A stretch of 64,000 nucleotides of DNA from Oligoflexales bacterium (lineage in GTDB: Bacteria; Bdellovibrionota_B; Oligoflexia; Oligoflexales; Bog-1112), in NCBI GenBank assembly GCA_017985985.1, contig JAGNWK010000003.1, positions 11,865-75,864 of the forward strand. The letters are read 5' to 3'. Shown here piece after piece: positions 1 to 64,000 of the stretch (position 1 is its first letter; each line of letters starts with the position of its first letter). A program made the position numbers and the translations under genes. Under the pieces are notes generated by a model that saw only the letters and a program-made list of their open reading frames with translations, had not been told where the DNA came from and made no database searches.

Positions 1-1405
1 GCTCCATGAAGCGATGCCCAAAAGGCTTCAGGGAATGAAGCTCTTCTGTCAACTCAAGACGAGCCAAATCAAGGGGGAGAGGACAGTCGTAAGAGATCAC
101 ACTGTCCCAAAGCTCTGGCTTTTGAGCTCGGAGTTCTCCTGCAAATTCTCCTATTTTTCTGCGCAAGAGCTCTTCGTTTTCTAGAGGAAAAGAGAAACCA
201 CCCGCTGCACTATGCCCCCCAAATTTTAAAAACAATTCACGGACTGAAGACATGGCGTCCGTCACATCGAAGCCGGGGATCGAACGAGCAGAGCCTTTGC
301 CAATACCACTGCCCTTTTGCTTTTGAAACAACCATACCGGCTTCCAAAATCGCTCTGCTATCTTACTGGCCGCAATGCCGACGACCCCCTGATGCCAAGC
401 CTCAGAGCCCAGAAAGAGTATAGGATCATCTGGATAAGCTAGGGCTTGCGCCTGAGCTTCCGTGACAATCTCTGCTTGAATCAACTTTCTTTTTTCGTTG
501 CACACACCCATGTAGCTGATCAGAATATCGGCAGCGGAGTCATCTTCTCCAATAAAAGCATCGATAACCTTATCTGCATGATCCAATCGACCGACTGCAT
601 TGATTCGTGGTCCCAGTCGAAAGCCAATATCCTTCTCGTCTACATGCTGCTCCAGGGACGAAGCCCGAAGCAGTTTTTTTAAGACAGGTCTTTGACTCTG
701 TGTAAGCGCATAAACGCCCTGCTGAGTGAGTTTGTGATTCACTCCCGTGAGTGGGACGACGTCGCAGAGCGTTGCCATTCCTGCTAAGGCCAAGAGGTCC
801 GTCCAAATAGCAGTTGGGGGGTTGAAGATTTTCCCCAATTTGCGCAATAAAACAAAGGTGATTCCACAACCACAAAGTTCTTGATAGTCGGGGTGTGGGT
901 GCAATTTAGGATTAAGGATAATGCAGTCAGGCATCTTCTCAGCCTGAATTTTGTGATGGTCGGTACAGATAAAGAGAACGCCCTGCTCCCGACACCAACG
1001 AGCTTCTTCGTTCGCTGTAATTCCCGTATCCATCGTGATGATGAGCTCGGCTTTTCGATCTCGAACCAAATGCTGAATAGCAGGGAGATTCACCCCATAA
1101 CCTTCTTTAAAACGATCGGGGATGTAGTGAAAAAAGTTATGATATCCAATCGCTCTTAAAAACCAAATCCAACTGACACAACTCATCGTGCCATCGACGT
1201 CATAGTCAGCATAAAGAGCGATCCTCTTGTTGCTTTGAATAGCAAGAGCTATAGCCTCAAGTGCTGCTTCTAAACCGTAATCACCATAGTCTAATTTAGA
1301 AACTGAGGAGAACTGTCTATTGGCATAAATAATATTACGAAGATTGGTAAAATTTTGGGGGGACTCTTGACTCAGAGCATTCCAGTGCTTGTATTTATGT
1401 CCCAT
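1..1405 (-). CDS. recJ: Single-stranded-DNA-specific exonuclease RecJ (3' end truncated by window edge)
   Basis: Hand translation of the minus strand. It is absent from the ORF track because the frame has no stop inside the window. Sequence: MGHKYKHWNAL...KRIALYADYDVDGTMSCVSW (DHH motif I), LIITMDTG, FICTDHHK (DHH), GFRLGPRINAVGRL, KFGGHSAAGG (DHHA1). The ATG at 1405 overlaps the xseB stop (ATGGGACATAA). Confidence 0.9.
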   Translation of the reverse strand, partial: MGHKYKHWNALSQESPQNFTNLRNIIYANRQFSSVSKLDYGDYGLEAALEAIALAIQSNKRIALYADYDVDGTMSCVSWIWFLRAIGYHNFFHYIPDRFKEGYGVNLPAIQHLVRDRKAELIITMDTGITANEEARWCREQGVLFICTDHHKIQAEKMPDCIILNPKLHPHPDYQELCGCGITFVLLRKLGKIFNPPTAIWTDLLALAGMATLCDVVPLTGVNHKLTQQGVYALTQSQRPVLKKLLRASSLEQHVDEKDIGFRLGPRINAVGRLDHADKVIDAFIGEDDSAADILISYMGVCNEKRKLIQAEIVTEAQAQALAYPDDPILFLGSEAWHQGVVGIAASKIAERFWKPVWLFQKQKGSGIGKGSARSIPGFDVTDAMSSVRELFLKFGGHSAAGGFSFPLENEELLRRKIGEFAGELRAQKPELWDSVISYDCPLPLDLARLELTEELHSLKPFGHRFME

Positions 1406-1625
1406 CTTTATTCTCAAGGTTCATTTTAGATTCGTAGGTGGTTTGAAGTTTTTCCACCTTATCTTTAACTTCATTGAGTCGCTCTTTCATCGCGCCAATG
1501 AGATTGTAGCCAGACTCGACTTTTTTAATCATTGAATCCAAATCTACATTTTGGGCAGAAAGCTCCGACAAAATTTTTTCTACTTCTTCAATCATCGTCT
1601 GATACGTTTTAGATTCTTTTTCCAT
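1395..1625 (-). CDS. xseB: Exodeoxyribonuclease VII small subunit
   Basis: 76-aa helical protein. The segment YQTMIEEVEKILSELSAQNVDLDSMIKKVESGYNLIGAMKERLNEVKDKV fits the XseB pattern, and it lies directly downstream of xseA. Confidence 0.85.
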   Translation of the reverse strand: MEKESKTYQTMIEEVEKILSELSAQNVDLDSMIKKVESGYNLIGAMKERLNEVKDKVEKLQTTYESKMNLENKDGT

Positions 1626-1686
1626 TTCTTTCTTTCTAGGGAACCAGCTGCGCAGTTTCCCTCACCCTCCTTGCAGGGCTTGAGAA

Positions 1687-3336
1687 TTACTCTTTTCCTT
1701 CCACCTTGAGGGACACCACACCATCTATCAAACGAGCTTGGAGACTGTCGCCTACTTCAAGCTGAGAAAGAACCTTCACGGGGCCTGCCTGATTCCAGAG
1801 CTGTGTCCAGCCCTGACGAATCCAGGGCCTAGGATCATGGCTAGAAAGCTGCCCCTCTATCTTCATAATGTGATTTTTCTGCTGAGCCACTTGCATAGAG
1901 GCAAGGTAGACCAATCGATCACTAAGTTTATTGAGATAAGCTGCAGGCTTTTCCAAAGAGGTCAGACCCCTCAACCTCGCCATCAGAAGGGCCTGCCTAT
2001 CCATAAGCTCGTTGTATTTTCTCTTTAGGAGTCGAGCAAATAGGACCTGAGCATCATCCAGCCTCTTATGAACAGCGACAAAGCTCTCTGTGATGAAATC
2101 AGCGGCGGCTGTTGGTGTCTTGCGTCGTTCAAAGGCGATTTCCTCTGCTATACAAAAATCATCATGGTGCCCAATAGCTGCAAGAATAGGGATCCGACAA
2201 GCTGCGATGGTATACGCGATCTCGGAAGAATCAAACCAGCGTAGGTCCGCAGCACTCCCACCACCCCTAGTGAGAACAATCAAGTCGCAGGCTTCTTGCT
2301 CCAGCATAAGAATCGCGTTTCGGACTTCTCCTGGACACTTATCGCCCTGCATGGCGGCATGTACGTAGATAATTTCCCCACAGAAATGTCGTTCCTGAAG
2401 CTGATGTTGAAAATCGCTAAGAGCCCTCGATCCATCGGCGCTAATCAAACCAATTCGAAAGAGGAAAGACGGCAATTTCAGCGACTTATTGGCAGTAGCT
2501 AGACCTTTCTTCCTCAGATCGGCCAAAAGCTGTTCCCGAGCCAAAGCTAAAGCACCCTTGGTATAGCGGAGATCCAGGTCCTGAACAGCGAGAGAAAGCG
2601 TACCTCGTCGGCGATAGAAGTTCACCTGACAGAGGACCTTCACCTTCATTCCATCTTGCAGAACCCCAGCCAAGGCTGGTTCCCCATATTTTTTAAGGAG
2701 TTTCTTAAAAACATCTCGCCAAAGGACACAAGAGACAGATAAACTACTGCCCTCGACACCACGACTATCTGGCTCCGAGAGGTCGAAATAAAGTGTTCCG
2801 CGAGCACCCTTATCCTGGACGTTTTGCAGCTCGCCAAATATCCAAAGAGGGATAGGAAAAGTTGAGGAGAAGACCCCCTCACAAATTTGCATAAGCTCTG
2901 AAACACCTAAGGCTTTTTCTTTCTCTGTATCACGATCGTCCTGAGTTCCTCGCTCCAACTGTGCAACAACAGGTCCCTCTACGGCTAAGATCTCGCTGAA
3001 CTTTGTAGAAGAAAAGGTTTGGGGTGAAGAAAATTCGAGGGCGCGAGATGAGTCAAGTCCTGCAGGAATACCCGGTCCGGGGCGCTCTGGACTAAGGAGT
3101 GGAGTAAGGGGGCTGTCACTCGCACCCTCCATCATGGCCATCAGAGGGCTGGGTCCTCCGCTGTTTTGTTTACAAAGCAGATCCACTCTGGAAAGATTCT
3201 CCTGCGAAAAGGGGAGTTTCCAGACCTTACGGTCACCCACAAACTGGCCCCCAAGGGCCTTGATAGCGGCTCGATGAGTGTAGGTCTGACCAGTTAAGGT
3301 GATAAAATTTTCGTTGTATCTATAGTATAGGCTCAT
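1687..3336 (-). CDS. xseA: Exodeoxyribonuclease VII large subunit with ~150-aa N-terminal extension
   Basis: OB-fold region LWIFGELQNV...GTLYFDL. Catalytic core IGLISADGSRALSDF, LIVLTRGGGSAADLRWFD, PILAAIGHHDD. At 549 aa it is about 100-150 aa longer than typical XseA. Confidence 0.9.
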   Translation of the reverse strand: MSLYYRYNENFITLTGQTYTHRAAIKALGGQFVGDRKVWKLPFSQENLSRVDLLCKQNSGGPSPLMAMMEGASDSPLTPLLSPERPGPGIPAGLDSSRALEFSSPQTFSSTKFSEILAVEGPVVAQLERGTQDDRDTEKEKALGVSELMQICEGVFSSTFPIPLWIFGELQNVQDKGARGTLYFDLSEPDSRGVEGSSLSVSCVLWRDVFKKLLKKYGEPALAGVLQDGMKVKVLCQVNFYRRRGTLSLAVQDLDLRYTKGALALAREQLLADLRKKGLATANKSLKLPSFLFRIGLISADGSRALSDFQHQLQERHFCGEIIYVHAAMQGDKCPGEVRNAILMLEQEACDLIVLTRGGGSAADLRWFDSSEIAYTIAACRIPILAAIGHHDDFCIAEEIAFERRKTPTAAADFITESFVAVHKRLDDAQVLFARLLKRKYNELMDRQALLMARLRGLTSLEKPAAYLNKLSDRLVYLASMQVAQQKNHIMKIEGQLSSHDPRPWIRQGWTQLWNQAGPVKVLSQLEVGDSLQARLIDGVVSLKVEGKE

Positions 3337-3376
3337 AACAAGTTTGTTAGCATATCAAGTTACCGAGAGAAAGCCC

Positions 3377-5260
3377 ATGAAACAAAGAGATGATGTCCGC
3401 AATTTTTGTATTATCGCCCACGTCGATCACGGCAAGACCACCCTCATCGACTTTCTCCTGAGACAGTCTGGGCTTTTCGCCAGCCATGAGAAAACGACCG
3501 ATAGGATGATGGACTCCAACGATATCGAACGAGAACGGGGGATTACCATTCAGGCCAAGAATGCCTCCATCCACTACAAGGGTAAACGTTTAAATATTAT
3601 CGACACGCCAGGCCATGCTGACTTCGGTGGAGAGGTCGAACGGATTATGGGAGCTGTCGATGGCGCCGTACTCCTGGTCGACGCTGTAGAGGGCCCTCTT
3701 CCACAAACCAGGTTTGTACTCGAGAAAGCCTTGGCTCGCGGTCACTCAATCATCCTTTGTATCAACAAAGTCGACCGTTCTGAACTTTTAGATGAAGGGA
3801 TTGCCAGAATTCAGGAAGTCGTCAACGCAACCTTCGATCTCTTCGTCGACTTAAAAGCTACCGAAAAGCAGTGCGACTTCCCCATCGTTTACGCCTGTGC
3901 CCGTAAAGGTTGGTGCACGACAAGCTTCAGTGAAGTCGACGATCTCAGGACGGGGAAAAAACAGGGAACTCTCCAACCCCTCTTCGACCTTTTTATCGAC
4001 TACCTTCCTCCTCCTTCTTACGACGATGAGGAAAAAGCTTTCTCCATGCAGATTTTTAATCTTGCCTGGTCGGATTACTTAGGTCGCCTAGCTCTCGGAC
4101 GAGTTCACTCTGGAACTGTGAAAGCTAATCAAAACCTCTTCTGCCTCGGTCTCAACGAGACAACAAAACAAGCTAAAACGCTCTCTTTCTCAAGTCAGAA
4201 AGTCATGGGCTACGACGGTCTCAAACCGATCGATATTGACCTCCTAAAGCAAGGTGACATCGGGATCCTCGCTGGCTGCACCGACGTAACCATCGGGGAT
4301 ACGATCAGCAGCTCAGCGCAGTTTACACCGTTTGAACGCATTTATGTTGAACCACCAACCCTCAAAATGACGTTTACCATCAATACCTCCCCAAACTCTG
4401 GTCAAGAAGGCGACGCCATCCAATCCCGAAAACTCAAAGAGAGACTGCTCCGGGAATGTCAGAACAACGTTGCTCTACGCTTCGAAGATGGGGTTACCGC
4501 TGAGCAGTTCTATCTCTTCGGCCGGGGCGAGCTCCAATTCGCTGTTCTCATCGAAACGATGCGCCGAGAAGGTCTCGAATTTATGGTAGGCCGACCCGAG
4601 GTCGTCATGAAAAAGAGCGAGGACGGCAAAACTCTAGAACCTGTTGAGGTCGCCCTACTCGATGTACCCAAAAAATTCTCCGGCGAAATCACAGAAATGT
4701 TCCAAGGGAGAAAAGGGATTTTGACCAACTACGAAGAAGTTGGAAATGAAAGAGTCCGACTTTCCTTTGAAATCCCTTCTCGAGGCATTTTGGGGATACG
4801 CAGTCGCTTTATGACCATCACAAGGGGTGAGGGGCTCTTTTCATCTCAACTCAAAGGTTATGAAGATCATAGAGGGGGGATGCTCTCTCGCTTATCTGGA
4901 ACTCTCATTTCAGATAGGGGCGGCAAAACGACAGACTATGCTCTTGAAACGCTCGAGGAACGTGGGGTTCTCTTTATCCGACCTGGTACAGAGGTCTACG
5001 AAGGTATGGTCATCGGGGAATGCAGTCGCGAAAACGACATGAACGTAAACCCAGTGAAACCTAAAAAGCTGACCAACGTCAGAAAGACTTCATCGGATGG
5101 GATCGTTATCCTTGCTGGTATCCGTGAGATGAGCCTCGAACGATCTATTGAATGGATCGATGACGATGAGTGGATCGAATGCACCCCGAAAAGTGTCCGC
5201 ATCCGTAAAAAAATCTTGGATGGAACCAAGCGAAGCGTCGTACGTAGATCTCGGGACTAG
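3377..5260 (+). CDS. typA: Translational GTPase TypA/BipA
   Basis: NFCIIAHVDHGKTTL (G1), DTPGHADFGGE (G3), NKVDR (G4), and a BipA-type C-terminal domain. The track ORF starts at TTG 3344; ATG 3377 (MKQRDDVRNF) is more likely. Confidence 0.92.
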   Translation: MKQRDDVRNFCIIAHVDHGKTTLIDFLLRQSGLFASHEKTTDRMMDSNDIERERGITIQAKNASIHYKGKRLNIIDTPGHADFGGEVERIMGAVDGAVLLVDAVEGPLPQTRFVLEKALARGHSIILCINKVDRSELLDEGIARIQEVVNATFDLFVDLKATEKQCDFPIVYACARKGWCTTSFSEVDDLRTGKKQGTLQPLFDLFIDYLPPPSYDDEEKAFSMQIFNLAWSDYLGRLALGRVHSGTVKANQNLFCLGLNETTKQAKTLSFSSQKVMGYDGLKPIDIDLLKQGDIGILAGCTDVTIGDTISSSAQFTPFERIYVEPPTLKMTFTINTSPNSGQEGDAIQSRKLKERLLRECQNNVALRFEDGVTAEQFYLFGRGELQFAVLIETMRREGLEFMVGRPEVVMKKSEDGKTLEPVEVALLDVPKKFSGEITEMFQGRKGILTNYEEVGNERVRLSFEIPSRGILGIRSRFMTITRGEGLFSSQLKGYEDHRGGMLSRLSGTLISDRGGKTTDYALETLEERGVLFIRPGTEVYEGMVIGECSRENDMNVNPVKPKKLTNVRKTSSDGIVILAGIREMSLERSIEWIDDDEWIECTPKSVRIRKKILDGTKRSVVRRSRD

Positions 5261-5280
5261 CCTTCTCCTCCCCCAGGGGG

Positions 5281-5445
5281 AACAATGTCATTCGGTTAAG
5301 AGGAATTTCTTAATCGTCTGTACTATTTTAACTCGATACCTCTCGACTTCGCTCGAGGTGACGGGGCTTTAACTAGTGGGGAGAACGTCACCCCGAGCCC
5401 ATTCGACTTCGCTCAGAGCAGGCTCCGTCGAGGGGTATCTTGCCA
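5281..5445. repeat. Composite intergenic repeat (GAGCGAAGTCGA-type plus ~80-bp unit shared with 47034-47113)
   Basis: The reverse complement of 5281-5362 aligns by eye at ~75% to 47034-47113 (TCGAGCGAAGTCGAGAGGTATCGAGTTAAAA...GACATTG). 5385-5440 carries a GTCACCCCGAG...TTCGACTTCGCTC motif related to 19240/21241. Confidence 0.75.
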
Positions 5446-5453
5446 AACTTCAT

Positions 5454-6374
5454 CTAGCCTTTTAGTAAACTAAGAGCAATCTGTGGCTGTGCGTTAGCTG
5501 TTGCCAGAATCGACGTACCAGCCTGTTGCAATATGCTAGCCTTTGTAAGATTGGCCGTCTCTGTCGCAAAGTCTGTATCACGAATTCGACTTTGTGCTTC
5601 ACTGAGGTTCTCACTCTGAGTTCCCAAGTTTGATATCGTCGAGCCAAGCCTGTTCTGCAGGGAACCGAGATAAGCTCGGTCACTAGAAACCTTCGTGATG
5701 GCATTATCCAAGACAGAAATACTCTGCTGAGCTAGTTCCTTCCTGTTCACTCGAGTCCCTTCCTCAGCCTTTCCGATACCTAAAGAGCTATCTCCGTCGG
5801 TGAAGGTATTGAGTCGAGAAAGATCCATCCTGATAACGTTCAGTGGGTTGGTGGCTTTTGGGCCATCCATATTACGGTAATAATCTTTACCAACCTGTAT
5901 TTCCAGTGGTGGTTTATTGGCTCGAGATGCAGCCTCTTTGAAGACTGGGTTGGAGCCGATTAACAGATAAGTTCCGTTGAACTCCGTCGATCCGGCAATA
6001 CGATCAATCTCATTTTTTAATTGGACAAACTCCATGTCCAAGTATTCACGCTCTTTGTTTCCGATCGTATCAGAGGCTCCTTGAACCGCTAGCTCTCGGA
6101 GTCGTATAAGCATATTGCCAGCTTCATTGAGCCCCCCTTCTGCTGTCTGGACAAGGGAGACCCCATCCATCGCATTCCTTTTCGCCATGGCGAGAGAACG
6201 AAGATCTGCTCGCAAATTTTCAGACACAGCCAGTCCTGCAGCATCATCTGCTGATCGATTGATTCTGGATCCTGACGAAATTTTCGTCATGGAGTCCTTC
6301 AAGGCTTCTGTCGATCTAGCCAGATTGTTTTGCGCATTGAGAGACGTCGTGTTTGTTCTTATACGTAAACCCAT
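5454..6374 (-). CDS. fliC: Flagellin
   Basis: N-terminus MGLRIRTNTTSLNAQNNL...SSGSRINRSADDAAGLAVSE and C-terminus SRIRDTDFATETANLTKASILQQAGTSILATANAQPQ are the canonical flagellin D0/D1 segments. Confidence 0.93.
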   Translation of the reverse strand: MGLRIRTNTTSLNAQNNLARSTEALKDSMTKISSGSRINRSADDAAGLAVSENLRADLRSLAMAKRNAMDGVSLVQTAEGGLNEAGNMLIRLRELAVQGASDTIGNKEREYLDMEFVQLKNEIDRIAGSTEFNGTYLLIGSNPVFKEAASRANKPPLEIQVGKDYYRNMDGPKATNPLNVIRMDLSRLNTFTDGDSSLGIGKAEEGTRVNRKELAQQSISVLDNAITKVSSDRAYLGSLQNRLGSTISNLGTQSENLSEAQSRIRDTDFATETANLTKASILQQAGTSILATANAQPQIALSLLKG

Positions 6375-6474
6375 GACTCTGTGACCTCCGTGTCATCATC
6401 CTAGTCACAATCTTTTCACTTTTTTCCTATGAAAAGATTACCTATAAAAAATTTTCTGTGACATGTTGAAAGGG

Positions 6475-6500
6475 CTATCGACAGCGACCTGAGAAGCTTA
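6475..6500 (-). promoter_or_regulatory. Candidate sigma-28 (FliA) promoter for flagellin
   Basis: The minus strand reads TAAG-N14-GTCGATAG, compared with the consensus TAAA-N15-GCCGATAA. It lies about 100 nt upstream of the fliC ATG. Confidence 0.4.
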
Positions 6501-6630
6501 AGTGATCATTGAGATATTTTTTTTAATAGGCAGAAATGACAGGGTATTTTTTGCTGAATAAAAATCACCCAGGCAAAAAATACCGCTGCTGAGGAGCAGT
6601 TGTAAGCAAACTGCGGTGCAAATACAGGCT

Positions 6631-7209
6631 CTAGAACAGCTGTTCTGCATAATCCCAATTGACAAGATTCCAGAAAGCCTCGAGATATTTAGGGCGAAGA
6701 TTACGATAATCTATGTAATAGGCGTGCTCCCAAACATCACAAGTGAGCAGTGCTTTCTGATGTTTATTGAGAGGACAACCTGCATTACTTTCTTTAGTAA
6801 TCTCTAGTTTTCCTGCTGAATTTACGACAAGAAAAGCCCAACCTGCACCGAACAATGTCTGAGCAGCATTGCTGAACTCTTCTTTAAATTTTTCAAAAGA
6901 ACCGAAGCGCTCATGGATAGCATCTGCAAGAGCACCTTTGGGTTTCCCTCCTCCCTTTGGCGACAAGCAATTCCAATAGAACGTATGGTTCCATATTTGA
7001 GCTGCATTGTTAAAAATAGGCCCCTCTGACTTCATGATGATGTCTTCTAAACTTGCTTTTGAAAAGGACGCATGATCTTTGATCAAATTGTTTAGGTTCA
7101 CAACATAGGCATTGTGATGCTTGCCATAGTGATACTCGAGAGTCTCTTTTGAAAGATGAGGTTGCAAAGCATCCAAGGCGTAAGGAAGTGGAGGAAGAGT
7201 GATCGTCAT
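6631..7209 (-). CDS. sodB: Superoxide dismutase, Fe-type
   Basis: LPPLPYALDALQPHLSKETLEYHYGKHH, AAQIWNHTFYWNCL, DVWEHAYYIDY. ATG 7209 has a GGAG 8 nt upstream; the track start 7221 is less likely. Confidence 0.92.
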   Translation of the reverse strand: MTITLPPLPYALDALQPHLSKETLEYHYGKHHNAYVVNLNNLIKDHASFSKASLEDIIMKSEGPIFNNAAQIWNHTFYWNCLSPKGGGKPKGALADAIHERFGSFEKFKEEFSNAAQTLFGAGWAFLVVNSAGKLEITKESNAGCPLNKHQKALLTCDVWEHAYYIDYRNLRPKYLEAFWNLVNWDYAEQLF

Positions 7210-7228
7210 AAAATTCTCCATTTTTAAT

Positions 7229-7386
7229 GACTGCTATTACGTATGAGATCACCTGACCGCCTATCGGCCTCGTTCCTCGGCCTTCGGCGTGGTGATGACA
7301 AACACGAGGGAAACAAGGCGGTTCTTGTCATCACCACGCCGAAGTGAAACGAAGGCGGTCAGGTGATCTCATGCGTAACAGCAGTC
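7229..7386. repeat. 158-bp nested palindromic element
   Basis: The outer 33-bp arms are 7229-7261 and 7354-7386 (2 mismatches). The inner 16-bp perfect arms GGCGTGGTGATGACAA / TTGTCATCACCACGCC are 7285-7300 and 7325-7340. Confidence 0.9.
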
Positions 7387-7431
7387 AATGCGTTCTACAA
7401 GAGTCAGGCTAGTGTTAAAGCTTAATCGGGG

Positions 7432-8220
7432 CTAGTACAACAGAAAAGTCCGTATGATCACTCTCAAGCCTACAAAAATAAGAAGGGAGATAAAAGCAAG
7501 AACGAGAGCCGCGGGACTAAAGTACTTCGAAACCTTTGCCCCCATCTGTCCTCCCCCTAGAGCTCCCACGGCCAGGTAGATCAAAAGTCCGGTCTGCCCC
7601 TGATAAGACCCAGCCCAAAGATGCGTTAAGAAAGTCACGAAACTTGTGCAAGCTAGGACGAACTGAGAGTTTGCCGTAGCTCGATGAATCGGATAACGCA
7701 GAATGAGCATCATAGCAGGAACAAAGATAATACCCCCTCCTATGCCGAGAAGACTGGAGATAAATCCAACAAAGCAGCTGGCCCCCATCATCAGAACAAA
7801 AGCCCGATGAGTATCCCTATCTGTCAGCTCGGTTTTAATGGAATTCTTTGTAAAAAAAACTTTCCAAGCCAGAATGCCAGCCAGAAAAAAAAGCCATAAT
7901 CCAAAAACCCTTTCAAACCAAAGACGAGAAATGAGATCTATGCAGAAGACGCCAAGGAGGGATCCCGGAAAAGCCGCCACAGCTAAGAGACCCGAGCGCT
8001 TATAAGAAATTTTCTTCGTCAGGCCGTAGACAAGACTCCCTGAGAAGGAATTGCAAAAAACCACGGCTATCGATATAGCGGTAATCTGCAAGGCTGATTT
8101 TTCTGGGAAAAGGGAGAGGAGCAAGGGAATGAGGATAAATCCACCACCAGCACCGACGAGAGTTCCCATCAAGGCGGCTACAAAACCTATGGCAATATAA
8201 AGAAGGTCGGGGGCGCTCAT
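7432..8220 (-). CDS. TauE/SafE (TSUP) family anion exporter
   Basis: Polytopic membrane protein with duplicated glycine motifs GTLVGAGGGFILIPLLL and LLGIGGGIIFVPAMM. The likely start is MSAPDLLY (8220) rather than the track start 8415, which would overlap mfd. Confidence 0.8.
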   Translation of the reverse strand: MSAPDLLYIAIGFVAALMGTLVGAGGGFILIPLLLSLFPEKSALQITAISIAVVFCNSFSGSLVYGLTKKISYKRSGLLAVAAFPGSLLGVFCIDLISRLWFERVFGLWLFFLAGILAWKVFFTKNSIKTELTDRDTHRAFVLMMGASCFVGFISSLLGIGGGIIFVPAMMLILRYPIHRATANSQFVLACTSFVTFLTHLWAGSYQGQTGLLIYLAVGALGGGQMGAKVSKYFSPAALVLAFISLLIFVGLRVIIRTFLLY

Positions 8221-8236
8221 CCCATCATGATATATC

Positions 8237-11200
8237 ATGGAACAGACCCGACCAATTGAAATCTCAGATGGACCTGGTATGCAAAAAAATTTTAAAAACA
8301 TAGAAGATCTCCTTGAAGCCTCTATGAAACAGGTCCTCGTGCCTAGGAAAGACGCATCCTCTTCTTTCCAAAACTGGATCCACCTCCTGGGTGGCCATGA
8401 GTTTCTTTTGATCATGCAAATTTTTGGCCTTCTTCACATCCAAGAAAATCAGAAGAATTTTGTACCGAACAGGAAGTTCAAGAAAGTCTTTATCATTCTT
8501 CCTCACCCCAAAGAAATTTTTATTTGGCAGCAAAAAATCGAAATTTTTTTAAAAAATTCATGGCCACTTAAAATCCAACTCTGCTCGCTCCCCTCCTACT
8601 CTACCTGGGGAAGTGAGAAGTACCTGAGCCATCTCGAGCAACAAAGAAGGCGGATGTTCACCTTCCAGTCCTTGCTCGATCAGGATAGCTGCTCGATCGT
8701 TTTGACGACCTTACCAGCACTAGCCCAAAGAACACTTCCCCCCCATGTTCTTGTCGACAACAAACTCGAAGTCGTCGTCGGGCAATCCTATGATATGGAT
8801 CAGTTTAAAGACAGACTCCAATGGATTGGCTATAAAGAAGTTCTACAAGTTGAAGAGAAGGGTCAATATCTCTTACGAGGTGGGATTCTTGATATTTTTC
8901 CCATCAACGAAAAGAACCCTATTCGCATTGAATTTTTTGCCGATGAAATCATCTCTCTCCGCTTCTTCTCAAAGGATTCTCAGCGATCAGAAGAATCTAT
9001 CGAATCGATAACAATCTACCCCTGCTCTGAATTTTATCTGTCGCCAACTCAGAGAAAGGATTCCTCCCAGAAAATATATGAATATCTACTCGATAAAAAT
9101 GCGAAGAAGGAAGATATATCTGGCATCTTAAATGCTCTAGAACATTCCGAAAATTCATCACGAATCGATGCTTTTCATCCGATGCTACGAGGAGAAAAAT
9201 CCTGTATTTTTGACTTCGTTACCCATGAAAACTCTCTGTTTTTTTCTCCCTCTCTTTTTCAAAAATGCTTGGAACTATTTGATTCTTTTAAAAAAGACTG
9301 CGAGTTCCACTATGAAAAAGATTTAGAAGCTCAACACCCTTGCCTCCCTTTTCAAGATCATTTTTTAAATGATCTTGAACTTGTCCAAAATTTAAATCCA
9401 TTTTTAAAATATGAATTAGGCAATCCTGTTGCCAACTCTGAGTCTGAGACCGAATCTCTGTGGAGGTGGACAGCCCAAGCACCGGCAGAATTTGACAATA
9501 CCACAGCCGATAAAAAGCCCTTTATGATCGCTACTGAGAAACTCCATGAGTATCTCTCCCGAGGTGGACAATGCGTCATTCTGAGCGACCAGATCGAAAA
9601 AATGAAAATTTTAGCCCAGATGCTTGGGCTAGCTTCTCCTGATCACGAGTCCCAAAAAGACAATCCCTTTCCCCACATGTTCCAGAATACGCGACTGAGT
9701 CGATCTCTTCAGATGGCTTATGGCTCGATCGACAGGACGCACTGGGATGAACTGAGTGATGTATTGATCTTGCCGGATTCCTTTCTTTTGGGTAGAAAAA
9801 AAATCCAACAAGAATCTTCCCATAAACGACTCAAAAAAGCTATCGCTCCCACATTTGACTTAAATCACCATGATTTTGTCGTTCATACCCATCACGGGGT
9901 GGGGCGTTATCATGGGATATCACAGCTCACTATCGACGGCAGTTTGGAGGAATTTATCCTCGTCTCCTACCGCGATGCAGATAAACTGTATCTCCCTATT
10001 TATAAAATTACGGATTTAAAAAAATATGGTGATGCTGGGTCAAATACGGAAGCCCCTCTCGACAAGCTAGGGGGCCAGACGTTCCGCGTTAAGAAAGAGA
10101 AAATATTCCAAAGCATCAAAGATTTTTCTGAAGAACTGATCCAAATTCAAGCTTCTCGAAAAATGTCCAAAGCTTACCGTTATAGTTCTCCTTCTCAAAT
10201 GTACCAAGATTTTATCGACGACTTCCCCTATCAAGAGACTCAGGATCAGATTCGATCTATGAATGAAATCGAAGCCGATATGAGTGGTTTTCACATCATG
10301 GACCGTCTAATCATCGGTGATGTTGGTTTTGGAAAGACTGAGCTAGCTCTTCGAGCCTGTATGCGTGCTATCCTCGATGGCTTTCAAGTTCTATTCCTCG
10401 TCCCCACAACCATTCTTTGCTATCAACATTATGAAAACTTTAGATTCCGACTTGAAAAATTTGGAGTGAGACTTTCTCATCTGAGTCGGCTCGTCGGTAA
10501 AAAAGAAAAAGAATCGATACTTGAATCTCTGGGGAATGGCTCTCTCGATCTTATCATCGGGACACATCGTCTGCTATCAAGCGACATCAAACCCAAAAAT
10601 CTAGGCCTTCTTGTCATCGATGAAGAACAAAAATTTGGCGTTTCCCACAAAGAACGATTAAAAAAATTAAAATCGAATGTCGATGTTCTTTCTTTGTCGG
10701 CGACACCCATTCCCAGAACATTACACATGTCTATTTTGGGATTAAAAGACGTGTCAGCTCTGACATCTCCTCCTGAGAATAGACTTCCTGTCAAAACTGT
10801 CATAGCCCATTATGACCAGGCTCTGATCAAGACCGCTCTCGAATCCGAGTTGAGACGGGGTGGACAAGTCTTTTTTGTCCATAATAAAATTGAAGACCTC
10901 GATCAAATCTCTTCGAGTTTAAAAAAACTGCTTCCTCATGCCAAAATAAGATCAGCTCATGGTCAAATGGCTGAAGAAAAACTCGAACCGCTCATCATAG
11001 ATTTTTTAGAACAAAAATTTCAAATTCTGGTGTGTACAACGATCATTGAATCTGGCATCGACATGCCCAACGTCAACACGCTCATTGTCAATCATGCCGA
11101 TAAATATGGTATTTCACAGCTTCATCAGCTCCGCGGACGCGTTGGTCGATCATCTACCCAGGGGCATGCCTATTTTCTATTTGATAAGGAAAAATCTATA

Positions 11201-11887
11201 AACGAAGACTCCCTGAAAAGGCTTGAGATTCTTGATCTCCATCAGGAATTGGGCGCTGGATTTCATATTGCTCACTATGATATGGGGGCTCGAGGTGTAG
11301 GCAATCTCCTCGGAAGAGAGCAATCCGGTCACGTCACAAGCGTAGGGCTTGACATGTATGTTGAGATGCTGGAAGAAGCCATTCAGCAGTCCAACAGTGA
11401 TGGCCAAGAAAAAATCTATAATCCTGAAATTAAGATAGGAATCCCTGCCTTCGCACCCAGCTCCTTTATCCCCAATGAAAGAGAACGGATTCAAATTTAT
11501 AGAGAGCTCTTTTCGGCAAGCCAAGCTGAGGAGATTTGGACCTTGCAAGAATCGATTCAGGATCGATTCGGCAAAATTCCCCAAACTTTTATCAACCTGA
11601 TAAAAACAGCCATCTTAAGACTACAGCTACTCTCGATAAAAGCCAGATCGCTCATTCGGACAGACACTAAAAACAACAGATTTGAAATAAAATTCATCGC
11701 CCTAAAGTCCAATGAAAGCTCTTCGATGGAAAAGATAGCACTTCAAAATTCCAAAAACTGCCTCTGGTCGAAAAACAAGTCTCAATTGCAACTTTTTTTC
11801 CCAAGCGATCCACTTGCTGAGAGTTCGTCAAATGATTTTTTAGATAAAATATCTGCACTTCTCAGCAGATTTCTCACAGACATTTAG
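8237..11887 (+). CDS. mfd: Transcription-repair coupling factor Mfd
   Basis: CarD-like segment FVVHTHHGVGRYHG. SF2 helicase motifs GDVGFGKTE, DEEQKFG, SATPIPRT, QLHQLRGRVGRS. The start is uncertain: in-frame ATGs occur at 8237, 8279 and 8324. Confidence 0.92.
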   Translation: MEQTRPIEISDGPGMQKNFKNIEDLLEASMKQVLVPRKDASSSFQNWIHLLGGHEFLLIMQIFGLLHIQENQKNFVPNRKFKKVFIILPHPKEIFIWQQKIEIFLKNSWPLKIQLCSLPSYSTWGSEKYLSHLEQQRRRMFTFQSLLDQDSCSIVLTTLPALAQRTLPPHVLVDNKLEVVVGQSYDMDQFKDRLQWIGYKEVLQVEEKGQYLLRGGILDIFPINEKNPIRIEFFADEIISLRFFSKDSQRSEESIESITIYPCSEFYLSPTQRKDSSQKIYEYLLDKNAKKEDISGILNALEHSENSSRIDAFHPMLRGEKSCIFDFVTHENSLFFSPSLFQKCLELFDSFKKDCEFHYEKDLEAQHPCLPFQDHFLNDLELVQNLNPFLKYELGNPVANSESETESLWRWTAQAPAEFDNTTADKKPFMIATEKLHEYLSRGGQCVILSDQIEKMKILAQMLGLASPDHESQKDNPFPHMFQNTRLSRSLQMAYGSIDRTHWDELSDVLILPDSFLLGRKKIQQESSHKRLKKAIAPTFDLNHHDFVVHTHHGVGRYHGISQLTIDGSLEEFILVSYRDADKLYLPIYKITDLKKYGDAGSNTEAPLDKLGGQTFRVKKEKIFQSIKDFSEELIQIQASRKMSKAYRYSSPSQMYQDFIDDFPYQETQDQIRSMNEIEADMSGFHIMDRLIIGDVGFGKTELALRACMRAILDGFQVLFLVPTTILCYQHYENFRFRLEKFGVRLSHLSRLVGKKEKESILESLGNGSLDLIIGTHRLLSSDIKPKNLGLLVIDEEQKFGVSHKERLKKLKSNVDVLSLSATPIPRTLHMSILGLKDVSALTSPPENRLPVKTVIAHYDQALIKTALESELRRGGQVFFVHNKIEDLDQISSSLKKLLPHAKIRSAHGQMAEEKLEPLIIDFLEQKFQILVCTTIIESGIDMPNVNTLIVNHADKYGISQLHQLRGRVGRSSTQGHAYFLFDKEKSINEDSLKRLEILDLHQELGAGFHIAHYDMGARGVGNLLGREQSGHVTSVGLDMYVEMLEEAIQQSNSDGQEKIYNPEIKIGIPAFAPSSFIPNERERIQIYRELFSASQAEEIWTLQESIQDRFGKIPQTFINLIKTAILRLQLLSIKARSLIRTDTKNNRFEIKFIALKSNESSSMEKIALQNSKNCLWSKNKSQLQLFFPSDPLAESSSNDFLDKISALLSRFLTDI

Positions 11888-11895
11888 GATTATTT

Positions 11896-12945
11896 ATGAA
11901 CTTTAAGAAATTGATCAGAATTTTTTTATCTTTCTGCTTAGCTTTTGCCACAGGCCTTCTTTTATGGAAAATGAAAAAAAACCCTACCCGTGCTAGCCTA
12001 GAAAATTTGAGTCTTCGAGAAAGCCTCCAAAGTCAGCTTGAAGAGCATCCAAAAGACGCAAAGAATTCGCAACCCATTCCATCCGAAGAATTTCTCATTC
12101 GAATCCAGGATGAAGAGATTCGAGATAGTGATATCAATTTTGAATATGATCTTTACATGGCAGGATTTGAAAAAGAGTCAGATCTTCTGCTCGATTTGGT
12201 TTCGAGAAAAGTGCCACACGAAAAAATTGAACCGCTTAGACAAAAAGTGCTCGACAGCCTCGTAGAAAGAAAGCTCCTGCACAAGTACATTCTACAAGAC
12301 AGAGAATTCGAACCTAAGCTGGCGATATGGACCCGAAAATGTGAGAAAAGTTGGGAAGAGAAGAAAAAAGAACCTTCCATTAAAGAGCTGCTTGATAAAG
12401 AAGGCTATGCTGTAAGATTCCAAAAAAGACTCTGCGAGCTCGTCTTAGTCGAGCAATATATCCAAGAAAAGATAGACTCTAAAATTTCCATCGAGCAAAA
12501 TGAAAAAAAAGTGTACTTTGATAGTCATCCTGATGAGTATCAGCATCCAGAGATGGTTAAAATTCATCATATCGTTATGCAGGATGAAAAAGAGGCCAAG
12601 AGGATACGCTCAAAGCTGACGAAACAAAATTTTTCAGATTTTGCGAGAACCTATTCAAGTGGTGGCGAGGCTGAGACCGGCGGTGTTTTAGGTCCTTTCC
12701 CGAAGGGTGTGATGCCTGCGTTCTTCGACGTTGCTTTTTCGATGCAAGTCGGAGACATCAGTCCAGTCATCAAGTCTGATTTTGGCTACCATATCATCAT
12801 GCTCGTTAGACAGATTCCGAGTGGGCACATGAGCTTTCTAGAGGCTGCTCCGAGAATTGAAAAAACTCTGAGCAAACGAGTTCGAGAAAAGCAGTATGAA
12901 AATTTAATCGACAAAGCTCTGCGAGTTATAAAAATACAAATGTAG
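11896..12945 (+). CDS. Parvulin-type peptidyl-prolyl isomerase (PrsA/PpiD-like), membrane anchored
   Basis: N-terminal TM segment. Parvulin domain VKIHHIVMQDEKEAKRIRSKL...GGVLGPFPKGVMPAFFDVAFSMQVGDISPVIKSDFGYHIIML. Confidence 0.8.
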   Translation: MNFKKLIRIFLSFCLAFATGLLLWKMKKNPTRASLENLSLRESLQSQLEEHPKDAKNSQPIPSEEFLIRIQDEEIRDSDINFEYDLYMAGFEKESDLLLDLVSRKVPHEKIEPLRQKVLDSLVERKLLHKYILQDREFEPKLAIWTRKCEKSWEEKKKEPSIKELLDKEGYAVRFQKRLCELVLVEQYIQEKIDSKISIEQNEKKVYFDSHPDEYQHPEMVKIHHIVMQDEKEAKRIRSKLTKQNFSDFARTYSSGGEAETGGVLGPFPKGVMPAFFDVAFSMQVGDISPVIKSDFGYHIIMLVRQIPSGHMSFLEAAPRIEKTLSKRVREKQYENLIDKALRVIKIQM

Positions 12946-12958
12946 GGACGATCATCGT

Positions 12959-13930
12959 ATGAGAATCCGGAATATTTCCTTCGTATCCATAATGACATGG
13001 CTAACACTCACAAGCACATTCACCTCTGTCGCTGCACCCCAACTGCTCGACCGCATAGTCGCTATTATTAACAACAAACCAATCCTACAATCCGATATCA
13101 CAGAAAAAATCAGTACAGGACTTCTCGTAAAGATATCTGATTTTCCTTCTTCTCCCAAAGACAGCCCCTTCGATCGAGCTTTAAATGACTCCATCAATGT
13201 TCAGCTTATCTTAGACGAAGCCAAACGATTTGACATCGAGGTTGAAGATGATCAGGTTGAAAAGCAAATTCAAGAGATGATGAAGGACAATGGACAGACA
13301 AAGCCCTGGCTCATCGACTTCCTCGCTCAGCAAAATAAAACGTACGAGGATTACAAAAAAGATATCCGTGAACATATGATCTTATTCAAGTTTAAAGGGA
13401 GAGCTATCCGCCCTCTCATTAAAATTACTAAAAAAGATGTAGAGCACTATTATCTTAAGAAGCAGGGTTCGACAGTCGACGCTGTTGAACTTTCTATCCG
13501 TCAAATTTTCATTTCTGCAGACACCAAAAGTGACAGTCCTTTTACAGCAGAGAAAAGAAAAATGGCGCAGGAAGTTTATCAAACTCTACAGAGTGGCGTC
13601 CCCTTTTTAGAAGTCGAAAAAATCTACTCTGATCGATCTGATGCACGACAGGGGGTAGAGGCTCATGCGTACCGACTCAAAGATTTTTCTCCAGACATTC
13701 GCCAAGAACTTGAGAAGCTCCAGATTGGAGAATTTTCTCGACCAGTAGAGACAAGCTCTGGATTTTTTCTCTTTTTTCTTGAAAATAAAAAGTTCACAGG
13801 TAGTCAAGATTATCAATCTAAAGCAAAAGAGCTTGAAAATGAACTCCTAGCTGTCGAAATTGAAGCTCAGCTGATCAATTGGATAAAAACAGCACGAGCC
13901 AAAGCTAAGATCACTTATATCCAAGAATAA
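12959..13930 (+). CDS. SurA-like periplasmic chaperone
   Basis: Signal peptide followed by LDRIVAIINNKPILQSDI (SurA N-domain signature). The downstream parvulin-like region is degenerate. Confidence 0.7.
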   Translation: MRIRNISFVSIMTWLTLTSTFTSVAAPQLLDRIVAIINNKPILQSDITEKISTGLLVKISDFPSSPKDSPFDRALNDSINVQLILDEAKRFDIEVEDDQVEKQIQEMMKDNGQTKPWLIDFLAQQNKTYEDYKKDIREHMILFKFKGRAIRPLIKITKKDVEHYYLKKQGSTVDAVELSIRQIFISADTKSDSPFTAEKRKMAQEVYQTLQSGVPFLEVEKIYSDRSDARQGVEAHAYRLKDFSPDIRQELEKLQIGEFSRPVETSSGFFLFFLENKKFTGSQDYQSKAKELENELLAVEIEAQLINWIKTARAKAKITYIQE

Positions 13931-13960
13931 CCCTCAGAGCTGTAGCAAGGAGGGGACAGC

Positions 13961-15625
13961 ATGCAGATCTACAAGTCTAGTTTTTGGTTTTCACTGGGAA
14001 CCCTTGTCAGTCGCTTGACAGGCCTGCTCAGAGAATCCATCACAGCGGCTCTCTTCGGAGCAGGAACTCTGCTAGACTCTTTCCTAATCGCCAATCGCAT
14101 TCCCAACCTGCTGAGAGATTTACTAGCAGAGGGCGCCCTAGGTTCATCTTTTACAAAAATATATGCTGAACTCTGGGAAAATGACAAAGCGAGAGCTCTT
14201 CGCTTTTTCAAAGACAGCCTGAAATTTTTTTCCTATCTGATGCTTTTTATTTGTATCTTAGGGATTATTTTTTCAAAACAGCTTGTCCTACTCACTACTA
14301 TGTTCTTGGATAGCTCTGAGACAAAACAGATTTTTTTCATTCATAACACCATTGGACTGACAAAAATCCTCTTCCCCTTCATAGGCCTCATGACCGTGGC
14401 CTCTATTTTTTCAGGAGTTCTCCACAGAGAAGGTCGATTCTTCCTTAGTGCCGTGTCTCCTGTCACACAAAATATGGGATATATTCTAGGAGCCCTCTAC
14501 TTTTCATCTCTGATGAGCCTAGCTCCTGATTGGTGGGAATCCCTGATAGCTGAGAGGACAATCTCAGGACTGGCCCTCGGAGTATTGTTCGGTGGTGTAG
14601 CCTACGCTTGGACGCAGTATATCACGATCCCTAAGACGATCAGACAAGCGGCTTTAGTCGACAGTCCTCCTCAAAGCCTATTGTCCGTTCTGAAATCTTC
14701 AGACTTGCGGCGCATGCTAGCTATGATGAGCCCCATGTTGATCGCAGGAAGTTCAGGTCAAATCAACGTGCTCGTGAATTCCAATTTTGCAACATCTCTT
14801 GGAGAAGGAGCTGTGAGCTGGTTGAATTGCAGTTTCCGACTGCTGCAGCTACCCATAGGCATATTTGCAGTTGCTGTGAGTTCCGTCGCGCTTCCCTCCC
14901 TTACTAAAGAAGTAGCCATTGCCAAGCAGTTTTCTCAAAATAAGAACGCCCTCAGCCAAAAGCTGGAGGAAGCCCTGGGACTGATGCTCTGGCTGATGAC
15001 CTTCTGCTGGGCCTTTATCTTTGCCAACTCGCTCGCTATCATTCAAATTATTTATCAATACGGTAAATTTAGTTACACCTCATCACTCGCCACAGCTGAA
15101 TCCTTGTACTGCTATAGCTTTTCTCTCATCGGTTATGGACTCTTGAAAGTCTTAACTTCTTTCTACTATGCGATTGAACGTACGAAGTACGCTATGAAGA
15201 TAAGCCTCTTCAGCATAGGACTGAATGCCACAGCCAATTACCTTCTCGTCGATCGCTTTAGACACCAAGGCCTTGCCATGACAGCCTCCCTGGTGATCAG
15301 CATGAATGCCTTATTTTTGCTTGTAGGGCTGAGAAAAGAGAAGCTCGCATGGCGTTATCCTCTTGTGTTCCGTTGCCTGTTTTTTTTAGCTTCAAGCTTT
15401 TTTGTTTCTGTAGTCCTCCAAAATGTGTGCACTCGACTGCTTGAAGCTAGTATCCTGTCCGCACTGGGGCTTTACAGCGGCCTCTTCCTCTCCCTCAGTT
15501 TGAGCGCCGGTATAACGGTCTTTGTTTTTATAGCTGGATCAGCTCTGTTTTTGAAACGATCCCCCTTCGTTTTACTCCGTCAACTTTCAAGAAAAAGGAG
15601 ACATCATGTTTCAAACAAAGAATGA
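13961..15625 (+). CDS. murJ: Lipid II flippase MurJ (MviN)
   Basis: SRLTGLLRESITAALFGAG...DSFLIANRIPNLLRDLLAEGALGSSF, and a 554-aa polytopic MOP-family profile. Confidence 0.88.
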   Translation: MQIYKSSFWFSLGTLVSRLTGLLRESITAALFGAGTLLDSFLIANRIPNLLRDLLAEGALGSSFTKIYAELWENDKARALRFFKDSLKFFSYLMLFICILGIIFSKQLVLLTTMFLDSSETKQIFFIHNTIGLTKILFPFIGLMTVASIFSGVLHREGRFFLSAVSPVTQNMGYILGALYFSSLMSLAPDWWESLIAERTISGLALGVLFGGVAYAWTQYITIPKTIRQAALVDSPPQSLLSVLKSSDLRRMLAMMSPMLIAGSSGQINVLVNSNFATSLGEGAVSWLNCSFRLLQLPIGIFAVAVSSVALPSLTKEVAIAKQFSQNKNALSQKLEEALGLMLWLMTFCWAFIFANSLAIIQIIYQYGKFSYTSSLATAESLYCYSFSLIGYGLLKVLTSFYYAIERTKYAMKISLFSIGLNATANYLLVDRFRHQGLAMTASLVISMNALFLLVGLRKEKLAWRYPLVFRCLFFLASSFFVSVVLQNVCTRLLEASILSALGLYSGLFLSLSLSAGITVFVFIAGSALFLKRSPFVLLRQLSRKRRHHVSNKE

Positions 15626-18600
15626 AGACCCAAAAAACGCCTCTCTTACATCTTCTGACATCTCAACATTTACAGACGATTCCATACAATTTCTCAGAAC
15701 ATACAGACCCAAACACCAGATTCGTTTTGTCACAGCCACTTCTTTGTTTGATGGACATGACGCCAGCATCAACATCATGCGCCGCTTGTTACAGGCTCGA
15801 GGCGCTGAAGTCATCCATCTTGGACACAATCGCTCCGCTCAAGATGTCGTGCAAGCTGCTTTAGAAGAGGATGTTCAGGCGATTGCTCTATCGAGTTATC
15901 AGGGGGGCCACATGGAGTATTTTCGTTACATACGAGAACTCCTGGATGCCGAAGGTGCTCATCAAGTTAAAATCGTAGGAGGAGGAGGAGGAGTCATCTC
16001 CCCCAAGGAGATTAAAGAACTAGAGAGCCATGGTATCTTTAAGATTTATAGCCCAGAAGAAGGGCAAAGACTCGGGCTAGACGGCATAATCGGACACATC
16101 CTATTCAATGCAGACTTTACTTACCAAGACTGGGGCGTTCCAGCTCCCAGTCCGGTCTCTTATCTTGCAAGAGCCCTAACTCTCCTAGAAAACGGATCTC
16201 TCACCCTGACTGAACTGCTCCCCCCTCACAAAAGTCACCCTCCCCAATCACAGTCGGATACAAAAAAAACTATCCCCGTTCTCGGCCTTACAGGAACAGG
16301 GGGGGCAGGAAAAAGTTCTCTCCTCGATGAGTTATTACAGCGATTTCTGTATGATTTTCCTCTTCTCAAAATTGCTGTCATCTGTGTTGATCCTTCTAAG
16401 AAGAAAACCAACGGAGCCCTGTTAGGAGATCGAATCCGCATCAATTCCTGCGCAAACTCAAGATTATTTTTGCGAAGTTTTGCCAATAAATCTTCAGGCA
16501 ACGAACTTTCGAAGATCTGTGGTGATGCCATCACCTTTTTAAAATCACAAGACTTTGATCTGATCGTCATTGAGACAAGCGGGATTGGTCAAGCCGACAG
16601 TGGTGTCACTGCTTTTTCTGATCTCAGCCTTTATGTGATGACACCCGAATATGGGGCACAAACTCAGCTTGAAAAAATAGATATGCTCGATTTCGCTGAC
16701 TTCATAGCTGTCAATAAATACGAACGCCAGCAGGGCCCCGACTCTGTTCGCGATGTAAGAACTCTTTTAAGACGCAATCGTTATAAGGGTGTGCCTCTCA
16801 AAAGTGACGATGACTACCCCGTTTTTGGCACCATCGCCAGTCGCTTCAATGATGATGGAACGAGTGCTCTCTACCGAGCGATCACTCATAAATTAGCAGA
16901 AAAGTCACCCGTCTTCAAAATTGACATCTCCCAGAATCGCTCCTACTCAGTGGTGTCCTCTCATCGAGAAGCTCTCATTCCATCGACACGCACGCATTAT
17001 CTGAGCCAAATTGCTGATTCAGTCAGAAACTATCATCAAAAAACAAAAGAACATATCTCTCATATCAAAAGCCTAGAATCACTCGAAACAAGTTCGGAAC
17101 TCATAGATAACCCGTCCCTAAAAGGCGCCCTTTTAGCGGAAAAGAAAAAATTTGAACAGAAAATTCCACCTCTTCTCCTCAAAGAGCTGCGGGAATGGCC
17201 GCAGACAAAAAAAAGGTATGAGTCGGATCTGTTTACCTACAATGTCCGAGGAAAAGAAGTCCGTGTCGATGCGCAGTTTGAAACCCTCTCCCGTCTTAGA
17301 CTTCCCAAAGTGACACCCCCAGCTCTCGTCAGCTGGACAGACATCTCTCGATTCCTCCTCCTAGAAAATTTTCCTGGGAGTTTCCCCTTCACTGCAGGTA
17401 TCTTTCCTTTTAGACGTCAGGAGGAAGATCCAAAGCGGCAATTTGCGGGAGAAGGTGGTCCCAGGCAAACGAATGAACGCTTTCACTATCTATCGAAAAA
17501 TGACAAAGCCAAACGTCTGAGTACGGCTTTTGACAGCGTCACCCTCTACGGAGCCGAACCTCACGAAAGGCCTGATATTTATGGAAAAGTGGGAGAGTCC
17601 GGGGTCTCCATCGCTCACCTTGAAGATATGAGGCTGCTCTACCGAGGGTTTGATCTCAGCTCTCCCCTCACCAGCGTCTCTATGACGATCAACGGTCCAG
17701 CTCCGATTATTTTAGCTATGTTTTTTAATGCGGCTATCGATCAGGCTACGGGTAGATTCCAAGATAAAATGCAAAGAGCACCCTCACCGGAAGAATATCA
17801 AAAGATTTTCGACGAAACGCTCAGTACAGTCCGAGGCACTGTCCAAGCTGACATCTTGAAAGAAGACCAGGCACAGAACACCTGTATTTTCTCGATTGAA
17901 TTCGCCCTTAAAATGATGGGGGACATGCAGGAATATTTTGTTAAGAAATCCGTTCGAAATTATTATGCTGTATCCATTTCTGGGTATCACATAGCCGAAG
18001 CTGGGGCTAATCCCATCACACAGTTAGCCTTTACCCTCGCTAATGGCTTTACTTATGTTGAATATTATCTCCGACGTGGTTTGAAGATAAATGACTTTGC
18101 ACCCAACCTATCGTTCTTTTTTTCAAATGGCCTTGATGCCGAATACTCTGTTCTAGGTCGGGTTGCTCGCCGGATCTGGGCTATTGCTATGAAAGATATC
18201 TATGGCGGGGATGAACGAGCTCAGAAATTAAAATATCACATTCAAACTTCTGGGCGTTCTCTGCATGCCCAGGAAATGGATTTCAACGACATCCGTACGA
18301 CCCTGCAAGCCCTACTAGCCCTTTATGACAACTGCAACTCTCTCCATACCAATGCCTATGATGAGGCCCTCACCACACCCACAGAACATAGTGTCCGACG
18401 GGCCATGGCTATTCAGCTCATTATCAATCGCGAGTTTGGCCCAAACAAATGTGAAAATGTAAATCAAGGTTCTTACTTTATAGACACTTTAACGGACATC
18501 GTTGAAGAAGCTGTCTTGAAAGAGTTCGAAGCGATCTCGTCCAGAGGTGGTGTTCTCGGAGCCCTGGAGACACAGTATCAGAGAAGTAAAATCCAAGAAG

Positions 18601-18932
18601 AAAGTATGTACTACGAACACCTCAAACACACTGGGGAACTCCCACTGATCGGAGTCAATACATTTCTACCTAATAAAGGAGAGCAGGAGCGCAAAGAAAT
18701 CGAACTCATTCGTTGCAGTTACGAAGCCAAAAATCAGCAGCTCGAACGATTAAACCATTTCAAGACGGAGCAATCTCATCGCAAAGACAAAGCTCTGCGA
18801 GATCTGGAACAGACGGTTCTTGAAAATGGCAATGTCTTTGCTGAACTTATGCGGACCGTCCGGCACTGCTCTCTCGGTGAGATCACCGAATCTCTCTACC
18901 GTGTGGGAGGGCAGTATCGTCGATCGATGTAG
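15606..18932 (+). CDS. icmF: Fused isobutyryl-CoA mutase (IcmF-type: B12-binding domain + MeaB-like GTPase + mutase barrel)
   Basis: B12 domain LFDGHDASINIMRRLL. P-loop LTGTGGAGKSSL and NKYE (G4-like). Mutase core RQFAGEGGP..TNERFHYL, SMTINGPAP, GYHIAEAGA, FFFSNG. Length 1108 aa. Overlaps the murJ 3' end by 20 nt. Confidence 0.88.
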   Translation: MFQTKNEDPKNASLTSSDISTFTDDSIQFLRTYRPKHQIRFVTATSLFDGHDASINIMRRLLQARGAEVIHLGHNRSAQDVVQAALEEDVQAIALSSYQGGHMEYFRYIRELLDAEGAHQVKIVGGGGGVISPKEIKELESHGIFKIYSPEEGQRLGLDGIIGHILFNADFTYQDWGVPAPSPVSYLARALTLLENGSLTLTELLPPHKSHPPQSQSDTKKTIPVLGLTGTGGAGKSSLLDELLQRFLYDFPLLKIAVICVDPSKKKTNGALLGDRIRINSCANSRLFLRSFANKSSGNELSKICGDAITFLKSQDFDLIVIETSGIGQADSGVTAFSDLSLYVMTPEYGAQTQLEKIDMLDFADFIAVNKYERQQGPDSVRDVRTLLRRNRYKGVPLKSDDDYPVFGTIASRFNDDGTSALYRAITHKLAEKSPVFKIDISQNRSYSVVSSHREALIPSTRTHYLSQIADSVRNYHQKTKEHISHIKSLESLETSSELIDNPSLKGALLAEKKKFEQKIPPLLLKELREWPQTKKRYESDLFTYNVRGKEVRVDAQFETLSRLRLPKVTPPALVSWTDISRFLLLENFPGSFPFTAGIFPFRRQEEDPKRQFAGEGGPRQTNERFHYLSKNDKAKRLSTAFDSVTLYGAEPHERPDIYGKVGESGVSIAHLEDMRLLYRGFDLSSPLTSVSMTINGPAPIILAMFFNAAIDQATGRFQDKMQRAPSPEEYQKIFDETLSTVRGTVQADILKEDQAQNTCIFSIEFALKMMGDMQEYFVKKSVRNYYAVSISGYHIAEAGANPITQLAFTLANGFTYVEYYLRRGLKINDFAPNLSFFFSNGLDAEYSVLGRVARRIWAIAMKDIYGGDERAQKLKYHIQTSGRSLHAQEMDFNDIRTTLQALLALYDNCNSLHTNAYDEALTTPTEHSVRRAMAIQLIINREFGPNKCENVNQGSYFIDTLTDIVEEAVLKEFEAISSRGGVLGALETQYQRSKIQEESMYYEHLKHTGELPLIGVNTFLPNKGEQERKEIELIRCSYEAKNQQLERLNHFKTEQSHRKDKALRDLEQTVLENGNVFAELMRTVRHCSLGEITESLYRVGGQYRRSM

Positions 18933-18936
18933 ATCG

Positions 18937-18989
18937 GTCATCACCACGCCGTAGGCCGAGGAACGAGGCCGTTAGGCGGTCAGGTGATC
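18937..18989. repeat. Half-copy of the 7229-7386 palindromic element
   Basis: GTCATCACCACGCCGTAGGCCGAGGAACGAGGCCGTTAGGCGGTCAGGTGATC equals the reverse complement of 7248-7300 with 2 mismatches. It lies immediately after the icmF stop. Confidence 0.9.
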
Positions 18990-19239
18990 TCCAATTTCGG
19001 AGACTGCATAATCGTTCAGAAGCAGTAGATTGTGAGAGGAAGAGGCCGGCGCTACGGTCAGCACCTCCCATCCTCTTTCGTTCGCGAAGTTAGGACCAAA
19101 CCAAAGCAAATCCTCAACGCGAACTCAACCCGGATGGGAACCCTCCGCCCTGCTGTCCTCTTCCTCTCACAGCCTACTGCCCTACTCCGAGACCGTCACC
19201 CTGGGCAAGTCCACCGAAAACGAAAAGCACACAACCCCC

Positions 19240-19289
19240 GTCACCCTGAGCGAAGTCCACCGAAGGGGGACGAAGTCGAATGGGTCTCG
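19240..19289 (+). repeat. 50-bp direct repeat, copy 1 (flanks AMP-ligase gene)
   Basis: GTCACCCTGAGCGAAGTCCACCGAAGGGGGACGAAGTCGAATGGGTCTCG, 49/50 identical to 21241-21290. A degenerate partial copy lies just upstream at ~19194-19225. Confidence 0.92.
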
Positions 19290-19330
19290 CACCAATACTG
19301 TACTGATCGAACTTAGACTGATTCCCTCCA

Positions 19331-20995
19331 TCACCCCAAATGAGAGTCTCGTTTCGCTTCAAAATATCGGGCAAGGGCAAGTCTATCTATTTTGATATTG
19401 TGTCGGAGGTCGACGGGGAAGGCCGGATGGAGGAAGAATGTTTTTAAGTCCTTTGTTCTATCCACTTTTTGAGCGAGACTGAGCAAGTCCTGTTTAAAGT
19501 GAAGTCTTTCTTGTTTTGAAAGTTCTGTGCGCCGATCTTTTCTTTCAATCACTATGCATGGCTCACGTTTATCCGTATGCGGAAGCGTCAAGCCGATCAA
19601 GGCTGAGCGAGCTACATCAGGATGTTGATTAAAAATAGACTCACATGGGATCGAATCTAAAGGACCGAGATGGGTCTCCACTCGGTGGACTTTTCTGCCA
19701 CAAAACCACAAAACGCCTTCCTCATCGAGATAACCAAGATCTCCCATGCGATGCCAAAAGAAATCCTTCTCATAGATTTTAGCAGCCTGAGTGGCTTTCT
19801 CCTCCTGCTGATAACGGGGGCTAGCCTGAGCCCCTTTCACAACGATCTCTCCGACAGAAAAAGAAGGCAAAGAAGACAGGGGGGAGATTTCTAAAGAGGG
19901 GGGAACGCCCTCTTTAGAAAGAGAAAGAGACTCAATGCTGATCTCTGTCCTAGGGAAAGGCGCTCCAAGAGGTGTCCCTTCACCTCTCTCCATTTTTTGA
20001 GAGTATCTTCCCAAGATATCTCGACCAGAAATACAAGAGACGGGGAGACACTCTGTCGCACCATAAGGCGTATAGGTGTCCCCATTTGGAATCAGAGGCT
20101 GGAACAGGCGATGCAAATCCAAAGACACAGGAGCTCCGAATAGGAGCACCTTCGTCAAAGATGGGAGTGTGATCTTCTTTTCGGTACAGTAAGAAGCCAG
20201 TCTGCGCCAAACAGCGGGTGAACCAGAGATCATGGAAATGCCCTGGTCGACAATCTGTTCATACAAACGACTAGGAGCTGCAGCGGCAGGTCGCCTTATA
20301 TCCATGTCAGGCAAAATACTTGTCCCCCCAAAGGCCATCGTATAAAGGCTAAAAAGGGGAAAAGCCGACATGTCTATCGTCTTCTCATCCAGAGCGAACA
20401 TATCACGTACGAGCTCTGCCTGAGTCGTGAACATCCCGTGTGTGTACAAAACTCCTTTAGGCGCGCCTGTCCCCCCTGAGGTGAACATAATGGCTGCTTC
20501 ATCCCCAGCTTTCAGCTCTAAAGCAGTCTGTTTCGTCTGTACATCTCCATCTCTCTGCGAACTCCAAAACCCGGTATCCGAGCTCGTCACCCAGACCTTC
20601 ACACTTTTAAAAACCCAAGGCACACAAAATCGAGCCCAGCGAACAACAGGTTCGCAAATCACCAACTCGGGGGCCATCTTCGATATAGCTGAGAAAAGGT
20701 TTTTAAAACCCATTCCAGGGTCGATAAAGACTGGGATAACGCCAAGTCTCATCAGAGCTAGAATAATGGCGGGCCAATCGAGGCTAGGGCGTAGAAAGAC
20801 AAGCGCCTTCATGCCCTGTTTCACCCCCAAGGCCTCTAGCCGAGAGCCTAGGGCCTCCGTTCTCTCTAGCAATTGACAGAAAGTAAGATGCGCATAGCTT
20901 CTGCGCTGACGGGAGTCCCTTCCAACGGGAGCTATAAGGGCTCTTTTAAGGGGATATTTTTCAGCCTGAATTTCGATAAGATGGATTAAAGTCAT
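19331..20995 (-). CDS. AMP-dependent synthetase/ligase (acyl-CoA or acyl-AMP ligase family)
   Basis: Adenylation motifs FTSGGTGAPKGV (A3), TYTPYGATE (A5), GEIVVKG (A6), HRMGDLGY (A7), GRKVHRV (A8). ATG 20995 (MTLIHLIE) is preferred over the TTG at 21049. The gene contains an in-frame palindromic repeat. Confidence 0.85.
   Translation of the reverse strand: MTLIHLIEIQAEKYPLKRALIAPVGRDSRQRRSYAHLTFCQLLERTEALGSRLEALGVKQGMKALVFLRPSLDWPAIILALMRLGVIPVFIDPGMGFKNLFSAISKMAPELVICEPVVRWARFCVPWVFKSVKVWVTSSDTGFWSSQRDGDVQTKQTALELKAGDEAAIMFTSGGTGAPKGVLYTHGMFTTQAELVRDMFALDEKTIDMSAFPLFSLYTMAFGGTSILPDMDIRRPAAAAPSRLYEQIVDQGISMISGSPAVWRRLASYCTEKKITLPSLTKVLLFGAPVSLDLHRLFQPLIPNGDTYTPYGATECLPVSCISGRDILGRYSQKMERGEGTPLGAPFPRTEISIESLSLSKEGVPPSLEISPLSSLPSFSVGEIVVKGAQASPRYQQEEKATQAAKIYEKDFFWHRMGDLGYLDEEGVLWFCGRKVHRVETHLGPLDSIPCESIFNQHPDVARSALIGLTLPHTDKREPCIVIERKDRRTELSKQERLHFKQDLLSLAQKVDRTKDLKTFFLHPAFPVDLRHNIKIDRLALARYFEAKRDSHLG
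19879..19917. repeat. Palindromic element (CTAAAGAGGG-GGGAACG-CCCTCTTTAG family) inside a CDS
   Basis: Perfect 10-bp stem with a 7-nt loop at 19891-19917, plus a GGGGGGAGATTT flank. Near-identical copy at 36878-36916 and a degenerate copy at 27228-27267. It is read in frame as SKEGVPPSLEISP. Confidence 0.92.
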
Positions 20996-21078
20996 GGAGC
21001 ACTCAAACGGAGAGGGGTCCTTGTGGAGGAGCAGGCACTGCCCTCCCAAAGCTCGATCTTAGCTTCATTTTTTTGGAA

Positions 21079-21377
21079 GGGATATTATTTCTAGGGGGAA
21101 TCCTCTCCATTTTCTGGCGAAACCATCTACCCCTCCGGCGCATGGGTCTCGAGCTAGAAAAGTACAGACAAGTAAGCGATTTCACCTAAACTGTTGACGG
21201 ACTTTAACTGATAAAGAGGAGCCTCTCCCTTAAGGCCCTGGTCACCCTGAGCGAAGTCCACCGCAGGGGGACGAAGTCGAATGGGTCTCGAGCTAGAAAA
21301 AAACAGACAAGTAAGCGATTTCACCTAAACTGTTTGAGGGATATTATTTCTGGGGAAACCATCTTCGAAGTTTCCCC
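21079..21377. repeat. Composite duplicated intergenic block
   Basis: The 54-bp unit ATGGGTCTCGAGCTAGAAAA..ACAGACAAGTAAGCGATTTCACCTAAACTGTT occurs at 21142-21195 and 21281-21334 (2 mismatches). GGGATATTATTTCT occurs at 21079 and 21338. The block also contains 50-bp repeat copy 2 (21241-21290) and a GGGGAAAC...GTTTCCCC hairpin (21352-21377). Confidence 0.9.
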
Positions 21378-21390
21378 TGCCTCCTTACAA

Positions 21391-24300
21391 CTAAGATCTC
21401 GCTTCTTCGAGCTCCGAACGGTAAGCCTTTACGCCCCGGACTTTTCCGATCAGCCAAGCCTGACCTTGCATGACGACACTGTAGAGACAAGGCACAACAA
21501 CTAGTGTTAAAAGAGTAGAAACCAGAAGCCCCCCAATGACGCCAACCCCCAGTGGAGACCTTGCTTCACCACCGACACCATGCCCGATAGCTACGGGGAT
21601 CATCCCTCCCCCAGCAGCAAATGTGGTCATCAAAATGGGCCTGAGTCGAATGGGACCTGCTTCGAGCAAAGCCTTATCCACCGACAAGCCCTCACGAATT
21701 CTCTGCAACGTAAAATCGATAAGCAAAATCCCATTCTTCGTGACCAGCCCCATGAGAAGAATGAGACCGATCATCCCATAAATCGATAAGGTTTGCTTTG
21801 TGAGGAGAAGAGCACCAAAAGCACCTGTAAAAGACAGGGGAAGAGCCGCCATGATCACCATTGGCGCCAAGAAGCTCTCATATTGAGCACAGAGAATCAT
21901 GAAGACGAGCAGAACAGCCAAAAGCATGGTTCTGATCATAGCAGCGACCGTCTCACTCAAAATTTTGGTCTGTCCAGAGAGAGCATAACTCACTTGAGCT
22001 GGAATATTGGCCTTGATGTGGGCCTCTATCTTCCTCATCGCACCGTTTAAATCTCCTCCTTTAAAGCTGGAGAGAACAAGAACCTGTCGTTGTCCATCTC
22101 GGCGTTCGATCGCAGATGGAGCGAGAGCCTCTTGAACTTCTGCAACTGACCCCAGAGTCAACTGTTCACCACGGGAACTGGTAAGAAGAATACCGGACAG
22201 AGCTTCGGCATTCAGTCGAGCGCCATCTTCTATACGGACCCTCACATCATAGCGAGGACCATCCTTCTCCTCAATCTCTCCGACTTTCTCACCCTCATAC
22301 AAAGTCCTGAGAGCCATACCGACCTGAGCCGGTGAAATACCAAGATCCGCACTTCTTCGGGTATCGACGATCACCCTAAACTCTTTCTGAGCCTTCGGAA
22401 TGCTATTGATCACGTCGACAGCATCGGGGACTTCTGTCTTGATAAAGTTAGAGATTTCGGTACTGAAACGTGTGAGCTCATCCCAGTGATCGGATTTGAA
22501 AATAAATTGCAAAGGTTCTTGCCTTCCTCCGCCTCCCCCTTGGGCATCGACAACAGAAAGCTCCGAACCATCAAGTGTAGCCTTCGGGGTTACTTCCTCT
22601 CGAATTCTCTGCATCAGTTCCTGTTGGGTGTAGTTTCTATGGTGCTGATCGGCAAGGATGAGTTCTAATCGCGCCGTATTCACCTTGTTCCCAACTCCGG
22701 ATCCTATACTGGAGATGATGAACTCCACCCCGGGGTAACCTTTCAAAAGATCTGACAGTTCAAGCGTCTTTTTCTTAGTCTTATCCAGAGAAGAGCCCTC
22801 TGGCAAAGTGTACTCAATAGCAAAGCGGCTTCGATCTTCTTTAGGAAACATCGAAACTGGAACATGCTTGAGCATAAAAACGCTCACAACAAAGGCGCCA
22901 AAGCCACCAGCAAGGGTTATCACTCGATGGTTCAAGCACCAGGCGAGAACAGACCTATAACCATGATCAAGGCTGAGCAGAGCACTTTCGATAACGGAGC
23001 CTAGGCGTTGGAAGAGCGCAGAAATTGGATTCTTAGAGACTTCTCGATGAGCTTGATGGTGAGCATCTTCGCTCCTCAATAAACGGGAAGCTAACATCGG
23101 GGTCAACGTGAAGGCGACAAATAACGAAACAGACACGGCAAAGGCGACCGTTAAACCAAATTGGAAAAAGAATCGACCGACCATCCCTTCCATAAAAGCA
23201 ACGGGAACAAACACAGCACAGATCGTCAGAGTCGTAGCAAAAACAGCCAGACCAATTTCACTGGTCGCATCCTGTGCTGCCTGCCAAGCACCCTTACCCT
23301 TCTCCATATGCCGGGTAATGTTCTCAATCACAATAATCGCGTCATCTATGAGAATCCCAATCGCCAAAGACAAAGCGAGGGTGCTCATCATATTCAGAGT
23401 AAAACCGATGACCTTCATAAAGGCGAAAGTCGAGATCACAGAAGTTGGCAGAGAGAGCGCACTGATAAACGTCACCCGACTATTGCGCAGAAACAGCAAG
23501 ACAATCAAGGTTGCCAGCAAAGAACCCAAGATAAGATCTAATTTCACCGAATCGATCGAACCGGTGATATAGATAGAATCATCGGCAACGATGCTGAGAG
23601 AGACACCTTTCGGCAACTGGTCTTTCAACTCAGCGACTCTTTCTCGAACTTCTTTTGCAACCGTCGGCGTATTCGCTCCAGACTGCTTGAGGACCTGAAG
23701 TAACATCGTCGGTTTTTGATCGATAAAGGCAGCTGATTCTTCATCAGCTAACGTTTGTCGGACATCGGCAATATCGTTCATGCTGAGGGATGAGGTATTT
23801 GATTTGAGAACAGGTAAAGCAGCGATGTCATCTGCACTGCTAGCACGAGACTTTACCCTAAGATTCCACCTCTGCTCCGCGTTTTCGATTTTTCCAGCAG
23901 GAAAATCTTGATTCTGCATTTTCAGAGAATTGATGATATCAGCCGGAGATAAATTGAAAGAGGCTAGACGTTCTCGGTTGAGGAGAACATGAACTTCCTT
24001 CTCCCTTAGACCTGAGACGACGACGGAGGCTGCTCCCTTAGCACGTTCCAGAGCGGGTTTGACAACATCTTTCACCATCCGAGAAAGATCACCATAATTT
24101 GTATGCTCATCCCCAGATATAGACAAACTGACAACAGGGGCACTGCCGATATCAAATTTTTTGACGATCGGGGTTTGCGCTTCGACGGGAAGTTGACCAA
24201 GCACACCAAATATTTTGTCCCTCACATCTTTGAGGGCTTCATCTCCGTTTCTTTCGAGTTTAAATTGAATAACAAGCTGCGCTACGCTGGGATAAGCCGT

Positions 24301-24546
24301 CGAGTTAATCGCATCAAGACCAGCAAGCCCCCCAAGTGCATCCTCAAGAGGATCAAGAATCCTCTGCTCCACTGACTCTGGATCAGCACCAGGATAAACG
24401 ACGGTCGCTGTCACAATGGGGAAGTCTACGTTTGGATATTGATCTATCGGCAGAGTCGGTAGAGCAAACAAACCAAAAACAATGAGTACCAGATTAAGCA
24501 TAGTCGCAAAAACTGGTCTTCTGATTGAAACATCAGAAAGAATCAT
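21391..24546 (-). CDS. RND efflux transporter, inner-membrane permease (AcrB/HAE family)
   Basis: 1051 aa. N-terminus SIRRPVFATMLNLVLIVFGLFAL, with 12-TM plus two large periplasmic loops typical of AcrB-type pumps. Confidence 0.9.
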   Translation of the reverse strand: MILSDVSIRRPVFATMLNLVLIVFGLFALPTLPIDQYPNVDFPIVTATVVYPGADPESVEQRILDPLEDALGGLAGLDAINSTAYPSVAQLVIQFKLERNGDEALKDVRDKIFGVLGQLPVEAQTPIVKKFDIGSAPVVSLSISGDEHTNYGDLSRMVKDVVKPALERAKGAASVVVSGLREKEVHVLLNRERLASFNLSPADIINSLKMQNQDFPAGKIENAEQRWNLRVKSRASSADDIAALPVLKSNTSSLSMNDIADVRQTLADEESAAFIDQKPTMLLQVLKQSGANTPTVAKEVRERVAELKDQLPKGVSLSIVADDSIYITGSIDSVKLDLILGSLLATLIVLLFLRNSRVTFISALSLPTSVISTFAFMKVIGFTLNMMSTLALSLAIGILIDDAIIVIENITRHMEKGKGAWQAAQDATSEIGLAVFATTLTICAVFVPVAFMEGMVGRFFFQFGLTVAFAVSVSLFVAFTLTPMLASRLLRSEDAHHQAHREVSKNPISALFQRLGSVIESALLSLDHGYRSVLAWCLNHRVITLAGGFGAFVVSVFMLKHVPVSMFPKEDRSRFAIEYTLPEGSSLDKTKKKTLELSDLLKGYPGVEFIISSIGSGVGNKVNTARLELILADQHHRNYTQQELMQRIREEVTPKATLDGSELSVVDAQGGGGGRQEPLQFIFKSDHWDELTRFSTEISNFIKTEVPDAVDVINSIPKAQKEFRVIVDTRRSADLGISPAQVGMALRTLYEGEKVGEIEEKDGPRYDVRVRIEDGARLNAEALSGILLTSSRGEQLTLGSVAEVQEALAPSAIERRDGQRQVLVLSSFKGGDLNGAMRKIEAHIKANIPAQVSYALSGQTKILSETVAAMIRTMLLAVLLVFMILCAQYESFLAPMVIMAALPLSFTGAFGALLLTKQTLSIYGMIGLILLMGLVTKNGILLIDFTLQRIREGLSVDKALLEAGPIRLRPILMTTFAAGGGMIPVAIGHGVGGEARSPLGVGVIGGLLVSTLLTLVVVPCLYSVVMQGQAWLIGKVRGVKAYRSELEEARS

Positions 24547-24570
24547 AAAGTTTTACCCTTCTTTGTTGTT

Positions 24571-24599
24571 GGGAGAAAGCAGCTGCGCTGTTTTCTCCC
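24571..24599. repeat. GGGAGAAA...TTTTCTCCC hairpin (GGGGAAAC family) between MFP and RND genes
   Basis: GGGAGAAAGCAGCTGCGCTGTTTTCTCCC followed by AATCCCTCTTCC. Same family as 1639-1661, 21352-21377, 37979-38000, 49585-49608 and 54901-54927. Confidence 0.85.
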
Positions 24600-24645
24600 A
24601 ATCCCTCTTCCTTGCCTTGTCCCTGCCGTAAACTGCGTACATCCA

Positions 24646-25608
24646 TCACTCTGTAAGAACAGCCTCTGCATAAACTCCCGCTGGAGCTTTGAACTCGTTG
24701 CCCTGCACTTTAGCAATCACTTCAAAGGTCCTCGTTTTGTCTTGTACAACATGAACAATTCTTGCAATTCGAGCAGACCCTTTGAAGCTGACTGCTGGGA
24801 TAAGAACAGAGATAGAATCCCCTACATTGAGATGACCCATCATACGCTCGGGCACGAGAAATTTTAAATCTGGGGACGAATCTCGAAAGATTTCAAAGAT
24901 ACCCTGACCGGCCGTGACATACTCTGCTGTATGTTTAAGCTCAGAACCCACGATGCAGTCATAGGGAGCCAAGAGTTCTGTATCACGAACACCATTAACC
25001 GCGTTCTCCTGATCTAATTTTGCCATCTGCAAGGCAAGTTTTGCCTGATCATAGCTAAACTGCATCCGATCGAGGGCCGTTTGTGAGATCACATTCTCCT
25101 TCTGCAACCCACGTTCTCGCTCAAAGTCCTTCTTCGCATTGTCCAGAGACACCTCTGCAATCGCAAGCTTCGTCTTGGCTAAATTTAAACGGAGATTAGC
25201 ATCCCGATTTTCGAGAAGGGCAAGTTTCTCCCCTTTCTTCACGAATGCTCCTGCCTTAACGAGAACTTCTGAGATAAACCCGGCAGCGCGGAAGGCGATT
25301 TGAGATTTTTCCTCTGCATTAACCTGACCAATAATCCTCAGAGTCCTGCCACTCACCTCCTGCCTAGTCTCTGCTTTGCCGGGATGAATCCCTGCTGAAC
25401 CAGAGGGTTCCACCGCAGCCAGAGCAGGGGAAGACGTCTCAGCTCCAACGACCTGCTTTTTCTGCCACTCCTCCATCTTGCTGTTAGAGGCCTCGAGAGA
25501 AGTTTTCTTCTCAGCCTCAGCCTCTGTGCACGAAACACAAAAGAGCAGAGGAAAGAGGCTGAAAAAAGACAGAAAAGACCGCATTTTTTTTGTTTTTTTT
25601 ATAAACAT
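24646..25608 (-). CDS. RND efflux periplasmic adaptor (MFP, HlyD/AcrA-like) lipoprotein
   Basis: Signal and lipobox LLFCVSC. Lipoyl-like hairpin ISEVLVKAGAFVKKGEKLALLE, coiled-coil segment, beta-barrel C-terminus. It lies upstream of the RND permease. The start may be the second Met (25584). Confidence 0.85.
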   Translation of the reverse strand: MFIKKTKKMRSFLSFFSLFPLLFCVSCTEAEAEKKTSLEASNSKMEEWQKKQVVGAETSSPALAAVEPSGSAGIHPGKAETRQEVSGRTLRIIGQVNAEEKSQIAFRAAGFISEVLVKAGAFVKKGEKLALLENRDANLRLNLAKTKLAIAEVSLDNAKKDFERERGLQKENVISQTALDRMQFSYDQAKLALQMAKLDQENAVNGVRDTELLAPYDCIVGSELKHTAEYVTAGQGIFEIFRDSSPDLKFLVPERMMGHLNVGDSISVLIPAVSFKGSARIARIVHVVQDKTRTFEVIAKVQGNEFKAPAGVYAEAVLTE

Positions 25609-25752
25609 TTGCTTTTCCTTATTGATCTTGCTCCATCTTAAAACCTAGACCTACTTTAAGCAAGAAAAGGTAAACAAAGAGACAACTACGCCGATAAGCT
25701 GCTTGTACAGTGTCTTTTTTAAAACCAGATTTACCTGATAGACAGCAGAGTC

Positions 25753-27186
25753 GTGATGCCAGTTCGCAAAAGAATACATCATCAGGAACAAAGAGCTATA
25801 ATTCGGCTTCGCCGAAAGACTCTACTCTCACTCCGTTCAACTTCTCTGACTATTCTGCTTCTCCTTCTCACGTTTTTTTCTTCTTTAACAGTCCACGCTG
25901 AAACCTACGGTGAGGCTTACAATAAATATGTCCAGGGGGATTTTGTAGGAGCTGAGGCCTCCTTCAAAGCAAGCTTAGAAAACAGCGGTTCCAATTTTGA
26001 AAAAGCTAGAACTTATAAAATGCTTGGGATCAGTCAGTACATGCTGGGTAAAAGACAGGAAGCTGAGGACAGCTTCAAAGATGCGAAGAAGCTACAAAAG
26101 GAAATCCAAATCGAACCCTCCGAAGTCCTCGATGAATCTGTTCTCGAGTTCTTCAAAGCTGTCGAGGCTCCTCACGAAGCTCCCGCTCCCAAAAGCCCAA
26201 CCGTTAGAGAGAGTGTACCTGCGGCTGTGGATCCGATTCCTGCACAGAAAAAAGCCAGACTGCTTATCTCCTCGAATGTACAGGATGCGAAAGTTGTCAT
26301 CGACAGTCAGCTCCTGTGGTCCTTATGGCAAGAACTTGAGCTCGAACCAGGGATTCATGAAGTCGAAGTGAGTGCCCCAGAGTACAGCACCTTGAAGCGC
26401 CCTGTGAATTTAGAACAAGGAAAATTAGCAAAAGTTCAGTTTAACTTAAAGAAAAGGGGTTCGGCAGAGGATAAAGTCCCCACCCCTCCTCCTCCTCCAA
26501 GCAGCACCCCCGAGGTCCCCGTCTCAGAAATAAAACCCGAAGAGGCAAAAGTAGAGCCCCCTGCAAAAGCAGTTCGCAAAAAAGGGAAGAAAAGAAAAAC
26601 AGCTCAAACCAGTCCATACCCGATCAACAGCGGAAAACCAAACCCCCTCCTTTCCTTTTTACCCTTCGGAGCAGGTCAGTTTTCCCAAGGAAAAACTCTG
26701 CTGGGGGCTGGCTTTCTAGTCGGCCAAATAGCAGGACTCGGCCTCTTTTATACTCGATATACAGAAGCCGATAGCATGACAGAGAGTGCAAACAAAGTCT
26801 TGGCTCAACGTCAGTCGACACTGGAGAGCCTGCCTGAAGATCAACAGCAAGGCTATTTTGATGAGACAACTAGCTATTACGCCAGTCAGAATGTCAAGAT
26901 CTCTACGGCCAGAACGAATGGCTATTATGGACTCGGGCTCTTCCTAGGCTTGTGGATCGCCAGTTCCTTAGAGGCCCTCTACAACGACGACAGCTCAGGA
27001 CCTCATATAGCCCGAGAACCTAGCATCGAAATGCGAGGAAAAGATCTTTACTGGAAGACCGTCCGTTATGAGACACCAGCCAACTCTCGTTTCATTCCCC
27101 AAGTTGAGTGGTCGCTTTCCCCATTCATCGATACCCAAAATATAGACTCTCGCGGAATCGCCCTGGGGGCTGCTGCAAAATTCTAA
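25753..27186 (+). CDS. Secreted TPR + PEGA-domain protein with Pro-rich linker and C-terminal membrane segments
   Basis: TPR-like AYNKYVQGDFVGAEASFKASL...ARTYKMLGISQYMLGKRQEA. PEGA-like LLISSNVQDAKVVIDSQ...GIHEVEVSAPEYSTLKRPVNL. PTPPPPPSSTPEVP linker and hydrophobic C-terminal helices. Confidence 0.6.
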   Translation: MMPVRKRIHHQEQRAIIRLRRKTLLSLRSTSLTILLLLLTFFSSLTVHAETYGEAYNKYVQGDFVGAEASFKASLENSGSNFEKARTYKMLGISQYMLGKRQEAEDSFKDAKKLQKEIQIEPSEVLDESVLEFFKAVEAPHEAPAPKSPTVRESVPAAVDPIPAQKKARLLISSNVQDAKVVIDSQLLWSLWQELELEPGIHEVEVSAPEYSTLKRPVNLEQGKLAKVQFNLKKRGSAEDKVPTPPPPPSSTPEVPVSEIKPEEAKVEPPAKAVRKKGKKRKTAQTSPYPINSGKPNPLLSFLPFGAGQFSQGKTLLGAGFLVGQIAGLGLFYTRYTEADSMTESANKVLAQRQSTLESLPEDQQQGYFDETTSYYASQNVKISTARTNGYYGLGLFLGLWIASSLEALYNDDSSGPHIAREPSIEMRGKDLYWKTVRYETPANSRFIPQVEWSLSPFIDTQNIDSRGIALGAAAKF

Positions 27187-27194
27187 GAATCATG

Positions 27195-27213
27195 CACAAT
27201 GATTTCAATTCTC
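27195..27213. promoter_or_regulatory. Weak Fur-box-like site upstream of bfd
   Basis: CACAATGATTTCAATTCTC matches 12/19 positions of GATAATGATAATCATTATC by my count. It lies about 100 nt upstream of the bfd ATG. Confidence 0.25.
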
Positions 27214-27227
27214 AATATCAGTACATA

Positions 27228-27267
27228 GGGAGATAATCCTAGAGAGGGGGGAACGCCCTCTTTTAGG
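27228..27267. repeat. Degenerate copy of the GGGAACG-loop palindromic element
   Basis: GGGAGATAATCCTAGAGAGGGGGGAACGCCCTCTTTTAGG, 40 nt after the stop of the TPR/PEGA gene. Confidence 0.8.
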
Positions 27268-27312
27268 AAAAAAAAACACGTCCTTTTTAGAAAGAAAAAG
27301 AGGGGAGAGTTC

Positions 27313-27561
27313 ATGTATATCTGTTTGTGCAAAGCCATCACAGAAAGACAGATCAAAGAACTGGTCTCTGATAAAAAGATTAGCAAACTAGAAGAAGTTC
27401 AAAGGTACAGCCCCATAGGAACAGGCTGCGGATCTTGCCTCACAAGCTTGGAAAAACTACTTCGCGAAGGCTCCTACCCCAGAAAGATCCGCCTTCAGAT
27501 TCCTAGCTCTTCGTTGGAAGATGGGATTGAAGCGATCGCTCCCAGTCCAGTGCGGTCTTGA
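27313..27561 (+). CDS. bfd: Bacterioferritin-associated ferredoxin (BFD-like [2Fe-2S])
   Basis: MYICLCKAITERQIKELV...GTGCGSCL carries the CxC...CxxC BFD signature. The 3' end overlaps the convergent galE by 59 nt. Confidence 0.8.
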   Translation: MYICLCKAITERQIKELVSDKKISKLEEVQRYSPIGTGCGSCLTSLEKLLREGSYPRKIRLQIPSSSLEDGIEAIAPSPVRS

Positions 27562-28531
27562 TAATGACTGTAAGGTCATCCCGGCTTGGCTTCCAATCCA
27601 ATGTTTTGAAAATCTGTGTCGGGTTGGCGATCAGACTGATCGCATCCCCCGGCCTTCTCTCGGCCAAGGTCACTGGAAGTTTGTAGCCCAAAACTTGAGA
27701 AAACGTATCGAGGACTTCTTTTACGGAATAGCCACGGCCATAACCGCAGTTGAGAGTGACACTGGGGGAGCCTGCTTGTAGGTAGTTTAGAGCAGCGAGA
27801 TGAGCCTCCGCCAAGTCTTGCACATGGACATAGTCCCGAACACAGGTCCCATCTTGAGTGGGGTAATCCTCTCCATAAATCTGCAGAGACTTTCGTTTAC
27901 CAACCACAAATTCACAGGCAACTTTGATCAGATGCGTAGCTCGACGAGCTCGCTGACCCAGGATCCCCTTATCCTCTGCCCCTGCCACATTGAAATAGCG
28001 CAGGATGACATAACGAAAACCAGGGCCACAGGCTGCAGCGGTATCTCTTAGAATGGTCTCGTCGATCAACTTAGACTGTCCATAGGGATTTTCAGGTCGA
28101 GTCGGGTCCGTTTCCTCAAATCTTGCACCAACGGCATTCGAAGCATAGACCATCGCTGTCGAGGAGAAGATAAAATTCGGAATTTTAGCGTCCGTCACAG
28201 CTCTTAGGAGCTGAATGAACTGAGCTGTGTTGTTGTGATAGTAAACAAGCGGCGATTGAACCGACTCCTCCACCGAAACAGAAGCAGCGAAATGCAATAC
28301 AGCTGTCACGGGGTACTTAGCAAAGAGGGAACGAAGCAAAGCTCCGTCGCCAACATCACCCTCTATGAAAATTTCCCCTCGCCCGAGGAGGGACTCTCGA
28401 AACCCAGTCGATAGATTATCAAGCGCAATAACAGCATAACCCGCGTCAAGCAGGTTCAAGACCATCTGGCTACCAATATACCCACAAGCTCCGGTCACAA
28501 GAACGTAAGGCTTTGAATGCATACTGCCCAC
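27503..28531 (-). CDS. galE: UDP-glucose 4-epimerase
   Basis: VLVTGACGYIGSQMV (Rossmann GxxGxxG), FSSTAMVY, catalytic YGQSK, RYFNVAGA. Confidence 0.9.
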   Translation of the reverse strand: MGSMHSKPYVLVTGACGYIGSQMVLNLLDAGYAVIALDNLSTGFRESLLGRGEIFIEGDVGDGALLRSLFAKYPVTAVLHFAASVSVEESVQSPLVYYHNNTAQFIQLLRAVTDAKIPNFIFSSTAMVYASNAVGARFEETDPTRPENPYGQSKLIDETILRDTAAACGPGFRYVILRYFNVAGAEDKGILGQRARRATHLIKVACEFVVGKRKSLQIYGEDYPTQDGTCVRDYVHVQDLAEAHLAALNYLQAGSPSVTLNCGYGRGYSVKEVLDTFSQVLGYKLPVTLAERRPGDAISLIANPTQIFKTLDWKPSRDDLTVIIKTALDWERSLQSHLPTKS

Positions 28532-28586
28532 TCCTTCAAAGAGATGGTTTCTTGTCTACATCGGTCTAGATCGCATACGTCATGCT

Positions 28587-29054
28587 TCAGTCGATCTGGC
28601 GAGCTAGGAAATTTTGGATCCCGATATCTTTGAGGATTTGGAGCTGAGACTTAAGCCAATCTGCGTGCTCTTCTTCATCCTTCAGGATTCTTTCCATCAA
28701 CTCGCGGGACACATGATCTGAAGCTTTGTAGCAGCTGTCGATACCAGTACGCAGCACTGTCAGAGCGTGGAGCTCAAGCTGCAAATCTGATTCAAGTTGT
28801 TCCTTGATGTTTTCACCAACATTGAGTTTACCGAGTTTCTGCATGTTTGGGATACCATCCAGGAATAAAATCCTGTCCGTAACCTCGCTCGCATGTTTCA
28901 TCTCGTCTATAGACTGCGCATAAACTGTGGCGGCCATTTTATTGTATCCCCAGTTTTTACACATACGGGAATGTAAGAAATATTGATTGATGGCTGTCAA
29001 TTCGCCCATCAGGATTTCATTCAAGGCTTCAATAACTTTTGGGTCACTCTGCAT
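28587..29054 (-). CDS. bfr: Bacterioferritin
   Basis: MQSDPKVIEALNEILMGELTAINQYFLHSRMCKNWGY...DEMKHA...EEEHADW. The start at Met23 of the track ORF matches the canonical Bfr N-terminus. Confidence 0.9.
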   Translation of the reverse strand: MQSDPKVIEALNEILMGELTAINQYFLHSRMCKNWGYNKMAATVYAQSIDEMKHASEVTDRILFLDGIPNMQKLGKLNVGENIKEQLESDLQLELHALTVLRTGIDSCYKASDHVSRELMERILKDEEEHADWLKSQLQILKDIGIQNFLARQID

Positions 29055-29140
29055 AAAAAACTCCTCCGTGCTTGGCACTTCCGGTATATAACCTAAGATC
29101 AAGAAAATTACGTTCTGCACTGTAGGTTTTTTGAAGAAAA

Positions 29141-29767
29141 ATGAAAGAATTTATTAAACACTGGGGTATTGGACTGACAGGCGGTATTGCAACAGGCAAG
29201 TCGAGTGTTGCACGATTTTTGTCTTCGCTGGGCTTTATCGTTTTTGATGCAGACAACTTGGCAAGAGAAGTCGTCGAACCATCGAAACCTGCCTTGAAAG
29301 AACTTGTCCAAACGTTTGGATCGGGCATTTTATCGCAGGATAAAAGTCTCGATCGGAAAAAACTCCGCTCTATCGTCTTCAAAAACGAAGAGAAGCGACG
29401 GACTCTCGAGCAGATCCTTCATCCAGCGATCCAAGCTCTACTCGAAGAGAAGTTACGGCGGTCTGAATTGATTTCAAGTCCGAGGTACTGGTTCTACGAA
29501 GCCTCCCTCCTTTGTGAGACGGGAAGAGATCGTGATTTTAAAGAGCTCTGGCTCACAGACTGCAGTTATGAAAATCAGTTGGCAAGAACCCTGCGAAGAG
29601 ATAAGGTCTCTTCTCAAGCAGCGAAGCGTGTCCTTGCAGCACAAATGCCCCCTGAAGAAAAAAAACGACGAGCTCATTTTATTATCAACACCGATCAAAG
29701 TCCCCTTGCCGTTGAAAATCTCATCCGTAAAAAAATTGAAGACTCGGGACTAAACCTCCGGAAATAA
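29141..29767 (+). CDS. coaE: Dephospho-CoA kinase
   Basis: IGLTGGIATGKSSV P-loop, DADNLAREVV, ILHPAI. Confidence 0.88.
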   Translation: MKEFIKHWGIGLTGGIATGKSSVARFLSSLGFIVFDADNLAREVVEPSKPALKELVQTFGSGILSQDKSLDRKKLRSIVFKNEEKRRTLEQILHPAIQALLEEKLRRSELISSPRYWFYEASLLCETGRDRDFKELWLTDCSYENQLARTLRRDKVSSQAAKRVLAAQMPPEEKKRRAHFIINTDQSPLAVENLIRKKIEDSGLNLRK

Positions 29768-29770
29768 ATA

Positions 29771-32185
29771 TTGAAAGCAAAAAAAAGAAAACAGAGAGAA
29801 GATCAGGCTCCCCCGGCTAGACATAATCATCATGCTCCCGTCAAAAGCCGAGTGAAGACCGAGCCGCGGGTCGACCGTCGCCCTCCCCACGAGAGCCCCT
29901 CCCCAAATCGCCCGCACCAGGCCAGACATGAGCATCGTGGCCACCCAGCTAGAGGCCGATTCAGGGGCGAGCAGCAAGTCGATGACTCACAAGGGCATCC
30001 ACGGCAGCTCAACGCCACTCTCGTCAAAGCCCTAGAAAAAACTCGCCAAAGCCTTCAGCTCTGGTTTGCAGAATCAAAGAAACTTCACGAGAGCAGCCCC
30101 CATCGAGCGGATCGCTTTGAACTCGATCCCTGGCAGGAAGAGGCCTTGGAAGCCCTGGAAGAACGATCCAATGTCGTGGTAGATGCCCCAACGTCCGCAG
30201 GAAAAACTAGAATCATCGAGACTTTTTTTGCGAGAAATATCCACGACCCACGGTTTCGAGCCTGTTATACCTGCCCCGTCAAAAGTCTCTCTAACGACAA
30301 GGTCAAAGAATTCCGCGAACTATTTGGTGCGGATAAAGTGGGAATCGCAACAGGCGACATCAAAGAAAACCTGGATGCACCTCTGGTCGTAGCCACTCTA
30401 GAAACCTATCGCAATTCACTCTTGGGAACAGAGCCCGACCTCGGGCGTAGTCTCGTCGTGTTTGACGAGTACCACTATCTGCAGGACGAGAGTCGGGGCA
30501 GTGCCTGGGAGGAGTCCATGATTCTCACCCCTGCCAGCTGTCAAATTCTTCTCCTCTCTGCTTCGATCACCAATCCAGAGGACTTCGCTCAGTGGCTAGA
30601 AACTCTCAGCGGACGAGCCTCTCGTCTGATACAGGTCAGCGAACGACCCGTTCCACTCGTCGATCTTGCCTGGTATGAGTCTGCATGGTTTGTGCCAGAG
30701 CACCTGCCCAGATCCATCGTACACCGCAGGGCTCCTGCACCTTTTTCGGTGCTCAATCCCAAGACGCTCTGCACCCGGATCGTGCAACTCGATGCTTTAA
30801 ATCTGACTCCCTGCATCGTCTATGCGGGCAAAAGAGCCTCCTGTGAACAGCTGGCAAGAGAGTTAACCAGACAGCTGCAGAGGCTACCCGCAAAAGCCTC
30901 TCTCGACATCCAGAACAGTCTGAAGGAAACCGATGCTACTTATCCCTGTCTTAACTTTATGGACGCTCCCCTTCGCTCCATGATCGAACATTACGGGGTG
31001 GCCTACCATCACTCAGGACACCCTCCGTCTATCCGCATTGCCATTGAGAACCTGCTGAAGAACGGTCTGATTCGTTTTTGCACAGCCACGATGGGGCTCA
31101 GTCTGGGGATCAATTTCTCCGTCCGCTCCGCTCTCATCAGCGATGTCGCTCGCCCCAGCGAAAAAGGTATGGTTCCCTACACCGCTTCTGAACTCCTGCA
31201 GATGCGGGGGCGAGCCGGCCGCAGGGGCAGAGACGCCGTCGGTTTCAGCCTCTGGCCTGACCTCGGGGCTTACACCAAGAGTCAACGCGCCAAGAGAAAG
31301 AGCTGCGACTCTCAATTGAAATCTGATCCGGCGACTTTTCTTGGTCTCATTGGCCGAGGCTTCTCACTTGGCCAAATCGAACAGTTCTATAAAAAGAGTT
31401 TTTTGAAGTTTCAAAATCCAGACACACCCCTGTCTGTCATTTCAAAAAACAGGGTGGAGAAAACGATGGGGGCAGCTATCCCTTGCCAGTCTCCTTCCCA
31501 CGAATACAGCGCCTTCCAAAGCCGCAAGATACAGTCCCTGTGCCAGGACTGCGAATTTAGAATAAACTGTCATAGTTACCAACGCTCGCTATCTGCAAGC
31601 CCCCTAACAGGGATCCTGCACCACCTCCACAACATAGGGGCTCTCGACGAGAGGGATCAGCTTACCCCTTATGGTGACATTGCAAGACTGCTCCCACAGG
31701 GGGGAGGTCTACTCGTAGCCAAGATGCTGGACGAGGGATTGATCAACGATAAAAACCTACTCGCCACTGCTCAACTGATTGCAGCTCTGTCCCTCGCTGG
31801 ACACAAGTCACCGAATGTTCCCGAATCCTACAAGCTGCCCTTCGATTCTGAGCTGATTGAGACGAGATTGGAATACTTTTACCCGCTCGAACTCTTCCCT
31901 GACGTCTACGACGCACCACGAGGTCGACGAGCGTTTCACGTGTTCCGGGACCTCAACCCATCGGCGGGGTTTATCATCAAGGAGTGGGCTCACGGCGGTT
32001 CTTGGGACGATCTGACCGCCATCGTTGCCAACGAGCAGTTTGGGGATGGGGACATCATTCATCTCATCTACCGGGTCGCCTCTTTCCTACAGTCTTTCTC
32101 CCGTGTTCCAGACCCCGTCCTGTCAGAAACCGCTCTCGAGTTAAGAGATTTCTTCTTGCGTGAACCAGTTCGTTTCCTTATATAG
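29771..32185 (+). CDS. Ski2/HelY-like DExH-box helicase with Arg/His/Pro-rich N-terminal tail
   Basis: VVDAPTSAGKT (I), VFDEYHYL (II, DEYH), LLLSAS (III), GVAYHHSG, QMRGRAGRRG (VI), and a C-terminal DSHCT-like segment WAHGGSWDDLT...GDIIHLIYRVASFLQSF. The only in-frame starts upstream of the core are TTG 29771 and GTG 29852. Confidence 0.8.
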   Translation: MKAKKRKQREDQAPPARHNHHAPVKSRVKTEPRVDRRPPHESPSPNRPHQARHEHRGHPARGRFRGEQQVDDSQGHPRQLNATLVKALEKTRQSLQLWFAESKKLHESSPHRADRFELDPWQEEALEALEERSNVVVDAPTSAGKTRIIETFFARNIHDPRFRACYTCPVKSLSNDKVKEFRELFGADKVGIATGDIKENLDAPLVVATLETYRNSLLGTEPDLGRSLVVFDEYHYLQDESRGSAWEESMILTPASCQILLLSASITNPEDFAQWLETLSGRASRLIQVSERPVPLVDLAWYESAWFVPEHLPRSIVHRRAPAPFSVLNPKTLCTRIVQLDALNLTPCIVYAGKRASCEQLARELTRQLQRLPAKASLDIQNSLKETDATYPCLNFMDAPLRSMIEHYGVAYHHSGHPPSIRIAIENLLKNGLIRFCTATMGLSLGINFSVRSALISDVARPSEKGMVPYTASELLQMRGRAGRRGRDAVGFSLWPDLGAYTKSQRAKRKSCDSQLKSDPATFLGLIGRGFSLGQIEQFYKKSFLKFQNPDTPLSVISKNRVEKTMGAAIPCQSPSHEYSAFQSRKIQSLCQDCEFRINCHSYQRSLSASPLTGILHHLHNIGALDERDQLTPYGDIARLLPQGGGLLVAKMLDEGLINDKNLLATAQLIAALSLAGHKSPNVPESYKLPFDSELIETRLEYFYPLELFPDVYDAPRGRRAFHVFRDLNPSAGFIIKEWAHGGSWDDLTAIVANEQFGDGDIIHLIYRVASFLQSFSRVPDPVLSETALELRDFFLREPVRFLI

Positions 32186-32455
32186 AAACTTCCCAAGAGC
32201 TTTCCTCGGATCTCTTTTTCATCATATTTTTAAAAAATCACATTTCAAATTTTGCAGAGAGTAAAATTATTTTTTACTTATTGACAACTTTTGAGATCTT
32301 GAAGTAAGTATAGTTGCTTAAGAAATAGCTTTGAGCTCAACCACTGCATGTTTGAATCCTTCCGTGTTCGTAAACTGCAAGTCTGTCTTTTCCTTTTTTG
32401 ATCATCACATTTTTACTTCTCACTTTAGGTGGTTCGAGCTTGGGGCTTCTCCCCT

Positions 32456-32505
32456 GTTTAATGGGGTCAGCCCCCTTTAAACAAAGGGGGCTGACCCCAT
32501 TAAAC
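32456..32505. repeat. Perfect 23-bp-stem hairpin (AATGGGGTCAGCCCC family), copy 1
   Basis: GTTTAATGGGGTCAGCCCCCTTT-AAAC-AAAGGGGGCTGACCCCATTAAAC. Confidence 0.95.
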
Positions 32506-33014
32506 ACATGAGGCCAAGTGCTATGAGTTGTCCAGCTCGCAAAGCGCAGATGCGCAAGAATCGATCAAACTCCCGCTCGTGTCTAATAGAAATGATCTGC
32601 CTCACATCTCTCTCGATATTAAGAAGCGATATAGGAAGCGAAAAAACGTTCAGGTTGACGCCGATCCCGATGAAGCTCAGGAAAACCACCACGCCAGATT
32701 AAATCAAGCAAGGCTGGGCCTTCTATGCTCCGTCCTTGGAAAGATTCCACTTCAGAGGCTGAAAGAGTGGGAATTTCGATGATACCGATTCGACCAGCAA
32801 GACTATCACTGGCCTCTTGCATCAGATCAAACCTCTGCGATCCTGTTAAAGAATAACGCCCATTCTTTTGCCGATTGCGGTCAATCCTGTGTTTGAGAAT
32901 ACGAAAAAGCTTAGGAGCATACTGGACCTCATCGATAATCAGAGATTCCCCGAGCCTCTCTAGGAATTGCTCTCCAGAGCTTTCCGCCTCCTCAGCATTT
33001 CGAGGTAAGCCCAA
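32506..33014 (-). pseudogene. Remnant of AAA ATPase (COG1373 / DUF4143 family), truncated at both ends and frameshifted
   Basis: ORF 32619..33014 has IIDEVQYAPKLF...YSLTGSQRFDL...SLAGRIGIIEIPTLS..GGFPE. The family motif NIERDVRQIISI..FDRFLRICALRAGQL continues in another frame (ORF 32477..32692). The Walker A N-terminus and the DUF4143 C-terminus are absent. Confidence 0.75.
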
Positions 33015-33021
33015 GGAGACT

Positions 33022-33072
33022 GGCTAATGGGGTCAGCCCCTTTTTTTAAAAAAGGGGCTGACCCCATTAGCC
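33022..33072. repeat. Perfect hairpin (AATGGGGTCAGCCCC family), copy 2
   Basis: GGCTAATGGGGTCAGCCCCTTTTTT-T-AAAAAAGGGGCTGACCCCATTAGCC. Confidence 0.95.
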
Positions 33073-33197
33073 ATTAGCATTCAAACGAAATAATTTTTGT
33101 AAAAAATTGAACAACAACATAAAACAAGTTGGGTCTGAAATAAAAAGATGATCACGTACAGGTACAGAATTTGTCTCTACCGTTGTAACTAGAAGTT

Positions 33198-34013
33198 ATG
33201 TCTCACTGCTCGGAGAACTCAATGCTGTCGAACACTCTTTGTCATATTCCGCGCATAAGCCTCAACAAAGAACGAGTCCTGTGGGAGAAAGGTATCCAGA
33301 CCTGGGCCAGTTATCGAACGTTCGCAAAAAATCCTGCCTTTCTTGACGACTGCGAGCACCACCTTAAAAATCAAAATCCTGTTTTCTTTGCTGAGAATCT
33401 GAAATCAGATCAACATTGGCGATTATTCCCTGATTTCCAAGATTCTGCGGTCTATCTAGATATTGAAACAACAGGACTGGACAAGGGCTATGACCACATC
33501 ACGACCATTGCGCTATTTGATGGCAAAGAGATCAAGACCTATGTTCATGGCAAAAACCTTACGGACTTCACAAGCGATATTCAAAAGTACAAGCTGCTCA
33601 TCACATTCAACGGCAAGACTTTTGACGTACCTTTCATCGAACGGTTTTTTGGAATTGAGTTACCACAGGCCCATATCGATCTTCGCTATATTATGAAGAA
33701 GCTGGGTTATTCAGGAGGTCTGAAAGAGGTTGAGCGACGGATTGGTCTTGACCGTGGGAATTTGCGGTCAGTCGATGGTTTCTTCGCTGTAACCTTATGG
33801 CAAGAGTACAAGCGACGGAAGAACGATGCCGCTTTGGAGACTTTACTGGCCTACAATTGCATGGACGCCATCAACCTCGAACGACTCATGATTCACGCCT
33901 ATAATGAGAACATCAAAGGCACCCCATTCTGGAATGAACGACAGCTCCAGATCCCAAAGTCGACAAAGATCCCATTTCAGGTGGATGAGAGGCTTATCCG
34001 TCGCTATTTGTGA
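33198..34013 (+). CDS. RNase H-fold 3'-5' exonuclease, YprB/COG3359-like
   Basis: VYLDIETTGL (Exo I DxE), LITFNGKTFDVPFIE (Exo II), LLAYNCMDAINLERL (Exo III-like). 271 aa. Confidence 0.7.
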   Translation: MSHCSENSMLSNTLCHIPRISLNKERVLWEKGIQTWASYRTFAKNPAFLDDCEHHLKNQNPVFFAENLKSDQHWRLFPDFQDSAVYLDIETTGLDKGYDHITTIALFDGKEIKTYVHGKNLTDFTSDIQKYKLLITFNGKTFDVPFIERFFGIELPQAHIDLRYIMKKLGYSGGLKEVERRIGLDRGNLRSVDGFFAVTLWQEYKRRKNDAALETLLAYNCMDAINLERLMIHAYNENIKGTPFWNERQLQIPKSTKIPFQVDERLIRRYL

Positions 34014-34189
34014 GACTTTGCAGTGAGTGGGTTATTCGTGAATTAGTGCCGCACACTTTGAACGAGGGCTTTTGCGCTGTAGATTCAGCCAGAGCCGGGA
34101 TAAGACCTCTCTAGGGAACCCCTTACTTGTATGTTCTGTTCCAACTCGACACCCTCAACATCGCTCCAACCTGTCAAAATATTCCGATT

Positions 34190-34268
34190 TCGTCATTACA
34201 AGGAGGAATAGGTGATGAAGCCATCTTGCCTTTACACGGAGATTGCTTCGCTGCGCTCGCAATAATGG
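34190..34268. repeat. Degenerate CGTCATTGCGAG-family element
   Basis: TCGTCATTACAAGGAGG...CTTGCCTTTACACGGAGATTGCTTCGCTGCGCTCGCAATAATGG. The right half is the reverse complement of the unit at 59011-59054. Confidence 0.7.
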
Positions 34269-34383
34269 AATGGCCCCTTGCGCCGGCCTCTTCACCACTC
34301 AGAACATCTGTCACCTCTTTAAATACACCTCTTTAGGTGCATCTCTCATTAAAATTCAGACTTCACAATGCACTCTTTAGAAC

Positions 34384-35145
34384 TTAGACTTCCCCTTGCT
34401 TTGGGTCGAAAGAAGCCATAAGGGCCTCCACACTTAAAACTCCAGGTGGCACAACGATTTCCTCAAAATGCCCCTCACACGCTCTCCGTGTACTTTCTCC
34501 GAAAGCAATGCATTGCAGGCTCTTTGCAAGACAATTTTTACTGGGTTCGAAGGCCTCAATAAAACCCTTAACAGCAGACGGACTGCAAAAAAACACCTGA
34601 CCATTTGCTGTTCTTACAAATTCCTCTCTGCGCAAAGAATCTGATGCAACACACTGGCCATCCTCCCATCGTGCCTCTGTCCGTGTCTTATAAACATTTA
34701 ACCTCAGACATTCATAACCAAAGCTCTGGAGATCTGAATACAGATCGTAGGCTCTTTCTTCAGCACCGGGCAGGACAAAAACGTTCTCTCTTACTGGATA
34801 AACAGAACGGATATACTGAGCAAGATCCTTTGCACTGCCGACAGAGGGTGGATGCAGACCGTCACATCCATGAGAGCGTAGAGCACCGAGAGTTTTAGGA
34901 CCGACACAGAGACTCTTACCTTGCTCCATCAAATCTCGGAGTTCAGGCTGTCTAGCAGACACTTCAACGGCTTTCGCACTGGTAAAAACCAGGATAGACT
35001 CACTCCGTAAACTTAAATGCCAACCAGACGGCTCTGCAAAAACTTCTCTATGTACACAAGGGATCCTAACAAGCTGATCTCGATAGGGATGCAGAATGTT
35101 CTGATCCGTACTCCAATTCTCTTGCGATCTTGTCCAAATGATCAA
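34384..35145 (-). CDS. hemD: Uroporphyrinogen-III synthase
   Basis: Duplicated half-domain pattern: IIWTRS, ILVFTSAKAVE, VGPKTLGALRSHG, VFVLPGAEERAYDL, VFFCSPSAVKGF, IAFGESTRRA. Confidence 0.7.
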   Translation of the reverse strand: MIIWTRSQENWSTDQNILHPYRDQLVRIPCVHREVFAEPSGWHLSLRSESILVFTSAKAVEVSARQPELRDLMEQGKSLCVGPKTLGALRSHGCDGLHPPSVGSAKDLAQYIRSVYPVRENVFVLPGAEERAYDLYSDLQSFGYECLRLNVYKTRTEARWEDGQCVASDSLRREEFVRTANGQVFFCSPSAVKGFIEAFEPSKNCLAKSLQCIAFGESTRRACEGHFEEIVVPPGVLSVEALMASFDPKQGEV

Positions 35146-35972
35146 GAAATCAGCTCCGCTACTTGCTTAAGCTGCTCGGGATCGTTAACCCCGGAGAAGG
35201 AGCGCCAGTCCTGACTTACAAAGGCAACTACCTTCACTTCACCTTTCAAACGGGCATCTTCTACAGCCAAAGAGACACAGTCCGTTAGATAATATTCTCT
35301 TTGCTGATTTTGGTTTGTCACCCGAGACAAAATATCAAAGAGATAAGCTGTCTTCGCAAAGATCACCCCTGAGTTGCAGATTCGAACCGCTCGTGTCTGC
35401 TCGTCAGCATCCTTCTCCTCCACAATACGGAGTAGATTTCGTCCATCAGGAGAAAATACCAACCTTCCGTAACCTTGTGGTTTGGGGATGTCCATAGCTA
35501 GAACCCCCAGAGAAGCTTTCTCCTGCAGACAAAAGTCCATGAACTCACGAAGCACCGCCCCTTTCAGGGCAGGGGTATCTCCGTTACAAATAAGAACGTG
35601 AGAAGCCTGACTTTGACGACCACGAAGAAGATGACTGAACTGAGCATAGGGGGGAGCCTTCTCGCCGAAGAAAGCATAAGAGGAGGCCACGGCCCCCGCC
35701 GTCCCATTTGTGCTGGTCTGGATACAAATCGACAGATCCGGCTGCTTAGCTAAGACATCCTCGAACTCAGAGTGCTCCGCAGGCAACACAGCGCAGAGTT
35801 CTGCCACACCTGCCTCGTCCAAGGCTGTGAGCACCCATTCCAGCAGAGTTTTACCTTTTAACGGATGTAAGACCTTTGGAATACTACTCTTCATCCTCGA
35901 GCCTCGTCCTGCTGCTAGGATCACCGCAGCAAGGGAATTGGGAGAATCCTTCATCTTTGCTCTCTGCTCCAT
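35142..35972 (-). CDS. Sugar-phosphate nucleotidyltransferase (GlmU N-terminal-domain-like, no LbH acetyltransferase domain)
   Basis: AAVILAAGRGSRMKSSIPKVLHPLKGKTLLEWV is the GlmU-type pyrophosphorylase signature. At 276 aa it lacks hexapeptide repeats. Its stop overlaps the hemD start (ATGA). Confidence 0.7.
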   Translation of the reverse strand: MEQRAKMKDSPNSLAAVILAAGRGSRMKSSIPKVLHPLKGKTLLEWVLTALDEAGVAELCAVLPAEHSEFEDVLAKQPDLSICIQTSTNGTAGAVASSYAFFGEKAPPYAQFSHLLRGRQSQASHVLICNGDTPALKGAVLREFMDFCLQEKASLGVLAMDIPKPQGYGRLVFSPDGRNLLRIVEEKDADEQTRAVRICNSGVIFAKTAYLFDILSRVTNQNQQREYYLTDCVSLAVEDARLKGEVKVVAFVSQDWRSFSGVNDPEQLKQVAELIS

Positions 35973-36103
35973 AAACTTATCCTCGCACAGCCGTAAAAAA
36001 TTTGTAGAATCAAATAGCTTATTCTGAGTCTAAACCATTCAGGAGAAGACGAGACATCTACTCATAGAAACCCGTAGAACGAGTCTAGAAGGATTAAAAC
36101 AAC

Positions 36104-36859
36104 ATGTTCTCTTTTGTAAATCGATGGCTCGCAAAATACAAACAGTTCCAAAAAAAACGCTTTGAACGCAGCGTCGCAAAACACCTCAAACTAGTCCAAA
36201 ACCCAAAAGCCGTGCGCGAGGAGAGGGTCGGAGCTATCGAGTACTTTAGCTCTCTCACGGAATGCAAGATCGCTGTTCCCTCCTTGCTCAAGCGCTTTGA
36301 CTACAGTCTTGACCATGGGATCAACGATACCAGGGAAAAAGAAGCCTGCATGAAGGGGGTGATCCAGTTCAAAGAGCAGGCTCTGCCCTATATTAAGACC
36401 CACCTGCTGATGACCAGTCGCATCGCCTGGCCGATCAAGACCTTTTCGGCCATTGGGACAGAGGAACAGCTCGTCGCGGCTCTCCAGGAATGCCTAGACT
36501 TCTCCGATGTCAGTTTTAATCAGATGAAAGTCGATAAAAACTACGATGTTCTCTGTTACCTCCGGGACCATAAGCTCCCAGACGGGGGACTTTCTCTGCT
36601 TCCTTTCGTTGCCAATCATGATGAACGCGTCCGTTTTGCGGTTGTGGAAGCCATTCTAGCCCAGAAAAACCAGGCGGCTGCAGCAGAAATGGAAGACCTG
36701 CTCCTCAATGAATCTGAGGAGAATACGAGGATCAGACAGTCGATGATTGAAGCTTACGTCGAAAACAAATGGGCTGTTCACCTCAAGGAAAAAATCCAGC
36801 CCGGAACTCTCTGTCCAGGGGTTCGCGTCACCGCTTCGTACAGACTGGAAGCTTTTTAG
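36104..36859 (+). CDS. Hypothetical protein, helical (HEAT-like repeats possible)
   Basis: 251-aa ORF with coding-like composition. HDERVRFAVVEAILAQ resembles a HEAT/PBS-lyase repeat. No confident family assignment. Confidence 0.55.
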   Translation: MFSFVNRWLAKYKQFQKKRFERSVAKHLKLVQNPKAVREERVGAIEYFSSLTECKIAVPSLLKRFDYSLDHGINDTREKEACMKGVIQFKEQALPYIKTHLLMTSRIAWPIKTFSAIGTEEQLVAALQECLDFSDVSFNQMKVDKNYDVLCYLRDHKLPDGGLSLLPFVANHDERVRFAVVEAILAQKNQAAAAEMEDLLLNESEENTRIRQSMIEAYVENKWAVHLKEKIQPGTLCPGVRVTASYRLEAF

Positions 36860-36877
36860 GAAAATCCTTCTTCCTTC

Positions 36878-36916
36878 GGGGGGAGATTCCTAAAGAGGGG
36901 GGAACGCCCTCTTTAG
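36878..36916. repeat. Palindromic element (GGGAACG-loop family), intergenic copy
   Basis: GGGGGGAGATTCCTAAAGAGGGGGGAACGCCCTCTTTAG, 19 nt after the stop at 36859 and 12 nt before the GT9 start. Confidence 0.92.
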
Positions 36917-36927
36917 AAAGATAATGA

Positions 36928-37932
36928 ATGCAAGCCAAAAAAATCTTGCTGATACAGCTCCGACAGCTTGGGGATATTTTGTTAACAAGCCCTTGCATCA
37001 CTGCTTTAAAAAAGGACAACCCACAGCACCACATTGCCTTTCTCTGCCATAGGATGGGAGTACCCCTGCTGGGAGATCAACCCACATTAGACGCCCTCTA
37101 CACCTATCACGAAAAAGACAGCCTTAGACAGAAGTGGAACTTGCTACAAACCCTCCGGAGGGAACAATTCGACTACGTTTTTGATTTCATGAACAATCCA
37201 CGCAGCAGTCTCTTCGCTTGGTGGACTCGAAGCATAAACAGATACGCTTTCAGCTCAGCTCGTTCCCTAGCTTACACTCATACCATTCCCCGCAGTTCTG
37301 CCGAGAGCTATATCGTGGAGGAAAAGTTTAGCCTTCTCAGAAGTGCTCATTTTAGTGCAGGCTCCGAAGACTTGCTGTGCCCTAAGATCTCCCCTACGGA
37401 TCAAACTGCCGTCGAGACACTCCTCTCTCGTCAAGACTTCCGAGAAGCCAAGCTACGGGTCATCCTCAGCCCCACCCACAGGCGCCGAGCTAGAAGCTGG
37501 CCTCACGATAGATATCTGTCGCTAGCTGCTTATCTCCACCAAAAATGGGGAGCCTGCGTCCTTTGGGCCTGGGGCCCTGGGGAGGAGGAAGAAATCGATC
37601 AACTCATAAGCCAGTGTCAGACACCTAGTTCTAAACTCCCCCGCACATCGATTCGCGAACTCTGCGCAGTTATGCGCCACTGTGATCTCTTCATTGGGAA
37701 TTCCAACGGCCCTAGCCATCTCGCTGTAGCAAGCAGCCTCTGCTCCCTCCAACTTCATGGACCAACCAATTCCCTATCCTGGTGTCCGATGAACTCTAGA
37801 CATCAAGCTATCCAAGGCGTTAGCATGGATGCTATCTCTTTAGAACAAGTGCAAAAAAAGCTAGAAGATCCGTCTTTCCTCAGGGTCTTCTCCGAACGAG
37901 GATCGATTACAACTAGGGAGAGAAGATCCTAA
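36928..37932 (+). CDS. Glycosyltransferase family 9 (LPS heptosyltransferase-like)
   Basis: ILLIQLRQLGDILLTSPCITALKK (GT9 N-terminal signature) and C-terminal FIGNSNGPSHLA. Confidence 0.8.
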   Translation: MQAKKILLIQLRQLGDILLTSPCITALKKDNPQHHIAFLCHRMGVPLLGDQPTLDALYTYHEKDSLRQKWNLLQTLRREQFDYVFDFMNNPRSSLFAWWTRSINRYAFSSARSLAYTHTIPRSSAESYIVEEKFSLLRSAHFSAGSEDLLCPKISPTDQTAVETLLSRQDFREAKLRVILSPTHRRRARSWPHDRYLSLAAYLHQKWGACVLWAWGPGEEEEIDQLISQCQTPSSKLPRTSIRELCAVMRHCDLFIGNSNGPSHLAVASSLCSLQLHGPTNSLSWCPMNSRHQAIQGVSMDAISLEQVQKKLEDPSFLRVFSERGSITTRERRS

Positions 37933-37978
37933 GAGAAGAATCAGCTCCTCTAAGTAAAAAGGGACATTCTTCTTCGTT

Positions 37979-38008
37979 AGGGGGCACCGTAGTTTCCCCT
38001 AACCCTCC
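37979..38008. repeat. GGGGAAAC-family hairpin plus CCCTCC tail
   Basis: AGGGGGCACCGTAGTTTCCCCTAACCCTCC, 22 nt upstream of the GT-C gene ATG. Confidence 0.75.
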
Positions 38009-38029
38009 CTGCTGACACATGGAGTTCGT

Positions 38030-39727
38030 ATGAGCCGGCTCGCCTTTTTACGTCCATTTGCCATCCTTCTGGCCCCCCTCGGCTTATTCCTCATTCTCCT
38101 CCTTTATTCCCTAAGAGCTGAATCCTCTATGTATTGGCTTTTTTGCGAAGGTTCTTACTACCTCATCTCTCTGATGATGATCATCTGGGTTTATTCCTGC
38201 TATCGATGGTTTCTCCATTCCTCTTTACAACTCAAGCAAGTCCTTAAGGACAATGCCCTTATCCTTGCAGCTGCTCTAGCCTTTTCGTTCTTGATCTATT
38301 TCGCTGTTGGGCCTGGATTTAAAGTCTTAAGTGATGAGACCAATCTCATTGCTGTCTCTAAGTCGATGCTCTATGAAAAAACGGTCTACAACACAACGAT
38401 GGGGTTCTGGTACTACGACAACTTCTGGGCGATGAATAAGGAGATTCCAACCCGACCTCTGGCCTTCCCCTACCTCGTCCATCTTCTACATTGGTTATTT
38501 GGGTACTCTGTGGAGAATGCCTTTCGCGCCAACGGCATTCTCCTTTTCTTCCTTCTTGGACTGGTAGGGATGATCCTGCGCCATTTTTGGGGGAAGATAA
38601 CGGCTATCTCCGTTCTTATCTTCTTTCTTTCCCAGCCCATACTCAGCATGTGTGCTAGTTCTGGTGGGTACGACCTCTTATCCTGCTTTCTCCAAGCTCT
38701 GAGTCTAGCTCTCACCTACGATTACCTCACGAGAAAGAATGAACACTCTCTTTTCTGTCTTTGGATGAGCATGATTGTTCTTGCCCACGTCCGTTATGAA
38801 GGTTTTGTTTTTTTACCCTCTGTTTTTTTACCACTGCTTGTTTTGGGCCACTTGCGACGAGATCTTTTTAAGCCTTACCTTCCCTTCTATCTAGCAAGCC
38901 CCCTCTTGCTCGTCAGTCGCTTCTGGCAGATTCGATTAACACCAGGTAAATTTGAAAATCCTGAGGGTGTCCCTCCTGCTGGTTTTGAACACTTCCAGAC
39001 ACACGCCTATGATATGCTGCTAAGGCTTGTCGACTTCAGTTTTGAAATGCCCTTTGCTACTGTGTTGAATCTTATCTCACTCGTCAGCATCGTCTTGTTC
39101 CTGATTTTCTGGGTTCGAGGAACTCTTCGATTTGATAAAAAGGTTCAAAGAGATTTTTTCGTGGTCCTCGGTTCTCTTGTCGGCTGTGGGCTTACGGTCT
39201 ATCTCAGTCATCATTTTGGTTATTATGCTCACCCCACGCAGTCAAGACTCTTTCTGGTCTTCGTGCTGACCCTCCCTCTCCTTTTTGTTTTGATTATAAG
39301 ATCGGCCTTTCCCTCTATTCCTCCACGATGGTTTCTCTTTGGTAGCCTATTCTCTTTTCTCATTTACCACCCGATATCTTTAGAACAGAGATTTCCCAAC
39401 AAACTTATTCTTATCCGCGAAACCAATGCTGTTATGCGATTTTTAAATAAGCTGGGACACAAGAATTTTCTTCTTGTTGTAGAAAGACCTGGTCAGTACA
39501 CAGCTCAGGATGTAGGGGCAGTCGACTTCAACTGGGCTCAGTCCAACAGTGCAAGAATTATTTCTGACTTCCGTCGACACCTTTATCAAGATATTTATGT
39601 GGTGGAGAACATAAACTATGACAACCCCTACACACAGATTTTGCCCAAGGAATACACCCTTGAAAGTGTCTACGAACTCCAAAACACGGAGTCTAACTTC
39701 CTGCGTATTTCCAAGTTGGTCAAATGA
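38030..39727 (+). CDS. Polytopic GT-C-fold glycosyltransferase (ArnT/PMT, GT39/GT83-like)
   Basis: 565 aa with more than 10 predicted TM helices. The first periplasmic loop has SDETNLIAVSKSMLYE (a DE-type motif of GT-C enzymes), followed by a C-terminal soluble domain. Confidence 0.55.
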   Translation: MSRLAFLRPFAILLAPLGLFLILLLYSLRAESSMYWLFCEGSYYLISLMMIIWVYSCYRWFLHSSLQLKQVLKDNALILAAALAFSFLIYFAVGPGFKVLSDETNLIAVSKSMLYEKTVYNTTMGFWYYDNFWAMNKEIPTRPLAFPYLVHLLHWLFGYSVENAFRANGILLFFLLGLVGMILRHFWGKITAISVLIFFLSQPILSMCASSGGYDLLSCFLQALSLALTYDYLTRKNEHSLFCLWMSMIVLAHVRYEGFVFLPSVFLPLLVLGHLRRDLFKPYLPFYLASPLLLVSRFWQIRLTPGKFENPEGVPPAGFEHFQTHAYDMLLRLVDFSFEMPFATVLNLISLVSIVLFLIFWVRGTLRFDKKVQRDFFVVLGSLVGCGLTVYLSHHFGYYAHPTQSRLFLVFVLTLPLLFVLIIRSAFPSIPPRWFLFGSLFSFLIYHPISLEQRFPNKLILIRETNAVMRFLNKLGHKNFLLVVERPGQYTAQDVGAVDFNWAQSNSARIISDFRRHLYQDIYVVENINYDNPYTQILPKEYTLESVYELQNTESNFLRISKLVK

Positions 39728-39730
39728 AAT

Positions 39731-39781
39731 GTTACGCATGATATCCCCTAACATTGGCGGTCAGGGGATATCATGCGTAAC
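39731..39781. repeat. 19-bp perfect inverted repeat related to outer arms of the 7229 element
   Basis: GTTACGCATGATATCCCCT-N13-AGGGGATATCATGCGTAAC. The loop contains CATTGGCGGTCAG, also seen at 47090. It lies directly after the GT-C stop. Confidence 0.92.
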
Positions 39782-39831
39782 ATCAATTCCCTTGGTTTGA
39801 TGAGGTCAGTCGGCTGTCCATCCACAAAAGA

Positions 39832-40140
39832 TTAGGCAGCAGGAAGAGTGAGTTCCACTTTTGGGACTTCTTTAAAAAACAGATCTTTTACAAATTGCTC
39901 TTGACTGCGTATGGTCAAATCAATTTTCTGATCACCTAATTTCTCTTTGAGTATAGAAAGAAGATCGAGTTTATCGCGAAATTGAAGTGTCTCTGAAAGT
40001 AACAGAAGATCGATATCTCCCCCCTTGCTAGCAGCATCTCTGCGTGATCCATAGAGATAGATGACACAATGGGGATCCATCCTCTTGCAGGACTGAAAAA
40101 TCACTTGCTCTTCAAGCTCAGACAGCCTATGCGTTTTCAA
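39832..40140 (-). CDS. Minimal nucleotidyltransferase (MNT/MntA-like)
   Basis: IYLYGSRRDAASKGGDIDLLLL is the GS-x(n)-DxD polymerase-beta-type NTase motif. 102 aa. Confidence 0.8.
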   Translation of the reverse strand: MKTHRLSELEEQVIFQSCKRMDPHCVIYLYGSRRDAASKGGDIDLLLLSETLQFRDKLDLLSILKEKLGDQKIDLTIRSQEQFVKDLFFKEVPKVELTLPAA

Positions 40141-40570
40141 TTTTTACCTTCAAAATAAGGGGACTTAGTCTGAGCAGTTCCCTATAAAGAGTTTGGAACT
40201 CATTCACGGTATACTCATGCGCCGCTATATTACGGAGCTCACGTATTCTCTGCCATTCTTTTGCGCTATCGATCCAAGAGAACTTTTCTGCTTGGTTTAA
40301 GAGATCGATAACCGAACCTCGAAAAGCTGGATCTTTCGTCAAAATTAAACGACGGAAAACTTTTGACAAGAGAAGATCTGAAGAACGAGAGAATCTCGAA
40401 GCAAAACTCTCCCAACTTTCAAGTTGCTCTTCAGACGATTGCTCGCTGATAAAGGGCATTTTTTGAACTTTTAAAAAACTATAATTTAAGTGACGTTGAG
40501 ATTTTTCAAACTGCTCAACAAAGCTATGAAGGAGAATATCCACAGTTAAATTCCTAAAACTATTTACCAA
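40127..40570 (-). CDS. HEPN-domain protein (HepT/HI0074-like)
   Basis: RELRNIAAHEY contains the R-x4-H HEPN motif near the C-terminus. 147 aa and helical. It overlaps the downstream MNT gene by 14 nt. The track start is a TTG. Confidence 0.7.
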   Translation of the reverse strand: MVNSFRNLTVDILLHSFVEQFEKSQRHLNYSFLKVQKMPFISEQSSEEQLESWESFASRFSRSSDLLLSKVFRRLILTKDPAFRGSVIDLLNQAEKFSWIDSAKEWQRIRELRNIAAHEYTVNEFQTLYRELLRLSPLILKVKIENA

Positions 40571-40625
40571 AAAATTTCTTGTTGGATACTATCAGATCTG
40601 ACGAATAATAAAATCAGTCTCGTCA

Positions 40626-43600
40626 TTACTTTTTTGCAGCTGCAGCTTTTGCTACTGCTTTCTCTGCTGCCAACTTATCTGCTGCGGCTTTTGCATCGGC
40701 CTTAGCTGCTGCTTTCTCTGCTGCTTTATCTGCGGCCAACTTATCCGCGGCGGATTTCGCTTCAGCCTTAGCTTGGGCAGCAGCTGCTGCTTTCTCTGCC
40801 TTAGCCTTCGCTGCGGTTTCAGTCTTAGCTGCCTTCTCTGCAGCTGCTTTTTCTGCAGCTAGAGTCTTTGCTGCAGCTTTTTCTGCTTTCGCCTTCTCTG
40901 CAGCGGCTACTTTTTCTGCTTTCGCATCCGCTTTAGCTTTATCGGCTGCAGCCTGGGCTGCTGCTTTTGCTGCGGCCTTCTCTGCCTTAGCCTTCGCTGC
41001 GACTTCAGCCTTAGCAGCCTTCTCTGCAGCCGCTTTCTCCGCGGCTAGAGTCTTTGCTGCGGCTTTTTCTGCTTTGGCCTTTTCTACAGCGGCTGCTTTT
41101 GCCTCTGCCTTAATGGCTGCTGCCGCCGCTTTATCTGCCTTAGCTCTTTCTGCTTTCGTAGCCGTATCCGCTAGGACAGCTTTCTCAAGTGCAGCTTTTT
41201 CAACCACCGCTTCTACTGCAGCCTTTTCAAATGCAGCTTTTTCTGCCAACTCATCTTTAGCTTTTTTCTCAAGGGCTTCTTTATCTGCCTTTTCTGCCAA
41301 AGTCAGAACTTTATTTTCCTCTGAATCCACCTTATCTTTTTTATCATCTGTTTTAGAAATATCCTTATTATCTTTCGACTTATCAGACTTAGCATCCTCA
41401 CCTTCTTTAAGAAGGTCCTTGCTGCTCTTATCTCGTCTATTGTTTTTCATATTTTTGAGATAATTTCTGGCCTGAGCTCTTTTTGAAGAGTCAATTTTTT
41501 CTAGCTCAAGCTTAACCTGTTTAATCTGCTCTTGAATCAACGCAAGCTGGTCCTCATCATTTTTTGGTCTTTTATGAGATGTAGAATCTTTTTTATCCTT
41601 CCTCTCTTTCTTGACTCCTGATTTTCCAATAGCTTTTTGTAGACTTTTAGAAACTCGCACAAGATGAAATTTTTTCTTTTGTAATTTTTCTAAATCTAAT
41701 AAAAGATCTACCGCAGGAATATCCGAGTCATGTCTTTGATTGAGACTGACAGCTTGACCTGCTCCTTCAATCGAAAGGGAGCTGTCAGAAAGAAAGTCAT
41801 TCGATGTTGCTGTAGAAAATATTTTTTCCTCTGACCCTGCTGTTTTCATCCCCGTTTTATTCCTAGCAACTATGAAAATCAAAAAATACTGATCTGGGGC
41901 TAAATTTAATTTTACAATCACCTTAGGTGTTTTTACGGTTTGTGCTGCTTCATGTCCTGAAACAACAGCTGGTGTCGATACTTCTGAAACAGGGGTGACC
42001 GACTGTGGAGTAGTAGCAGCTGGCGTCAATATTTCCGGCACAGGAATCGAAGTGGATGGACTCGCAATCGAACTCGCAAGATCCCCTGCATTTGAGCCAG
42101 AAGAAGGCAGGACAACAGAAGGTGTATCATAGTGAACATTGAGATTTTTCGGATCCAAAACGGCCCATGAATCTCCTTGAATGGTAGGAACCACCTTATT
42201 TTCAGCAACGTTATAAGTGCCAGACAAACTGGGATCCTCACCTTGAACAATAATCGAATATTCTGTATCTAGAGGGTTTCCTCCTGTATTGATTGTGACT
42301 GCCACTTCCCCAATTTTTTCACCATCATCAATTTTTTCAATAATTGGAACGACGGCAGGGCTATAGAAAGTCGTCACTGCATAAATTTCTGGAGAGGCGA
42401 CAATCGGAGGACTAGTCGTCAATACCGCTTTCACCGCTTCTGCGGGAGCAGAAGGAATTGGCTCAGTAGAAACTGCAGAAACAGACGATGTTACCATGGT
42501 TGTGACATTTGAACTGGGATCGATAATCGATGTAGTCCCTGTGGTGGAAGAAGGTGCTGCCACATCTTCTGAACCTACAGTGGAATCGACCGTTGATGCA
42601 CTGCTTGTGACGGAAGAAGGTGTCGTTAGCTCTGTCTCACTTGAATTGACCACAGATGAACTTACAACTGCTTCAGTAGGAGAAGAAGAAGAACCAGTAC
42701 TCGTAGTTACTACTGTGCTTGAAGATCCTGCATTGGTATGGCATAGAGTGGCCGTATAAAGGGTATTTGGCTCGAGAGTATATTGTTTGTCCTTATTCAA
42801 ACTCGAAAAAGGTGAGCAATCTGTAAGAACTTTTAAGCCTGCTGAAAGATGAACTGTCAAATCAGCAGGGGAAGCAGGGGAAGTCGAAGCAAGACTACTT
42901 GAAGTCGAAGCAGCAGGGGCAGCGACAGCTAAGACAGACTTTTCTTGCGATTTAACACTGAGAGCCGTCGACACTTCGACAGAAGTCGAAACCTCAGATG
43001 AACTCGTACTCTTTGTGTCTGTAGAAACAGGAGAAGGGCTAGAGCTTAAAGAAAAGACCGAAGAAGCTAACACCTCTTTTATCAGATCCTTCGGTGAGAT
43101 CACCTCACTTTGTGGCTGCAACTTGACTACAGGCACATCGACAGGTTGTGCTAAGTCTGCCTGGATAATTTTAACCAATTCTTTTAAAGAATGTTCTATA
43201 GAATCTTCAGACACAAGTGAGCTTCTCAAATCTCCTATTGCAGATCCGTCAGGAACGGCTGCGCTTACCACCGTAGTCTGAGAATCTTCTTTTTTACTTC
43301 GAATAGGATACAGCACCTCCCCACCCTTGATCTCCATTCCTGAACTAGGAGCCACCGCGTTTAATCGAATCACCTGAAACCAACCGAATGAACGCGTTTT
43401 AAAACGAATCTTTCCCTCAGCCCATTGAGCAAGTTCCGTACCCGTGAGAGAAACAAAACCTAATTTGGTTGTGTTCTCCTTAATATCTTGAACTCTGTAC
43501 AAAACGATGTAGTGATCAAGGTTCTTGACCTCATCAGCAAGACCAAGACCTGTTACGACAGATTCATCTCCAGGGGGGGAGAGCAGCACAGTCATGGGCT

Positions 43601-44024
43601 GAGTTAAATCCACAGATGGGGTTGCCAATACAACAAGGGGAACCCCTTGAGCACCCACCGACAGCCCCGCTGATTTGAGTTCTTTTGCCAGAGAATCGAC
43701 CGGCAAAGGCTCCCCCTCAGAAAGAGCTATCGATACATTTTGTTCCTTCGGAAGCGGAATACTTGAGCGACTCAGATAGATCCCACTGCCATGAATAGAA
43801 GATCCATCTTCGGCTGGAATATAAAGTTCTCCATCCTGTGCCGTTTGCAGTTTTTTCAACTCAGCTTCCTTAGCTGCAGCTTCCTTCGACAGCTCATCTT
43901 TGACAGACTGTCTCACCGCATCAACATCCACACTTGGAGAAGAACCTGATTTTGTACACGATGACGTAAAGAGAAGACCGAGGAATAAAATCAGAAAATA
44001 AGAAGACCTCATCTCTTGCTCCAT
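40626..44024 (-). CDS. Large repetitive surface lipoprotein (Ser/Thr-rich centre, Lys/Asp-rich segment, Ala/Lys/Glu-rich C-terminal repeats)
   Basis: Lipobox LLFTSSC. Long S/T/V-rich low-complexity tracts. The C-terminal ~230 aa are AEKAAAKA/KAKAEKAAA-type repeats, with a ~95-bp DNA segment duplicated at ~40806 and ~40981. Confidence 0.75.
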   Translation of the reverse strand: MEQEMRSSYFLILFLGLLFTSSCTKSGSSPSVDVDAVRQSVKDELSKEAAAKEAELKKLQTAQDGELYIPAEDGSSIHGSGIYLSRSSIPLPKEQNVSIALSEGEPLPVDSLAKELKSAGLSVGAQGVPLVVLATPSVDLTQPMTVLLSPPGDESVVTGLGLADEVKNLDHYIVLYRVQDIKENTTKLGFVSLTGTELAQWAEGKIRFKTRSFGWFQVIRLNAVAPSSGMEIKGGEVLYPIRSKKEDSQTTVVSAAVPDGSAIGDLRSSLVSEDSIEHSLKELVKIIQADLAQPVDVPVVKLQPQSEVISPKDLIKEVLASSVFSLSSSPSPVSTDTKSTSSSEVSTSVEVSTALSVKSQEKSVLAVAAPAASTSSSLASTSPASPADLTVHLSAGLKVLTDCSPFSSLNKDKQYTLEPNTLYTATLCHTNAGSSSTVVTTSTGSSSSPTEAVVSSSVVNSSETELTTPSSVTSSASTVDSTVGSEDVAAPSSTTGTTSIIDPSSNVTTMVTSSVSAVSTEPIPSAPAEAVKAVLTTSPPIVASPEIYAVTTFYSPAVVPIIEKIDDGEKIGEVAVTINTGGNPLDTEYSIIVQGEDPSLSGTYNVAENKVVPTIQGDSWAVLDPKNLNVHYDTPSVVLPSSGSNAGDLASSIASPSTSIPVPEILTPAATTPQSVTPVSEVSTPAVVSGHEAAQTVKTPKVIVKLNLAPDQYFLIFIVARNKTGMKTAGSEEKIFSTATSNDFLSDSSLSIEGAGQAVSLNQRHDSDIPAVDLLLDLEKLQKKKFHLVRVSKSLQKAIGKSGVKKERKDKKDSTSHKRPKNDEDQLALIQEQIKQVKLELEKIDSSKRAQARNYLKNMKNNRRDKSSKDLLKEGEDAKSDKSKDNKDISKTDDKKDKVDSEENKVLTLAEKADKEALEKKAKDELAEKAAFEKAAVEAVVEKAALEKAVLADTATKAERAKADKAAAAAIKAEAKAAAVEKAKAEKAAAKTLAAEKAAAEKAAKAEVAAKAKAEKAAAKAAAQAAADKAKADAKAEKVAAAEKAKAEKAAAKTLAAEKAAAEKAAKTETAAKAKAEKAAAAAQAKAEAKSAADKLAADKAAEKAAAKADAKAAADKLAAEKAVAKAAAAKK

Positions 44025-44327
44025 AAACCCAGAGAAATTTATTCAAGATCACCACACATTTTCTATAACGACAAAAAACAGTAAAAAACTTAGTCATTTT
44101 CATAACTTTTATATAAGACACTGTTTTCAATTGAATAAAAATCGATCCTGAGCAAAAGACCACTAAATTTCGGCGATAACAATCCCCAAGATCTCTGAAA
44201 AAAAGTCTTCCAGTCTCCTTGAGATTAAGAACTGTCTCGAGCTCCAGTTTTAGCTCTTCGAGGCATAATGAGATAAAATAAGAACAGCATCTCTGCTCGA
44301 ACTCATCACAGAGGTATCGTCAACCTT

Positions 44328-45794
44328 ATGAAAGCATTCCTGCTCTTCAGAGTAGCCTTATTTATAGGCCTGTCTTACGTGGAGAGTCTTCAAGCTGCTC
44401 CTACAACGGCTCCTTTACCTGTAAAAGCAAAAGATAACCCTGTAAATTCTCAGCCACAGGCAGTTATTCCGCTCATAAATTCTCAACCTCAGACAGAGAA
44501 GCAAGTAACAAAACTACACTCCGCTCCTGTCATCTTGACTGCTACCGACCTAGATCCTGAATTAGCAAGAGAATTGCTTGTCAGAAAAGGAAAGGTTTAT
44601 CCCCTCACTACTTGCGGGCTCTTTCAAACAAGTGAAGATGGCTCAGCTATTCCGATTCCCTTTCAAATCGATGAGAAAGATGATTATGGGGACTATATTC
44701 TCGACCAGGGCAAGAACGCCAATTCAGCCTATAGCAATGGAGTTTTTGACAACTTCGATGAAATAAGCTTTATGGGTAACGATATTGGACCAAAAAAAAT
44801 TCCTACTGAGTGGATAGGAAAAAAGCCAAGTATTCTTTATGAGCTGATTTTCAAACGAGGTGACAAGGAAGGGGCTGTCTATTTTGCTGTTTTTGGAGGG
44901 AGACCACCTGTCAGTTCTAACCTCAACTATGTAAGATTTAATCTAAAAAATGCAGAGGTTGAAACATCCCGTTATCGTTACCAATTCGACGAAAACAATT
45001 ACCTCGTTGTCCGTGGCATCTCCGTAAAAGACCAAAAAGGCAGCGAAAAGAGACTGATCGATTCATCTACCTTTTATTTAAAAGCTGATTTTCAATATTT
45101 CGTGACAGTCAGCGCCAACCATCAACGCATCCAAAGTGAGCTCGACGCTTACAAGACAGGCCCTGTTCGAACTATAGCCAGAGTCAACTTTAACTTGGTT
45201 TTATTAGGCATGCAGTTTCAATTGGGGATGTACACTGAAGTTTCGTTCTTTTCCAATGCGGTCGTTCTACCTGCTATCCTCGATAATCCGATCAATGGTG
45301 AAAAAAGTCTTAATAAAAACAGTCTTTTTTACTATGGTCTTGCTACCGTCGACAATCCTGAAAAATTAAAAATAAGCTCGAATATGCCTGCTTTTAAAGA
45401 GGAAGACAGATCGTTCTTCAATATGAGCAGCATTCTAGGAAAAAAGAAATCAGACGAACTTTACTGGGTCTCAGCTCTAGCACCAGGATATATGCTCCAT
45501 TTTGAATTTAAGCCTTCTGCCGACATGATCAAAATGCAAAGTATCCCAAGATTTTATGTCGAAAACACCGCTGCAGATCAAATGGAAAAAAGGTCCAAAG
45601 GCGCTCAGCCCCTTGGCAAGAGCCCTGTAAACATGGCTCTCGGCTTTGACCTTCATCTCCTTAAAGAAGGGGTCCATCTTATTAAATTCCAACTCTTCTT
45701 TGAGAATTTTGAAGATCCAGAAACCCTCGACCAGTTCCGAAATCTTTCGGAGTGGAGACTTCGATCTAAAAAAATCGGTCCGCGAGAATTCTAA
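44328..45794 (+). CDS. Secreted hypothetical protein
   Basis: Signal peptide MKAFLLFRVALFIGLSYVESLQA. 488 aa with beta-rich-looking composition. No family recognised. Confidence 0.6.
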   Translation: MKAFLLFRVALFIGLSYVESLQAAPTTAPLPVKAKDNPVNSQPQAVIPLINSQPQTEKQVTKLHSAPVILTATDLDPELARELLVRKGKVYPLTTCGLFQTSEDGSAIPIPFQIDEKDDYGDYILDQGKNANSAYSNGVFDNFDEISFMGNDIGPKKIPTEWIGKKPSILYELIFKRGDKEGAVYFAVFGGRPPVSSNLNYVRFNLKNAEVETSRYRYQFDENNYLVVRGISVKDQKGSEKRLIDSSTFYLKADFQYFVTVSANHQRIQSELDAYKTGPVRTIARVNFNLVLLGMQFQLGMYTEVSFFSNAVVLPAILDNPINGEKSLNKNSLFYYGLATVDNPEKLKISSNMPAFKEEDRSFFNMSSILGKKKSDELYWVSALAPGYMLHFEFKPSADMIKMQSIPRFYVENTAADQMEKRSKGAQPLGKSPVNMALGFDLHLLKEGVHLIKFQLFFENFEDPETLDQFRNLSEWRLRSKKIGPREF

Positions 45795-45823
45795 AGGCAA
45801 AAATCTTTTTTTGCCTTTAGAAT
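45788..45823 (+). terminator. 16-bp-stem hairpin spanning the stop codon of the 488-aa gene
   Basis: ATTCTAAAGGCAAAAA-TC-TTTTTTTGCCTTTAGAAT. The stem is A/T-run rich and there is no separate downstream T tract. Confidence 0.5.
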
Positions 45824-45870
45824 TTAGCTATGCTCGTTCCCTGTGCGCCTCAAATTTCGAAAGGCAGGGA

Positions 45871-46773
45871 ATGATCGAGAACGAGCCCCAAGAAGAACCA
45901 CCCTTCAAACCTGAACTTGAACACCAAGATCTGCCGATGCTGGTCTGGCTTAGGGGTGACGAGCCCCACTATGAAGACTTCACTCTGCATGCTGACCAAG
46001 TCATGCAAAAACTAGGTATCAGACGCTCACGACTTAACCAAATATCTGGCCGAGAACTCCGGGTTGGAAAAGCTCGCATCGAAGGCTACCTGCGACCTAT
46101 CTACCGACCTGATGATGTCGAACGCTATCTCGAATGGGTGCGACCCTCAAGCTCTCACAAAAAATCGTCAGACATTCTCGAGCAGGCCCGTGAAAAACTC
46201 GAAAAAGAAAGTGAAAAAATCGCCGACGAGTTCAGCCTGCAAACCGATGAAATCGTCCGCCGATTTCAAATCATTTGGCAAGACTATTTCTCCACGGCGA
46301 GGAGAGATTTCACACAAACTTGGGAGACTGGACAAGATCAAGTTATTGATAAACTTCTCAAGCTCGAGCTCGACTCCGCCCTGTTCTCCAAAATGCTACG
46401 ACAAATCAAACAGTCCGAACGTGAGCAGATGGAAGAGATCCAGAAACTAAAGAAAGAAGTACAATTTCTACGAGAAGCTCTCTGTGAAGTCCTCTCGGTA
46501 GTTCAGTCCTTGCCAAAACAGATGAGTGGTATCGTCTCCGAAATACAAACTCAGCGCCAAGAAGCCAACAACATGAAATCTGAGCTCCAAGGTTGCCTAC
46601 TTCTCCTAGAAGAAGCTAAGTTAGCGGGACAAGAAAAGAGGAAGTTAGACTTAGAGGAAGCCCTCTTGTACCAGATGGAAAAAGAAAAAGATGAAAAAAC
46701 CCATCAAAAAAAGTATAGCCTAGGAGGATTTTACCGAAGGGTGATACGTCCGGGCCTTCCCAAAATAGGCTAG
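45871..46773 (+). CDS. Hypothetical coiled-coil protein with possible N-terminal HTH
   Basis: ATG 45871 is preceded by AAGGCAGGGA. The track start 45646 would overlap the upstream gene and the hairpin. QVMQKLGIRRSRLNQIS is HTH-like, followed by a long heptad-like E/K/Q-rich region. Confidence 0.6.
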   Translation: MIENEPQEEPPFKPELEHQDLPMLVWLRGDEPHYEDFTLHADQVMQKLGIRRSRLNQISGRELRVGKARIEGYLRPIYRPDDVERYLEWVRPSSSHKKSSDILEQAREKLEKESEKIADEFSLQTDEIVRRFQIIWQDYFSTARRDFTQTWETGQDQVIDKLLKLELDSALFSKMLRQIKQSEREQMEEIQKLKKEVQFLREALCEVLSVVQSLPKQMSGIVSEIQTQRQEANNMKSELQGCLLLLEEAKLAGQEKRKLDLEEALLYQMEKEKDEKTHQKKYSLGGFYRRVIRPGLPKIG

Positions 46774-46798
46774 TTGGTTCCCCTATCAGGGAAAGCCC

Positions 46799-46924
46799 CG
46801 TCATTGTGAGCCAAGCTGTCTAAATATTCATGACAGGCCTCGTCATTGCGAGCCAAGCTGTCTAAATATTCATGACAGGCCTCGTCATTGCGAGCCAAGC
46901 TGTCTAAATATTCATGACAGGCCT
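46799..46924. repeat. Tandem repeat, 3 x 42 bp
   Basis: CGTCATTG(T/C)GAGCCAAGCTGTCTAAATATTCATGACAGGCCT at 46799, 46841 and 46883. Each unit contains a CTGTC...GACAG mini-hairpin. Confidence 0.95.
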
Positions 46925-47001
46925 CGTCATTGCGAGCGTAGCGAAGCAATCTCCGCATAAAGACAAGATTGTTTCGTCGTCTACGGCTCCTCGCAATGAC
47001 G
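46925..47001. repeat. CGTCATTGCGAG...CTCGCAATGACG hairpin element
   Basis: 12-bp terminal inverted arms at 46925-46936 and 46990-47001, enclosing GCGAAGCAATCTCC...GATTGTTTCGTCG. Confidence 0.9.
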
Positions 47002-47033
47002 AAACCGCAATACTTTGACAGGTCGGAGCGAAG

Positions 47034-47113
47034 TCGAGAGGTATCGAGTTAAAACAGAAAAGATAAGTATGGATTCATTCTAATCGAACGACATTGGCGG
47101 TCAGAGGAACTTA
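47034..47113. repeat. ~80-bp repeat shared with 5281-5362
   Basis: TCGGAGCGAAGTCGAGAGGTATCGAGTTAAAAC...GACATTGGCGGTCAG, about 75% identical by eye to the reverse complement of 5281-5362. Confidence 0.75.
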
Positions 47114-47162
47114 ATATAACTTCAATCAGTAAGATTTTTTCCTAAACATGTAAGGCTATTTG

Positions 47163-48179
47163 ATGAAATCAAAATCAGCTGATTCAGTAATACACAAAGA
47201 GTTAAACAAAGAATTAAGCAAGGAGTTTCTCATCTCCATCTATAGAGAGATGCTCCTCTATCGACGTTTCGAGGAGAGGGTCAATCTCTCCTATACTCAG
47301 CAAAAATTCTCTGGATTTTGTCATTTGCACATTGGTCAAGAAGCTCTGTGTGTAGGGGTACAGAGAACCCTCACCCCCGAAGACTACATGATCAGCGGCT
47401 ACCGCTCCCACACCCAGGCCATAGCAAAGGGAATTGATCCAAAACGCGTTTTTGCCGAACTTTACGGAAAAGTGGAGGGCTGCTCTCAAGGTAAGGGTGG
47501 TTCCATGCACATGTTCAGCAAAGAGGCCCGTTTCTTAGGTGGACATGGCATCGTCGGGGGCCAAGCTCCCATAGCCTTAGGCGTAGGCTTTGCTATCCGC
47601 TATAGGAAGGAAAGCTCTATCATTGTCTGTTATCTCGGTGATGCAGCGATGAATCAAGGGGCTGTCTTTGAAGCTATGAATATGGCCCAAACCTGGAAAT
47701 TGCCCGTACTGTTTGTCATTGAGAACAATCACTATGGGATGGGAACAGCGATTCAAAGAACCACCAGCATCGATCACCTTTACAAACGGGCTCATGCTTT
47801 TGATATGCCCTGCTCTCAAGTCGATGGTATGGATGTCAAAACAGTCTTCCTTCACGTCAAACCTATCGTCGATGCCATGCGAGGAAAAGGCGGCAAGACC
47901 AGTGGACCCTATCTCCTAGAAGCTCTGACTTATCGTTATAAAGGCCACTCCGTGTCCGATCCTGCCACCTACCGATCCAAAGATGAAGTTTTGGCTTATC
48001 AAAAACGAGACCCTCTCCTTACACTTGCAGAAGAATTGAAATCCAAACATGGAGTTCTTGATAAAGCTTTGGAAGAACTCGATCAGGGAGTTCGTGCGGA
48101 AGTCAAAGTCGCTGAACAATTTGCTGACCAGTCATCCTATCCTGAGGACGAAGCAGCCTGGATGAATGTTTTTGCTTGA
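47163..48179 (+). CDS. pdhA: Pyruvate dehydrogenase E1 component, alpha subunit
   Basis: YREMLLYRRFEERV, GFCHLHIGQEA, GYRSHTQAIAKG, GKGGSMHMF, GGHGIVGGQAPIALG, TYRYKGHSVSDP. Confidence 0.88.
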   Translation: MKSKSADSVIHKELNKELSKEFLISIYREMLLYRRFEERVNLSYTQQKFSGFCHLHIGQEALCVGVQRTLTPEDYMISGYRSHTQAIAKGIDPKRVFAELYGKVEGCSQGKGGSMHMFSKEARFLGGHGIVGGQAPIALGVGFAIRYRKESSIIVCYLGDAAMNQGAVFEAMNMAQTWKLPVLFVIENNHYGMGTAIQRTTSIDHLYKRAHAFDMPCSQVDGMDVKTVFLHVKPIVDAMRGKGGKTSGPYLLEALTYRYKGHSVSDPATYRSKDEVLAYQKRDPLLTLAEELKSKHGVLDKALEELDQGVRAEVKVAEQFADQSSYPEDEAAWMNVFA

Positions 48180-48188
48180 GGAATCATT

Positions 48189-49181
48189 ATGCCAAAAATA
48201 CTGACTATGCGAGAGGCCATCTGTGAAGCTATGGCTGAAGAGATGGAGCGTGACTCTCGAGTTTTTTTACTCGGGGAAGAAGTAGCCGAGTACAACGGAG
48301 CCTACAAGGCATCCAAGGGACTGCTCGAGCGATTTGGAGCAGAACGTGTGATTGATTCACCCATCTCTGAGGGAGGGTTTGCAGGTCTAGGGGTGGGGGC
48401 GGCTATGGTTGGACTGCGACCCATCATCGAGATGATGACCTGGAACTTCGGTATCCAAGGCTTCGACCAGATCATCAATCACGCCGCCAAAATGCACTAC
48501 ATGTCTGGGGGACAATTTTCCATACCTGTCGTTTATCGAGGACCGAATGGAGCTGCTCATATGCTCTCCTCCCAGCACTCTCAGAATGTAGACCCCATGC
48601 TCTCGAACATTCCAGGGCTCAAACTCATCTCTGTTGCCACACCAAAAGATGCCAAAGGCCTCCTCAAGTCTGCTATCAGGGATGATAACCCCGTTATTTT
48701 CCTCGAAAGTGAGATGCTCTATGGTCTAAAAGGCGAAGTTCCAGATGGGGAGCATCTTATCCCCATAGGTCTTGGTGAAATCAAACATCCAGGGAAAGAT
48801 GTCACCATGATCAGCTGGGGAAAAATATCTCACACAGCGATGAAAGCTGTAGAGCAACTCGAAAAGGAAGGTATCTCCGTCGAGCTCATCGACCCACGAA
48901 CCCTGGTCCCCCTCGACGAAGAGCTGATTTTTAATTCTGTCCGTAAAACACATCGAGTGGTCATCGTCGAAGAGAACTGGCCTTTTGCCTCTGTGGGCAG
49001 CCAAATCTCCGACCGAATTCAATATGTTTGTTTTGATGAGCTCGATGCACCCATCGAGAGAGTTTCTCAAGCTAATGTGCCTGTGCCATACTGCGAAAAG
49101 TTAGAGCATCTGGTTCTACCTAGCCAAGAACAGATTTTGTCTGCTGTCAAACAAACCCTGTATAGCAAAAATCGGGTTTGA
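48189..49181 (+). CDS. pdhB: Pyruvate dehydrogenase E1 component, beta subunit
   Basis: MREAICEAMAEEMERD, LGEEVAEYNGAYKASKGL, RVIDSPISEGGFAGLGVGAA, PVVYRGPNGA. Confidence 0.88.
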   Translation: MPKILTMREAICEAMAEEMERDSRVFLLGEEVAEYNGAYKASKGLLERFGAERVIDSPISEGGFAGLGVGAAMVGLRPIIEMMTWNFGIQGFDQIINHAAKMHYMSGGQFSIPVVYRGPNGAAHMLSSQHSQNVDPMLSNIPGLKLISVATPKDAKGLLKSAIRDDNPVIFLESEMLYGLKGEVPDGEHLIPIGLGEIKHPGKDVTMISWGKISHTAMKAVEQLEKEGISVELIDPRTLVPLDEELIFNSVRKTHRVVIVEENWPFASVGSQISDRIQYVCFDELDAPIERVSQANVPVPYCEKLEHLVLPSQEQILSAVKQTLYSKNRV

Positions 49182-49229
49182 AAAAGACGGTGGATCTGCC
49201 CTAGGATCTAACAGACAAAAGGAGAAAGT

Positions 49230-49481
49230 ATGGACGACAACTCCATCGATTTCAGCGGGCTTATTCTCGGCTTCTCTTCAGCGGCCCTCCACTACATGGG
49301 GCATTCCTCTATCGAGGGAAAAAACGATCAGGAAAACCTGACCCTAGCCCAGCAAAATATTAGAATTCTTGAACTCCTCTCTGAGAAGACAAGGGGAAAC
49401 CTCAATCAAGAGGAAGAAAAACTCATGAAAGAGGTCCTCTTAGACCTAAAGATCAAGCTTGCTAGACAGACCAAACCTTAG
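49230..49481 (+). CDS. DUF1844-family small protein
   Basis: FSGLILGFSSAALHYMGH...NLTLAQQNIRILELLSEKTRGNLNQEEEKLMKEVLLDLK matches my recollection of the DUF1844 pattern. Confidence 0.65.
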   Translation: MDDNSIDFSGLILGFSSAALHYMGHSSIEGKNDQENLTLAQQNIRILELLSEKTRGNLNQEEEKLMKEVLLDLKIKLARQTKP

Positions 49482-49584
49482 AAGGATGATGGCTCTCCAA
49501 CCATTCCACCGAAGCGAGCAGAATCCACAGCAGATCCCACTGAGTCGTGGGGCACTCCTCTCCACAATAGGCGACCGTTAGTTA

Positions 49585-49608
49585 GGGGAAACTGCGCAGT
49601 TTTCTCCC
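49585..49608. repeat. GGGGAAAC-family hairpin plus CCCTC tail
   Basis: GGGGAAACTGCGCAGTTTTCTCCC followed by AAACCCTCTTC, about 120 nt upstream of clpB. Confidence 0.85.
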
Positions 49609-49728
49609 AAACCCTCTTCTTGCTCTTGCGCAACAAACGGACAGTCTATTTAAGATATTTTTACGTTCTCCGATAGCCCCCTGGGGCTTAATTATTTTTT
49701 TGCCCCCATTCCTTTATGAGGGTGGGTC

Positions 49729-52434
49729 ATGGACGTCTCCCGATATAATTTTCTCTGCCAGAAGGCTCTGTATCAAGGGCTCCAGTACGCTAAAAGTTTT
49801 GGGCATATGTTCTTAGAAGTGGAACATGTCGCCCTCACCCTTATTAAGAGCGAAGCCGTAGAACTAGAGGCTGGAGCCGGATCCAGACTCCAGCATCACC
49901 TGCAGAAACATCTGTCAAAATTTCGTCGTGTCTTTGGCTCCGTCGAGATCGAATTTGGGACCAGACTCGATAAGTGCCTCGATAAGGTCGAGGCTGCTGC
50001 AGGTAAAACTCCTGTTGACGAACACAAGCTCTGGGAAGAGCTCGTGAACCATTCGGAAGTTCTCAAAAAATTCTTCCAAGAAGACAAAGACTTCCATAAA
50101 GGTTCCGAGATCATCACGGGCACTCTCGAAAAGAAACTCCGAGAAGGCGGCCCTCAAAATCAGAAAGAGCCTATTACCCCCAAAAAAGCAGAGGCCCCCA
50201 CTAAAAAATCAGGACCTGATGCTAAAGAAACCAAGAAACCCAGCTCAAAAGACAGTTCTAAGAAGACGAGTCCTTATCAGATCCCTGAAAAACTCTCTGA
50301 AATCCTCGAGAAGTTTACAGTTGATCTGACAGCCATCGCAGAGAGAGGGGAACTCGATCCTGTCATTGGGAGAGAACTAGAAACTCGCAGAGTTTTGGAG
50401 ATTCTAGGAAGAAAGAAAAAGAATAATCCTATTCTGATCGGAGAAGCCGGGGTCGGAAAAACAGCCGTAGCTGAGTGCCTCGCTCTTCGTATAGCCGAGG
50501 GACGAGTCCCCCAAAATATGAAGAGCAAACGTGTCCTCTCTCTCGACCTAGGTTCCCTGGTCGCTGGAGCCCGATTTCGCGGAGAATTCGAGGATAGGGT
50601 CAAAAATCTTCTCCAGGCCATCAAAGCTTGCGAGGGTGAGATCATCCTCTTTATTGACGAAATTCACATGCTAGTCGGCACAGGTAGAGCAGAAGGTTCC
50701 CCCGATGCAGCAAACCTCTTGAAACCAGCTCTTGCAAGAGGAGAACTCCACTGTCTGGGGGCAACAACCCTCGACGAGTACCGTACCCATATTGAAAAAG
50801 ATCCTGCCCTAGAAAGGCGCTTCCAGGCAGTTAAAGTCGAAGAGGCTTCCCGAGCAGGGGTCCTCTCCATTCTCCGCGGCATTAAAAGTCGCTATGAAAT
50901 TTATCACGGGGTTCAAATCCATGATGAGGCCTTAACCAGTTCCGTCGACCTCTCAGTCCGATTTATACCCAGCAGACGTCTACCCGATAAGGCTATCGAC
51001 CTCTTAGATGAGGCCTGCAGTCGTATGCGCATGCAGATTGAAAGCATCCCTGCAGGAATGGAGGATCTACGATCACAGATCGAACAACTTGAGATTGAAA
51101 AAAGCACGATTGCAAAAGATGATATCACCGCATCCAAAGCCTTGGGCCGACTCGATGTCGACCTCAAACAGGCCCAAAGCGAATACACAAAACTTGAGAC
51201 TCTTTGGACAAGACATAAAACCTTGCTGGATAAACTTCGCAAATGGGAAGGTCGCAAGACAGAACTCGAAACCTTGTTTGAAACGAGCAAACAAAAGGGA
51301 GAATTCGAATTCGCCGCTAAACTTCAATATGTTGAGATTCCTAAGGCCCACGACAACCTCAAACAAATCCTTCAGGAGTTAGCTACCCTCCAAAAACAGC
51401 ATTCCTGGTTACGGCAGGTTGTTGGCAGCATCGAAATAGCCCACGTGATCGCTACATGGACAGGCATCCCTGTCGATCAGATGTTCAAAGAAGAGTCTGC
51501 TAATTTGCTCAAGATGGAAGAAAGAATCGGAAAGAGGGTGTTTGGGCAGGAAGAAGCTGTCATAAAGCTCAGCAAAGCTGTCCGTAGAGCCCGTGTTGGC
51601 ATCAACGATCCACGACGACCTCTCGGTGTATTTTTATTTATTGGGCCCACAGGGGTGGGAAAGACAGAAACAGTGAAAGCGCTCGCTGCTGAGATTTTTG
51701 ATGATGACCGCCGGATGGTACGCATCGACATGTCTGAATACATGGAAGCCCATAGCGTGTCGCGCCTCATAGGCTCGCCCCCAGGCTATGTCGGTCATGG
51801 GCAGGGAGGTGAACTCAGCGAACCGGTCCGTCGTACTCCCTACACAGTCGTTCTTTTTGATGAAATTGAAAAGGCCCACCCCCGGATCCTGGACCTGCTC
51901 CTGCAGACCTTCGATGACGGACACCTCACAGATGCCAATGGACGACTTGTCAACTTCAAGAATACTCTGTTGGTTATGACATCGAACTTGCCTTTGCAGC
52001 TCGAGTCCTCCGCAAAAGACCCAACTTTCGATGATGAGGTTCGCAAAGAACTTGGCAAGCACCTCCGCCCCGAGCTTGTTGGACGCATCGACGAGGTTGT
52101 GCTTTTCAGGGAACTGCGAGCTCAGCACATGGAGCAGTTGCTACAAAGAAAACTCAGCGAGCTCAATAACCGACTCGCAGAGAGACAGTTCCGGATCCTG
52201 TTAGGACCCAAGTTAGAGCGCGAAATTCTAGAGTTGGCGACACTTGGATCCTCCGGGGGACGAGGAATGAGACGAGCCTTTGACTCCCTCGTTGTGGATG
52301 CAACGGCGGAGAGAATCCTGCAAGCTCCCGCGTCCTGTAAAGGGGCATGGCAAATCGAAAGAGCAGAAGGCCGCGCACTCTCCTGGACGGAAGACTTTTC
52401 TCTCCATCGCTACCTAAAGGCCTCAGCCGCCTAA
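49729..52434 (+). CDS. clpB: ATP-dependent chaperone ClpB
   Basis: [38 protein letters not shown] (NBD1), a coiled-coil M-domain, and GPTGVGKTE...[11 protein letters not shown] (NBD2). A Lys/Pro-rich insert lies between the N-domain and NBD1. Confidence 0.92.
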
Positions 52435-52450
52435 AATCTCGTAAAGATCC

Positions 52451-52477
52451 TTGACTTGCGCGCCGCTTCCATAATAC
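52451..52477 (+). promoter_or_regulatory. Candidate sigma-70 promoter for tRNA-Gln
   Basis: TTGACT-N15-TAATAC. It ends about 16 nt before the tRNA 5' end, and the spacing is slightly short. Confidence 0.35.
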
Positions 52478-52492
52478 TCAAGCCCAGTGCCT

Positions 52493-52567
52493 TGGGGCGT
52501 CGTCAAGCGGTAAGACACTAGATTTTGATTCTAGTATGCGCAGGTTCGATTCCTGCCGCCCCAGCCA
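52493..52567 (+). tRNA. tRNA-Gln (anticodon UUG), CCA encoded
   Basis: Hand-folded cloverleaf. Acceptor TGGGGCG/CGCCCCA; D-arm GTC-AAGCGGTAA-GAC; anticodon arm CTAGA-TTTTGAT-TCTAG; T-arm GCAGG-TTCGATT-CCTGC; discriminator G plus CCA. Confidence 0.9.
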
Positions 52568-52758
52568 CTTCACTACATCAAAATGCCAAACATTGGCAGT
52601 ATCGTTAAAATTGCCTCCCATCCGGCAAAAGTTGACAGTAACCATCCAATTATATTAACATAAATAAGTTTAGAGTCCCAAATTCTACTCCATATAAAAC
52701 TTTATAAGGGCTATATAAGAGTAGTTTTATAAAAGTAGTTTTGCGTGAGGCCTGATAG

Positions 52759-53178
52759 ATGAAGATCAAAGTCGCTGCTCCAACACTCCTCTTAATCCTC
52801 ACATCCTGTGCACAACTTCACCATGTTCAGCTGGGTGATATCCATCACCGTAATGGAGCAGGAACCCCATTTTCCATTAAAGTCAGTGAGACCGGAATAG
52901 ACCTAAGGGAAGGAGCTCAGGTTGCCAAAGCATTTATGAAAAGCCAGCAGCTAAAGGATAGTGTCGACTCCTTGCAGAATATTCTCGAAATGTTTCAAAT
53001 GGGACCTCGCACTGGCAATCCGGTATTTTCCCCTCTGTATGCCGACTCATTGCTAGAGATGCTCAAGGCAGAGTGCCCAAGTGGAAAAATCACAGCACTG
53101 AGCGCCATCCGAGAAAGTCGTAAATACCCAGTGATCAGCGGTGAAATTGTAAAAATCAACGGTGAATGTCTAAGATAG
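52759..53178 (+). CDS. Small lipoprotein, paralog 1 of 3
   Basis: Lipobox LILTSC. Shares ...C(P/Q)xG(K/D/E)(I/V)...G(E/Y/Q)C with the next two genes (KAECPSGKITAL...INGECLR). Confidence 0.7.
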   Translation: MKIKVAAPTLLLILTSCAQLHHVQLGDIHHRNGAGTPFSIKVSETGIDLREGAQVAKAFMKSQQLKDSVDSLQNILEMFQMGPRTGNPVFSPLYADSLLEMLKAECPSGKITALSAIRESRKYPVISGEIVKINGECLR

Positions 53179-53198
53179 AATAAAGAACGGAATGACTT

Positions 53199-53495
53199 AT
53201 GAAGACCTTTATGCTGTTTGTTTCTCTGGTGATGTCTCAGGCTTGTGCTCACATCCAGACGGTGTCCATCACGCAAATACCTGCAGATCGAAGTAAAGTT
53301 GTCACAGCAGAAGCTGAAAAATTCGTCTTCCTCGGTTTTACATTTGATAACGATTTCGTAGACACCTTGTCTGTTGATCTTGCTGCACAGTGCCCTAAAG
53401 GGGACGTCCGAGGCATCTTCACAAAAGACGAAGTAAAAAGCTATTTCATTGCACACACAAGACGTGTCACAAGTCGTGGGTACTGCGTAAAATGA
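53199..53495 (+). CDS. Small lipoprotein, paralog 2 of 3 (Bor-like?)
   Basis: Lipobox MSQAC. AEKFVFLGFTFDNDFVDTLSVDLAAQCPKGDVRGIFTK...SRGYCVK aligns with paralog 3. Confidence 0.7.
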   Translation: MKTFMLFVSLVMSQACAHIQTVSITQIPADRSKVVTAEAEKFVFLGFTFDNDFVDTLSVDLAAQCPKGDVRGIFTKDEVKSYFIAHTRRVTSRGYCVK

Positions 53496-53806
53496 AAACA
53501 TACATCAAGAACATAGCTCTCAGCGCCTTTCTGCTGTCCTCATGTGTCCACAGCGTCCATCAGGTGGGTGTCAGTGATTTCGAACCTTTTGGGGGTAACG
53601 GAAAAGGGATAGAGTCTCAAGCTGAACAGTTTGTCATTATGGGTGTGACTTCTGAGACGAATTACGCAGATGAAGCTTATCAAATGCTCTTGTCTCAGTG
53701 CCAAGGTGGGGAGATCCGAGGAGTGTTTACCCGCTACTCGACGAGTCTGGGCTTTTTTTCTTGGACAAACAAGATCCTCATAAAAGGACAGTGCTTTAAA
53801 AGCTGA
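53492..53806 (+). CDS. Small lipoprotein, paralog 3 of 3 (Bor-like?)
   Basis: Lipobox LLSSC. AEQFVIMGVTSETNYADEAYQMLLSQCQGGEIRGVFTR...IKGQCFKS. Its start overlaps the paralog 2 stop (ATGA). Confidence 0.7.
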   Translation: MKTYIKNIALSAFLLSSCVHSVHQVGVSDFEPFGGNGKGIESQAEQFVIMGVTSETNYADEAYQMLLSQCQGGEIRGVFTRYSTSLGFFSWTNKILIKGQCFKS

Positions 53807-53814
53807 CTTTTTCT

Positions 53815-53948
53815 TAGGAAGCATCCCACAAGTCGTATAGCAAGGCATTGAGGAGCGAGCAGCGCAGTTTACTTGCTGGTAAATGAGCAGCGCAGCGACG
53901 AAAATAACGCAGCTAGACGACTTGTGGGATGCTTCCTAGTGATAACGG
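53815..53948. repeat. 134-bp element with 22-bp perfect terminal inverted repeats
   Basis: TAGGAAGCATCCCACAAGTCGT (53815-53836) pairs with ACGACTTGTGGGATGCTTCCTA (53927-53948). The interior has duplicated GAGCAGCGCAG. It sits between convergent genes. Confidence 0.92.
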
Positions 53949-53955
53949 GGCTGTC

Positions 53956-55020
53956 TCAGATCTCTTCTACGTTCAAAGAACAGCCTTTCAGGGGTGCTTG
54001 AGGCAGTCTGCCTAAAAGTGTAAACCCTCCCTCTGCATCCAGACGAATGAGATCTTGAACCCGCAGAGGCCAGGGGTAATCTATCCTAGCTGGATCAAAT
54101 AGAGTGAGGCAGCCTTCGCCAGAGGAATCCACTCGACCAGAACCCACCAGAACTCCCACTTTCACCCAATATGGAAATAAAAACCGACGAGAATTCACCG
54201 TCGCATCATAGAAGTCATAGGCTTGGCTAGCCATCTCACACATGCTGTACTCACTGACCACCCTCTGTTTAGATACCCCAAAAGTCTCGCTAAGCGCAGT
54301 ATATAAATCTTCCCTTCCGATCTCCCGGGTTTTGCCCTTGGTGCCACCTGTTTCAAAAATGACAGAGCCCTCTGGCAGAATCAGTTTTCTACCCTCTAAC
54401 TGATCTAAGATCTGGACAAAATGAAAGGCAGTTCCAAACAGCCAAATTTTTTTACCCCCAGCTGTTATCCGTTCTATATCGGAAGCAAGAGACACAGCCC
54501 CTTCGACATGCCCTAGGGGCCAAAGTTCTCCAAACCACGATATCATCTGCGCTAAACTGCTATCCGTCCAGACTGAAGAGGGAGGCACTAACGAGAGTCC
54601 CTGGGCTGAATGCAAACCTGCATCGTCAAAAAAGTAGCTCATCACTGAGTGGAACGTTTTTAGGGAAGCTGACTTAAAAAAGGCCAATCCCCTCTCACTA
54701 AAATGAGAACGAGATCGTATCGACTGGGTCGTCCCACTCGACAGAAAAGTTTTATGCGGCACACTCCCCCCAAATTCTTGGAAGAGGATGGAGTCCATCG
54801 ACTTGAATCTTTCGATAGGAAGATAGTGTTGCAGCTTGGAATCGCCCAAAAACGGCTTTTTCAATTTTGACAGAAAGGATTTGTCACAAGAAGGGGGAAA
54901 GGGGGAAACTGCACAGTTGCTTCCCCCAAGAAAAGAATCGCAAGGAGGGGGGCAGGAGGAAACTACACAGCCGGTTCCCCCTGGAAGTAAACTACTTGCC
55001 TTGCTACGAAATACTGACAT
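53956..55020 (-). CDS. LuxE/PaaK-like adenylate-forming acyl-protein synthetase family protein
   Basis: LPIERFKS, FLSSGTTQ (AMP motif), FGTAFHFVQILD, IFETGGTKGK. The N-terminal 50 aa are encoded by tandem palindromic repeats, so the true start is uncertain. Confidence 0.6.
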   Translation of the reverse strand: MSVFRSKASSLLPGGTGCVVSSCPPPCDSFLGGSNCAVSPFPPSCDKSFLSKLKKPFLGDSKLQHYLPIERFKSMDSILFQEFGGSVPHKTFLSSGTTQSIRSRSHFSERGLAFFKSASLKTFHSVMSYFFDDAGLHSAQGLSLVPPSSVWTDSSLAQMISWFGELWPLGHVEGAVSLASDIERITAGGKKIWLFGTAFHFVQILDQLEGRKLILPEGSVIFETGGTKGKTREIGREDLYTALSETFGVSKQRVVSEYSMCEMASQAYDFYDATVNSRRFLFPYWVKVGVLVGSGRVDSSGEGCLTLFDPARIDYPWPLRVQDLIRLDAEGGFTLLGRLPQAPLKGCSLNVEEI

Positions 55021-55023
55021 CCG

Positions 55024-56190
55024 CTAATAACTTTCATTTTTAAATTTTAAAGAAATCTGACTCTTGGCAGGTAGGTCACACTGCTTTTGCTCTTCTTCTT
55101 TGCGACAGCAACGATGAATTTCTAAGACATAGTCCGTAGTCTTTGCATCTTGTGAAACTTCAAAAGCAATCGACGACAAGTCCATCTTTCTCAGATCCGA
55201 CGAGAAAGAACTTGCACTAGCAACCCCCTGATTCTTAGCACTCTGAAGAGACAAAGACTCTACAAAACAGGGCAAAGCAGGAGCAGAGACCGTTCTCTGA
55301 TATCGATTTTGGAAAACACTCAAAACCTCTAGATCCACTGGAAATTTGAGAGATTCTCCTCCCTCTATTCCAGCTTTTTTTAAGAGCTCTTCAAACTGTG
55401 CTCGGGGAGCCGGGGCCCCCTCCACCTGCTCTCGCTCTGGGACTTCCATAGGGATAGAGTTATAAATTTTTAAAGTTTTTAAGTCTTCCTTTTTTATTCT
55501 CTGCAACTTCTCAGCTAGATCCTGAGTACTGAAGTCTGTGTGCTGTTCGGAGCGCTCGCTGTAAGCCACGTTATCGCTTATATAAAGAAGGACATCTTCA
55601 GCGTCCTTTCGCTCCGAGCCCGTTTTCTTCCTGTGAAGGACCATCTTATCCAAGGCCAAAGACAAAGCATGCTGACCAGCTTCTTGAAAATCCTTCCCAT
55701 CCACCGTCTTCCAGGATCCAATCTCGACCTGAAAAGCTTCTGGATCATTAAAGTCTGCTACTCGAAATTCTCTAAAATCATCTGCAAAACCTATAGCTGC
55801 GAATTGAATATCCCATCCCCGGGACTTCAAATTCCTCGCAAGATCGAGTACACCTTTCTTCACTGCATCTAAGCTTTTATCCATACTTCCTGTGATATCG
55901 ATAACCAACATCATATTAAGGGGCTTTGTCACATCCTGTACAACGCGCTCTCGACGCAGATCGGGACACGATTTTTCGAAAGAAAATCGATAGTTTAGCG
56001 CTTTTCTTTCGAGAGGATACGCCTCACTTTTATTCAGACTCTCCATCAAACAAGAAACTGTAAATGTCGCCTTTTCTGACTCTGGATTATACCGTTTCCC
56101 ATCGTTAGGACTGGAATGAAAACTACGAACTGGGGTACAGGAGACTGCTCCAAGCACAAAAAGTTGGGTCCATCTTTTGAAACAAATCAT
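55024..56190 (-). CDS. von Willebrand factor A (vWA) domain lipoprotein
   Basis: Lipobox LGAVSC. MIDAS-type MMLVIDITGSMDKSL, then IQFAAIGFADDF, VLLYISDN. Confidence 0.7.
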   Translation of the reverse strand: MICFKRWTQLFVLGAVSCTPVRSFHSSPNDGKRYNPESEKATFTVSCLMESLNKSEAYPLERKALNYRFSFEKSCPDLRRERVVQDVTKPLNMMLVIDITGSMDKSLDAVKKGVLDLARNLKSRGWDIQFAAIGFADDFREFRVADFNDPEAFQVEIGSWKTVDGKDFQEAGQHALSLALDKMVLHRKKTGSERKDAEDVLLYISDNVAYSERSEQHTDFSTQDLAEKLQRIKKEDLKTLKIYNSIPMEVPEREQVEGAPAPRAQFEELLKKAGIEGGESLKFPVDLEVLSVFQNRYQRTVSAPALPCFVESLSLQSAKNQGVASASSFSSDLRKMDLSSIAFEVSQDAKTTDYVLEIHRCCRKEEEQKQCDLPAKSQISLKFKNESY

Positions 56191-56494
56191 AAACTCTGCT
56201 CCTCTCCACTTTGAAGAACCAAGCTAGACTCAGTCCATTTTTTTGACGTGAGCTGTATAAACAAAGAATGATCAGCAGTTAGTAGTATAACTACTAAATA
56301 TTATTCTACAAATTCAGAAGGAAAATTGGCCCACCGGTCAAGATATGCATCTACAGTCAAAATATCCAAATGATTCAGGTATTTGAACCCCAAAGCGAAA
56401 ATGTTCGATTTATAAGCATCTTCCGCCCTAGACTATTATCAAGAGCAAATCACAATCTCAGTATGTGACTCCAACCTTTTCAGAAGGAGGTTTC

Positions 56495-58939
56495 ATGCCC
56501 TCATTTTCATCTGCAGGTTATGTGTCCCTTATTTCAATGGCCCTCTCCTTTCAAACAGCTTATGGATTTGTAGGAACAAAAGACTCTCGCTTCTTACCCT
56601 CTGGAACGCAACTCGAAAAGAAAGTCATCCGTATACAAAACACGGTGGAGCAAAAAGCATCGTTCAAAGACCTCCCGGGTGACAACATGCACATGCAGAA
56701 GGATCCTAAAACTGGTGTGATCCGAGTTTTATGGGGGGAGTTTTATCATCCTCAATTTGCTTACATGAAAAAGAAGAACCTCGTTCAATTTTCAAAAAGC
56801 TTTATTTCTCAAAATCTTTCCCTTTTTGGTATTTCCGAGGGGGATGCTCGCATAGATGAAAAGGCTCTCTACATTGGAGAAGACGAACAATTTGTGATGT
56901 TCCGCATTTACCGCGATGGGATTCAAATTAAAGACGCAGGGATCGACCTCCGCTTCAAAAAGGGCAAGCTCGTCCAAGTTATCAACCAAAGCTTTGCAGA
57001 AGCCAAAGTCATCCCTACAGAAAATGAAGCGGACAATCTCGAAGACCAAGCTCGACAACTCGTCCCCGACACAGAGCAGATTCAAAGAGGATCTGATCTA
57101 TTGAGAGTTGTAGAAACCGAACAAGGTTATCAGCTTCAAAAGGTTTCTAGCTTTCATATCCAAAGTGCCAAGGGATCCTTCTCGGCACAACTTGATCCCT
57201 CCTCTGGGAAAACATACGAACTCGCAGACAATGCTATGTATCTTCGAGGTCAGGTCAAAGCTGACAGTTACGAACGCTGGTATAAAGATAGCCTTGCTCC
57301 CATCAGTCTCGATCTGATTGGACTAAAAACAAATTCTGGCAAAATAGTAAGTGGAATTGAAGGTCTGTTTGATGCTGAGGAAAACGCAGAGCCAAGTCTT
57401 AATGGACTAGAGGGGAAGTATGTCAAAATTCATGACATGGGCGAAAAACCCATATCTAAGACGGCTACAAAAAATGCTGACGGCTGGTCGATTTATGTAG
57501 AAAAAAAAGGTCAAAGTCCTGCCCATAGCGACGAAGGGATTGCCCAAAGCATGATCTATCAACAAACCCATAAAATGATCAATTATGCGAAAAAATATAT
57601 AGATTCTCCTTGGTTTAACACTCCTCTGCTTGCAAATGCCAACCTCCGCAGCACCTGTAATGCACACTGGGATGGTAGCACGATCAACTTCTATACGGGT
57701 GGAGATGGTTGTGCCAACACAGGTCTGATCTCTGACGTGGTGTTTCATGAGTGGGGACACGGACTCGATGCCAACACAGGTGGCATTGACGACTCTGCCT
57801 ACTCTGAAGGTTTCGGAGATATCGTCTCTATGCTTATGACTCGCTCTAACATACTTGGTATTGGCTTCATGCTGGCAGATCAATCTCCAGTTAGAGATCT
57901 TGAACCTAGAAAAATCTATCCCCGAGACAAAGGTGAGGTTCACTCTGAAGGACTCATCATCGGATCCACTTTCTGGGAACTCTATAAAACTCTTAAAGCC
58001 ATCCATGGTGATGACGAAGCAATCAACCTCGTTTCCAAATATGCCCTACGGTCTATTTTTACAGCGAGAACCTACTTGGATGTCTACAATGCTATCCTTG
58101 TTATCGATGATGATGACAACAATCTCAATAACGGTACCCCAAATGGCTGCACCATCAATGCTGTGTTCATGGCCCACGGCCTTGCCCAAGAAAACATGAG
58201 CTGTAAATTTGCTCAACTCGAAAGCTTTGACATCGAAGATAGCGACAAAGATGGGATTGTAGAACCTGGTGAAACAGTTTCCTTCCACGTAAAAGCGAAG
58301 AACAACACCCAGGCTGAATTGAGCTCACTAACAGGTCAATTCTCTATCAACACACCAGGGATTCAAGTTGATCAAGGTGATCTGAGTTGGAGCCCTATAG
58401 CAGCCGGTGCTACAGCTAGCAGTGAAACAGCAGGTCTCTTCAAAATTGACTCCTCTGTTGCCTGCGGGACAAACTTCACGTCTACCCTCAAAATGAAACG
58501 CGGTCGAGATGAACTGATCTCGACAAAAGATTGGACTGTCGGTAGAAACGTAGGGACTGAATCCCTCTACGCAGCATCAGGCCTTCCACTTGTGATCAAA
58601 GATGTACATACGACGAAGGCCACGGTAGCGATCTCGTCAAATTGGGGAGAGCATGATAAAGTACAGAAAGTTCATCTCAAATTCGATGTGAAACATAGCT
58701 ACCTTGGAGATCTGACCATCAACCTCATAGCACCCAATGGGCAAGCTCATGAAGTGTATCGAGGAAGAGGAAAAGGAACTGGGAGCGTTCACTACGACCA
58801 AGACCTGACCCAGATCTTTGCTGGTGCCATAGGTAAAGGTGAATGGACCTTATCCGTCCGAGATGGTGCAGCAAGGGATGAAGGAATGCTCGAAAAATTC
58901 GAACTCTTGGCCACACCAGCTCAGTTCACCTGCGACTAG
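56495..58939 (+). CDS. Secreted zinc metalloprotease (HExxH...E, clan MA) with C-terminal proprotein-convertase P-domain
   Basis: The AAGGAGG RBS precedes ATG 56495, followed by a signal peptide. VVFHEWGHGLD and SEGFGD are zinc ligands. The C-terminus HSYLGDLTINLIAPNGQAHEVY is the P-domain signature. Confidence 0.75.
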   Translation: MPSFSSAGYVSLISMALSFQTAYGFVGTKDSRFLPSGTQLEKKVIRIQNTVEQKASFKDLPGDNMHMQKDPKTGVIRVLWGEFYHPQFAYMKKKNLVQFSKSFISQNLSLFGISEGDARIDEKALYIGEDEQFVMFRIYRDGIQIKDAGIDLRFKKGKLVQVINQSFAEAKVIPTENEADNLEDQARQLVPDTEQIQRGSDLLRVVETEQGYQLQKVSSFHIQSAKGSFSAQLDPSSGKTYELADNAMYLRGQVKADSYERWYKDSLAPISLDLIGLKTNSGKIVSGIEGLFDAEENAEPSLNGLEGKYVKIHDMGEKPISKTATKNADGWSIYVEKKGQSPAHSDEGIAQSMIYQQTHKMINYAKKYIDSPWFNTPLLANANLRSTCNAHWDGSTINFYTGGDGCANTGLISDVVFHEWGHGLDANTGGIDDSAYSEGFGDIVSMLMTRSNILGIGFMLADQSPVRDLEPRKIYPRDKGEVHSEGLIIGSTFWELYKTLKAIHGDDEAINLVSKYALRSIFTARTYLDVYNAILVIDDDDNNLNNGTPNGCTINAVFMAHGLAQENMSCKFAQLESFDIEDSDKDGIVEPGETVSFHVKAKNNTQAELSSLTGQFSINTPGIQVDQGDLSWSPIAAGATASSETAGLFKIDSSVACGTNFTSTLKMKRGRDELISTKDWTVGRNVGTESLYAASGLPLVIKDVHTTKATVAISSNWGEHDKVQKVHLKFDVKHSYLGDLTINLIAPNGQAHEVYRGRGKGTGSVHYDQDLTQIFAGAIGKGEWTLSVRDGAARDEGMLEKFELLATPAQFTCD

Positions 58940-58963
58940 CTATCTCTCTTAAAGAAAAACAGT

Positions 58964-58997
58964 TCTCCACCCAGACTTCTGCGGTGGAGATTTTTTT
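58964..58997 (+). terminator. Rho-independent terminator of the protease gene
   Basis: TCTCCACC-N11-GGTGGAGA followed by TTTTTTT, 25 nt after the stop. Confidence 0.8.
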
Positions 58998-59010
58998 ATG
59001 AGCGCAGAAC

Positions 59011-59054
59011 CTCGTCATTGCGAGCGAAGCGAATCAATCTCCGTGTAAAGGCAA
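59011..59054. repeat. CGTCATTGCGAG-family unit
   Basis: CTCGTCATTGCGAGCGAAGCGAATCAATCTCCGTGTAAAGGCAA. Confidence 0.85.
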
Positions 59055-59135
59055 AACGTTCTCGAGAAGCTTCCTATTTCCAAAGCTGAAATCGCTCGTC
59101 TTAAAGATCTTCCCTTCCCAGAAGGGGATGATGTG

Positions 59136-59948
59136 ATGAAAAAAGCTATTGTGAACCTAGCTAGTTATGAACCAGAAACCTTCGCTGCCCTAATGGGAAC
59201 TCATGCTGCCGATTTTACTTCGCTCATAGATCAAACGTTAAAAGATCCAAGCCTCCAAAACTTCGATGTAAAGCCTCAATCTGAATCGGGAGCAGAAGGA
59301 CTGGGTTTAAGCCAAGTAACAACATATCGACCTCCTGCACCTGTCTGTACTTACAACGCCTTACTTAGACGGGCTGTATGTAGTTCTGGATCTGGAGCGG
59401 GTATCTCTCCCAAAGATACAGCGATCACTATTGTTACCTTCTCAGCCATAGGTGTGGTGCTTGGTGTTGCTTCCGTAGTTGGGGGGATAGTAACCGCGGT
59501 CAAAGTTGCCAATTTACGCAAGGAGTATAGCACTAAGATCGAAGAGGAGAATGTTAAGTTAAAAGCAGCTTCTAGAAACCCCGTAGTCATGAGCCTACAG
59601 GCCGAATATAATCGAATTAACGATAGCAGTATCCCGACAAAAGAAGCTGAGTTAAAGGCCGTAGATGATCGGTTGCATGCTACCAATGAGGGCAAGCATC
59701 TAGCGAGTACAATGGATAGAATTGACTCCCTAGAGAAGGAGAGCTCCACTCCCGGCCGTATAACTGCGGCCGGCCTTCTGTTGGGGGTTGGGCTCAGCGT
59801 GATCGGAGCTGGAATTTATGGTGTTTTATCCTCTTATCAAGGTCTTCAACTGGCCGATGACGAAGACTACATGACAACGGTCCAGGGTCTCTGGCGAGCA
59901 ATCCAAGATCTAGGCCCTAGTAAGGACTGCCTCCATTCTGCCGGATAG
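59136..59948 (+). CDS. Hypothetical membrane protein (two TM helices flanking a coiled-coil loop)
   Basis: Hydrophobic segments ITIVTFSAIGVVLGVASVVGGIVTAV and AAGLLLGVGLSVIGAGIYGVL. No family recognised. Confidence 0.55.
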   Translation: MKKAIVNLASYEPETFAALMGTHAADFTSLIDQTLKDPSLQNFDVKPQSESGAEGLGLSQVTTYRPPAPVCTYNALLRRAVCSSGSGAGISPKDTAITIVTFSAIGVVLGVASVVGGIVTAVKVANLRKEYSTKIEEENVKLKAASRNPVVMSLQAEYNRINDSSIPTKEAELKAVDDRLHATNEGKHLASTMDRIDSLEKESSTPGRITAAGLLLGVGLSVIGAGIYGVLSSYQGLQLADDEDYMTTVQGLWRAIQDLGPSKDCLHSAG

Positions 59949-59975
59949 CCTAGTTTTTTGAGGATCGACTGACTA

Positions 59976-60176
59976 CCAATGACGAAGCAATCTGTCTTCA
60001 CATAGAGATTGTTTTGCTCCAACCTATCTAAGTCCGAGAAGCCGTAGGCGACGAAACATCTTTACATGGAGATTGCTTTGCTCCAACCTATCTAAGTATT
60101 CCAATTCGTCATTGCGAGGAGCCGCAGGCGACGAAACAATCTTTACATACTTGGACAGGTTGGAGCATTGACGAGG
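59976..60176. repeat. Composite array of CGTCATTGCGAG-family and GAGATTG(T/C)TTTGCTCCAACCTATCTAAGT units
   Basis: The 29-bp unit occurs twice (about 60006 and 60069). GCCG(T/C)AGGCGACGAAAC also occurs twice. The terminal CAATGACGA and CATTGACGAGG ends are inverted relative to TCGTCATTGCGAGG at 60107. Confidence 0.85.
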
Positions 60177-60236
60177 CTCTCAGCCTCTTAGCTTCAAAAA
60201 AGGGACAGATTCCTTTTCATTTAGAAAGGTCTGACT

Positions 60237-62063
60237 ATGAAACGTTTCTTATTAAAATTTCATTCTCTCAAATTCCTTTGTCTGGTGTTTGAACTCTGTC
60301 ATGCCTGCAAATCTCAAGTACAATCCCCATCACCTGACACTCCTCCTAGCATTTCAGCCAAACCTATCATTTCCACTACAAGTAGTCCTTGCAAGAATTC
60401 AGAAGATGTTTATGTCGACAGCAAACAGTTAGAAGCAAGTTACTTAACTCCCATACAGTCGCACTTAAAAAAAGAGAGTCCATGGCAACTTGCTTGGAAC
60501 CATGTACAAGGTCTCACTCAAGAATTAAAAAAACAGGAGGATATCGTTAAAGCAACGAGTCCACAAACCCAAAAACTCATCCTAGATCTTGTAGCGAAAG
60601 AACGTGCGATTGCTCAAATCATTGAAGAATTTACCGACCTAGCTAAGATCAGCTTACGTAAGGGATCAAGTTCCTCAGATTTACTAGACACCGTCCCAGA
60701 TAAGCAGAAAAAAGATCTTGAGGTTTTTCTTGATCCGGTACAGCTTTCGTCCCGTGTCTCTCAGTTGGAACAGTTTTATCGTGAACAAGTTCAAAACGGT
60801 GTGAACAAGACTAAGATGACAGAGGATCATTCAAACACGGGTGAGGAAGTTAAAAAAGATCTCATCATTGCTGGAGTGATTTCTGGTGAAGCCATCGTAG
60901 GCGGTTTGGCATACTACAACTTGCGTACTGCTGGCGAAAATAAATTGTCGACAATCCCCCTCAACTCCGATGCAGCTACTCGTTTTTCACAACAAGAAGA
61001 AAGTCTTCGAGTCCTTACAAGCAACGCGTATGCCTTTCCAGACCGACTTGGTTTTTTACATCCGAATGTAACTAAAAGTATCAAGGACCGCCTAAGACTT
61101 ATGGGGGAGTTTGTCAATACGCAAGCAGAGAAGCGGGAAGGAGCTCAGATCGCAGTCTTTCAAGAGGTCTGGGGAGAAACCAATAAGCAACGTCTTGCAG
61201 AACATCTCAAAAACTATCCGTATATTTATTGGGGGGACACCTTAGGTCGATTTGGTCTAGGAATAGACTCAGGACTGATGATTGCTTCCAAAATTCCCCC
61301 AAGCAAAATTGGTTATTTTTCCTTTGATAATCTTGCTGCCGAAGATGCTCTTTCACGTAAAGGGGCTTTGATGCTGGAGTTGCCCGATGGAAAAGGTGGC
61401 TACTTTACCCTTGTGACGACGCACTTCCAAGCGGCGCCTACATTAGGCCCACTAAGCGCTAAAACAGAGCTGGCAAAAAAAGAGTTACAAGCCATTCTTC
61501 AGAGGGAAGCCCAACAACTCGCAGAACGTGTCGCTGAATTTAACGGAAAACGACTAGAACAGCGAGTCGTGATTGCTGGTGATTTTAATGCAGAGTTCAA
61601 GGGAGATATGAAGGCGTTAGAGGTCATCAAGACAGAATTAGCAAAAAAGTTTCCTGTCAGCACTTATTGGGACCAAGAGAAGGTACAGTATAAAGCTGAA
61701 GAGCATGCAACATATTCGCGTGATGGTGAAACAGCAGCTTTGGACCATGTCTTTGGTTCTCGTGTTGCGATTGAAAATCTTGCTGTCTATCGCGAAGCGG
61801 TTGGAGGAAAAAAGGGCTCTTTAATCGGAGATGACGACAAGGCATTCACTGATCACACTCCCGTCAAGGCGGCCACGGATCTCACTATCAAACTACCGGA
61901 AAAAGGATCCGCCCCGGCTCCTCACGTGGGAGGAATCCGGACCACACGTTCCAAAACTCTTAATGCCGCTGTCCCCTTACTGACGATTTCTGCTATGGTT
62001 GCAAGCTTTATGACTCTCAATCAAGGGCTTAACCTTTCACAAGAGACTTTGTGTTTTCCCTGA
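60237..62063 (+). CDS. Membrane-anchored endonuclease/exonuclease/phosphatase (EEP) family protein, sphingomyelinase-like
   Basis: Lipobox-like ELCHAC, internal TM LIIAGVISGEAIVGGLAYY. EEP motifs IAVFQEVW, LVTTHFQA, IAGDFNA, FTDHTP. C-terminal hydrophobic tail. Confidence 0.65.
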   Translation: MKRFLLKFHSLKFLCLVFELCHACKSQVQSPSPDTPPSISAKPIISTTSSPCKNSEDVYVDSKQLEASYLTPIQSHLKKESPWQLAWNHVQGLTQELKKQEDIVKATSPQTQKLILDLVAKERAIAQIIEEFTDLAKISLRKGSSSSDLLDTVPDKQKKDLEVFLDPVQLSSRVSQLEQFYREQVQNGVNKTKMTEDHSNTGEEVKKDLIIAGVISGEAIVGGLAYYNLRTAGENKLSTIPLNSDAATRFSQQEESLRVLTSNAYAFPDRLGFLHPNVTKSIKDRLRLMGEFVNTQAEKREGAQIAVFQEVWGETNKQRLAEHLKNYPYIYWGDTLGRFGLGIDSGLMIASKIPPSKIGYFSFDNLAAEDALSRKGALMLELPDGKGGYFTLVTTHFQAAPTLGPLSAKTELAKKELQAILQREAQQLAERVAEFNGKRLEQRVVIAGDFNAEFKGDMKALEVIKTELAKKFPVSTYWDQEKVQYKAEEHATYSRDGETAALDHVFGSRVAIENLAVYREAVGGKKGSLIGDDDKAFTDHTPVKAATDLTIKLPEKGSAPAPHVGGIRTTRSKTLNAAVPLLTISAMVASFMTLNQGLNLSQETLCFP

Positions 62064-62210
62064 GTCGTATTTCCGTTTCGATTTCGTTATACGACATATA
62101 TTTCCAATAATTACAAAATCTTAATGAATCGGTTGGCATTCAAGTATACCTACCAATGTCTCCCAATCCTTGATTTCAGCGGATCTCAATAGCCACGAAA
62201 ATAAAAAAAC

Positions 62211-62319
62211 AAGGTGATGACTAGACGCCCTAAGCACCTGGTACAATCTCTACCGTTGCTGCCTTCCGGCCCTGGCGGGTTTCAAGATCTTCCATCACCT
62301 AGGATCTAGCCATCACCTT
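62211..62319 (-). ncRNA. ffs: Signal recognition particle RNA (small/4.5S type)
   Basis: The minus strand has 5' AAGGTGATGGCTAGA pairing with 3' TCTAGTCATCACCTT. The apical region CCAGGGCCGGAAGGCAGCAACGG matches the conserved domain IV core (CAGGUCCGGAAGGAAGCAGCC) with a GGAA tetraloop. Confidence 0.75.
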
Positions 62320-62417
62320 GTCTTCGCGTGAAACAAGCCCATACGAACTTGCACAAGCGCAGGTTTAAGGCCGACTGTCCTTATTTAAAAGAGCAGCCGA
62401 CTCCACTTAGGGAGGAT

Positions 62418-62585
62418 TTATTTCGTAAGCTTCGATTCCTTGAAATCGACGTGCTTACGAACCTTAGGATCATATTTTTTGAGAAGGAGTTTTTCCTTCC
62501 CTTTCAGTTTCTCAGCTGTGTAAAAGTACCCTGTACCTGCTGTAGAAACGAGCTTAACTTTCTCTCTTTTAGTCGACTTAGCCAT
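62418..62585 (-). CDS. rpmG: 50S ribosomal protein L33
   Basis: Hand translation gives [55 protein letters not shown] (55 aa, below the track cutoff). A GAGGA RBS lies 6 nt upstream. Confidence 0.9.
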
Positions 62586-62702
62586 GAATTCCTCTGTAGA
62601 TCTCTCATAGAAAAAGGATTGTAGAAACTACCAAGATCAATAGAATCAAGCAAGACCTATCTTCAAGCCAAAAGCGCCGAGACACAATCCTAGATATTCT
62701 CG

Positions 62703-64000
62703 CTACTTTTCCAAGAACTTTCTCGTTAAATTCCTCATCCCAGCAGGCAAGACGAGGACATTGTCCTCTATCCTCATTCCGCCATAAGGGATCAAGCTGT
62801 CGATCAGATTCCAGTCAAAATGCGATCTCAGCTCTCCCGTTCGGTGAGGCGCCAAAAGCACGGGAATAAAATAGATCCCTGGCTCTATGGTGACAATCTC
62901 CTTCTCCCGGAGCGCGCGACGAGTTCGCAGCTTGGGGAACTCTTTGTCTGGAGGTGCTTCCTCCCCCTTCGCGTTGATCTGTAGACCAGCCACATCGTGG
63001 ACCTGAAGCCCTAACATGTGACCTAGACCATGCGGCAGAAACACCTGGGTAAGGCCTTTCTGCAGAGCAAACTCAGCATCACAGAGTTTCAGCACATCAC
63101 ACTGCAGGAGCAAATTCGCGACCCCAAGGTGACAGGTCTTGTGCAAGGACTTGAATTCAATCCCCGCCTTGAGGGAACGGCACAAGGCCTGCTGCAGATC
63201 CTCTAAACCCTGCAAAAGAGCTCGAAAAGTTGCTGGCGTCGACTCCCGAGCATAGGTCCGCGTGATATCAGAAGCATAGCCCCTATAGGGAACCCCACAG
63301 TCGATCAGCAAAGTCTGGGGATTCGCGACCTTTCTTCGCTTCGGATTGTAATGCAAAAAAGCGCTCTTTTCGTTAAGGGCAATGATGCTGGCATAAGCCA
63401 ACTCTTCTTCAGAAATATCGCAGGCCTCTAAAAATGCCAGATGAAGAGCCAGTTCGGAGCCATATTCTTGCATCTGCAGAAACTGAGCCAGGACCCTACG
63501 ATGACCGAGCGCTGCTTTCTCATTAGCTTTTTCCACACAAAGAACTTCATAGGCTGACTTCTGGGCTCTTTCCCAGTCGAGACGGAAGACCAGCTCCGTC
63601 GGATTAGGATCCAAACCCTTCTCCTGAGCCTCTGCCAATTCCGGTCCTATGAAGGCATGCCCCTTGAAATCACCAAGAGCTTTCCAACGCTCCGCCCGAT
63701 TGCGAACGACGATGACATCAAAGCCCTTAGCCCAGAAAGCTCCTTCTAAGGTGGGCGGCTCGTACCAAAAATCTGCTGGAGAGAAAAAAACAAGCGTCGG
63801 TTTGCTTGCTGGCCTTATCCATAAAAGATGGTGAGGAGTCCGCTCTGGGCACCAGTGGGCAAAGTGAGGGGTTGGACGAAAGGGAGCCTCCTGATCATCT
63901 GCGAAATAAAGATCCGCATAACCAGAGCTGATCACCAGTCCGTCATAACCACACTCCACTAAATGCCGCTCTGTCGTCTGCTGCCTAAGCCCTAGATGCT
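62703..64000 (-). CDS. pepQ: Xaa-Pro dipeptidase (M24B), 5' end beyond window
   Basis: ALNEKSAFLHY, DCGVPYRGYASDITRTY, PHGLGHMLGLQVHD, VTIEPGIYF, GGMRIEDNV. The frame stays open upstream to position 64000 (..LGLRQQTTERHLVECGYDGLV), so the N-terminus is truncated. Confidence 0.9.
   Translation of the reverse strand, partial: HLGLRQQTTERHLVECGYDGLVISSGYADLYFADDQEAPFRPTPHFAHWCPERTPHHLLWIRPASKPTLVFFSPADFWYEPPTLEGAFWAKGFDVIVVRNRAERWKALGDFKGHAFIGPELAEAQEKGLDPNPTELVFRLDWERAQKSAYEVLCVEKANEKAALGHRRVLAQFLQMQEYGSELALHLAFLEACDISEEELAYASIIALNEKSAFLHYNPKRRKVANPQTLLIDCGVPYRGYASDITRTYARESTPATFRALLQGLEDLQQALCRSLKAGIEFKSLHKTCHLGVANLLLQCDVLKLCDAEFALQKGLTQVFLPHGLGHMLGLQVHDVAGLQINAKGEEAPPDKEFPKLRTRRALREKEIVTIEPGIYFIPVLLAPHRTGELRSHFDWNLIDSLIPYGGMRIEDNVLVLPAGMRNLTRKFLEK

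Follow-up and report, generated by a model that had tools for sequence, protein, structure and literature searches.

A hairpin repeat read in frame within a ligase gene

How does a palindromic repeat come to lie inside the reading frame of an enzyme gene, and what does the gene make of it? The question is raised by a hairpin located in ORF 19331-20995 of the stretch analysed here, hereafter the window, which covers 64,000 nt of a metagenome-assembled genome (MAG) of an Oligoflexales bacterium. The initial annotation had described a hairpin read without a frame break, and we could confirm both points, the stem being in fact longer than claimed. A 27-nt perfect hairpin, CTAAAGAGGG-GGGAACG-CCCTCTTTAG, occupies 19891-19917, and perfect pairing extends to 13 bp when the whole of 19888-19920 is considered (TTTCTAAAGAGGG-GGGAACG-CCCTCTTTAGAAA). 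The features of the locus are as follows.

19331-20995, minus strand: fatty-acid CoA ligase family protein of the ANL/AMP-binding superfamily, OleC-like (NCBIfam PRK09274)
19879-19923, plus strand: genic repeat unit of 45 nt, made of the GGGGGGAG head, a spacer, the hairpin and an AAAGAG tail
19888-19920, either strand: stem of 13 bp with a 7-nt loop, GGGAACG on the plus strand and CGTTCCC on the mRNA strand

The element to which this copy belongs begins with a 5′ purine head, GGGGGGAG; after a spacer of 0-4 nt comes the stem, of 7-13 bp, and the whole measures 39-51 bp, equivalent to 13-17 aa. The inner stem pairs are GAGGG/CCCTC, the loop is GGGAACG, a GGGGGGAGATT flank is shared, and the purine/G-run head repeats the 5′ arm of the stem in mirror image. 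Against the covariance model R1, the genic copy scored 37.8 bits (E=1.8e-7). Its G-rich strand exhibits a GAA triloop closed by an inner G-C pair; since this form lies on the plus strand and the gene on the minus strand, the ligase mRNA carries the C-rich form. As DNA, the G strand folded at -12.6 kcal/mol and the C strand at -11.1 kcal/mol (z about -6.5). Folding of an 86-nt stretch as mRNA-sense RNA gave -22.6 kcal/mol (z -3.3), with the hairpin dominating the minimum-energy structure. The element would be expected to adopt its structure in single-stranded DNA or RNA.

The copy is translated as ...TEISIESLSLSKEGVPPSLEISPLSSLPSFSVGEIVVKG..., in which the repeat-encoded stretch of about 15 aa (LSLSKEGVPPSLEIS; peptide EGVPPSLEISPLSSLPSFSVGEIVVK) is rich in Ser, Pro and Leu. 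On either strand, two of the three frames contain stop codons and a single one is free of them. As 45 nt is a multiple of three, and as the gene is in phase with the single stop-free frame of its strand, the ribosome can read through. The position of the insert, between adenylation motifs A5 (YGATE) and A6 (GEIVVKG), was as described.

The ligase gene is intact and its insert is disordered

The initial annotation had raised the possibility of a pseudogene. None was visible: the frame is open over 554 aa, homology is full-length and the invariant residues are kept. The NCBI-annotated start (MTLIHL) defines the 19331-20995 gene, the mechanical ORF reaching 21049 with a TTG start, and the product matches the NCBI MAG protein P0001 (Oligoflexales bacterium) with 100% identity. 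It matched the Pfam AMP-binding family (E=1.8e-44) and the NCBIfam equivalog NF006754, the latter with 521.5 bits for a cutoff of 478 and over profile positions 7-550 of 555. Scores against the OleC equivalogs NF045785/6 were 397/394, below the cutoffs of 850/900, and the ligase was therefore not filed as OleC. Every invariant column of 68 homologues is conserved, and so are the core motifs A3, A5, A6 and A10, that is, TSGGTGxPKG, YGATE, GEIVVKG and the PVDxRHNIKIDR lysine motif. The AlphaFold model had a mean pLDDT of 91.8, with low values only at the insert and at one other loop, and Foldseek assigned it to the ANL fold. Judging from alignment and model, the rest of the enzyme is unaltered and probably still works, and it presumably tolerates the insert.

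Structure prediction had been proposed as a check for a surface loop. Insert residues 361-370 were modelled as a low-confidence coil (pLDDT ~52) devoid of secondary structure, between strands 351-355 and 382-387. At the equivalent site, the homologue P0095 has an ordered loop with pLDDT values of 96-98.

The claim that the loop is usually short at this site did not hold. Among 120 homologues, the segment from the invariant GxGT to GE spans 35 aa in 105 and 25-33 aa in 14, and 40 aa in the present ligase only. This puts the ligase only 5 aa above what is normal for the family, and part of an ordered native loop would have been replaced. Alternatively, the ancestor had a short loop like that of P0002, in which case 15 aa rather than 5 aa would have been gained. 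Alignment with P0002, the closest homologue, leaves a single clean gap of 15 aa exactly at ESLSLSKEGVPPSLE, in line with the predicted indel of ~13-15 aa. The short-loop P0002 was nearest by distance but not by its place in the neighbour-joining tree, all distances being ~0.5. The ligase forms a long branch, its best homologue being 46-48% identical, and the insertion is deduced from distant homologues because neither an empty-site allele nor a close orthologue was found. The insert was present in none of the 119 other homologues, and this, together with the repeats found elsewhere, supported the proposal that it is a dispersed element and not native ligase sequence.

Further copies in the same organism

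Two further copies had been claimed in the window, a near-identical one at 36878-36916 and a degenerate one at 27228-27267. Both were recovered, and the former extends to 36922 as a 45-nt unit.

36878-36922, plus strand: intergenic copy with a 10-bp stem, differing from 19879-19923 by 2 mismatches over 45 nt
27228-27267, plus strand: degenerate intergenic copy with an eroded head, AGGGAGAT, and an 8-bp stem, scoring 25.1 bits with R1

In the first of these, a 27-mer identical to the 19891-19917 hairpin is found at 36890-36916, and the longest exact run in common with the genic copy is 32 nt. The copy begins 19 nt past the stop codon of a HEAT-like ORF (36104-36859, plus strand) and stops 6 nt short of the ATG that opens a family-9 glycosyltransferase gene (36928-37932, plus strand). 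The degenerate copy matches the 27-mer with 3 mismatches at 27239-27265. Its neighbours are a PEGA/TPR protein gene (25753-27186, plus strand) on one side and a BFD-like ferredoxin gene (27313-27561, plus strand) on the other, and the copy is unchanged in Logan contig L131, which comes from a different sample. All three copies are on the plus strand, and dinucleotide shuffles predict 0 such matches. A scan of the window with R1 gave no good copy beyond these three, and the same model detected a fourth copy of the same organism in L128 (4031-4073), ~140 nt past the right end of the window, which makes 4 copies in ~67 kb. A scan of the genome contigs with a 19-mer yielded one Oligoflexales locus, the 19-mer being over-specific as it includes an A/T pair particular to the window.

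An empty-site allele or the genic junction was sought in Logan assemblies of the same organism and not found, the contigs stopping at ~18982, at ~21305 and at the element; neither the exact ligase protein nor the intact gene was recovered there. Logan contigs of this organism also begin at window position 36892, within the 32 nt that the intergenic and genic copies have in common. Such breaks are to be expected where a k=31 assembly graph meets a 32-nt exact repeat. Incidentally, we noticed that the element breaks short-read assemblies in four public runs and that it could mislead gene callers.

The motif recurs in unrelated replicons and its stem is under selection

The repeat had been treated as private to this genome. 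This turned out to be wrong, since the head-plus-hairpin arrangement was found in many unrelated contigs, including plasmids. The 17-nt core, GAGGGGGGAACGCCCTC, occurred in more than 120 metagenome contigs ranging from 38 to 69% GC. The G-run head GGGGGGAG was located upstream of it in 97/120 and downstream in 16/120, the rate in random 25-mers drawn from these loci being 6%. The core was fixed by the search pattern, and conservation of core and loop across contigs is therefore partly due to how the matches were collected. When the loop was left free in viral contigs, 16 matches with varied loops were obtained, a number near chance for GC-rich contigs.

At the two outer-stem pairs that flank the searched core (21-41 and 22-40), all four Watson-Crick types were represented and 54 of 55 sequences were paired. 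The covariation score was 0.408, which 0/500 shuffles reached, versus 0.107 after shuffling. This showed that the stem structure is selected, with compensatory changes preserving its pairing in many unrelated replicons.

The motif was observed 4-17 nt past the stop codons that end long ORFs, in many cases with a convergent gene on the other side, and in both orientations relative to its neighbours. Plasmid copies were found in three plasmid groups, ~130-300 nt upstream of relaxase genes of the MobA/MobL (MOBQ-type) and Mob_Pre (MOBV-type) families and ~230-280 nt upstream of RepL, each time on the coding strand and in non-coding regions with several hairpins. A microvirus carried a variant in the intergenic region that follows the major capsid gene, and in some contigs the motif was arrayed with GNA-triloop mini-hairpins. 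BLAST searches of PLSDB and phages with 42-mers returned variant matches only, in unannotated intergenic DNA, and no functional annotation underlay the PLSDB matches. Orientation relative to GC skew was balanced overall (47 versus 48) and stood at 16 versus 7 in the most similar group; as far as short contigs allow, the overall balance departs from what transposition targeted to the lagging-strand template predicts.

Comparison with known families

The initial annotation knew of no description of this repeat family, and our searches agree. With Rfam 15 at gathering score, only the SRP RNA and tRNA reached threshold in the window, and nothing overlapped the motif at 16 motif loci. At an E-value threshold, the best sub-threshold hit for the intergenic copy had E of at least 0.7, and two plasmid regions gave nothing. 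Searching the literature by sequence string returned chance matches only.

A parallel had been drawn with Rickettsia palindromic elements (RPEs). These are ~150 bp long (PMC10969869) and comprise ten families, each encoding a conserved peptide and confined to Rickettsia. They occur between genes and within ORFs, and the genic ones keep the frame and add a short peptide where the fold permits (PMC10969869). The parallel stands as far as behaviour is concerned, the present case also being a palindromic repeat in frame inside an ORF with the host protein preserved; it fails on size, 39-51 bp versus ~150 bp (PMC10969869), and on phylum. Compared by description, RPEs of ~100-150 bp contribute peptides of 30-50 aa, whereas 13-17 aa are at stake here. 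Moreover, the host is an Oligoflexales MAG, a single copy was seen internal to a gene, and the core recurs in unrelated replicons.

A second comparison was with REP sequences, which are short (20-65 bp) imperfect palindromes with a conserved 5′ head, GT(A/G)G, and are extragenic, typically at gene 3′ ends (PMC2817692). Like REPs and REPINs, our element is a short palindrome with a conserved 5′ head, located at gene 3′ ends, with a compensatory stem and, in some genomes, arrays with other hairpins. Unlike them, it has the head GGGGGGAG, neither GTAG nor GTGG adjoining the copies of the window; these copies are single and in one orientation over 64 kb, not inverted doublets; and the core is common to contigs of 38-69% GC and to plasmids, whereas REP families are lineage-specific. 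REP/REPIN systems, in which RAYT transposases (Y1, IS200/IS605-like) mobilise the repeats, typically exceed 100 copies per genome; the ~67 kb of this organism covered here contain 4. No transposase or RAYT was found in the 64-kb window. A phmmer search of the ORFs of 830 kb of motif-bearing loci, using an approximate IS200 TnpA query that could miss divergent RAYTs, gave one match (L076) and no association.

Other candidates were set aside. The element is too short for a MITE, which has terminal inverted repeats and a target-site duplication within ~100-400 bp. No convincing target-site duplication was seen: the flanks AAAGAAGAC and AAAGAGAC of the genic copy are only imperfectly alike, and nothing comparable exists at 36878-36922. 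Like intrinsic and SPRITE-type terminators, it is a stable GC-rich hairpin directly downstream of genes, often convergent ones. It differs from them by its conserved loop and upstream G-run, and a U-tract is lacking on both strands: the bases after the stem are AAAGA... on the plus strand and AAATCTCCCCCC on the minus strand. The element was also absent from the terminator scan. An ECF-sigma promoter was considered on account of GGAAC in the loop, and was dropped as no conserved -10 was apparent. Inspection of the sequence likewise led us to discard a CsrA site, a guanidine-II riboswitch, a tRNA T-arm mimic and a G-quadruplex, compared with which the hairpin is far more stable.

Single-strand initiation signals were a further point of comparison. 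The RSF1010 sites ssiA and ssiB, recognised by the RepB′ primase, combine a specific 5′ tail with a GC-rich hairpin bearing a GAA loop. Our motif resembles such ssi/sso sites by its single-stranded 5′ tail, its GC-rich GAA-loop hairpin near rep and mob genes of small plasmids and its presence between genes of a microvirus. The likeness is one of layout rather than of demonstrated sequence identity to known ssi or sso sites, and most copies here are chromosomal and beside stop codons.

Origin and nature of the genic copy

We consider it probable that 19879-19923 represents one copy of a dispersed element that is short, does not code for protein and forms a hairpin, translated in frame as a tolerated by-product of its spread. 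The copy would have come, presumably by insertion rather than by some other copying process, into a length-variable surface excursion between A5 and A6, within the N-terminal domain of this OleC-like fatty-acid AMP/CoA ligase. The ribosome would read through it and yield ~15 residues of Ser/Pro/Leu-rich coil, the element itself acting as a nucleic acid and not as a protein. By analogy with REPs or RPEs, the genic copy is most readily taken as a tolerated, probably recent, product of the spread of the element.

The reverse reading, namely that the sequence is native to the ligase and that the intergenic copies derive from the gene, is effectively refuted. It draws on the Ser/Leu/Pro-rich flanks (SLSLS...SPLSSLPSFS), which merge with the insert and make the boundary of the element within the gene less than sharp, but the insert is missing from all other homologues, and core and head occur in over 100 unrelated contigs with no ligase nearby. 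It is also highly unlikely that the gene is a decaying pseudogene or that the insert arose through faulty assembly of a repeat-rich MAG contig, either of which would make the in-frame reading meaningless. The long branch and the identity of at most 48% to anything could be taken in this sense, as could the 55-nt direct repeats and tandem duplications that bracket the gene, and the Logan contigs that stop on both sides of it and lack the exact protein. Against this, the frame is uninterrupted with all family-invariant residues, the full-length equivalog match exceeds its cutoff, and the model is confident outside the two loops. Besides, a chimeric join at the repeat would not restore both halves of the gene in frame, and contig breaks are what a k=31 graph would be expected to produce at 32-nt exact repeats.

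The function of the element itself allows for more than one reading. One that we regard as possible, albeit with a minority share of the probability, is that of an RNA-level 3′-end or intercistronic element akin to E. coli REPs, which would stabilise mRNA, modulate translation termination or act as a non-canonical terminator; the genic copy would then affect the ligase mRNA through pausing, cleavage or premature termination. Sites shortly past stop codons, between convergent or tandem genes, fit this reading, as does the stable RNA hairpin, and the ligase mRNA has the C-rich orientation also seen after stops in lake contigs and at a ProRS gene. However, the sequence that follows the stem is A-rich after the G form and CUCCCCCC after the C form, and with no U-tract on either strand the element does not qualify as a canonical intrinsic terminator. 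Terminators of the canonical A-tract/hairpin/T-tract type are present in this genome, as at 45787-45824. The occurrence of both orientations relative to neighbouring genes and the lack of an Rfam match speak against it as well. We hold as rather unlikely that the motif is a single-stranded DNA signal from plasmids or ssDNA phages, such as an sso/ssi origin or priming site, an oriT-like sequence or a hairpin for an HUH nuclease, whose machinery spread or left the chromosomal copies. Its location upstream of relaxase and RepL genes on the coding strand, the microvirus variant, the arrays with GNA-triloop mini-hairpins and the similar layout of RSF1010 ssiA/ssiB point that way, and as DNA the G strand, with its GAA triloop, exceeds the C strand in stability by 1.4-1.6 kcal/mol. 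Yet dozens of chromosomal copies sit directly past stop codons, a place where it is hard to see what an origin of priming or transfer would do, and no GC-skew orientation bias was seen; the window holds no primase, relaxase or Y1 transposase; and the plasmid groups represent few independent lineages, their PLSDB matches being devoid of functional annotation.

A broader proposal, which we put forward as speculative and on the whole doubtful, is that head and GAGGG-GGGAACG-CCCTC hairpin form an undescribed structured nucleic-acid signal common to Mob/RepL plasmids, a microvirus (as a variant) and chromosomes of very different GC content. A common enzyme, either primase/single-strand-origin machinery or an HUH-type nuclease, may recognise it; the recognised fold might be a purine-motif triplex with the head in the stem groove; and the chromosomal copies, including that of the ligase, would be products of this machinery acting on host DNA. 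If true, this would link the single-strand DNA biology of plasmids and phages with chromosomal REP-like repeats and offer a defined sequence on which the spread of these repeats could be studied.

With respect to the preferred reading, a tolerated by-product of the spread of a dispersed element, the genic insertion would add to the palindromic repeats that proteins tolerate in frame, as already seen in Rickettsia, and would extend them to a new phylum and to an element of far smaller size. It suggests that repeat-encoded coil, 15 residues long, can take the place of an ordered surface excursion in an ANL ligase. Of wider interest is the element itself, whose 17-nt core, accompanied by a G-run head in mirror image, matches no curated RNA family and no repeat that we found described. 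A peptide search for further translated copies, with three tandem variants of the repeat-encoded peptide, returned 25 word-sharing candidates, none with E<=10, such matches being too short to score. A second translated case was found in L106, where the C-terminus of a sodium:solute symporter reads through the element.

Copies of the element in and beside the window

The initial annotation had reported a perfect hairpin in a ligase gene, and had proposed that it is a dispersed palindromic element translated in frame. Both points were borne out: copies occur elsewhere, and the frame is open through the ligase. The features concerned are as follows.

19331-21049 (mechanical ORF; 19331-20995 annotated), minus strand: ligase
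19879-19917, plus strand: genic hairpin and head, reading GGGGGGAGATTT-CTAAAGAGGG-GGGAACG-CCCTCTTTAG
36890-36916, plus strand: second copy, identical 27-nt hairpin
27239-27265, plus strand: third copy, hairpin with 3 mismatches
L128 (same organism) 4031-4073, ~140 nt past the window's right end: fourth copy, found with the covariance model R1

Dinucleotide shuffles of the window predicted no copies of the 27-nt hairpin. The alignment of the three window copies showed that the repeat unit takes in the G-run head and a short purine tail, and the 45-nt units at 19879-19923 and 36878-36922 differed at two positions, with an exact run of 32 nt in common. The stem pairs over 13 bp in the genic copy (19888-19920), against 10 bp and 8 bp in the second and third copies. 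The G-rich form lies on the plus strand in all three window copies. The fourth copy sits 2 nt 3' of the prolyl-tRNA synthetase stop codon, and R1 found no further convincing copy in the window.

The host ligase and its loop

The ligase is an AMP-binding/ANL enzyme. Its sequence is 100% identical to that of an NCBI protein whose source MAG is named Oligoflexales bacterium, the next best homologues being 46-48% identical. It passed the curated cutoff of the NCBIfam fatty acid CoA ligase family PRK09274 across its whole length, and scored well under the cutoffs of the olefin beta-lactone synthetase (OleC) equivalogs. No column that is invariant among 22 or 68 homologues has changed; these include the P-loop, YGATE, GEIVVKG and the C-terminal lysine motif RHNIKIDR. 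The AlphaFold model has a mean pLDDT of 91.8 and was assigned by Foldseek to the ANL fold. Nothing in the sequence suggests that the gene would be a pseudogene.

An indel of 13-15 aa had been predicted at the site of the element. BLASTP of the ligase against its closest homologue, P0002, did yield one clean 15-aa gap spanning ESLSLSKEGVPPSLE (residues 355-369); against the family norm the gain is smaller. Of 120 homologues, 105 have a GxGT-to-GE stretch of 35 aa and 14 one of 25-33 aa, the ligase alone reaching 40 aa. Measured against this norm, the net gain is 5 aa, in which case ~8-12 native residues would have been lost or replaced. The loop of P0002 is unusually short. In the ligase, the C-terminal stretch of the native loop can still be recognised as SLPSFSV (cf. 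ELPxxEV), and a distance tree built without the loop region does not decide between a short-loop and a normal-loop ancestor. These lengths also contradict the earlier statement that the loop is usually short, as does the Bacteriovorax stolpii homologue P0095, wherein the loop forms an ordered excursion (pLDDT 96-98). In the AlphaFold model of the ligase, residues 361-370 have a pLDDT of ~52 and lack secondary structure, between strands 351-355 and 382-387.

Reading through the element

On either strand, TAA or TAG closes two of the three frames, since the stem holds CTAAAG and CTTTAG. The sole open frame is frame 3, which on the mRNA strand gives LSKEGVPPSLEISP, and the 45-nt (or 39-nt) unit keeps the downstream frame. 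Since the unit is a multiple of the frame and has a single open frame, one insertion phase in three leaves a gene open; the other two would be weeded out by selection.

Two ORFs from lake metagenomes also enter the element. A sodium:solute symporter ORF (L106 5100-6509, minus strand) runs into a related copy and ends ...SGGRSPLQTSPLS at its stop codon, and an uncharacterised-protein ORF (L062 4883-6055, minus strand) does likewise. The element contributes the final 8-13 residues in both and, in L062, the stop codon too. The symporter thus indicates that translation of the element is not confined to the ligase.

Assembly and surroundings of the ligase

The genic copy's junctions are known from the MAG contig only. 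The in-frame union of the two halves of a single conserved gene argues against a chimera. In four public runs, contigs of the window's organism (L149/L150) begin at 36892, within the 32-nt run that the intergenic copy has in common with the genic one; a k-mer graph would break in this way at a repeat. The Logan contigs L129/L130 and L131 also end at other repeats, which flank the ligase gene at ~18982 and ~21305. Those public assemblies contain no record of the exact ligase protein, nor was the gene recovered intact from them.

A 55-nt direct repeat, …GTCACCCTGAGCGAAGTCCACCG[A/C]AGGGGGACGAAGTCGAATGGGTCTCG, brackets the ligase (19235-19289 and 21236-21290; 95% identical, 2001 nt start to start). 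These are the window's only two copies, and they could delimit a cassette or a rearranged segment. Upstream of the ligase, the region 21070-21365 holds tandem duplications: one unit, of 57 nt, occurs at 21139 and again at 21278 (139 nt apart, 95% identical), another, of 19 nt, at 21078 and 21337. In the 400-nt downstream spacer lies a 29-nt inverted repeat (19022-19050 and 19152-19180), 86% complementary, with arms 101 nt apart.

The element family beyond this genome

The extent of dispersal had been underestimated: an exact scan found the 17-nt core GAGGGGGGAACGCCCTC in at least 120 metagenome stretches. Conservation of the core across contigs is partly a collection effect, since the query fixed it. 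Loci bearing the motif range from 38% to 69% GC. A G-run (GGGGGGAG or near) lies within 25 nt upstream of the core in 97 of the 120 evaluable matches listed, and downstream in 16 of the 120 matches listed; the background rate in random 25-mers drawn from these loci is 6%. Its end falls -1 to 4 nt from the stem base.

The hairpin is under selection as a structure, and the unit includes the purine head. Past the searched core, the outer stem takes at least 20 different complementary sequences, among them CGC/GCG, TAT/ATA, TCTG/CAGA, GTGTCG/TGACGC and CTAAA/TTTAG. Among 55 distinct sequences, 54 are paired at the two positions adjoining the core, where all four Watson-Crick types occur. The stem covariation score for these 55 sequences was 0.408 versus 0.107 when shuffled, a value reached in none of 500 shuffles, and the signal was lost when the partner column was slid. 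The stem-changed variants L071, L062, L055 and L051 retain the GGGAACG loop; with the loop left free in the search, other loops were seen in viral contigs. Two copies in a related genome, the Oligoflexales chromosome OZ245333.1 (L001 3755-3803 and 7581-7630), have a G-run head and a CGAGAGG(G) stem, and in both the loop is flipped relative to the head, CGTTCCC not GGGAACG.

The layout most similar to the window copies was found in a group of lake contigs (47-50% GC), wherein the element follows a long ORF of the C-rich strand, 4-17 nt past its stop codon, in many cases between converging genes. The lake organisms and that of the window are not closely related: the sole orthologue found in common is 38% identical. 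In a second group, MobA/MobL relaxase genes, partnered by NikA/MobC, lie 190-300 nt downstream of the element; in a third, two tandem copies lie ~130 nt upstream of a Mob_Pre relaxase; in a fourth, on small plasmids, the element lies 230-280 nt upstream of RepL, in a multi-hairpin non-coding region with iterons and a promoter after it. Other groups consist of dispersed repeats flanked by ~100 nt of conserved sequence, or of arrays with GAA- and GCA-triloop mini-hairpins. Looser variants of the layout are intergenic in Clavibacter pCM2, a Bradyrhizobium plasmid and a microvirus (after the capsid gene). In L064 (1-340) and the related Ga0172372/3/6 contigs, intergenic arrays alternate the element with other mini-hairpins bearing GAA, GCA or CCC loops, for example CTGGGGATC-GAA-GATCCCCAG and GGGGACC-GCA-GGTCCCC, mosaics reminiscent of BIME-like ones.

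Nature and possible function of the element

The repeat family appears to be undescribed, in line with the initial annotation, which knew of no description: the element has no Rfam family and no literature match by sequence. RAYT-associated REPs are defined by a GT(A/G)G head (PMC2817692), which the element lacks; inverted doublets were not seen among the copies here, and it is three times shorter than RPEs (PMC10969869). No Y1 transposase was associated with it in the motif-bearing sequence searched, and its orientation does not follow GC skew. A canonical terminator was rejected, the U-tract being absent after the stem on both strands; ordinary A-tract/hairpin/T-tract terminators occur elsewhere in the genome.

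We read the element as REP-like and structure-dependent, with gene ends and plasmid non-coding regions as its usual homes, and the ligase copy as a tolerated insertion. The latter is probably recent, given a stem longer than those of the other copies and 96% identity with the intergenic one. Two rival functions are live for the family: it could serve as an initiation or recognition signal in single-strand DNA, or as an RNA element at 3' ends. Our view of the genic copy as a tolerated insertion would be the same under either function. The G-strand loop closes further with a G-C pair and a GAA triloop, and in DNA form this hairpin exceeds the stability of its complement by 1.4-1.6 kcal/mol. Viewed as an in-frame insertion, the ligase case is a small-scale variant of a known phenomenon; the family, which appears to be undescribed, is the more interesting lead.

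The head mirrors the 5' arm (GGGGGGAG-x ... x-GAGGGGGG), and in 14 of 21 distinct spacers, versus ~28% expected, the base that follows AG matches the one preceding GAGGG, the spacers not being independent. Such geometry would permit a purine-motif triplex, which we regard as a lead and not a finding. A second, unrelated hairpin family (24563-24619, 49578-49628 and 1631-1681, all minus strand), intergenic or just past a stop codon, has an AAGAGGG purine tract, 3 nt, then a stem with a GCA triloop, GGGAGAAAAC(A/T)GC-GCA-GCTG..TTTCTCCC; its purine tract likewise mirrors the 5' arm.

Other features of the window

The sole Rfam or ARAGORN matches in the window were:

62216-62311, minus strand: bacterial small SRP RNA (67.4 bits)
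52493-52567, plus strand: tRNA-Gln(TTG)

A BFD-like ferredoxin ORF (27313-27561, plus strand) and a convergent epimerase gene (27503-28531, minus strand) overlap by 59 nt at their 3' ends. Two long perfect palindromes, 32455-32506 and 33021-33073, with arms of 24 nt and 26 nt and both with TAATGGGGTCAGCCCC..TTT, lie in a 1-kb region devoid of ORFs of at least 150 aa.
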